Positions 1 through 24,504 of a stretch of DNA of 24,504 nucleotides are shown here, piece by piece. Made by a program: the position numbers and the translations under genes. A model generated the notes under the pieces. It was not told the DNA's origin. It made no database searches and saw nothing but the letters and a program-made list of their open reading frames with translations. Where the stretch lies: the NCBI GenBank assembly GCA_001797185.1, contig MGOS01000096.1, forward strand, positions 3,448 through 27,951, given 5' to 3'. The DNA comes from Clostridiales bacterium GWB2_37_7. Lineage in GTDB: Bacteria > Bacillota > Clostridia > Lutisporales > Lutisporaceae. How positions within the stretch are numbered: position 1 is the first letter of the stretch; each line of letters opens with the position of its first letter.

Positions 1-159
1 TATCCCGAATACATATTCGTATTATATGTAATTTTATCAAAAAATAAGCTATATATGCCGTGAAAATGTTTCGCACTATTTGAAACCAATGTAAAATGTT
101 TAGCGCGAAACATATAGCATTTATGCAAAAGCATAAATGCATCGCAAATTTTATTTTAA

Positions 160-1047
160 TTAAAGTGCCTTTTTTCGCATTAATAAACCGCCTACTCTTG
201 TATCAAAGGCCACTCCCAAACCTACAAAGAATACTGTTATGGCAGCAAGTGCACCTAGCATAGGTATCATTCCCAAAGCATTAACGACTACAAAGCCTAT
301 TAATAGGTGTATATAGACGGCGTTTCTACCTTCTACCGCAGCAGCAATCCTCTGACCCAAGGCTATATAAACTGCTGTAGTACTGATTAGTGCAACAAGC
401 ATAAAGGCAAATATAAGCAGTATAGCCGGAATAATTCCTATAATTGTTATCATTAATACTGGAATTAATAATATAAAGATCAGCATCACCAACAAGCCTA
501 TACCCAAAAGTCGTCCTATGCCACGTTGGCTGCTATGCACCATTTGTCTTACTCGATCTGGCAAAATCAATATAACTAAACAGGACAGACCATATACAAC
601 CATCATTCCTATTACCGAGCCAAAGCTTATGCTCGGTATTACATCAAAGCCCTTTGGTATAAATCCTGCTTTGGTGTCAGCAACTTCACCTCTGACTACT
701 GCACCTTGTTCTCTATTTACACTGCCAAATACACCAACAGCATCGCCGCCAACAACGGCGTCTTTGTGCACATTAACGTTGCCAAATACAGCTACTATAT
801 CGCCATTTGCTTCTCCATATAAATCAACATTTCCAAAGACCGCTACGACATCCCCTCTAACAGCACCTTTGATCTCAAGATTGCCAAACACTGTTACAGC
901 ATCGCCGGATACGATATCCCCAGAGGGTATTACTTCATTGTCAAATATTGTAATATTATCTCCATTATTAATATCCAAACTGAATGCACTGAACATTAGC
1001 AATGTTATGGCTAGTAATGCGATATATATTAAATTTTTACTTTTCAT
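160..1047 (-). CDS. membrane protein with an N-terminal signal/TM segment, a bactofilin-like (polymer-forming) beta-helix repeat region and a C-terminal multi-TM domain; last gene of the ECF sigma operon
   Basis: 295-aa ORF. GGAGG lies 6 nt upstream of the ATG at 1047. The repeated pattern GDxVxVFGNxxxxG (GDAVTVFGNLEIKG, GDVVAVFGNVDLYG, GDIVAVFGNVNVHK, GDAVGVFGSVN) is typical of bactofilin/DUF583-like repeats. The C-terminal half is hydrophobic. Confidence 0.6.
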   Translation of the reverse strand: MKSKNLIYIALLAITLLMFSAFSLDINNGDNITIFDNEVIPSGDIVSGDAVTVFGNLEIKGAVRGDVVAVFGNVDLYGEANGDIVAVFGNVNVHKDAVVGGDAVGVFGSVNREQGAVVRGEVADTKAGFIPKGFDVIPSISFGSVIGMMVVYGLSCLVILILPDRVRQMVHSSQRGIGRLLGIGLLVMLIFILLIPVLMITIIGIIPAILLIFAFMLVALISTTAVYIALGQRIAAAVEGRNAVYIHLLIGFVVVNALGMIPMLGALAAITVFFVGLGVAFDTRVGGLLMRKKAL

Positions 1048-1072
1048 AAGAACCTCCTATTTTCAAATAAAT

Positions 1073-1645
1073 TTATTTTAAATCCGCGAAATCACTATTC
1101 TTTTTCATATTTACCTTTCGAACCAACATGAAGCCAACTGCCACAAAAGCAGCAAGCCAGAGAAATATGAACATCGTATATTCTTTAAAAATAATATTTC
1201 TTAAAATCATCAGCTTACCCAAATAAAGGGACATTGCTACAAAGCCATCCTTTGCTTTTTCAATTACAAGGTATATAAACCGAAGCACGCTTTGGAAGGA
1301 AACCAAAGGAGCGCCTCCCATCATAGGAAATATCACAAAAGCTATTATATTGTAAGTAAACACTACCAATCCCATAAAACCCATCAACCAGCATATAAGC
1401 TGTCTTGCGTTTACTTGTAAATGTTTTTGATTTGCAACGGCAGCCATTATATTAGCTGTAAGTTCAAGTGGCGGGTCAATTTCCGGCAGTGTTTCTATTC
1501 CAAATATTGCATCCTTCAATACCTCAAATTCTTCTGCACAGCTAGGGCATTTTTGATTGTGGTGCATGAGTTGTTCTAGCTCTATCTCACTAATATTTCC
1601 ATCAAAATACTTCATTGTTAAATTGTTTATTTGCTTGCATTCCAT
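1073..1645 (-). CDS. anti-sigma factor, zf-HC2 type, membrane anchored
   Basis: It has the H-x3-C-x2-C motif (HHNQKCPSC) near the N-terminus, followed by several TM segments. Its start overlaps the stop of the upstream ECF sigma gene (1627..1645). Confidence 0.75.
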   Translation of the reverse strand: MECKQINNLTMKYFDGNISEIELEQLMHHNQKCPSCAEEFEVLKDAIFGIETLPEIDPPLELTANIMAAVANQKHLQVNARQLICWLMGFMGLVVFTYNIIAFVIFPMMGGAPLVSFQSVLRFIYLVIEKAKDGFVAMSLYLGKLMILRNIIFKEYTMFIFLWLAAFVAVGFMLVRKVNMKKNSDFADLK

Positions 1646-2223
1646 AACTTTTCGCCCTCCTTATCTGCATTGATCAGATATTCCTTCAGCATTTGTCGTG
1701 CTCTATATAATCTGTTTTTCACAATAGTAAGAGATTCACCGGTGATATCCATGATTTCCTGGTAAGATAAATTCCGATGGTGAAAAAGAATAATAAACTC
1801 CTTGTACTTTTCAGGCAGCTTGTTTATAGCATCCAACACCAGCCTTTGATTTTCCTTTCTGATGTACTGTTCTTCTGGAGTTAGCTCATCATCACAAATA
1901 TTAAATTGTTCATCTATAGGCAAATGATCGCCTTTTCTTTTTCTTAGATTGTCTAGACATAAGTTGGTAGTTATTTTCAATGCCCAGGTAGAAAATTTGA
2001 ACTGAGGATTATATCTTGACAGAGAATTATATATCCGAATAAAAGCTTCTTGTGTTACATCTTCGGCTTCTTCACGGTTACCCATCATTCTATATGCGGT
2101 ATTAAATACCAGCTTTTTGTATCTATCAACCAAATGTTCAAATATCCCTATATTACCACCCATGCATTGATTTATAATCTCTAAATCGCTGGCATCCAAT
2201 TTATCGCCACCTTTTCGGTTCAT
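1627..2223 (-). CDS. ECF-type RNA polymerase sigma-70 family factor
   Basis: Region 2 (FEHLVDRYKKLVFNTAYRMMGNREEAEDVTQEAFIRIY, FSTWALKITTN) and region 4 (LPEKYKEFIILFHHRNLSYQEIMDITGESLTIVKNRLYRARQML) are both present. The ATG at 2223 lacks an SD. A TTG at 2199, 7 nt after AAAGGTGG, is a plausible true start. Confidence 0.85.
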   Translation of the reverse strand: MNRKGGDKLDASDLEIINQCMGGNIGIFEHLVDRYKKLVFNTAYRMMGNREEAEDVTQEAFIRIYNSLSRYNPQFKFSTWALKITTNLCLDNLRKRKGDHLPIDEQFNICDDELTPEEQYIRKENQRLVLDAINKLPEKYKEFIILFHHRNLSYQEIMDITGESLTIVKNRLYRARQMLKEYLINADKEGEKLWNASK

Positions 2224-2340
2224 CTACATCTATATACGCGGTCATACAAAATTTGTCTGAAATATAAAAGCAATAAGCTCTGATCCTACTTCAGGATGAC
2301 AGCTACGTGTGGTAATTCTAAAGGCAGTGAAGTGTCTAGA

Positions 2341-2366
2341 AAAAAAAGGCCATAAAAGCCTTTTAT
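2341..2366 (-). terminator. intrinsic terminator after tsaB-rimI
   Basis: The minus strand reads AAAGGC-ttttat-GCCTTT followed by TTTTTTTT. It overlaps the TAA stop at 2363..2365. Confidence 0.6.
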
Positions 2367-3490
2367 TTATACCACATTATCAATGCATCCTCACCAGTAT
2401 CTGTGTAGTAGCCTTTACGTATTCCAACCTCGTCAAAACCCAATTTTTTGTATAGGTTAATTGCAGGTGTATTTGTAACCCTTACCTCTAATGTCAAGCT
2501 ATTTATGCTTTCTCTTTGAGCTGCAGCAATCATGGCTTCTACCACTTTTTCTCCGATTTTTTGACCTCTATAGTCAGGGTGTACTGCTATGTTGGTAATA
2601 TGCGCTTCATCTACAATAAACCACATACCTCCATAGCCCACTACTGTGTCTCCCAATTCAGCCAATACATATCTCGCTCTTTGATTTGTCTGCATCTCTT
2701 CCACAAAGGATTCTCTGGACCAAGGTGTTCTAAAACTTAGCTTTTCAATTTCCCATACATCATCTACATCCTTCAGCTCCATAGGTCTTGTCGTGAGCTC
2801 CTGCTTCTTTTCGTACTCCACCTCTGCCTGTGACTTCCTAATATATACCGGTCTAAAGCTGTAGCAGCTTTCAACAAAGCCATTCTCCTGCATTTGTTGA
2901 GCTATAGCTGCACCTGAACTGGCTCTGGGCTGCAGATGCCCCGGAGGTGCAATCAAAATATTGCTTTTTGTTAAATCTATTTGTTTTAATACCTCTACGC
3001 CGTCTCCTAATATTGCAACCTGTTGGTTCAAAGCTGTAAGCTTATCAACAAGCGCCTTGCCATCAATGACTCTATAGTCCTCAAGCTTAAGCAGCTTATT
3101 ATTCTCCCATTTATACAATCCACTATATACGGCACCTCTCTGAGCGTCCAATGTAGGACATACCAGTCCGTTAAAATTAAACAGGTTATATGCCAATGCA
3201 TCCAAGGTAGGTACTGCCGCTATAGGCTTATTAAATACCTGTGCCATTGTCTTTACGGCAGAGGCACCGATGCGCAAGCCTGTAAAGGATCCCGGACCTG
3301 CCGCACAAGCGTATAAATCAACATCCTCAGGCTTCTTACCGCAGGACTTTAGCATATCATCAATCATAAGCATAAGTCTTTGAGAATGAGTCTTACCGCT
3401 GTTTTGGTTATATTCAGCCAGCAATCTTCCATCTTCCATTAATGCTGTTGTTGCTGTGGCACTAGATGTATCAATGGCTAGTATCAGCAT
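2363..3490 (-). CDS. tsaB: single ORF fusing TsaB (t6A37 tRNA modification, N-terminal ~230 aa) to a RimI-type GNAT N-acetyltransferase (C-terminal ~145 aa)
   Basis: The N-terminus MLILAIDTSS...GPGSFTGLRIG is TsaB/YeaZ-like. The C-terminal part (MELKDVDDVWEIEKLSFRTPWSRESF...VHPDYRGQKIGEKV...LEVRVTNTPAINLYKKLGF) is RimI/GNAT-like. No stop codon separates the two parts. Confidence 0.85.
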   Translation of the reverse strand: MLILAIDTSSATATTALMEDGRLLAEYNQNSGKTHSQRLMLMIDDMLKSCGKKPEDVDLYACAAGPGSFTGLRIGASAVKTMAQVFNKPIAAVPTLDALAYNLFNFNGLVCPTLDAQRGAVYSGLYKWENNKLLKLEDYRVIDGKALVDKLTALNQQVAILGDGVEVLKQIDLTKSNILIAPPGHLQPRASSGAAIAQQMQENGFVESCYSFRPVYIRKSQAEVEYEKKQELTTRPMELKDVDDVWEIEKLSFRTPWSRESFVEEMQTNQRARYVLAELGDTVVGYGGMWFIVDEAHITNIAVHPDYRGQKIGEKVVEAMIAAAQRESINSLTLEVRVTNTPAINLYKKLGFDEVGIRKGYYTDTGEDALIMWYK

Positions 3491-3947
3491 ACTGCATCAA
3501 CTCCTCAACAATGTTTTGATATCTTTCTCCTGAGGCATCAAATATTATTTCTCTTGAATCCTCTTCATTGCTTCTTAATATTGTAACCCATAATCTCTCC
3601 TGGGGAATGATATCCTTGACTATATCCGCCCATTCTATCACGACGGCTCCGTCTCCGAAGAAATATTCTTCATAACCCAGTTCATACATTTCCTCCACAC
3701 CCTCCAGCCTATATACATCAAAGTGAAAAAGAGGTATGCTGCCATTGTACTCATTTATTATTGTATATGTAGGACTTGTGATAAATTCTTTTACATCCAA
3801 GCCTGCTCCAATTCCTTTTGTAAAAGCTGTCTTACCGGCTCCCAAGTCGCCTGTAAGACATATAATATCCCCTTGCTGAAGGTTCTTGCCTAACTTTTCT
3901 CCCAGCTTGTAGGTTTGCTCTGCACTTTTTGAAATGATTCTTAGCAT
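3471..3947 (-). CDS. tsaE: tRNA t6A37 biosynthesis ATPase TsaE
   Basis: 158 aa with P-loop GDLGAGKT and the SPTYTI and HFDVYRL motifs. It overlaps the tsaB start by 20 nt. GGAGGG lies upstream of the ATG. Confidence 0.9.
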   Translation of the reverse strand: MLRIISKSAEQTYKLGEKLGKNLQQGDIICLTGDLGAGKTAFTKGIGAGLDVKEFITSPTYTIINEYNGSIPLFHFDVYRLEGVEEMYELGYEEYFFGDGAVVIEWADIVKDIIPQERLWVTILRSNEEDSREIIFDASGERYQNIVEELMQYADTSH

Positions 3948-4071
3948 TCGTTACCCTCCAAGAAATTGAAGGCTATCGCCTCCAATTATAATTATATTGC
4001 GGAACGCTGTGGGCAACGTCCGCTACTAGTCATATTATATCCGTTTTATTTTAAATTGTACATATTACCCA

Positions 4072-4130
4072 ATTCAAAAGCCTCATAGCTTAGTATTCAA
4101 TAAAAATACTAAGCTATGAGGCTCTTTTTA
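4072..4130 (-). terminator. long bidirectional-looking terminator hairpin after ribU
   Basis: GCCTCATAGCTTAGTAT (4080..4096) pairs perfectly with ATACTAAGCTATGAGGC (4106..4122). The hairpin is flanked by an A-run on one side and a T-run on the other. Confidence 0.7.
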
Positions 4131-4140
4131 AAGCATATTA

Positions 4141-4683
4141 TTATTTCTTATGAAGTATTGGTGACAGTCTCTTATAAATAAGTATTGTAATAAATGATAT
4201 AATAATACCTTTTATCATGTTGAAAGGTACTGTTGTAGACCAAATCAAGCCTAAAGTATCCGGTGATGGTGCTGTTCCTAAGTAGAATGGCAGCAAGATG
4301 TAGTAATTAGCCAAAGCCATGACAGCGGTCATAACAACTGTACCAACAGCCAAGCCTAAAACAGCTGATTTCTTATTCTTGCTTTTGAAGTATATCATAC
4401 TGGAAGCGAGAACAAAGGAAGCTCCTGTCAAGAAATTGGCTAGTTCTCCTACTCCACCTGTTTCTGTTTTTGTTATAAGGTGAAGAACGTTCTTAACAAG
4501 CTCTATAACCACGCCTGCGATGGGTCCAAAAGCAAAGGCGCCCACTATAGCAGGTATATCGCTTAAGTCAATCTTTAAGTATGGTGGAAAAAATGGCAGC
4601 GGGAATTCTAAAAACATAATCATATATGATAATGCTGATAACACCCCTATTTTTGTCATTAACTGAAGTTTTGAATTTCTCAT
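4141..4683 (-). CDS. ribU: ECF transporter S component, riboflavin-type (RibU-like)
   Basis: A ~180-aa polytopic membrane protein starting MRNSKLQLMTKIGVLSALSYMIMFLEFPLPF. GGGAGGA lies 7 nt upstream of the ATG at 4683. An FMN riboswitch sits directly upstream. The longer ORF start at 4749 would run through the riboswitch terminator, so I reject it. Confidence 0.8.
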   Translation of the reverse strand: MRNSKLQLMTKIGVLSALSYMIMFLEFPLPFFPPYLKIDLSDIPAIVGAFAFGPIAGVVIELVKNVLHLITKTETGGVGELANFLTGASFVLASSMIYFKSKNKKSAVLGLAVGTVVMTAVMALANYYILLPFYLGTAPSPDTLGLIWSTTVPFNMIKGIIISFITILIYKRLSPILHKK

Positions 4684-4704
4684 AATTATTCCTCCCAAAA
4701 TACA

Positions 4705-4738
4705 TATAAAAAAGTCCCTGATGTATACTTCAGGGACA
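4705..4738 (-). terminator. FMN riboswitch expression platform (attenuator terminator)
   Basis: The minus strand reads GTCCCTG-aagtatacat-CAGGGAC followed by TTTTTTAT. It lies between the aptamer and the ribU RBS. Confidence 0.7.
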
Positions 4739-4751
4739 TAAATAGTCATAC

Positions 4752-4878
4752 AACTATCTCATCTTCTTCCATCCAGACTTTACTGTCGGCTTCGGAATTT
4801 AACCGAATCTGCACTGCTACGCACTGCTCGCGGGCTTTACCGCCGGTAGGGAATTACACCCCTCCCTGAAGATTGTTA
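4752..4878 (-). ncRNA. FMN (RFN) riboswitch aptamer
   Basis: The minus strand reads TCTTCAGGGAGGGGTGTAATTCCCTACCGGCGGTAAAGCCCGCGAGC...GGTTAAATTCCGAAGCCGACAGTAAAGTCTGGATGGAAGAAG. This matches the highly conserved RFN element core strings. Confidence 0.9.
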
Positions 4879-4899
4879 GGTTATTAACTTTTCAAATAT

Positions 4900-4928
4900 A
4901 TTATAGCTTCTTTTTTTATAAAAGTAAA
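4900..4928 (-). promoter_or_regulatory. candidate sigma-A promoter for the FMN riboswitch-ribU transcript
   Basis: Minus strand: TTTACT (4928..4923), 17-nt spacer, TATAAT (4905..4900). Confidence 0.5.
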
Positions 4929-4942
4929 TAGTGTTTTCTATT

Positions 4943-7093
4943 CTAGTTCAGGCCCTTCATGCTGAGACTTATTCTGTTTCTGTCTAAATCTACATCCAGC
5001 ACCTTGACCTTGACAATATCCCCTACCTTAACAACTTCCATAGGGTTTTTAACAAATCTGTCCGCCATTTCAGATATGTGCACCAATCCATCCTGGTGCA
5101 CACCGATATCCACGAAGGCACCGAAGTCTATAACGTTTCTTATGGTACCTGTAAGCATCATATCCTTTCTAAGATCCTTCATTTCCATTACATCAGTCAT
5201 AAATATTGGCTTAGGCATTTCATCTCTAGGGTCGCGGCCCGGCTTTTGAAGCTCTGCAATGATATCTCTCAAGGTAGGCACACCTACGCCCAGTTCCTCA
5301 GCTATATGATTGATATCTGCTTTGCCAAGCTCTATGGCTACTGACTGCAATTCCTTTGTTTTCATTTTCTTAAGGCTGCTTCCTGTCTTTGCTATAAGCT
5401 GTTCTGTTGCTTCATAGGACTCAGGATGTACGCCTGTATTGTCCAGCACATTGCTGCTTTCCTTTATTCTCAAGAAGCCTGCACACTGTTCAAAGGCTTT
5501 GTCTCCCAGCTTCTTAACCTTCTTTATCTCTTTTCTGCTCTTAAAGGCGCCATTTTCCTCTCTATATGCTACTATATTTTTTGCAATACTGGAGTTGATA
5601 CCGGAAATGTAGGATAGCAATGAAGCAGATGCTGTATTCAGATCAACGCCTACACTGTTCACGCAATCCTCTACAACTCCCTTGAGTGCTTCTGACAGCT
5701 TCTTTTGGGACACATCATGCTGATATTGCCCTACCCCGATGGATTGTGGATCAATCTTTACCAGCTCTGCCAAGGGATCTTGAAGTCTTCTTGCTATAGA
5801 AATCGCCCCTCTTAGAGACACATTTATATCCGGATACTCTTGTGCTGCCAGCTCAGAAGCAGAGTAAACAGATGCTCCTGCTTCATTTACAACTATATAA
5901 TGAAGCTCCATATCTATTTCCTTAATTATTTCTGCACAAATCAACTCTGACTCTCTAGAAGCTGTACCATTTCCCAGTGATATTACAGAAACATGGTGCT
6001 TTGTTATGAGTGACTTTAACTCTTGCTTTGTCTTTTCCACCTGATTTAGAGGAGGTGTGGGATAAACTGTAGTTGTATCCAGGAGCTTCCCTGTCTCGTC
6101 TACAACAGCAATTTTGCAGCCTGTTCTATAAGCAGGGTCATAGCCCATTACAGCTTTTCCTTTTATAGGGGGCTGCAAAAGTAAACTGCCTAGATTGGTG
6201 CCGAATACTTTGATTGCCTGCTCCTCTGCCTTCTCTGTCAGTTCATTTCTGATCTCCCTCTCTATAGATGGAGCAATCAACCTGCTGTAAGCATCTTTAA
6301 CGGTATCCACCAACAGCTGCTTATAGGGTGATTCTTTTACCAATACCTGATTGCTTAAATAGTTCAGTATATTTTCGATTGGGGCATCTATTTTTACTGA
6401 TAAAAACTTTTCTTTTTCTCCTCTGTTAAGCGCCAATACTCTATGCAATGCAACTTTAAAAATTGGCTCACTGTAATCGTAGTACATCTGGTATTCAGAC
6501 CTGTCCTCAGTGGTACCTTTACTTACGATCATTCCATTTCTATATGTCGTATTTCGAATATCCTTTCTAAACTCTGCGCTATCGGATATCGTCTCTGCTA
6601 TGATATCCGACGCTCCCTGCATTGCATCCTGCAACGTCTTTACACCCAGTTCTTCATTTATATACTCTGATGCAATTTCCTCGATTGATCTTTCTGATAT
6701 TTCCTGCTTCCAAATAATATCTGCCAAGGGCTCTAAGCCACGTTCCTTTGCAATGGTTGCTCGAGTCCGCTTCTTTTGCTTATAGGGTCTATATAAGTCC
6801 TCTACCTCAGACAATATTTCTGCTTTTTGGATGGCAGCTCTGAGCTCCTCAGTCAGCTTGCCTTGCTCCTCAATAATTCTTATAACATCCTGCTTTCTTT
6901 CCTCAAGGCTTCTCAAATAGATCAGTCTTTCATGCAAGTCACGAAGAACGGTGTCAGAAAGTTCTCCCGTTAATTCCTTTCTATATCTTGCGATGAAGGG
7001 TATTGTATTTCCATCATCTATAAGCTTGATGGTGCTCTCTACCTGCCAAGGTTTAACACTCAGCTCCTTAGCCAATTTTTCTATAATGTCCAT
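4943..7093 (-). CDS. tex: Tex-like transcription accessory protein with C-terminal S1 RNA-binding domain
   Basis: 716 aa. The N-terminus (IPFIARYRKE) is Tex-like, the centre is YqgF/HhH-like, and the C-terminus is an S1 domain (GTIRNVIDFGAFVDIGVHQDGLVHISE). Confidence 0.9.
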   Translation of the reverse strand: MDIIEKLAKELSVKPWQVESTIKLIDDGNTIPFIARYRKELTGELSDTVLRDLHERLIYLRSLEERKQDVIRIIEEQGKLTEELRAAIQKAEILSEVEDLYRPYKQKKRTRATIAKERGLEPLADIIWKQEISERSIEEIASEYINEELGVKTLQDAMQGASDIIAETISDSAEFRKDIRNTTYRNGMIVSKGTTEDRSEYQMYYDYSEPIFKVALHRVLALNRGEKEKFLSVKIDAPIENILNYLSNQVLVKESPYKQLLVDTVKDAYSRLIAPSIEREIRNELTEKAEEQAIKVFGTNLGSLLLQPPIKGKAVMGYDPAYRTGCKIAVVDETGKLLDTTTVYPTPPLNQVEKTKQELKSLITKHHVSVISLGNGTASRESELICAEIIKEIDMELHYIVVNEAGASVYSASELAAQEYPDINVSLRGAISIARRLQDPLAELVKIDPQSIGVGQYQHDVSQKKLSEALKGVVEDCVNSVGVDLNTASASLLSYISGINSSIAKNIVAYREENGAFKSRKEIKKVKKLGDKAFEQCAGFLRIKESSNVLDNTGVHPESYEATEQLIAKTGSSLKKMKTKELQSVAIELGKADINHIAEELGVGVPTLRDIIAELQKPGRDPRDEMPKPIFMTDVMEMKDLRKDMMLTGTIRNVIDFGAFVDIGVHQDGLVHISEMADRFVKNPMEVVKVGDIVKVKVLDVDLDRNRISLSMKGLN

Positions 7094-7300
7094 AAAACTC
7101 CTCCTAGTTATCTTTAGTAAAACTTAATAGTACCTATTCTTTGTTTTATAAGGAATAAATTTACCTACATTAATATATTAACTCTTTTTGCTAATTTTTT
7201 CTACATACATTGCAATGCTTTGCGTTGGTTGCTAGGTTGTATATTTTTTTGCCCTATGTTAGTATATCAATAAACATAATTTAGTAACAGGAGGGTACTT

Positions 7301-7741
7301 ATGCAACATCAAAAGATGTATATTGTAGATTCGAAAATACTTTCAGATGTATATGAAAAGGTTATAGAAGTCAAAGACTTACTTCGCAGCGGGGATGCTG
7401 TAACCATACAACAGGCTTGTAAAAAAGTAGGCCTAAGCAGAAGTGCTTTTTATAAATATAAAGACAGTGTCTTTGACTTTATGTCCAGCGAAAAGGGCAA
7501 AATGCTTATTTTATTTATGGTTTTGCGTCATGCTCCCGGCGTATTGTCTGATATTATAAATACCATTGCCTCTGTAAAGGGCAATATACTTACCATTAAT
7601 CAAACAATGCCTATTATGGATTCTGCCACACTAACTGCTACAGTCGATATGAAAGCCATGGAGATCAATCCCGAGGAGCTGGTGCAGCTCCTCATGTCCT
7701 GCAAAGGCTGCAGAAAAGTTGATATTATAGGAATGGAATGA
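7301..7741 (+). CDS. ACT domain-containing protein (UPF0735 / PheB-like)
   Basis: 146 aa with an N-terminal HTH-like segment (ACKKVGLSRSAFYKYKD) and a C-terminal ACT fold (LILFMVLRHAPGVLSDIINTIASVKGNILTINQ). AGGAGGG lies 7 nt upstream of the ATG. This is the only supported plus-strand gene. Confidence 0.8.
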   Translation: MQHQKMYIVDSKILSDVYEKVIEVKDLLRSGDAVTIQQACKKVGLSRSAFYKYKDSVFDFMSSEKGKMLILFMVLRHAPGVLSDIINTIASVKGNILTINQTMPIMDSATLTATVDMKAMEINPEELVQLLMSCKGCRKVDIIGME

Positions 7742-7747
7742 ATACAT

Positions 7748-7777
7748 CAAAAAAAGCTGCATAAGCAGCTTTTTTAT
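7748..7777. terminator. bidirectional intrinsic terminator between the convergent ACT gene and chemoreceptor gene
   Basis: AGCTGC-ataa-GCAGCT (7755..7770) is flanked by AAAAAAA on the left and TTTTTATTTT on the right. Confidence 0.75.
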
Positions 7778-7778
7778 T

Positions 7779-9974
7779 TTATACCTTGAACTTGGATACT
7801 AATCCCTTAAGTGTAACCGCCATGTTGCTCAAGCCTATCGCCAAATCGTTTATTTCTTGTATTGAAGATGCCTGCTCTTCTGTGCTTGCCAATACACTTT
7901 GCGTACCCATGGAAGTTGTTTCAGCTATCTCATTTACTTCCTCTATCGAGCTTATTATTCTTTCGCTTCCAGTTTTCAACTCTAATACGGATTCTGAAAC
8001 TTGATTTATATCTTTTGCTACACTATGGATTTCCTCTATTATTTTATTGAATGTACCATAGGTCGAGCTTATTGCTTTGGTACCGGACTCAACTTCGATT
8101 AAGCCTTGGTTCATAGCGGATACAGTATATTCGGTTTCTTTTTGTATTTCAATCAATAGGGTTTCTATATTCTTGGAGGCTTCTCTGGTCTGCTCTGCCA
8201 GATTTCTTATTTCATTTGCCACTACTGCAAAGCCCCTGCCTGCATCACCTGCTCTTGCTGCCTCAATAGATGCATTAAGTGCCAGCATATTTGTCTTACC
8301 CGCTATATCTCTTATGACTTTAACGATACCTGTAACCTCTTCTGATTTACTGCCTAGCTTTTCAACCTGCTTCGCAGAGCTTAAAACATTATCCTTGATG
8401 CTTACTATTTTATCGTTGATTATATTGATGTTGTCAGAGCCTTCCTCTGCGATAAGTGCTGCTTGATTCGCTGCCTGAGCGACGGTTTGAGACTTAAACG
8501 AGGTTCCTACAACACTATCTGTAATTTCTTTTGTTATTGATGCAGTTGTATTTACAGAATTGATCTGAGCTTGGGCACCTTCTGCTACGCCTTCAACAAT
8601 AGCCGTGATCTCTTCTGTTGCTGCCGTGCTGATTTGAACTCCCTCACTCAGCCTGCCAGACATCTCCGTTATTTCTTCAACTGCCACACTGACTTCATTT
8701 AGTATTCCTGAAAGCGAATCAGTCATCAGGTTAAAGGCTATCTGCAGCTCACCTATTTCGTCCTTGGCTGTTACCTTAAGCCTTTTGCTCAAATCCCCAT
8801 TCTTTACTTCTGATGCCACCTTTGCCATATTCTTTAATGGCCTTGTTATCATAAATGCCAGTACAAAACTACCTAATACTGCTAATACAAGAGCTCCGAT
8901 AGTCATCCATGCTATCTTGCTTCTAGCCTCATTTATAGGCTGCATTGCCTCGTTTACAGGGAGTTCTGTAATCATACCCCAGGTTGCAGAAGGTATGATG
9001 CTGTTAACACCATAAACATCTTCTCCCTTGTCATTCTTATATATTGTAGCACCTGCGACTCCATTTACTGTATTCTGCGCGCCTTTAATTTTGTTTTCTG
9101 CTGCGTTATAAAAATTAAGTACTTTTTCTTTATATTCCGGATGTGCAAGCACAACACCGTTTTTATCAACTATATAAGCAATTCCTTGCATACCCACCTT
9201 TAAGTTCTTAACAAGGGTTTGCATATTGTTCAATTCCATCTTAGCTGCTATAACAGCTACCGGCTTTTGATATTGATCCAAAATCGGTGAAGCCATATAT
9301 ACTATAGGCTGTTTGGTTTTCTCATCAGGAATTGCATCAGATATATATGCCTTCCCTCGCATTGCTTCTTTATACCAAGGCTTGTCTGCAGCGTTAACAC
9401 CTTTTTGTGTCGTGTCAGATGTTACTAACATCGTACCTTGAGCATCTACTAAATATACAGCACTAAATCTGTCTTCCCCAAGCTTTCTTATGGCTCGCTC
9501 CTGCTGAAATGCGTCTAAGGTCAATATATCGACTGATTTCGGTATTAAATCCAAGCTGTTAAATCCTTGTTTAATATAATTATCTATCTTTTCAGCTATG
9601 CTTCGGTTAATAGTCATGTTTAATTCTCTTTGGTTTTTCTTTATATTGCCATCCAAGGTACTGATGCTTAGAACAATCGGAAATATCATGCATATGATTA
9701 TAAATACCGCCAGTGATATAATCCGTCCCCTAATACCTGTGAATAAATTTGTAAGCTTAATAGACTTTAATTCTTTTAGACTGAAATTCTTTATATTAAA
9801 GCTTGGAATCTTAAATTTGAATGCTGTGGGCATTTTTAATTTTGTATTACCCTTTTTAAAATTAAGCTTAGGCAGCTTAATTTTCTTTAAACTGCTGAAT
9901 AAATTCAACTTATGCTTGGGTGCCTTCTTTTGCGCAAAAACAGGTATGTTAACAAAATCATCTCTTTTTTTCAT
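7779..9974 (-). CDS. methyl-accepting chemotaxis protein (Cache-type sensor, HAMP, MCP signalling domain) with an unusual lysine-rich N-terminal extension
   Basis: It carries the conserved MCP hairpin [36 protein letters not shown] and a HAMP segment after TM2 ([23 protein letters not shown]), with a ~250-aa region between the TM segments. The start is set at the ATG at 9974 (MKKRDD), 6 nt after GGGGGA. Confidence 0.85.
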
Positions 9975-10204
9975 ACGAAATCCCCCAATCATATTTTATT
10001 AAAATAAATAATTGCAAGTATGTACTATAAGTTTTGCACTGAACATCTTACATTTAACTAAAAAAGTGCAAAACATTTTCCTTGATTCATCTTTTTCGCA
10101 ACATATATAGTAATATTTTATCGCAATATATCCCATAAAACAATACTTCTCTTCATAATACAACGACAGTCTTCTACAATATTGTGCCATCTCTGCATTT
10201 ATCT

Positions 10205-11306
10205 TTAAGCTCTCTGCTTCAAATAAGCATTGATAAAACCATCGATTTCTCCATCCATTACGGCATTTACATTACCGGTTTCCTCATTTGTCCTATGATC
10301 CTTTACCATACTGTAAGGATGGAATACATAGGATCTAATTTGGCTGCCCCATGCTATTTCTCTGTATTCACCCTTTATATCCTCTATCTTGTCCTTCTGC
10401 TCTTGTTCCTTCAATTCAATAAGCTTGGACATCAGCATCTTCATAGCCATATCCTTGTTGCTGTGCTGTGAGCGTTCATTTTGACATTGTACGATAACGC
10501 CAGTTGGAATATGGGTAATTCTCACAGCAGATTCAGTTTTGTTAACATGCTGTCCACCCGCTCCACCTGCTCTATAAGTATCAATTTTTAGATCTTCTGG
10601 ATCAATATCAATCTTTACACCGTCATCCAACTCCGGAATTACATCTACAGAGGCAAAGGAGGTATGTCTTTTGCCCGCTGCATCAAAAGGAGATAGTCTC
10701 ACAAGTCGATGTACACCTTTTTCTGACTTTAGATAGCCATAGGAGTTTTCACCTTCAATTAGCAAAGCTGCGCTTTTTATACCGGCCTCATAATCCTTCA
10801 AAATATCCAGTATCGTGACATGATATCCTTTTTTGTCTGCCCAGCGTGTGTACATCCTAAGTATCATTTCTGCCCAATCCTGTGCATCTATCCCACCTGC
10901 ACCTGAATGTATGGAAAGGATCGCATTGTTTCTGTCATACTCTCCCACCAACAAGGTTTCAATTCGCATATCTTCTACTACATGAATGAGTGCTTTCAGA
11001 GAATCTGCTACTTCATCAGAAATAGATGAATCCTGCTCTTCCATGCCAAGGTCAATCAATACATGTAAATCCTCATAAGAACTCTTTAAGCTTTCATATC
11101 GCTCCAGCTTATCTTTTAGCACCTTTACACTCTTTAGTGTAGCAGCTGCCTTTTCAGAGTCATTCCAAAAGCCCTCCTGCTGCATACCCTGCTCCAGCTC
11201 TTGAATCCCATGGTTTATTTTTTCGATGTCAAAGTGACACCTCAATTTCATTAATGATAGCTTCCAGCTTGTTCAATTCATATCTATATTGTTCTAATTC
11301 CAGCAT
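10205..11306 (-). CDS. prfB: peptide chain release factor 2, expressed through a programmed +1 ribosomal frameshift
   Basis: Frame 0 starts at the ATG at 11306 (RBS AAGGAGGG) and encodes MLELEQYRYELNKLEAIINEIEVSL, then reaches an in-frame TGA (11231..11229). The +1 frame continues DIEKINHG... to the stop at 10205. The SPF (LSPFD) and GGQ (GGAGGQHVNK) motifs are present. Confidence 0.9.
11229..11243 (-). promoter_or_regulatory. prfB autoregulatory frameshift site
   Basis: The minus strand reads GAGGTG TCA CTT TGA C. This is the canonical CUU UGA C slippery/stop context, with an SD-like GAGGUG 3 nt upstream. Confidence 0.85.
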
Positions 11307-11331
11307 AGTAACCCTCCTTATTTATGTACAA

Positions 11332-11420
11332 AGGGCAGACACTAGTTTCGTATCCAAGAACACGAAACTTGGTCAGCCCTTGCTTATATATTTAGTTGGA
11401 TGCTGTGGGCAGCATCCAAC
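11332..11420 (-). other. two tandem stem-loops in the secA-prfB spacer
   Basis: Hairpin 1 at 11395..11420 has a perfect 11-bp stem (GTTGGATGCTG / CAGCATCCAAC) and a CCCA loop on the minus strand. Hairpin 2 at 11332..11380 is imperfect: outer stem AGGGC(T)GAC / GTC(T)GCCCT, inner stem AGTTTCG / CGAAACT, followed by TTTGT. Confidence 0.55.
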
Positions 11421-11426
11421 ACTTAT

Positions 11427-13925
11427 TTATTCTGCACCGCAGCATTTTTTGTATTTCTTGCCGCTGCCGCATGGGCACGAATCATTTCTGCCAATTTTAT
11501 CTTCCTTAACTACGGGTTTTTTGATTGCATCCTCATGATTCGTAGTAATCGCTTCTGCAACCTGTTCTCTTTCAGGTAGATTTCCTACCTTGGCATTGAG
11601 AATATATCTTACCATATCTTCTTTGATGCTGTTTATCAATTGTTGGAACATATCAAAGCCTTCCATTTGATAAGCTCTTACAGGATCTTGCTGTCCATAA
11701 GCACGCAGGCCGATACCCTCTCTCAATTGATCCATTGCATCTATATGATCTATCCACTTTGTGTCTACAACCTTGAGCAGGATTACTCTTTCCAGCTCTC
11801 TTATCGTATCTTCTCCAAACTGCTGCTCTTTTTCTTCATATTGCTTCATAGCAAGCTCTATTAAATTCTCTATAAGCTCTTCTCTGGTGAAGCTCAAAAG
11901 CTGCTCTTGGCTTAAAGCGTTCTTAGGAAGATATACGGTATGCAGGAAATCCACTAAGCCCTTAAGATCCCATTCCTCAGCATATTCGCTGCCTACAGTA
12001 TAGGTTGCAACAGCATCGTTTATTACATCCTTCATCATATCCATTACACTGTCCTTGATGCTGTCTCCCATGAGAACCTTTCTTCTCTGACTGTATATAA
12101 CCTCTCTTTGCTTGTTCATTACATTGTCATACTGCAATACGTGCTTTCTTATATCAAAGTTTCTTCCTTCTACCTTCTTCTGCGCATTTTCAATAGACCT
12201 GGAAAGCAGCGGATGTTCAATATTCATTTCATCATCCATCCCCAAGGTTTCAACAATGCCTACTATTTTTTCAGACCCAAACAGTCTCATCAAATCATCT
12301 TCAAGAGATACATAGAATCTGCTGGCCCCCGGATCTCCCTGTCTTCCTGAACGACCACGAAGCTGATTGTCTATACGTCTGGACTCGTGTCTTTCTGTAC
12401 CAAGTATCATTAGACCACCCAGATCTTGTACTCCTTCTCCAAGCATAATGTCAGTACCTCTGCCTGCCATATTGGTGGATATGGTAACTGCACCTTTTTG
12501 TCCTGCCAAGGCTACTATTTGTGCTTCCTTTTCATGCTGCTTTGCATTTAGCACTTCATGAGGAACACCCTTTTTCTTAAGCATTGCGCTTAGAATCTCA
12601 GAGTTTTCTATAGATATGGTACCTACCAGCACCGGCTGACCTTTTTGATTCAGCTTCGCAATTTCTTCTACAACTGCATTAAACTTGCCCTTCGTGCTTT
12701 TATATACAGCATCTGCATGATCCTTACGCTGTACCGGTCTGTTGGTTGGTATTTCAACAACATCAAGATTGTAAATATCCTTAAACTCATCCTCTTCCGT
12801 TTTAGCCGTACCGGTCATACCTGCCAGCTTGTTATACATTCTGAAGTAATTTTGAAAGGTTATGGTTGCAAGTGTTTGAGATTCTCGCTCTACCTTCACA
12901 CCCTCTTTTGCCTCTATAGCTTGGTGCAAGCCATCGCTATATCTTCTGCCAAACATCAGGCGTCCGGTAAATTCATCAACAATGATAATTTCACCATCTT
13001 TTACAACATAGTCTATATCTTTTTTCATAAGATTCCTAGCTTTTAATGCTTGGTTTATATGATGGCTGATCTCCATGTTGTCCGCATCGCCTAGGTTTTC
13101 AAGGCTGAAAAACCTTTCTGCCTTTGCTACACCATCATCGGTAAGCATAACAGAGTGTGCTTTTTCATCTATGGTATAATCCACTTCTGTCTTTAGACCC
13201 TTTACAAAGTTGTCTGCTACAAAATATAAGTGCGTGGATTTCTCCCCAATACCTGAAATAATAAGTGGTGTTCTTGCTTCATCTACCAATATGCTGTCTA
13301 CTTCGTCAATCAGTGCAAAATTCAGTTCTCTCTGCACCATTTGCTCTCGATAGATAACCATGTTGTCCCTTAGGTAGTCAAAGCCGAACTCATTGTTCGT
13401 ACCATAGGTAATATCAGCATGATAGGCATTTTGTCGATCATTGCCTTCCAGACCATGAATGATTAATCCTACCGTCATTCCAAGGAAATTATATATCTTA
13501 CCCATCCATTCACTATGGTACTTCGCCAAGTAATCATTTACTGTAATAAGATGCACACCTTTTCCTTCCAAGGCATTCAAATAAACAGGGAGGGTAGCCA
13601 CCAAGGTTTTACCTTCTCCTGTTCTCATTTCAGCAATTCTGCCTTGATGCAGAGCAATACCTGCCAATAGCTGCACCCTGAAGTGTCTCTGTCCTATAAC
13701 TCTCACAGCTGCTTCTCTAACAACAGCAAAGGCTTCCGGCAGTATATCATCAAGGGTTTCACCCTTGGTCAGTCTCTCTTTAAACTCTTGAGTCTTTTCT
13801 TGAAGCTGTTCATCTGTCAGCGCTTTGATAGAAGGCTCTAAGGCTTCTATTTCATCTACAGTTTTCATCAGCTTCTTTACTTCTCTATCATTTTGATTGC
13901 CAAATAATTTATCGAATATTGACAT
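11427..13925 (-). CDS. secA: preprotein translocase ATPase SecA
   Basis: It starts MSIFDKLFG... at the ATG at 13925 (AAAGGAGAG 7 nt upstream) and has Walker [12 protein letters not shown] and the C-terminal zinc motif [14 protein letters not shown]. The 8-codon upstream extension in the ORF track has no RBS. Confidence 0.95.
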
Positions 13926-14012
13926 TTTATCTCTCCTTTTCATTAACACGATATCATAATTAAGCTCTTTTGCGGACAGCTTTATGGATCAGCAACAGCG
14001 TTGAATGAGAGA

Positions 14013-14372
14013 TTAAAAAACAGCTTTTCTCCATAGATTGTTCTGCATTATTTTATTATTTAGAAAAAATGCAGCAAAAAATAGAGTGCCTGCTGCAATA
14101 CTTGTAAAAATAATACCTGCTGCATCCTTTGCTATAATCCCTTGGACATATTCACAAAAAGCATTATATTTATTTATCAAAACCTGAGTAGTTATTTTGC
14201 CCGAATTTTGAATAAATAAATGATTAATCTTTAAAAAATAAGCAAGATTTCCATCCTTCGTGTTAGCAGCATTTGCTTCACTATAATCATCTGATACGCC
14301 TGATAAAACAGCAAATAGCATAACAGCAAAAGCAAAATATTTATTTATATGCGAATACCTATTTGAGTACAT
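14013..14372 (-). CDS. small hypothetical secreted/membrane protein
   Basis: Signal-peptide-like N-terminus (YFAFAVMLFAVLSGVSDDYSEANA) and a C-terminal hydrophobic helix. GGAG lies 8 nt upstream of the ATG at 14372. The ORF-track start at 14381 is a GTG overlapping that SD. I recognise no family. Confidence 0.5.
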   Translation of the reverse strand: MYSNRYSHINKYFAFAVMLFAVLSGVSDDYSEANAANTKDGNLAYFLKINHLFIQNSGKITTQVLINKYNAFCEYVQGIIAKDAAGIIFTSIAAGTLFFAAFFLNNKIMQNNLWRKAVF

Positions 14373-14482
14373 AATAAACACTCCAAAAATCCTAGTTGTC
14401 TATAAATATTATCTTATTTATTTTAGCACAACATGCACTACATAACAACTTTTTAGGCTTGCCAAGCATTTTGAGTTGTTTT

Positions 14483-14508
14483 GAAAAACAAAGGCGGCTC
14501 GTGCCGCA
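14483..14508 (-). terminator. intrinsic terminator ~100 nt downstream of the DUF5317-like gene
   Basis: The minus strand reads GCGGC-acga-GCCGC followed by CTTTGTTTTTC. Confidence 0.55.
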
Positions 14509-14613
14509 TTTGAAGCCCATGTGCCTTTTCCGAATAGAAGGAGAAAATTCTGGCACAAGCAGTAAAAAAGGTTTACCGCCATATTATTTATTATATAGCC
14601 ATAAACCTTACCA

Positions 14614-15171
14614 TTATCGCTTATATCGTTTTTTCACCATAATTTCTTGTATATAAACAAATATCCCTAAAGCTAAAAAGACATCTCCTATGCTAAATAC
14701 TTTGGGTCTTGGATAAGGCTTCGGCAATATAAAAATATCACCAAGGAATTTAAGCACTGTGTCCTTTACAATTATGGTATGTGTAATTATTTCACCATTT
14801 ATCAGTGCATTTAGATCTTCTGCCAATCCTGCCTTTATCATGGCATCCTGAGATACAGGCATTTGCCCGCCATTTAACATAATTACAATAAAATTCAGGA
14901 ATGTACCTAACATTATTAATTTAAAGGACAGTCTGCTGATGTTAAAGTAAATGCCTATAAACAGTAGACTGTAAGAGATAAAATGTATACTGAATATATT
15001 ATTGCTTATAAGCTGATACCCTTTATTGGATAAGATAACTGCAATAAATTCTATTAAAAAAGCACTTACAATCAAATACCATTTATATATTTCTGCATCC
15101 TTTAAGTAGGAAAATCTGCCCTTTCGCAGTTTGCCTACGATCAACGATGTACCAACACTTTCTATAATCAA
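14614..15171 (-). CDS. polytopic membrane protein, DUF5317-like
   Basis: 185 aa with 5-6 predicted TM helices. The TTG start overlaps the HD-GYP stop (TTGA at 15171..15168), which suggests translational coupling. The family assignment is from memory of DUF5317 architecture and context and is not verified. Confidence 0.6.
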   Translation of the reverse strand: MIIESVGTSLIVGKLRKGRFSYLKDAEIYKWYLIVSAFLIEFIAVILSNKGYQLISNNIFSIHFISYSLLFIGIYFNISRLSFKLIMLGTFLNFIVIMLNGGQMPVSQDAMIKAGLAEDLNALINGEIITHTIIVKDTVLKFLGDIFILPKPYPRPKVFSIGDVFLALGIFVYIQEIMVKKRYKR

Positions 15172-16436
15172 TGCTCCGCGCTCCCTTGCTCCTTTATCAT
15201 ATCCATAAACTCTTCTGCCAATTGTGCATCGAAATGCTTGCCTTTTCCCTCTTCAATGATGGCAAAGGCCTGCTCCACAGTCAATGCCTTTCTATAAGGC
15301 CGATCGGAGGTCAATGCATCGTATACATCAGCTATGCTTAATATAGCGGCTTCTTTTCTTATTTCATCCTGCCGTTTCCCATTGGGATAGCCTGTACCAT
15401 CCATCTTCTCATGATGATTCAATACAATTTCTGATACATCCTTCAGAAATTCTATGTCCTGTATGATCTTATATCCGTTTTCAGGATGGGTTTTTATTTT
15501 ATCAAACTCTTCCTCTGTAAGCTTTCCCGGCTTATTCAATATACTTTCCTCGATGCCTATTTTGCCGATATCATGCAGTATAGCAGCCATCTTAAGATTT
15601 TCAAGTTTTTTGTTAGAAAGCTTTAATCTTTTTCCTAAGGCAACTGCGTATTCGCCAACCCTCATGGAATGACCTTGAGTATATGGGTCTTTGACTTCAA
15701 TTGCTTGAGACAAGGATTTTACTGTATCTATATATATCCGGCGCATATCAATGTATAACTTATAGGAGTAACGTGCCAGTAACAGTGGACCTAAGAATAA
15801 AAATATACCTAATATATTGTATTTCATATATGCTATCGCCATTAGTACTCCCAATGGAGCCACAAATATACAATCTCTGGCAGCAAAAAATAAGTTGCTC
15901 AACCAGCTGCTTATAAACGCTTCTCCAGTAGCAGCCGACATAAGCCAAGACATAATTGTTTCGTTTATCAGGACATATGATATGATAGAAGTCATTAAAG
16001 GTAAGAATAAATTATTGAAGTCAATAACTTCTGGTACTCCACCGAAAAATATATAGAAATATCCCGCAATACCTGCTGATAGTAAGATGTTAGCTCCATT
16101 AAATAAAGTTTTGTACCAAGGTGTATTTAGTATATGCACATAATTACCTTGATGCTTAACAGACCTAACCATAACTCCTATACATGCAATCCAAGCTGCC
16201 TCCGGTACCCCCAATACTAAAATAGCAGCTAAGTTTACAGCAAAACTGACTGATATTGCACTTTCCCCAGGAGTTGGTATCAATAACGATTCAGCTACAA
16301 TAGATAATATAGTAAAAATAATAACACTTCTAATATCTAGCATAATAGAAGTACTTACCGAAAAAACTAAATATGTAATTCCTAATATTATTATTGTAGT
16401 TACGCAAAGTTTTAGCTTACTTGACATTCTATTCAC
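15168..16436 (-). CDS. 7TM-receptor HD-GYP domain protein (putative c-di-GMP phosphodiesterase)
   Basis: The N-terminal ~220 aa are polytopic membrane. The C-terminal part has HDIGK and HHEKMDGTGYPNG (HD-GYP signature) and ILSIADVYDALTSDRPYRKA. Confidence 0.85.
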   Translation of the reverse strand: MNRMSSKLKLCVTTIIILGITYLVFSVSTSIMLDIRSVIIFTILSIVAESLLIPTPGESAISVSFAVNLAAILVLGVPEAAWIACIGVMVRSVKHQGNYVHILNTPWYKTLFNGANILLSAGIAGYFYIFFGGVPEVIDFNNLFLPLMTSIISYVLINETIMSWLMSAATGEAFISSWLSNLFFAARDCIFVAPLGVLMAIAYMKYNILGIFLFLGPLLLARYSYKLYIDMRRIYIDTVKSLSQAIEVKDPYTQGHSMRVGEYAVALGKRLKLSNKKLENLKMAAILHDIGKIGIEESILNKPGKLTEEEFDKIKTHPENGYKIIQDIEFLKDVSEIVLNHHEKMDGTGYPNGKRQDEIRKEAAILSIADVYDALTSDRPYRKALTVEQAFAIIEEGKGKHFDAQLAEEFMDMIKEQGSAEH

Positions 16437-16471
16437 CTTTCTAAAACATTGGCCGACAAACTAATAAAAGC

Positions 16472-16549
16472 TTAAAACCAGGTTCTACTAGCTCCTGCTG
16501 CTAAAAATAATGAAACTATTGTAATTAGAACTCCTGCGATTCTTTTCAT
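16472..16549 (-). CDS. candidate 25-aa hydrophobic small protein (MKRIAGVLITIVSLFLAAGASRTWF)
   Basis: It is below the ORF-track cutoff. A strong SD (AAGGAGGG) lies 6 nt upstream of the ATG at 16549 and the TAA stop is at 16474..16472. It encodes a single TM-like helix. Support is sequence logic only. Confidence 0.4.
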   Translation of the reverse strand: MKRIAGVLITIVSLFLAAGASRTWF

Positions 16550-16636
16550 GGTTTGCCCTCCTTAAATTCGAGGCTCTGTCTTTCCGCTAGTTAGACAGGC
16601 AAACGCTCCGCTAAAAAAAGGTATGTCGGCCAAAAA

Positions 16637-17269
16637 TTAACTCATTGTGCTGATCTTCCTATTTACTGCTGACAGCACTGCCTTAACGACGGTTTCATTT
16701 TCATCTGCATTGATAATGCTGCAGCCTGACAACAGCTCCTCCTTGCCCCCTAAGGCAAAGCCAATTACACATGCAAATAGCTCCCTATTTGCAACCAGTA
16801 CGATCTGCATGTCCTCTAAATAGAAAGCTTGCCCTATATCTAAATAACCTTCCAATGCCAAAAGAGTCGCATCAGCGATTGCTTTTAGCTTGTTACTCCT
16901 TGACTTAATTCTTCTGCTTTTGCCTTCAAAAAGCTTATCATCGTATTTCAAGGTCACTGTTGCTTCAATGGAATTCTCGATATTATTTACCGATATGCCA
17001 TCTAGCTTTAACCTGGTTTCCTTGAAGTCACTTTCATCAATTTGAGCGATACTTATTACTTTATAATCAATATTTATACCAAATCTTGCATTTATAGCCG
17101 ATTGTATATCTCTAACCAGCTGCTTAATATTTCTACTTACGCCTGCCAATGCATGTATTTCTTCAACTACATTATCCTGACTGCACACCACACTGCAGTG
17201 CTTGATATCTGGCAGCTTGCATATGAGATTCTTTATCTCTTCCGATAAGTTTTCTTTTATGTTCTCCAA
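16637..17269 (-). CDS. hypothetical cytoplasmic two-domain protein, family not recognised
   Basis: The ORF is open from 17293. The ATG at 17293 lacks an SD, whereas the TTG at 17269 lies 6 nt after GGAGGG. Codon usage and length are consistent with a real gene. Confidence 0.55.
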   Translation of the reverse strand: MENIKENLSEEIKNLICKLPDIKHCSVVCSQDNVVEEIHALAGVSRNIKQLVRDIQSAINARFGINIDYKVISIAQIDESDFKETRLKLDGISVNNIENSIEATVTLKYDDKLFEGKSRRIKSRSNKLKAIADATLLALEGYLDIGQAFYLEDMQIVLVANRELFACVIGFALGGKEELLSGCSIINADENETVVKAVLSAVNRKISTMS

Positions 17270-17393
17270 GAATATCCCTCCATTCAGACGCATTCTGCTA
17301 TATATATATTCGACTAAAAAAAATAAACACCTTCCTTTTGAAAGATGTTTTAGCCAAATTTATAACAAATATGATAATATGCTCAAAAATGCA

Positions 17394-17418
17394 TAAAAAA
17401 AACAGCCCTTCGGCTGTT
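17394..17418 (-). terminator. intrinsic terminator after hpf
   Basis: The minus strand reads ACAGCC-gaag-GGCTGT followed by TTTTTTTT. Confidence 0.75.
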
Positions 17419-17426
17419 TTCTTATT

Positions 17427-17957
17427 TTAGAATTCCGGTTCTATTAAGCCATAGTTTCCATCCTTACGCTTATATATTACATTAACCTCTTCGGTATCAG
17501 AATTTGAGAATACGAAGAAGCTGTGACCCAATAGCTCCATCTGCATGGCCGCCTCTTCTGCAGGCATTGGCTTGTAAGCAAACTTCTTGGTTTTTACAAT
17601 TTCGATCTCATCCTCATCATCCTCTGGTCTACTTTCAAACAATGTATCAAATCTCAAATTATAATCCTTCATTTTTCTCTCTAGCTTTGTTTTCTGCTTG
17701 CGCATTTGCCTTTCGAGCTTTTCTATTACATTATCAATCGACATGTACATATCATCAGTAGCCTCTTCACTTCTAATGATAATACCATTAAAAGGAATTG
17801 TTACCTCAAATATATGTCTACCCTTTTCTACACTTAAAGTTGCATGCGCCTCTGAGTTTGGTCCAAAGAACCTTTCAAATTTCGAAAGTTTTTTGTTTAC
17901 CTTATCCTTTAGAGCATCAGTAAGTACGATGTTTCTGCCACTAACTACTATACGCAT
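17427..17957 (-). CDS. hpf: ribosome hibernation promoting factor, long form (RaiA/YfiA/YvyD family)
   Basis: 176 aa. The N-terminus is an S30AE domain (MRIVVSGRNIVLTDALKDKVNKKLSKFERFF) and the C-terminus is a dimerisation domain (GHSFFVFSNSDTEEVNVIYKRKDGNYGLIEP). AAAGGAGAGG lies upstream of the ATG. Confidence 0.9.
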   Translation of the reverse strand: MRIVVSGRNIVLTDALKDKVNKKLSKFERFFGPNSEAHATLSVEKGRHIFEVTIPFNGIIIRSEEATDDMYMSIDNVIEKLERQMRKQKTKLERKMKDYNLRFDTLFESRPEDDEDEIEIVKTKKFAYKPMPAEEAAMQMELLGHSFFVFSNSDTEEVNVIYKRKDGNYGLIEPEF

Positions 17958-18003
17958 AAAAACCTCTCCTTTCGCATCTATTATGCTTTCGGTTATATCT
18001 ATT

Positions 18004-18032
18004 TTATTCTACATTTCAATAAATAATCCTGC
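18004..18032 (-). promoter_or_regulatory. candidate sigma-H-type promoter for hpf
   Basis: The minus strand reads GCAGGATTA - 11 nt - GTAGAATAA. This fits the sigma-H consensus RNAGGAWWW-N11-12-RNNGAATWW as I recall it. B. subtilis yvyD is known to have a sigma-H promoter. Confidence 0.4.
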
Positions 18033-18215
18033 CGTTTTTTATTTTTTATAGTAAAAATTATCAAATTTTTCGACAAGTTTCCCTTTATTTCATATTTTTT
18101 CAAATTTACTCAAATTTTATGTATAAATTTTTATTTATATATTTATGTAAAGCGAACACGTCATATTTTTGCTTTTAAAACTATTAAGCAAAATCAATGA
18201 CTTCCTAAACACTGT

Positions 18216-18368
18216 TTTTCCACATATTTACCCACAGTCATTTTATGTTTTCTGTGGATAATGTGCACAAGTCTGTTGATAACTTGTATTTGGCTTGTTT
18301 AAGCTGTGAAGAAAATGTGAATGGCTGTGCACATTAAATATATATCAAATCGAACAGGCTGTGAATAA
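18216..18368. promoter_or_regulatory. DnaA-box cluster
   Basis: One perfect box, TGTGGATAA (18253..18261). One-mismatch boxes: TTTTCCACA (18216..18224), TTACCCACA (18228..18236), TGTTGATAA (18274..18282), TGTGAATAA (18360..18368). Weaker boxes: TGTGCACAA (18262..18270), TGTGAAGAA (18305..18313), TGTGCACAT (18326..18334). Confidence 0.5.
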
Positions 18369-18582
18369 ATGTGACATGTTTTTGGAGATTTTGTCGAAGG
18401 AGTTATTATTTTGTTACTCAGGAATAGTAAGATAATATCTGGTTATTATCGCCTTCATTTTGGGCATAAAATATGCGCCTCACGCCGCACTATTTTTCGC
18501 TAGAGAACCCTATGGTTCCCTTCGACGGATGCAAGGGGGAGAATCCCCCATTGTATAGGAAATTATACTTTCCTATACAATG

Positions 18583-18606
18583 AAAAAAGCCGCTTTTCAG
18601 CGGCTT
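18583..18606 (-). terminator. intrinsic terminator after the zinc-ribbon gene
   Basis: The minus strand reads AAGCCGC-tgaaaa-GCGGCTT followed by TTTTTC. Confidence 0.75.
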
Positions 18607-18612
18607 AATAAA

Positions 18613-18897
18613 CTATCTTCTTGCGTCGAAGCAGTTCTTGCAATATACAGGTCTTGCGCTTGTTGGTTTGAATGGAACTTGTGTTTCGCATCCGCACTCA
18701 GCACATGTTGTATCGTACATTACTCTTTCTCTCTTTGCTCCTCTGTCTCCGCTTGCATTCTTTCTAGCGGATCTACAGTCCTTGCATCTTGCTGGCTCGT
18801 TTTGGAAACCCTTTTCTGAATAGAACTCTTGCTCTCCTGCTGTGAATACGAATTCATTTCCGCAGTCCTTGCAAACTAAATTCTTGTCATTAAACAT
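18613..18897 (-). CDS. small zinc-ribbon protein with two CxxC-x17-CxxC units
   Basis: The 94-aa product begins MFNDKNLVCKDCGNEFVFTAGEQEFYSEKGFQNEPARCKDCRSARK and continues ...YDTTCAECGCETQVPFKPTSARPVYCKNCFDARR. AGGAAAGAGGGA lies 7 nt upstream of the ATG at 18897. The 70 upstream in-frame codons of the ORF track lie in a structured RNA and have no RBS. Confidence 0.8.
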   Translation of the reverse strand: MFNDKNLVCKDCGNEFVFTAGEQEFYSEKGFQNEPARCKDCRSARKNASGDRGAKRERVMYDTTCAECGCETQVPFKPTSARPVYCKNCFDARR

Positions 18898-18919
18898 GTA
18901 AAAATCCCTCTTTCCTTTT

Positions 18920-19233
18920 AGGCTGGTGTTGGTGATTCGAACTGTTCCGGGATTTCTACTGCCAAGACTTCGTTCTACCCAAGCACACAATACCTTAATA
19001 TTTTCTTTGGCGTACATTTCTAGCTGACCTGGTCTTTGTCCCCACACTCGCCGTCTGGAGGTTTCGCTACCAACATTTGAGTCCCTCACTACTACCTCTC
19101 TCAGCATATAGCAGATTAATTACATGCCATGCTGGACGGACTTACCTCTAAGCCGCACCATGATCGTAGAGCCTTGCTCTGCTTACGTGGATCGTTTTGC
19201 CTGCGACTGGCATCGATTTTCAACCACAGACCT
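18920..19233 (-). ncRNA. unclassified GC-rich structured RNA forming the 5' leader of the zinc-ribbon gene
   Basis: The region is GC-rich in an AT-rich genome and is transcribed from a near-consensus promoter. A compact three-way junction is visible: CCGTC/GACGG (19139..19135 with 19055..19051), CAGCAT/ATGCTG (19134..19102), and GAGG/CCTC (19098..19095 with 19061..19058). The ends are complementary: AGGTCTGTGGTTG (19233..19221) pairs with CAACACCAGCCT (18931..18920) with bulges. Confidence 0.45.
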
Positions 19234-19253
19234 AGTTATTACACCATATCATC

Positions 19254-19282
19254 ATTATATAACTATATTTGCCATGTTTCAA
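19254..19282 (-). promoter_or_regulatory. sigma-A type promoter driving the structured leader and zinc-ribbon gene
   Basis: Minus strand: TTGAAA (19282..19277), 17-nt spacer, TATAAT (19259..19254). Confidence 0.6.
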
Positions 19283-19344
19283 GTACTTTAGGTTTATTTA
19301 GCAAAAATTAGCACAATTAACCTTTTTAATATTTTAATGAAAAT

Positions 19345-19374
19345 AAGTGGGAAAAAGCACTCTTCTTCCCACTT
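19345..19374 (-). terminator. probable terminator after the fliT-like gene
   Basis: The minus strand reads AAGTGGGA-agaagagtgctttt-TCCCACTT followed by ATTTTC. The U-tract is weak. Confidence 0.5.
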
Positions 19375-19382
19375 ATACTATG

Positions 19383-19859
19383 CTATTTTTTCTTGTCAAT
19401 ATAAATTCCGTCATTGTATACAGGAACTGCTTCATAAGCCCTTATAGACCTCTTTCCCGTATTGACTTTACGCAACTCACACTTTATTGCTTGGAATATA
19501 GCATCCAGCTTCTCTCTATTACTGTTTTCCAGCTCCATAATCTTTTGAGCCAAGCCCATTATTTTATCCACACTGCTTCTAATTCTCTTCAATTCAGGGT
19601 ATTTGTTTATATCTGCTTTCTCTAAGCTATCAAGCTGAAGCTCTAGCTTCAACTGCTTGTATCCTTCAAGGAAGCTCTCATCCAACTTGTCTATCTTGTC
19701 AATAATCAGCTGCTTTTGTTGTACCAATGCTTCAATATTATCTGCTTGGTTATCTTCTATATCCTTCTGCTGCAAAACTGTAATATTATAAATTTCTGAA
19801 AATAGCTCCAGCTTCTGCTCTATAGTGTGGTTCAAATCGTCAATAAGTAAATTATTCAT
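19383..19859 (-). CDS. flagellar export chaperone-like coiled-coil protein (FliT/FlgN family)
   Basis: 158 aa and helical (IEQKLELFSEIYNITVLQQKDIEDNQ...). It occupies the position immediately after fliS, as fliT does in B. subtilis. The assignment rests on position and composition. Confidence 0.55.
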   Translation of the reverse strand: MNNLLIDDLNHTIEQKLELFSEIYNITVLQQKDIEDNQADNIEALVQQKQLIIDKIDKLDESFLEGYKQLKLELQLDSLEKADINKYPELKRIRSSVDKIMGLAQKIMELENSNREKLDAIFQAIKCELRKVNTGKRSIRAYEAVPVYNDGIYIDKKK

Positions 19860-19891
19860 AATAGCCTCCCCGGATAACCTTTATGTCTCAA

Positions 19892-20392
19892 TTACTTGTT
19901 TACCACCTGCGATTGTTTTGCCATTTTCATTGCTTGACCCCATGTGTCACGCAGGTCTTCTGCAAGCTTTCGTACCTCTTCAACTATTGCTTTGTCCTTC
20001 TTAATATTTGCTTCTTTTAGTCTACTATTCATATAATCATAAAGTGACATTAGACCGCTCGATACCTCATAGTTCATATCTAAGGTACTCATAAATTCTA
20101 CTATGATATCTTGAGATCTTAAAATATAGTTATTTGCTTTCTCTATAGACTTTTCCTCAATGCCTAGTATTGATAGGTTTAAAAACTTAACCAACCCATT
20201 ATAAAGCATCAGTGTCAGCTCTTGTGGAGAAGCAGTATTTACCATATTATTTTGATATTGCTGATATGCTGCATTTTTATTTACAGCTGTACTATTGTTT
20301 ACATAGCTTGTCTGCGTTTCACCCATTTCTGTTTGTATATTGATTCTATTTCTTTGAAATTGGCTGTATAAATCATTTGCTATTGCCATCAT
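19892..20392 (-). CDS. fliS: flagellar export chaperone FliS (with a ~40-aa N-terminal extension relative to typical FliS)
   Basis: The core AYQQYQNNMVNTASPQELTLMLYNGLVKFL...IIVEFMSTLD...LYDYM is FliS-like. GAGGG precedes the tandem ATG ATG start. Confidence 0.85.
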   Translation of the reverse strand: MMAIANDLYSQFQRNRINIQTEMGETQTSYVNNSTAVNKNAAYQQYQNNMVNTASPQELTLMLYNGLVKFLNLSILGIEEKSIEKANNYILRSQDIIVEFMSTLDMNYEVSSGLMSLYDYMNSRLKEANIKKDKAIVEEVRKLAEDLRDTWGQAMKMAKQSQVVNK

Positions 20393-20409
20393 TTGCCCTC
20401 ACTTTCTAC

Positions 20410-22305
20410 CTATTGTCCCCCGCCTAATTGTTGCGACAGCCACGATGATTGGCTGTTCATCTTACTCATCGCTGTCTCTAATGCTGCAAACTTCCGATAG
20501 TAAGCATCTTCCTTGCTGTACAGCTTAGCTAACATATCTGATATAAGCTTGTCCTTTCCCTCTATCTGGTCTGGTATAAGGCTATCAAATTGCGTTAGAT
20601 CACCAATGATGCCTGCCTTCTCAAGGAGTATACCCTTCTTACTATTTGCACTTCTGGTGGTTCTTATATTATCCTGCAGGATATCATATATTCTTTGGAC
20701 TACACCATTCTCACTGTACCTGGTATTTTTATCAGCAGCAGTTAAGTCCGGTGAATATGAAATCGTTGACTCTTTTGAGAATATATTCATGATCTTATCA
20801 GGAGAATTTCTGATAGCATCCTTTAATTTGGTTTCATCAATAATCAGCTTTCCTTTTTCAGCCTTCGTCGAAGTGAAGTAATTGCCTGTTGTGATCCCTA
20901 TTGATGATAATCCCCCCGGAACATCTGCTATGCTGTCATAGAGTGCTTTTCTCATACCGTCAGCAATGTTAACAAGTATATCATCATTTCGAAGGATTCC
21001 GGATCTGGCTTTTTCCTCCCAACTCTTGATATCATCTTCACTCATGCTTTCTTTTTGTTCATCAGTGAGAGGCAAAAAGTCTTTGTCGCGTTCTTCCAGC
21101 AATTCACCATTTATTTTACTTAAAACTTCATTGTATTTATCAATAAAGGTCTTTATTTTGTCGTATACGCCATCTACATCCTGATTCACTGTTATTGTAA
21201 CTGGGGTATTTAACTCATTTACACTGTAGCTTACTCCGTCGATGGTAAAGTTGTTGTCACTCCTGACAATCCCATTGATGCCATCCAGGTTAAATATCGC
21301 ATCCTGTCCATTATTGATTGCTCCTGTAGTTATTCCAGTTGCACTTCCTGCACCAAAAAAGCTTCCTGTAGTATTGCTAATAGTTATTGCTGCTCCCGCA
21401 CCATTTGTCTTAGAGGTCAAAGTAAACTTATCCGTTACTTCACTATAATTCAAGGTGACATTTGCTGCACTGCTATTTATCTCATTCATCACAGCACTCA
21501 TGGTCTTATTTGCTGTATCAAAGGAAAAACTCACCCCATTAATGTCAAAAGCCAACGTGCCTGACAAAGCAACAGCTGTATTGGCAGCATCTAGATTTGC
21601 ATTTAGATTAAGTCTATTTGATGCGCCTGAAGTTATATTTAGCTGAGCCAAAGCATCACTGGTTCCGCTTGTCAGCGTGACTCTGCCGTTATCTGTTGCA
21701 AAATCAAGCAAATTCCCGCTATTGCCAACAGCTATCTTGCCAGCTCCAAAGGCTGCATCGATAGAGCTTTGAAGTCCAGCCTTCAACCCAGCTATGTCAG
21801 TATAATCCCCATTAAGCTTTATGTTTTTTGTTACTCCATTAAGTGAAATATTAAAATCATTGTTGGTAAACGTAAAGCTGCCTATGTCTAGCGTACTCTC
21901 GAGTGACTTAGTCACTGCACCTCCACTTGTTGTATTTGCTGCCTTTGCCAGTTGAGTAGCCTCAATTGTATGAGAACCGGCCACTGCTGCAGAAGTAGCT
22001 GTTGCAGTAATAGCAGTGCTATCGCTTGAGGTTGCAGTAAATTGCTTGTAATTGGTTGCGGTTCTCATATTTGAAGTAGGTTTTAGAACATCAAAGAAAT
22101 CGTTCTTGAAGTTTGTCAACAGAGTGGTAATCGACCTATAGTCATCTCTCTTCCATTCCAATAGCTGCTTGTCCTGCTTCACTTTATCCACCTTGTAGCT
22201 TTCAGCCTTCATCAGCTGTTGCACTATAGAATCAGTATCCAGTCCTGAAGCCAAACCCGATAGTCTTAATTTGCTATTCAAAACGTTTGATATATTGCTT
22301 GCCAT
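20410..22305 (-). CDS. fliD: flagellar filament cap protein FliD
   Basis: 631 aa. N-terminus LSGLASGLDTDSIVQQLMKAE; C-terminus YYRKFAALETAMSKMNSQSSWLSQQL. Confidence 0.9.
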   Translation of the reverse strand: MASNISNVLNSKLRLSGLASGLDTDSIVQQLMKAESYKVDKVKQDKQLLEWKRDDYRSITTLLTNFKNDFFDVLKPTSNMRTATNYKQFTATSSDSTAITATATSAAVAGSHTIEATQLAKAANTTSGGAVTKSLESTLDIGSFTFTNNDFNISLNGVTKNIKLNGDYTDIAGLKAGLQSSIDAAFGAGKIAVGNSGNLLDFATDNGRVTLTSGTSDALAQLNITSGASNRLNLNANLDAANTAVALSGTLAFDINGVSFSFDTANKTMSAVMNEINSSAANVTLNYSEVTDKFTLTSKTNGAGAAITISNTTGSFFGAGSATGITTGAINNGQDAIFNLDGINGIVRSDNNFTIDGVSYSVNELNTPVTITVNQDVDGVYDKIKTFIDKYNEVLSKINGELLEERDKDFLPLTDEQKESMSEDDIKSWEEKARSGILRNDDILVNIADGMRKALYDSIADVPGGLSSIGITTGNYFTSTKAEKGKLIIDETKLKDAIRNSPDKIMNIFSKESTISYSPDLTAADKNTRYSENGVVQRIYDILQDNIRTTRSANSKKGILLEKAGIIGDLTQFDSLIPDQIEGKDKLISDMLAKLYSKEDAYYRKFAALETAMSKMNSQSSWLSQQLGGGQ

Positions 22306-22310
22306 AAGCT

Positions 22311-22676
22311 TTACCTTCTTTCGTCAACGAAAATACCTGACATCTCCCACATCTTAGCTACCATATCCAGTATCTTTTCATTGGGTATTTCTCTTATTAC
22401 TTCATTGGTATCCTTATCAATGACCTTTACCACAATTTCCTTTGTTGCTTCATGTATAGAAAACTCAAAGCTTCTATCCCCACCGCTCAAAGCTTTATTT
22501 GCTCTCTCAATCAGATTGATCCATTGTTTTTCATCCATTGTCAGCTGTTCTTGAGGTTTTTGTGAAAAGTTTTGATAGGCTTCATTTGTTTTTATACTTT
22601 CAACCTTAGGTCTTAGCTCTCTTGCTGCACTTACTGCTGCATTTTGATTGTTTGAACCTCCGTTTTCAATCCGCAC
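22311..22676 (-). CDS. flaG: flagellar protein FlaG
   Basis: 121 aa. The C-terminal FEFSIHEATKEIVVKVIDKDTNEVIREIPNEKILDM is typical of FlaG. AAGGAGGGAG lies upstream of its non-ATG start at 22676 (GTG on the minus strand). Confidence 0.85.
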   Translation of the reverse strand: MRIENGGSNNQNAAVSAARELRPKVESIKTNEAYQNFSQKPQEQLTMDEKQWINLIERANKALSGGDRSFEFSIHEATKEIVVKVIDKDTNEVIREIPNEKILDMVAKMWEMSGIFVDERR

Positions 22677-22714
22677 AATACTCCCTCCTTGGAATATTCA
22701 TTTATTTATACTAT

Positions 22715-22742
22715 ATATCGTAATAAATTAGTCATTACTTTA
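22715..22742 (-). promoter_or_regulatory. candidate sigma-D promoter for flaG-fliD-fliS-fliT
   Basis: The minus strand reads TAAA (22742..22739), 16 nt, TACGATAT (22722..22715), compared with the consensus TAAA-N15-GCCGATAT. The -35 lies inside an 8-bp hairpin (22731..22750). Confidence 0.35.
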
Positions 22743-22753
22743 GTAATGACTAT

Positions 22754-22786
22754 AAAAAAACTGATAGATTTACTCTACCAGTTTTT
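22754..22786. terminator. second, weaker terminator-like hairpin downstream of the fliC region
   Basis: CTGATAG (22761..22767) pairs with CTACCAG (22775..22781) with one mismatch. It is flanked by AAAAAAA and TTTTT. Confidence 0.35.
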
Positions 22787-22801
22787 ATGGGATTGCTACA
22801 G

Positions 22802-22832
22802 TAAAAAACCGTTGGAAAAATCCAACGGTTTT
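22802..22832 (-). terminator. strong intrinsic terminator ending the fliC / ribozyme / exon-fragment transcript
   Basis: CCGTTGGA-aaaa-TCCAACGG (22809..22828), followed on the minus strand by TTTTTTAC. It starts 9 nt after the TAG of the flagellin fragment. Confidence 0.8.
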
Positions 22833-22840
22833 TGTGTTTA

Positions 22841-22885
22841 CTATCTTAGAAGTTGTAGAACTCCTTGAGGTGCTTGGTTTGCTTG
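22841..22885 (-). pseudogene. orphan flagellin 3' exon-like fragment (last 14 codons plus stop)
   Basis: The minus strand reads CAA GCA AAC CAA GCA CCT CAA GGA GTT CTA CAA CTT CTA AGA TAG, encoding QANQAPQGVLQLLR*. The end of fliC encodes QANNAPSGVLQLLK*. That is 11/14 identical residues and roughly 75% nucleotide identity, so it is a diverged copy rather than a recent duplicate. Confidence 0.65.
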
Positions 22886-23202
22886 CGGACCATCAATTAT
22901 GTTTCCATAACTGCCAGACTATATCTTCATCCTATTATATAGGAGCCGGGCACTTCGGGACACCTCAATATCCCTACAGACCTCATCGCCATGACTAATG
23001 CTTTAGGCGGTACGTCTTAGTCGTTGAACCTTCTCCAACCTTTCGGCACAGGAGCTCGGCTGCTGATTATCCAATCCGACCTGCTTTTTAACCTATCACG
23101 CTTGTCCTTTCGAACTGCGTTGTAGAGAGATCAGCTTAAGGAAGTTCCAGCAATTCACCCGGTTATTCATTTAAGGATTGCTCCTTAAGGGACCCCAAAT
23201 AA
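22886..23202 (-). ncRNA. group I intron-like ribozyme, ORF-less, subgroup IA-like architecture
   Basis: On the minus strand: P GAATTGCTGGAA (23156..23145), Q AATCAGCAGCC (23068..23058), R GTTCAACGACTAAGACGTACC (23029..23009), S AAGATATAGTC (22927..22917). Pairings: P4 TTGCTG/CAGCAG; P7 GACTA/TAGTC; P3 CCGGG (23162..23158) / CCCGG (22950..22946); P8 hairpin 22930..22944; P9 TTATG-GAAA-CATAA (22910..22897); P6 capped by GAAA. Extra hairpins between P7 and P3 resemble P7.1/P7.2. A terminal G at 22886 directly abuts the flagellin-like codons. Confidence 0.75.
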
Positions 23203-24327
23203 CTACTTAAGGAGTTGTAAAACTCCACTCGGTGCGTTATTTGCTTGAGCCAACATTGCTTGTGCTGCTTGTTGAAGGATGTTGTTCTTTGTAGACTCCA
23301 TGATTTCCTTCGCCATATCTACGTCTCTGATACGAGATTCTGCAGCTGTTAAGTTTTCTGAAGATGTATCTAAGTTCTTTACAGTATACTCTAATCTGTT
23401 TTGAATAGCACCTAGATCTGATCTTCTGCTAGAAACTGTATCAATAGCAGCTTGTACTGATGTCATTGCATTAGCAGCATTTGTTGTAGAACTAACGTCT
23501 AATGCATTTACAGCTAATGCAGTAGCGCCAGTTGCTGCAATTGTAACTCCAAGTTTTTGTGAAGGATCATTTTCTGATCCAATTTGTAAACTCACTGCAG
23601 CAGCTGCAGTTGTTATAACTGTACCTGCCGCTCCGCCGCCTGCTACTGAAGCTTCAATACCTGCAGAAGTTTGAGAGCCATTAACTGTAATCTTGATCCC
23701 CATTTTATCGAAATCCAAAACGCCTGCTGAACCATCAGCAAGAGTTATATTTTGTGTGTCACCAGAGCCTGTTGCTGTCATAATATAATCACCAGCAGCA
23801 GCTCCTTCAGTTATTGTATAAGTTTCACTAGCATCAGCACCACTAATATCAATTGCTGTAATACCAGCTGAGCCTACCTCTAAACCTGAAACGTCTAGTT
23901 GTACTCCAAAAGTACCATTTAATAATGTTTGACCATTAAATTTTGTTGACAAAGCAATTCTGTCAATTTCTGTAGTTAATGCTGTAATTTCAGAAGTAAT
24001 AGCAGTTCTATCATTAGCAGCTAAAGTACCATTTGAAGCTTGTGTTGCCAGCTCATTCATTCTTTGTAGAATTGATTGAGTTTCGTTTAATGCACCTTCT
24101 GCAGTCTGAATCATAGAAATACCATCCTGAGCATTTCTGCTAGCCTGATTAAGACCTCTAATCTGACCTCTCATCTTTTCAGAGATAGAAAGACCAGCAG
24201 CGTCATCGCCGGCTCTGTTGATTCTTAAACCAGATGATAGTTTTTCAATAGATTTTGCACTTTTATCGTTGTTGACTCCCAATTGACGGTTTGCGTTCAA
24301 CGCCATTATATTGTTGTTAATTCTCAT
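23203..24327 (-). CDS. fliC: flagellin
   Basis: 374 aa. Conserved N-terminus MRINNNIMALNANRQLG...GLRINRAGDDAAGLSISEKMRGQIRGLNQASRNAQDGISMIQTAEGAL and C-terminus LGAIQNRLEYTVKNL...ILQQAAQAMLAQANNAPSGVLQLLK, with an Ala/Gly/Thr-rich variable middle. AAGGAGGAA lies upstream of the ATG. Confidence 0.9.
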   Translation of the reverse strand: MRINNNIMALNANRQLGVNNDKSAKSIEKLSSGLRINRAGDDAAGLSISEKMRGQIRGLNQASRNAQDGISMIQTAEGALNETQSILQRMNELATQASNGTLAANDRTAITSEITALTTEIDRIALSTKFNGQTLLNGTFGVQLDVSGLEVGSAGITAIDISGADASETYTITEGAAAGDYIMTATGSGDTQNITLADGSAGVLDFDKMGIKITVNGSQTSAGIEASVAGGGAAGTVITTAAAAVSLQIGSENDPSQKLGVTIAATGATALAVNALDVSSTTNAANAMTSVQAAIDTVSSRRSDLGAIQNRLEYTVKNLDTSSENLTAAESRIRDVDMAKEIMESTKNNILQQAAQAMLAQANNAPSGVLQLLK

Positions 24328-24353
24328 TATATATTCCTCCTTGAATTTTTTTA

Positions 24354-24373
24354 AGTCAGAATCCTTTCTGACT
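24354..24373 (-). promoter_or_regulatory. candidate CsrA binding hairpin in the fliC 5' UTR
   Basis: The minus strand reads AGTCAGA-aaGGAt-TCTGACT, presenting GGA in the loop. A second GGA lies in the SD (AAGGAGGAA). This resembles the two-site CsrA arrangement described for B. subtilis hag. Confidence 0.45.
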
Positions 24374-24438
24374 ATTTATAGCTAAAAGCGCTATCACACG
24401 GGCCCTGTATGATATTACTCTTTGGCTTCTTAAGTATT

Positions 24439-24465
24439 ATATCGGACATCTTATTATAAACTTTA
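24439..24465 (-). promoter_or_regulatory. sigma-D (sigma-28) promoter for fliC
   Basis: Minus strand: TAAA (24465..24462), 15 nt, TCCGATAT (24446..24439). This is a near-perfect match to TAAA-N15-GCCGATAT. Confidence 0.65.
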
Positions 24466-24504
24466 TAGCTAGTTCAAAAAATATTTAAGCTTCTTCATTG
24501 CCTT

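Follow-up and report, generated by a model that had tools for sequence, protein, structure and literature searches.

In the window, by which we mean the whole stretch of 24,504 nucleotides that was analysed, the minus strand carries a sigma-A-type promoter, a structured RNA of the raiA motif family, a small gene encoding a zinc-finger protein (the zf gene), an intrinsic terminator and the long-form hpf gene (Table 1). The latter, which is the name-giving neighbour of the RNA family, is the second gene downstream of the RNA. Between it and the zf terminator lies an AT-rich stretch of about 630 nt with a promoter-like site at 18365..18337, and in most close relatives, too, the zf gene is followed by hpf.

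Table 1. Coordinates of the features at the raiA-zf locus of the window.
Feature	Position	Strand	Detail or basis
Sigma-A-type promoter	19254..19282	-	TTGAAA 19282..19277, 17-nt spacer, TATAAT 19259..19254
raiA motif RNA (ModT)	19015..19240	-	RF03072 match and covariation
Pseudoknot-type helix	19217..19214 with 19194..19191	-	AUCG/CGAU; columns 24-27 with 47-50
raiA three-way junction P4/P5/P6	19051..19139	-	Rfam alignment of the window
P4	19139..19135 with 19055..19051	-	CCGUC with GACGG; Rfam alignment
P5 hairpin	19134..19102	-	CAGCAU..AUGCUG; Rfam alignment
P6	19098..19095 with 19061..19058	-	GAGG with CCUC, AGUA/GAA internal loops; Rfam alignment
Tail hairpin	18920..18994	-	5' strand GGUAUUGUGUG..GG..AGAAC; 3' strand GUUC..CC..CACCAGCCU
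Anti-Shine-Dalgarno segment	18949..18959	-	GUAGAAAUCCC; at the apex of the tail hairpin
Ribosome-binding region of the zf gene	18898..18915	-	Shine-Dalgarno sequence GGAAAGAGGGA at 18915..18905
Partner of the anti-Shine-Dalgarno segment	18908..18898	-	GGGAUUUUUAC; Shine-Dalgarno sequence plus spacer, abuts AUG at 18897
zf gene	18613..18897	-	94-aa protein, two Cys4 zinc modules; Pfam, NCBIfam
Intrinsic terminator	18580..18606	-	3' of the zf gene; 8-bp GC-rich stem AAGCCGCT/AGCGGCTT and U-run
Long-form hpf/raiA gene	17427..17957	-	Pfam Ribosomal_S30AE and C-terminal domain

The raiA RNA of the window

The raiA motif RNA was described by Weinberg 2017 (PMC5737381) and later studied by Soares 2024 (PMC10861870); a study of ModT in C. 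difficile appeared in 2024 (PMC11706538) and a cryo-EM study in 2026 (PMC12968392). It is reported as an abundant, stable, trans-acting RNA of Clostridia and Actinomycetota with sigA promoters (PMC10861870, PMC11706538, PMC12968392).

The initial annotation of this DNA had proposed an unclassified RNA of about 315-350 nt, had put forward the raiA motif as a possible identity on the strength of the hpf neighbourhood (which the Pfam-supported hpf gene downstream bears out) and had set beforehand a confident match to a described family as the outcome that would make the RNA a known one. The cmsearch that it asked for matches RF03072 over its full length (model positions 1-209 of 209), scoring 180.9 bits where the gathering score is 101.3, with E = 1.9e-46, and a local Rfam scan of 17950..19320 returns the same match. 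The RNA is therefore known and not novel. Its supposed length merges two things, the raiA RNA itself, of 226 nt, and a separate, lineage-specific tail of 117 nt (19014..18898) that lies between raiA and the zf ORF and outside raiA. The GC-rich leader that had drawn attention to the region is real, with a GC content of 0.47-0.51 across 18950..19250 against 0.26-0.39 in the flanks.

The published criteria for raiA comprise a closing stem P1 with conserved internal loops, about 51 highly conserved nucleotides, two pseudoknots (Pk1, Pk2) and a single copy per genome. Nearly all upper-case consensus positions of RF03072 are matched by the window, and the first 58 nt of raiA are almost invariant among 58 loci. 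The nearest relatives of the window belong to Clostridia and Lutisporaceae, consistent with the host criterion of the family (Bacillota or Actinomycetota).

The helices of this RNA covary. Among 50 homologues, 95.4% of the cells of the Rfam-derived pairs are paired, against 29-44% in slid controls, and compensatory changes on both sides occur at 24 pairs, the observed score being reached by 0 of 500 shuffles. The closing stem P1 (helices 1-2, 89.5% and 100% paired) comprises 17 pairs, 10 of which covary on both sides; its three outermost pairs are non-canonical in the window copy. The lower stem of P3 is 98.6% paired with three covarying pairs, and its apical stem, which is the hairpin noticed at the outset at 19168..19180, is 94.6% paired with all six pairs compensated. 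The three-way junction of the initial annotation is exactly that of the Rfam alignment, and its P4 is 100% paired in the 50 homologues with four of the five pairs covarying, while P5 and P6 were left out of the pair counts since they vary in length, which disrupts the MAFFT alignment. The names P3 and P4/P5/P6 are our own mapping onto the published helix names. A further hairpin, proposed at 19187..19227, survives in its inner part only. The inner AUCG/CGAU helix is 100% paired in the 50 sequences, shows G-C to C-G swaps in three of them and is probably one of the published raiA pseudoknots, whereas the outer GUGG/CCAC pairing is unsupported, base changes in GUGG being compensated in the 3' strand of P1 and not in CCAC.

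When the whole leader was folded as a single sequence the minimum free energy (MFE) was no better than that of shuffles (z = +0.87), a result that was set aside since it is uninformative for a pseudoknotted RNA. RNAalifold proposed to pair the invariant 5' bases 10-20 with 32-42; this was dropped in favour of the Rfam pairing because no variation supports it and it conflicts with the compensated P1 pairs.

The structured RNA is thus an additional member of the known raiA family and not a new RNA class. It resembles published raiA/ModT in its conserved core nucleotides, in P1, P3, the P4-P6 junction, the pseudoknot-type helix and their covariation, and in its sigma-A promoter and Clostridia host. 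The presence of hpf downstream and of flagellar genes upstream (here flaG-fliD-fliS-flgN) is likewise a context noted by Weinberg 2017 (PMC5737381). Unlike the usual context, in which comFC lies upstream and raiA/hpf downstream and which is not a defining one, the window lacks comFC as the upstream neighbour. It also differs in that the RNA is followed by a clade-specific hairpin and a small zf ORF with no terminator between them. In itself the RNA is an ordinary find, since the family to which it adds a copy has already been reported in more than 2,700 species.

The zf gene and its place behind raiA

The zf protein contains the modules CxxC-x25-CxxC and CxxC-x17-CxxC with a basic linker between them, and matches Pfam zf_Tbcl (PF13451; 91.6 bits, cut-off 24, 3e-26), Pfam zf_Tbcl_2 (PF23477; 66.7 bits, cut-off 27, 1.5e-18) and NCBIfam TIGR04272 (65.4 bits, cut-off 36). 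It has 2686 homologues, and all eight cysteines are invariant among the 44 that were compared. The AF2 model has a mean pLDDT of 86.8; a Foldseek comparison of the fold with the PDB gave nothing at E < 0.1, a phmmer comparison of the sequence with the PDB gave no meaningful match, and an exact-sequence look-up returned no identical entry on record. Zinc binding has been demonstrated for archaeal CxxC-x17-CxxC proteins only (PMC12704099). Gene callers often extend the zf ORF up into raiA, resulting in calls of 127-164 aa, which is a practical hazard because such calls can hide the raiA RNA.

The promoter had been correctly read by the initial annotation as TTGAAA-17-TATAAT. It agrees with the consensus at 11 of 12 positions in the promoter scan and its position is conserved in 77 raiA-zf loci, where the TATAAT box stands 18-25 nt upstream of the GGTCTGTGG core and TTGnnn 17 nt further up. 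A conserved sigA motif has also been reported upstream of modT (PMC11706538). Transcription in the window would start near 19247. As had been noted, no terminator precedes the zf ORF: a sequence scan of the interval from raiA to the ATG found no promoter-like or terminator-like site, and a scan of the window revealed no internal promoter for the zf gene. Among related loci, a terminator-like site separates raiA from zf in only one of 80 raiA-zf loci, whereas 65 of 77 have such a site no more than 120 nt past the stop codon of zf. Identity to the counterparts in three relatives (L004-L006) is 86-89% in the raiA-zf segment and about 70-73% in the flanks. These sequence features suggest that raiA and the zf gene are most likely co-transcribed in this genome, in a unit that the terminator downstream of zf would end.

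Among the matches listed, 58 of 78 zf loci have raiA immediately upstream of the zf gene and in the same orientation, and the remaining 20 have no Rfam raiA match nearby. Seen from the RNA, the zf gene stands directly 3' of raiA in 20 of the 87 evaluable metagenome raiA loci (23%, drawn from the first 120 pattern-scan matches listed and including some near-duplicate contigs). The link is consequently not obligatory, given the zf loci without raiA and the about three quarters of raiA loci without zf. The arrangement recurs across many Clostridia, human gut metagenome contigs included, and the cultured Lutispora thermophila DSM 19022 and L. saccharofermentans have it in the same form as the window. 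Of 22 metagenome loci, 20 have a gap of 33-46 nt between raiA and zf; this gap measures 37-41 nt in the short-gap genome loci and about 108-125 nt in the clade of the window. Gaps of 33-46 nt leave no room for a separate zf promoter. Two of the 20 raiA-less zf loci sit behind tRNA genes.

The tail hairpin and the start of the zf gene

The tail of the window gave no match in Rfam down to E = 1, and it contains a hairpin that is kept in 34 long-gap loci and is specific to the Lutisporaceae-like clade. In these sequences the hairpin cells are 89.2% paired, whereas slid controls reach 27-57%, and pair 35-108, for example, is GC in 18 sequences and AU in 13. When the Shine-Dalgarno sequence (SD) is held free the same tail architecture is predicted in every relative. 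The default RNAalifold on the MAFFT alignment of the tail found almost no structure, because the helices are offset between subclades; ribosum scoring and explicit pair counts were used in its place.

The anti-SD segment at the apex of this hairpin is able to form 11 bp with GGGAUUUUUAC at -16.1 kcal/mol, and 0 of 200 shuffles did as well. In all 34 relatives the best partner of the SD region is the homologous anti-SD segment, and AGAGGGAUUUU is near-invariant around the ribosome-binding region of zf. The anti-SD:SD cells are 88.1% paired, against 33-64% in slid controls, with compensatory changes at three pairs (variants GUA..UAC, UUAA..UUAA and CAU..AUG, together with matching lengths of the A-run and the U-run) and double changes in 15 cells, a number reached by 0 of 500 shuffles. 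This covariation was counted on a hand-anchored pseudo-alignment built from alignment columns of related sequences. Most of this helix consists of an A-run paired with a U-run, and only 18 of the 34 sequences do better than dinucleotide shuffles at p <= 0.05.

In the window the 11-bp helix is a feature of the MFE structure of the tail (-23.1 kcal/mol, against -17.6 kcal/mol with the SD forced free), and the tails of several relatives have two near-isoenergetic states, with the SD free or paired; only the energies with the SD free and the MFE values were used for this comparison. The commoner short-gap loci showed no consistent SD-masking structure, so the masking device is clade-specific.

Relationship between raiA and the zf gene

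We hold it to be very probable that the locus is a single unit in which a promoter-driven raiA RNA continues through the tail into the zf ORF and on to the terminator, with an SD of zf that the tail hairpin can mask. The transcript would pass the end of raiA, the tail and the 94-aa ORF in turn and would stop at the terminator. The apex of the tail hairpin, GUAGAAAUCCC, would pair with the SD and its spacer right up to the AUG, and through this masking the translation of zf would be held down or switched despite a very strongly transcribed RNA. The complementarity itself is conserved, and translational masking is what it points to. The tail hairpin may also protect the 3' end of a processed raiA species, a role comparable to that of the terminator stem in the long isoform of ModT.

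More tentatively, raiA/ModT could be the 5' part of the zf mRNA in roughly a fifth to a quarter of the raiA-bearing lineages, all of them Clostridia-like, with the zf protein as its dedicated partner, effector or target, or as a product controlled in cis. We regard this wider reading as possible though rather doubtful. The zf protein is not known to interact with raiA.

Several known systems offer partial parallels. Stable-RNA operons with a protein gene, such as that of OLE RNA and the oap genes, share a promoter and a terminator, and the window would likewise combine a highly expressed structured RNA and a small protein gene in one unit; in two relatives, the zf gene sits behind tRNA genes instead of raiA. 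Translational riboswitches and SD-sequestering leaders have in common with the window a structured leader, an SD or start that can be sequestered and an alternative SD-free fold. They differ in that here the sequestering hairpin is separate and does not overlap P1 of raiA, and in that published raiA works in trans. Transcripts of ModT can also run on to a terminator further downstream, which yields a long isoform (PMC10861870, PMC11706538, PMC12968392). This isoform, ModT(L), occurs in C. difficile, C. perfringens and P. sordellii; its 3' extension shows little conservation beyond close relatives, and its terminal stem may stabilise the RNA. It resembles the extension past the core to an intrinsic terminator that we propose, whereas the extension in the window would be about 660 nt, in place of a short terminator stem, and would include a translatable ORF and an anti-SD hairpin.

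That raiA and zf are mere neighbours, with raiA free-standing, zf expressed by weak read-through and no functional link between them, seems to us rather unlikely. It agrees with the fact that raiA acts in trans and occurs in many gene contexts (PMC10861870, PMC11706538), and with the 20 of 78 listed zf loci that lack raiA, two of them behind tRNA genes; small genes behind strong stable-RNA promoters can moreover be simple hitch-hikers. However, chance would not yield the two recurrences (58 of 78 and 20 of 87) on the same strand and with a gap of 33-46 nt in distant Clostridia, and the terminator stands 3' of the zf ORF and not 5'. The conserved anti-SD is furthermore fitted to the start region of zf, which argues for selection on zf expression from the raiA transcript. 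The arrangement may reflect a functional link between the RNA and its neighbouring protein.

It is less likely still that raiA acts in cis in the manner of a riboswitch, so that its folding state, whether or not helped by a ligand or protein, would open or close the ribosome-binding site of zf by way of the tail. Rfam types RF03072 as 'Cis-reg; riboswitch', the two elements share a strand and a fixed short spacing with no terminator or promoter before the zf ORF, and the near-isoenergetic SD-free and SD-paired states of several relatives would suit such a switch. Moreover, in one subclade (L007-L016 and L021) the 5' strand of P1 complements the 3' strand of the tail at -15 to -20 kcal/mol, with z down to -4.3. 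The pairing of the 5' and 3' ends that the initial annotation had drawn in the window (19233..19221 with 18931..18920) does not hold up, however: at -12.9 kcal/mol it is at chance against shuffles (z = -0.94), most relatives show it weakly at best, and the segment 18931..18920 is the 3' strand of the local, covarying tail hairpin. An expression platform that competes with the closing stem of the aptamer, which is the criterion for a riboswitch, was found neither in the window nor in the short-gap loci, where none overlaps P1. The SD-masking helix exists but sits inside the tail itself. The phenotypes of raiA deletion are rescued in trans, and according to the original description in vitro work gave no sign of small-molecule binding (PMC10861870, PMC5737381, PMC12968392); most raiA loci carry other downstream genes at variable distances, hpf lying 13-3633 nt away.

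We give next to no credence to a protein-coding origin of the region, in which the 164-aa ORF 18613..19107 (-) would be the genuine gene, with the 'RNA' as its N-terminal part: the ORF exists mechanically and database calls of 127-164 aa in relatives are likewise extended, but the extension overlaps a full-length raiA match with RNA-type compensatory changes, most of the listed homologues have 89-100 aa and start at a conserved M(F/Y)xDK, the ATG at 18897 has a strong SD in front of it, and both Pfam domains lie within the 94-aa form. Equally negligible is a relationship of the leader to group I introns, rejected because the similarity is at chance and there is no Intron_gpI (RF00028) match in 17950..19320 at E <= 1; the two short strings compared with the window's own group I intron (23211..22895) are indeed present, but the best local alignment of tail to intron is equalled or beaten by 167 of 500 shuffles, the ATGTACGCCAAAG block is not conserved in relatives and the other block belongs to the tail hairpin.

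According to Soares 2024, gene context gave no strong candidate for a protein partner of raiA (PMC10861870), and the main texts of the raiA literature searched make no mention of a zf neighbour. Of the bacterial RNAs without a known biochemical function, raiA/ModT ranks with the most abundant and the best conserved, and the zf gene, in one probable promoter-to-terminator unit with raiA, is a concrete candidate partner. In the Lutisporaceae-like clade this gene probably also has its own conserved translational brake. If raiA is indeed the 5' part of the zf mRNA in these lineages, the zf protein would be the protein link that published gene-context analyses missed, and would give a direct experimental route to the biochemical function of raiA.

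Identity and structure of the RNA

When the whole window was scanned against Rfam 15 at curated thresholds, the raiA RNA family (RF03072) matched at full length (model positions 1-209 of 209) with a score of 180.9 bits and E = 1.9e-46, the gathering score being 101.3. The match was reproduced by a permissive local scan, in which no other credible Rfam match was seen between 17950 and 19320. Membership of this family, which is distinct from the protein gene hpf (also named raiA), is secure. The initial annotation had presented 18898-19247 as an unclassified structured RNA; by its own yardstick, a confident match to a described family makes the RNA known rather than novel. Its physical description was correct according to site scans and base composition: the stretch 3' of the promoter has a GC content of 0.47-0.51 against 0.26-0.39 in the flanks, and the scan found nothing resembling a promoter or terminator between the sigma-A promoter (19282) and the open reading frame of the zf gene, which encodes a protein with two zinc modules. 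The structured RNA is real and, as submitted, an ordinary finding: one more member of an established family, raiA/ModT, carried by an uncultured Lutisporaceae-like Clostridium.

The raiA motif was first described in 2017 (PMC5737381), and a re-analysis in 2024 reported 2,377 distinct sequences from 2,720 species (PMC10861870). In C. acetobutylicum the RNA is very abundant, and its knock-out leads to sporulation and aggregation defects that are rescued in trans (PMC10861870). In C. difficile the RNA goes by the name ModT; its sigA promoter is conserved, and it occurs as short and long isoforms, the long one extending into a downstream terminator (PMC11706538). Cryo-EM structures are available, and KhpA/KhpB bind the RNA with low-micromolar affinity (PMC12968392).

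Homologues were collected through the downstream protein (at least 80 loci in GTDB representative genomes) and through a degenerate raiA core pattern (at least 120 loci in metagenomes), and 50 raiA sequences were aligned, the Rfam pairs being placed on the alignment by hand. Standard pairs fill 95.4% of the cells in these 50 sequences; sliding the 3' partners by 1-3 columns lowers this to 29-44%. Both sides vary in 24 of the 43 Rfam pairs. The covariation score of 0.442 (shuffled mean 0.154) was reached by 0 of 500 shuffles, and pair counts support each of P1, both parts of P3, P4 and the AUCG/CGAU helix. The three-way junction noticed initially (CCGUC, CAGCAU..AUGCUG, GAGG..CCUC, GACGG) is exactly that of the Rfam raiA alignment, interpreted here as P4/P5/P6 of the published model; the apical stem of P3 corresponds to the hairpin 19180..19168. 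The hairpin drawn at 19187..19227 was right in its inner part, AUCG/CGAU being a real helix of pseudoknot type, whereas the outer GUGG/CCAC has no covariation support, since the changes G17->A and U18->A are compensated in the 3' strand of P1 (columns 302 and 301) and not in CCAC.

The suspected resemblance of the leader to a group I core is at chance level and no group I model matched it, so that this reading was rejected. A group I intron (RF00028, 81.6 bits) lies elsewhere, at 22895..23211 (-), starting 8 nt past the apparent stop of a flagellin ORF (23203..24327 (-), 374 aa, ending ...GVLQLLK); it may split the flagellin gene at its extreme 3' end.

A recurring raiA-zf unit

Features at the raiA-zf locus and two further features of the window
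Feature	Position	Strand	Remark
flaG-fliD-fliS-flgN-like genes	closed by terminator 19376..19343	-	upstream of raiA promoter
Sigma-A promoter TTGAAA-17-TATAAT	19282..19254	-	near-consensus, 11/12 matches
raiA RNA (RF03072)	19240..19015	-	Rfam 15 scan
Tail with candidate for masking the Shine-Dalgarno (SD) sequence	19014..18898	-	no Rfam match (permissive local scan)
zf ORF, 94 aa	18897..18613	-	start codon ATG at 18897, behind a strong purine-rich SD
Intrinsic terminator	18606..18587 + U-run	-	clean; 3' of zf ORF
AT-rich spacer	~630 nt		between zf terminator and hpf
Long-form hpf gene	17957..17427	-	downstream of spacer
218-aa ORF	16637..17293	-	just downstream of hpf; no Pfam match, no NCBIfam match above cut-off
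FMN riboswitch aptamer (RF00050)	4757..4877	-	119.5 bits against gathering score 66.2

Among the matches listed, 78 zf loci extend far enough upstream to be judged; in 58 of them raiA immediately precedes the zf gene on the same strand, and the remaining 20 gave no Rfam raiA match. In turn, 20 of the 87 listed metagenome raiA loci with at least 700 nt downstream have the zf gene as their next gene, again on the same strand. The association is strong. Promoter, spacing and terminator position are conserved: in nearly all of 77 loci raiA is preceded by a TATAAT box at a constant distance, a terminator-like site occurs within 120 nt after the zf stop in 65 of 77, and a single locus out of 80 has such a site, a weak one, between raiA and zf. 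Between the raiA 3' end and the ATG there are 33-46 nt in 20 of 22 metagenome loci; short-gap genome loci have 37-41 nt there, and the clade of the window has 108-125 nt. Without the zf gene, the distance from raiA to hpf ranges from 13 to 3,633 nt. With some relatives, identity is 86-89% over the raiA-zf block and ~70-73% over the flanking genes. The simplest reading is that promoter, raiA, tail (where present), zf ORF and terminator form one transcription unit, and from this layout the zf ORF is quite probably co-transcribed with raiA.

The 2024 context analysis gave comFC upstream (74%) and raiA/hpf downstream (66%) as typical neighbours, a strong candidate protein partner of the RNA not being apparent (PMC10861870). 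A search of the main texts of raiA papers turned up no mention of a zf neighbour, and no paper in the literature searched mentions 'raiA motif' and 'zinc' together.

The zf protein contains two Cys4 modules (Pfam zf_Tbcl, 3e-26, and zf_Tbcl_2, 1.5e-18) and matches NCBIfam CxxC-x17-CxxC. Of its 2,686 homologues, 44 were aligned, and none of the eight cysteines varies among them. The AF2 model (mean pLDDT 86.8) predicts two beta-hairpin-plus-helix modules separated by a basic, less confident linker. Sequence and fold searches found no solved structure among its relatives, and the literature on the domain covers only zinc binding by archaeal small proteins (PMC12704099). A 164-aa coding reading that runs into raiA (18613..19107 (-)) was rejected as an artefact because of the full-length raiA match, the RNA covariation and the alignment of zf homologues. 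In relatives, gene calls of 127-164 aa in public records (proteins P0002, P0003, P0004, P0006, P0008) over-extend likewise, and such calls can mask the raiA RNA in annotations.

Some loci are arranged differently. In Petroclostridium sp. X23 and a Clostridia MAG the locus lacks raiA, and zf is directly preceded on the same strand by two tRNA genes (locus L043: 2819-2969, zf at 3001; locus L058: 1004-1153, zf at 1186), so that the zf gene again rides behind stable-RNA genes. In the Syntrophomonas loci L040 and L048 hpf follows zf on the same strand without raiA; the zf-hpf adjacency thus persists in the absence of the RNA. In metagenome loci L085, L095, L119, L153, L155, L162, L166, L179, L189 and L192, hpf lies at a nearly constant ~3.3-3.6 kb downstream of raiA, which suggests that another conserved gene block separates the two in that lineage.

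Four consecutive strong hairpins follow the zf stop in the window (18470..18606 (-); -64.5 kcal/mol over 153 nt), the first being the terminator. The second hairpin, formed by the 13-bp palindrome UUGUAUAGGAAA...UUUCCUAUACAA (about 18577..18547), is found again just 3' of zf in both L009 and L016; the remaining region shows no conservation in L001-L006.

The tail between raiA and the zf gene

The interval marked initially also takes in the 117-nt tail outside raiA. This tail is conserved in 34 related loci of a Lutisporaceae-like clade and folds as a long imperfect hairpin (18994..18920 (-)), in which 89.2% of cells are paired (slid controls, 27-57%) and one pair, GC in 18 sequences and AU in 13, shows clean covariation. 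The same architecture is predicted for every relative when the SD is kept single-stranded. The segment 18931..18920 had been proposed to pair with the raiA 5' end, which at -12.9 kcal/mol (z = -0.94) is no better than shuffles; it forms the 3' strand of the local hairpin, whose helix reaches -16.5 kcal/mol. As the long-range alternative is strong in one subclade only, we keep it as a minor possibility and not as a finding.

At the top of the hairpin, an anti-SD segment, GUAGAAAUCCC (18959..18949), is complementary over 11 bp to GGGAUUUUUAC (18908..18898), which comprises the 3' part of the SD and the entire spacer up to the AUG. The minimum-energy fold of the tail, at -23.1 kcal/mol, is dominated by this helix; forcing the SD to stay free gives -17.6 kcal/mol. 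The complementarity is conserved, the homologous apical segment being the best duplex partner of the SD/AUG region in 34 of 34 relatives. Distal pairs vary in step with the spacer (GUA..UAC; UUAA..UUAA in L022; CAU..AUG in L024 and L026) and run lengths match, G..C with five A's against five U's in L030 and four A's against four U's in L035. In an alignment anchored by hand, 88.1% of the anti-SD:SD cells pair against 33-64% in slid controls, and double changes occur in 15 cells, a level reached by 0 of 500 shuffles; the helix is partly A-run against U-run and individually significant in only 18 of 34 sequences. These comparisons give moderate support to a conserved element that would mask the SD and start codon. 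The anti-SD helix competes with two apical G-C pairs of the tail hairpin and not with its lower stem; since the latter is free of competition, masking could operate through an alternative fold or a loop-to-tail pseudoknot.

Possible roles of the unit

We propose that the transcript would arise from very strong raiA transcription and that the tail would throttle or switch zf translation. To judge from the sequence comparisons, the chances that the tail masks the zf ribosome-binding site in this way are about even. By analogy with the long ModT isoform, the tail hairpin might, more speculatively, also protect the 3' end of a processed raiA species. A functional tie between the zf protein and raiA is suggested only tentatively.

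That raiA is itself a true riboswitch-like cis element is a weaker explanation. Short-gap loci have no platform overlapping P1, and the alternative P1 pairing of the window is at chance level. In addition, published work showed action in trans (PMC10861870), and the original description held no evidence of small-molecule binding (PMC5737381).

Our preferred reading, a raiA-zf transcript with a candidate masking tail, merits follow-up on two points: the clade-specific, putatively SD-masking tail between raiA and the ORF, and the wide joining of the zf gene to raiA in one unit. This unit gives a testable protein link for an RNA whose biochemical function is a standing question in the field (PMC12968392).

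What the first reader, a model, noticed from the sequence alone, without database searches (positions are those of the whole stretch)
22841..23250. Group I ribozyme core between the fliC stop codon and a second, diverged flagellin C-terminal mini-exon
Immediately 3' of the fliC TAG (23205..23203) lies ~315 nt of GC-rich sequence carrying all four classical group I elements (P, Q, R, S). The S element is the textbook AAGATATAGTC. Consistent P3, P4, P6, P7, P8 and P9 pairings and IA-like extra hairpins are also present, and there is no internal ORF. The element ends in a G at 22886. The very next nucleotide begins CAA GCA AAC..., 14 in-frame codons (QANQAPQGVLQLLR*) that repeat the conserved flagellin C-terminus, followed 9 nt later by a strong terminator. 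In fliC, the nucleotide before the homologous CAA GCA AAT is a U (..TTG GCT|CAA..). That is what a group I 5' splice site needs, so the fragment looks like the true 3' exon of an intron-containing flagellin allele. Yet fliC upstream is already complete, and I could not find an internal guide sequence that pairs with ..TTGGCU. Three readings are possible. (a) It is a 5'-truncated intron plus exon 2 left by recombination between tandem flagellin paralogs. (b) It is an active ribozyme that processes or remodels the fliC mRNA 3' end or swaps the C-terminal helix. (c) It is a ribozyme-plus-exon cassette acquired as a unit. Group I introns in bacterial protein-coding genes are rare (a flagellin case is reported for Geobacillus). 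A compact ORF-less copy with a duplicated exon end is unusual.
Basis: partly seen in the sequence, partly recalled or inferred. Interest (0 to 1): 0.85.

Follow-up and report, generated by a model that had tools for sequence, protein, structure and literature searches.

The report
Flagellin intron carrying spare gene ending
The flagellin gene contains an intact self-splicing group I intron whose first 45 bases are an in-frame copy of the gene's last 14 codons plus a stop. Spliced and unspliced messages should therefore both encode full-length flagellin, and the same layout occurs in over 100 other Bacillota flagellin genes.

Summary
Rfam's group I model matches 22895..23211(-) end to end (81.6 bits, E 1e-19). 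It is followed by G22886, a 14-codon mini-exon (QANQAPQGVLQLLR*) and the only terminator.

The intron does not start after the fliC stop. It starts 45 nt upstream, after U23248 (..GCU|CAA..). It pairs with GGCU|C, giving a U·G wobble at the splice site.

The 45 nt up to the stop are an in-frame "exon mimic" lying in the P1 loop. Codons 2-5 pair with the bases just after the stop (P1 extension).

This layout is not a one-off scar. I found it in about 110 flagellin genes of Bacilli and Clostridia.
- The ribozyme helices covary (51 of 81 pairs).
- The P1 extension covaries with the mimic (0 of 5000 permutations reach the observed value).
- Both coding copies show protein-level purifying selection.
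- The two copies share lineage-specific residues but not codons.

A homologous intron sits at a second site (DVD|MAKE) in Bacillaceae.

Verdict: a probably active group I intron of an apparently undescribed, widespread variant. Spliced and unspliced mRNAs both encode full-length flagellin. Splicing itself is untested.

The parts
23248..24327 (-). fliC exon 1 (ATG 24327 to the GCU Ala codon ending at U23248)
   Evidence: ORF. It is 100% identical to the flagellin of Clostridiales bacterium GWB2_37_7. The 5' splice site follows U23248.
23203..23247 (-). Exon mimic: the first 45 nt of the intron, in frame with exon 1. It encodes QANNAPSGVLQLLK plus UAG and occupies the P1 5' strand, extension and loop.
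   Evidence: Equivalent copies occur in 28 genome loci and about 85 metagenome loci. VLQLL is invariant while third codon positions vary.
23247..23251 (-). P1 5' strand, GGCU|C. The splice site lies between U23248 and C23247.
   Evidence: RNAalifold and pair counts give U·G in 26/26, C-G in 26/26 and G-C/G·U in 26/26. The MFE fold of 23262..23168 forms it.
23191..23195 (-). Internal guide sequence GGGUC (P1 3' strand): G23195-C23247, G23194·U23248, G23193-C23249, U23192·G23250, C23191-G23251
   Evidence: It sits at the same position relative to P2 as the guide of the Priestia megaterium intron.
23196..23203 (-). P1-extension 3' strand GUUAUUUG (includes the G of the UAG stop). It pairs with CAAAUAAC at 23243..23236 (codons 2-4 of the mimic).
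   Evidence: MFE fold. Cognate versus permuted complementarity is 6.11 versus 4.43 bp, N=105, 0/5000. Close relative L147 shows a compensatory A>C / U>G change.
23236..23243 (-). P1-extension 5' strand CAAAUAAC, inside the exon mimic
23211..23226 (-). Small hairpin in the P1 loop: GGAGUU-UUAC-AACUCC (codons GVLQL of the mimic)
   Evidence: MFE fold. Not tested comparatively.
23171..23188 (-). P2 hairpin UUAAGGA-GCAA-UCCUUAA
   Evidence: All 8 pairs show compensatory changes across 26 sequences.
22895..23211 (-). Rfam RF00028 match: catalytic core P3-P9 with a P5 extension and P7.1/P7.2 (subgroup IA features)
   Evidence: The window keeps 77 of 81 consensus pairs. Covariation score is 0.482 versus 0.167 shuffled, 0/500.
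22917..22927 (-). S element AAGAUAUAGUC. Its UAGUC is the P7 3' strand, pairing with GACUA of the R element (23022..23018).
   Evidence: P7 is invariant in 26/26.
22886..22886 (-). Terminal intron G (omega G). The 3' splice site lies between G22886 and C22885.
   Evidence: G precedes the CAR GCN AAY exon in 28/28 genome loci.
22841..22885 (-). 3' exon: QANQAPQGVLQLLR plus UAG. It is identical to the C-terminus of the closest intron-less flagellins.
   Evidence: Across loci, 1962 pairwise codon differences are synonymous and 372 change the amino acid.
22803..22833 (-). Intrinsic terminator (AAAAACCGUUGGA-UUUU-UCCAACGGUUUUU plus U run) ending the fliC transcript after the 3' exon
   Evidence: The same terminator is conserved in L147.

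Best explanation
This is an ORF-less group I intron of subgroup IA in the flagellin gene. Its boundaries are U23248|C23247 (5') and G22886|C22885 (3'), giving 362 nt.

Its first 45 nt are an in-frame copy of the 14 codons it displaces, plus a stop codon (an 'exon mimic'). The mimic is built into the ribozyme:
- Its first base and the last exon bases pair with the guide GGGUC (P1, with a U·G wobble at the splice site).
- Codons 2-4 pair with the 8 nt that begin at the last base of the stop codon (P1 extension).
- The remaining codons form the P1 loop.

Transcription runs through to the single terminator after the 3' exon. A ribosome on unspliced RNA reads the mimic and releases a complete flagellin ending ..QANNAPSGVLQLLK. 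After GTP-initiated self-splicing, the message instead ends in the consensus ..QANQAPQGVLQLLR.

The intron is therefore harmless whether or not it splices (a fail-safe intron). That matters for a very highly translated bacterial mRNA, in which ribosomes reach the splice site before the ribozyme is made.

Shown here: the ribozyme match, the boundaries, the pairings and their covariation, the recurrence of the layout, and coding constraint on both copies.
Inferred: that splicing actually occurs, and that neutrality is why the mimic is kept.
For: - Full-length Rfam hit.
- The core is homologous to the intron that interrupts Priestia megaterium flagellin at DVD|MAKE.
- The same layout occurs in 28 genome loci and in 82 metagenome loci plus about 6 variants.
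- Across 26 sequences, 81 consensus pairs are 97.1% paired. 51 show compensatory changes. The covariation score is 0.482 versus 0.167 shuffled (0/500) and at most 0.089 when partners are slid.
- The P1 U·G is present in 26/26.
- The codon before the mimic is GCU in 33/33 genome and 78/80 metagenome cases, versus 19/26 in intron-less controls.
- The terminal intron G is present in 28/28.
- The P1 extension is complementary to its own mimic: 6.11 bp versus 4.43 bp when permuted, N=105, 0/5000, with more than 50 distinct helix sequences.
- L147, a close relative of the window, shows a compensatory change in that helix.
- The MFE fold of the window's 5' region gives exactly P1, a bulge, the P1 extension and P2.
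- The 3' exon shows 1962 synonymous versus 372 amino-acid-changing pairwise codon differences. In the mimic, VLQLL is invariant while third positions vary.
- The two copies in a locus share lineage-specific residues at positions 8, 11 and 14 (0/2000 permutations). Their codons are no more alike (0.48) than between loci (0.52-0.54).
- In L228 and L239 the same site carries a short P1 loop with an early stop, so splicing is needed there.
- The window keeps 77 of 81 consensus pairs.
- There is no terminator before the 3' exon.
Against: - There is no RNA or protein evidence of splicing for this or any member of the variant.
- Unspliced RNA already encodes a full flagellin, so the host does not obviously need splicing.
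- In the fungal analogue, most such predicted introns did not splice (PMC7315562).
- The guide extension pairs with the 3' exon only at chance level (3.79 bp), so an extended P10 is not supported.
- P1 proper is short: 5 bp here and 4 bp in Bacilli.
- Terminating ribosomes would cover the guide.
- The permutation tests do not correct for shared ancestry.
- The GCU test is weak, because controls are already 73% GCU.
Confidence: 0.7

Rival explanations
1. Silent passenger. The intron no longer splices. fliC ends at UAG 23205..23203, and the ribozyme plus mini-exon are just a structured 3' UTR left from an older intron-containing allele.
For: The upstream ORF is complete, and gene callers annotate it as the flagellin. 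In Tremella mitochondria, predicted introns carrying a 5' copy of the next exon were mostly not spliced (PMC7315562). The window's mimic has three non-consensus residues yet is intact.
Against: An unused ribozyme and an untranslated mini-exon should decay. Instead the core, P1 and P1 extension covary. The 3' exon shows strong synonymous-only variation and tracks host-specific residues. The window keeps 77 of 81 pairs and differs from L147 by a compensatory change.
Confidence: 0.12
2. Regulated alternative ending. Splicing is gated by translation. Ribosomes reading or terminating on the mimic unwind P1 and the guide, which begin at the stop codon. Heavily translated RNA would therefore make the K-ending isoform, and poorly translated RNA (for example CsrA-repressed) would splice and later make the R-ending isoform, or gain a different stability.
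For: The stop codon directly abuts, and in the window overlaps, the P1-extension strand. Both isoforms are under coding constraint. The fliC leader carries a hairpin with AGGA in its loop plus an SD, resembling the CsrA sites of the B. subtilis hag leader (read; the resemblance is from my own knowledge). Temperature-dependent splicing with a proposed regulatory role is reported for the Geobacillus flagellin intron (Hayakawa and Ishizuka 2012, as cited in PMC4853749).
Against: Nothing here measures translation or splicing. The two C-termini differ little, so a functional difference between isoforms is not evident. Simple neutrality explains the same data.
Confidence: 0.15
3. Recombination scar or cassette. 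A 5'-truncated intron plus exon 2 from a second flagellin paralog or a foreign allele was joined by chance behind a complete fliC.
For: Flagellin paralogs in tandem are common. Rearranged products exist: hybrid intron L195, tandem array L180 and orphan copy L118.
Against: The Rfam match is full length. The junction is the same in about 110 loci of many genera. The bases after the stop are complementary to that locus's own upstream copy, which a chance join would not give.
Confidence: 0.03

Closest known systems
Group I (IA2) self-splicing introns in flagellin genes of Geobacillus stearothermophilus and thermophilic Bacillus (Hayakawa and Ishizuka 2009, 2012; known to me only through PMC3984707 and PMC4853749)
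   Same: Same host gene, same phylum and an ORF-less IA-type ribozyme. The window's core is about 75% identical to the intron I found in Priestia megaterium flagellin and in about 34 other Bacillaceae loci.
   Different: The Bacillaceae relatives I examined sit 23 codons upstream (DVD|MAKE). They stop translation after about 5 junk codons (YALAA*), so the unspliced RNA gives a truncated protein. The window's intron sits at MLA|QAN and carries a full exon mimic. I could not read the original papers, so I do not know which site they describe.
Phage and bacterial group I introns in protein-coding genes (T4 td, nrdB; Bacillus recA, nrdE) with an in-frame stop soon after the 5' splice site (reviewed in PMC3984707)
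   Same: Subgroup IA architecture, insertion in a conserved coding segment, and an in-frame stop codon inside the intron's 5' part, thought to keep ribosomes out of the core.
   Different: In those introns the read-through peptide is meaningless and the product is truncated. Here the read-through is a faithful copy of the displaced exon with the stop at the native position.
Fungal mitochondrial introns carrying a 5' in-frame duplicate of the following exon (Tremella fuciformis nad4, cox1, nad3, nad5, cob; PMC7315562)
   Same: The 5' end of the predicted intron encodes an analogue of the next exon, so the gene can end inside the 'intron'. A duplicated exon end is a by-product or companion of intron mobility.
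   Different: Those are kilobase-sized organellar elements. Most did not splice, and no RNA pairing between the duplicate and the ribozyme was described. Here the element is 362 nt with no ORF, is bacterial, is conserved across two classes, and has the duplicate built into P1.
Engineered trans-splicing group I ribozymes with an extended guide sequence (Sullenger and Cech 1994; Köhler et al. 1999; from my own knowledge)
   Same: The design logic matches: a short P1 with U·G, an internal loop, then an antisense duplex to target bases downstream of the splice site, followed by a ribozyme that replaces the 3' part of a message with its own 3' exon.
   Different: Those are artificial and act in trans. 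This one is natural, acts in cis, and replaces a segment with a near-identical one.
Bacterial group I ribozymes with alternative outcomes (IStron alternative splice sites, noted in PMC4853749; c-di-GMP-gated ribozyme of Clostridioides difficile, from my own knowledge)
   Same: A bacterial mRNA whose coding output depends on whether and how a group I ribozyme acts.
   Different: No ligand sensor and no transposase are present. The alternatives here are two versions of the same C-terminus.

Membership tests
Group I intron (Rfam RF00028) | Covariance-model score above the curated gathering score over the whole model | tested here: met
   81.6 bits against a cut-off of 50, model positions 1-253/253, E 1.3e-19.
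Group I intron (Rfam RF00028) | Conserved core helices P3-P8, including the P3/P7 pseudoknot, supported by covariation | tested here: met
   Of 81 pairs in 18 helices, 97.1% are paired and 51 have compensatory changes. No shuffle reaches the observed score (0/500), and slid controls score at most 0.089 against 0.482. P4 and P7 are invariant and so uninformative. The window keeps 77 of 81 pairs.
Group I intron (Rfam RF00028) | 5' splice site after a U that forms a U·G wobble with an internal guide sequence (P1) | tested here: met
   U23248·G23194 lies within GGCU|C / GGGUC. The U·G is present in 26/26 relatives and appears in the MFE fold. The helix itself barely varies, so support comes from conservation and from the covarying extension.
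Group I intron (Rfam RF00028) | Terminal G (omega G) at the 3' splice site | tested here: met
   G22886 is followed by CAAGCAAAC. G precedes the exon in 28/28 genome loci.
Group I intron (Rfam RF00028) | Guanosine-initiated self-splicing | not testable with these tools
   Needs an in-vitro transcript with GTP and Mg2+, or RNA from a carrier strain.
Subgroup IA (IA2 as reported for the Geobacillus flagellin intron) | Extra helices P7.1/P7.2 between P7 and the 3' strand of P3 | tested here: met
   Two hairpins lie between GACUA and GUGCCCGG (alignment columns 261-322 and 326-349), and nearly all their pairs show compensatory changes. Features separating IA2 from IA1 and IA3 were not examined.
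Flagellin-gene group I intron as described in the literature (interrupting intron) | The intron interrupts the ORF, so functional flagellin requires splicing | tested here: not met
   In the window, unspliced RNA encodes a 374-aa flagellin with a complete C-terminus. The requirement is met by the homologous DVD|MAKE introns and by L228/L239 at the window's site.
Flagellin-gene group I intron as described in the literature (interrupting intron) | Same insertion site as the Geobacillus intron | not testable with these tools
   The two primary papers are not in the library, and no Geobacillus locus was among the rows returned.
Introns with a 5' duplicate of the downstream exon (Tremella type, PMC7315562) | The 5' end of the intron encodes an in-frame analogue of the following exon | tested here: met
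   The two copies agree at 11 of 14 residues in the window and are 62-82% identical in nucleotides across 28 loci.
Introns with a 5' duplicate of the downstream exon (Tremella type, PMC7315562) | A large mobile element, often with a homing endonuclease gene | tested here: not met
   The intron is 362 nt with no ORF on the coding strand.

The most novel reading that the evidence does not exclude
This may be a natural bacterial case of alternative terminal coding segments chosen by a ribozyme, with ribosome traffic as the selector. The stop codon of the exon mimic abuts the guide strand, so translation and P1 formation exclude each other. Flagellin mRNA that is being translated would yield one C-terminus. 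mRNA held silent (for example by CsrA) would splice and yield the other, or change its stability. That would link the flagellin translation checkpoint to RNA self-splicing.
Probability: 0.18. Interest if true: 0.85.

Novelty: new variant of a known kind. Interest (0 to 1): 0.72.

Why it matters
Group I introns in bacterial protein genes are regarded as rare and costly, because ribosomes run into them. This variant suggests one way round that cost. The intron carries a working copy of the exon end it displaces, folded into its own substrate helix, so the gene product is complete with or without splicing.

- It is common. I found no description of it in the literature I could search.
- It affects annotation. 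The deposited protein for this window ends at the first stop, and gene callers truncate the related DVD|MAKE-intron genes. The mature protein may carry a different C-terminus.
- It offers a natural counterpart to engineered 3'-exon-replacement ribozymes with extended guides.
- It provides a tractable system for asking how translation and self-splicing compete in bacteria, because several carriers are cultured type strains.

Tried and rejected
- **Rfam's P1 placement.** The model aligned P1 to the bases around the stop codon with several non-standard pairs. I replaced this with the comparative P1.
- **Other 5' splice sites near the stop.** ACU|CC pairing with GGGGU gives a frameshifted nonsense product. 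CUCCUUAAG/CUUAAGGAG competes with the well-supported P2. Both were rejected by reading.
- **An extended P10 with the 3' exon.** The guide pairs with the 3' exon at or below chance (3.79 versus 4.43 bp).
- **GCU codon as proof of the splice site.** It gives only modest support, because 19 of 26 intron-less controls also use GCU.
- **Column-wise pair counting for the P1 extension.** This was not possible because the register shifts by about 2 nt and the segment length varies. I used cognate-versus-permuted helix length instead.
- **P9.** It is visibly a GAAA-capped hairpin but is mis-registered in the MAFFT alignment, so it was not scored.
- **Homing endonuclease.** No ORF is present.
- **Literature.** Four successful searches found no description of this layout. 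Two searches failed on syntax. The Hayakawa and Ishizuka papers are not held.
- **First regular expression for the C-terminal peptide.** It was wrong and returned nothing. It was fixed.
- **Origin of the duplication.** No mechanism I considered explains it: homing with co-conversion, template switching or unequal exchange. None could be tested.
Full report
**1. What is in the sequence**

On the minus strand, fliC runs from ATG 24327 to UAG 23205..23203 and encodes a 374-aa flagellin. This protein is 100% identical to one deposited for the metagenome-assembled 'Clostridiales bacterium GWB2_37_7'. FlaG, FliD, FliS and an FlgN-like gene follow downstream.

Rfam's group I intron model matches 23211..22895 over its whole length, at 81.6 bits against a gathering score of 50 and E 1.3e-19. 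The classical P, Q, R and S elements are present.

The element ends in G22886. The next 45 nt read QANQAPQGVLQLLR plus a stop. A strong hairpin with a U-run (22833..22803) follows, and it is the only terminator-like site after the fliC coding region.

**2. Which copy is the 'normal' C-terminus**

The closest flagellins are 72-79% identical and include Geosporobacter subterraneus. They all end ..AMLAQANQAPQGVLQLLR, which is exactly the downstream mini-exon. The window's annotated protein ends ..AMLAQANNAPSGVLQLLK. One such relative, L002, has no intron and uses GCG for the Ala codon before CAA.

**3. A homologous intron at another site**

About eleven Bacillaceae flagellins in the same search are cut short at ..RDVDYALAA. 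In Priestia megaterium this is caused by a group I intron (78.5 bits) inserted between DVD and MAKE, with an in-frame stop five codons into the intron. Its core, P5 extension and P7.1/P7.2 align with the window's element at about 75% identity. The window's ribozyme therefore belongs to a flagellin-intron family but sits 23 codons further downstream.

**4. The layout is widespread**

Twenty-eight loci, counting the window itself, show the window's layout:
- a flagellin ORF complete to ..Q[AS]xxxxxxVLQLLR*;
- then the intron;
- then a second QANQ[QA]PQGVLQLLR*.

A looser screen counted 33. Carriers include Peribacillus, Metabacillus, Exiguobacterium, Planococcus, Sporosarcina and Oceanobacillus. 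Among Clostridia they include Clostridium acetireducens, C. gallinarum, and Acetivibrionales and Caldicoprobacterales MAGs.

A metagenome scan anchored on the S element plus the start of the 3' exon again hit its limit. It gave 82 further cases plus about six minor variants.

Two loci, L228 and L239, carry the intron at the same site with only a short P1 loop and an early stop (QFEQVA*). Splicing would be needed there for an intact flagellin.

**5. The ribozyme is under selection**

I aligned 26 of these introns. RNAalifold predicts P1-P8 with 51 compensated pairs. Counting a curated structure that includes the P7 pseudoknot gives:
- 97.1% of cells paired;
- a covariation score of 0.482, against 0.167 in shuffles (0/500) and at most 0.089 when partners are slid.

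P2, the P5 extension, P6, P7.1, P7.2 and P8 carry most of the signal. P4 and P7 are invariant. The window keeps 77 of the 81 pairs.

**6. Where the intron begins**

The alignment places the last exon bases and the first intron base, G-C-U|C, opposite GGG[C/U] just 5' of P2 in all 26 sequences. The U·G wobble falls at the splice site.

In the window the pairs are G23251-C23191, G23250·U23192, C23249-G23193, U23248·G23194 and C23247-G23195.

The codon before the upstream Gln is GCU in 33/33 genome and 78/80 metagenome cases. Intron-less controls use GCU in 19/26, so this is supportive but not strong. A G precedes the 3' exon in 28/28 genome loci.

Splicing at these sites joins ..AUG UUG GCU to CAA GCA AAC.. 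in frame.

**7. The upstream copy is part of the ribozyme's substrate helix**

In almost every locus, the bases immediately after the stop codon are the reverse complement of codons 2-5 of that locus's own upstream copy. Examples are CAAAUAA/UUAUUUG (window), GAAUCAAA/UUUGAUUC, CUCAACAA/UUGUUGAG, CAAUAG/CUAUUG and GCAAAUAACCA/UGGUUAUUUGC.

The longest Watson-Crick helix between the two segments compares as follows:

| Data set | Cognate pairs | Permuted pairs | Permutations reaching observed |
|---|---|---|---|
| 28 genome loci | 6.29 bp | 5.05 bp | 0/5000 |
| 105 non-redundant loci | 6.11 bp | 4.43 bp (sd 0.098) | 0/5000 |

The 105 loci use more than 50 different helix sequences. These permutations ignore shared ancestry. 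However, the closest relative of the window, L147, differs by a matched A>C / U>G change in this helix.

Folding 23262..23168 alone returns P1, a 3-nt bulge, an 8-bp P1 extension that includes the G of the stop codon, a small loop hairpin and P2. The energy is -25.2 kcal/mol, z -2.4.

The same guide strand pairs with the 3' exon only at chance level (3.79 bp). An extended P10 is therefore not supported.

**8. Both coding copies look translated**

Pairwise codon differences across 28 loci:

| Copy | Synonymous | Amino-acid-changing | Variable columns by codon position (1, 2, 3; of 14 each) |
|---|---|---|---|
| 3' exon | 1962 | 372 | 6, 3, 14 |
| Upstream copy | 1820 | 1227 | 11, 6, 14 |

The upstream copy's amino-acid changes are concentrated in residues 2-8. 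Its VLQLL is invariant.

Across 102 loci, the two copies in a locus agree at lineage-specific residues far more often than permuted pairs do:

| Residue | Observed match | Permuted match | Permutations reaching observed |
|---|---|---|---|
| 8 | 0.91 | 0.61 | 0/2000 |
| 11 | 1.00 | 0.94 | 0/2000 |
| 14 | 0.90 | 0.68 | 0/2000 |

Yet where the amino acids agree, the codons are identical only 48% of the time. That is no higher than between loci (52-54%).

The agreement is therefore not recent duplication or gene conversion. It is what two segments kept by the same protein-level requirements would show. The two copies in a locus are on average 71% identical in nucleotides.

**9. Best reading**

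The element is a probably active group I intron of 362 nt (23247..22886). Its P1 loop holds an in-frame mimic of the exon end it displaces. Unspliced RNA gives flagellin ending ..NNAPSGVLQLLK, and spliced RNA gives ..NQAPQGVLQLLR.

The simplest rationale is neutrality. In a bacterium, ribosomes follow the polymerase and reach the splice site before the core is transcribed. An ordinary intron would therefore cost truncated flagellin, whereas this one would not.

The ribozyme and both copies remain constrained, which suggests both messages are used. That inference is from comparative data only.

A more adventurous reading rests on the stop codon abutting the guide. Translation and P1 formation would then exclude each other, making splicing depend on ribosome traffic. 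Nothing here tests that.

**10. Rivals**

- A dead passenger in the 3' UTR is the main alternative. It is what was found for most similar-looking fungal mitochondrial introns (PMC7315562). It fits poorly with points 5-8.
- A one-off recombination scar is contradicted by the recurrence of the layout and by the locus-specific complementarity.
- A cassette that travels with its own exon fits the uniform residues 2-7 of the 3' exon. It does not fit the exon's host-specific residues.

**11. Comparison with what is known**

Flagellin group I introns (IA2, temperature-dependent splicing) are reported for Geobacillus and thermophilic Bacillus. I know them only through reviews (PMC3984707, PMC4853749), because the primary papers are not held.

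In-frame stops early in bacterial and phage group I introns are a recognised feature (PMC3984707). What differs here is that the read-through is a faithful copy of the exon, built into P1 with a covarying extension.

Four full-text searches found no description of this layout. I rate it a new variant of a known kind.

A rough neighbour-joining tree of the cores places the DVD|MAKE introns as one clade inside the diversity of the MLA|QAN introns. The Clostridial members, including the window, fall near the midpoint root. This hints that the layout seen here is the older one, but the tree is crude.

**12. Limits**

- There are no expression data.
- Both collection scans were capped, so counts are lower bounds.
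- Loci were selected by motifs within the family.
- The statistics are not phylogeny-aware.
- The origin of the duplication is unexplained.

Noticed in passing
window 19015-19240 (-) and 17427-17957 (-): A full-length raiA RNA motif (180.9 bits) lies upstream of a treble-clef zinc-finger ORF and a hibernation-promoting-factor (S30AE) gene.
   Followed up: no
window 4757-4877 (-): An FMN riboswitch aptamer (119.5 bits) lies upstream of the 202-aa ORF at 4141-4749.
   Followed up: no
window 24465-24336 (-): The fliC leader carries a sigma-D-like promoter: TAAA (24465-24462), 16 nt, CCGATAT (24445-24439). It also has a hairpin GUCAGAAAGGAUUCUGAC (24372-24355) with AGGA in the loop, plus the SD AAGGAGG (24342-24336). 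This resembles the two CsrA sites of the B. subtilis hag leader. Read; the resemblance is from memory and untested.
   Followed up: no
L001 3511-3874; also L005, L006, L019, L020, L023, L030 and about 28 others: A homologous group I intron interrupts Bacillaceae flagellin genes between DVD and MAKE. Gene callers therefore truncate these proteins at ..RDVDYALAA (P0045, P0076, P0081, P0087 and others).
   Followed up: partly
L024, L051, L061, L077, L088, L109, L227, L228: These single flagellin genes carry both introns: DVD|MAKE and MLA|QAN.
   Followed up: partly
L195 (3' splice site at about 2542 in the + orientation): A hybrid intron has the 5' half of the DVD|MAKE type and the 3' half plus 3' exon of the MLA|QAN type. 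The 23-codon middle exon is missing. It looks like a deletion by recombination between two tandem homologous introns.
   Followed up: partly
L180 1678-2109; L118 (second match): L180 has a tandem array of intron, mini-exon, intron, mini-exon, as unequal exchange between the 45-nt repeats would give. L118 has an orphan intron plus mini-exon (QANQQPQGVLQLFR*) with no flagellin ORF directly upstream.
   Followed up: no
L228 and L239: The MLA|QAN intron occurs here without an exon mimic. It has a short P1 loop with an early stop (GCT|CAATTTGAACAGGTTGCATAA, QFEQVA*). This could be the ancestral form or a deletion derivative.
   Followed up: partly
L013 3490-6624: Five matches to the Q...R core pattern fall within 3.2 kb of a Lachnospiraceae MAG contig with no flagellin similarity. 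This may be several group I introns packed into one gene or region.
   Followed up: no
L147 3978-4444 (-), contig MCHG01000989.1: This is the closest relative of the window's intron. It has the same terminator and the same unusual ..APSGVLQLLK upstream ending. Its upstream copy differs from the window's by two synonymous changes and one amino-acid change; the latter is compensated in the RNA helix.
   Followed up: yes
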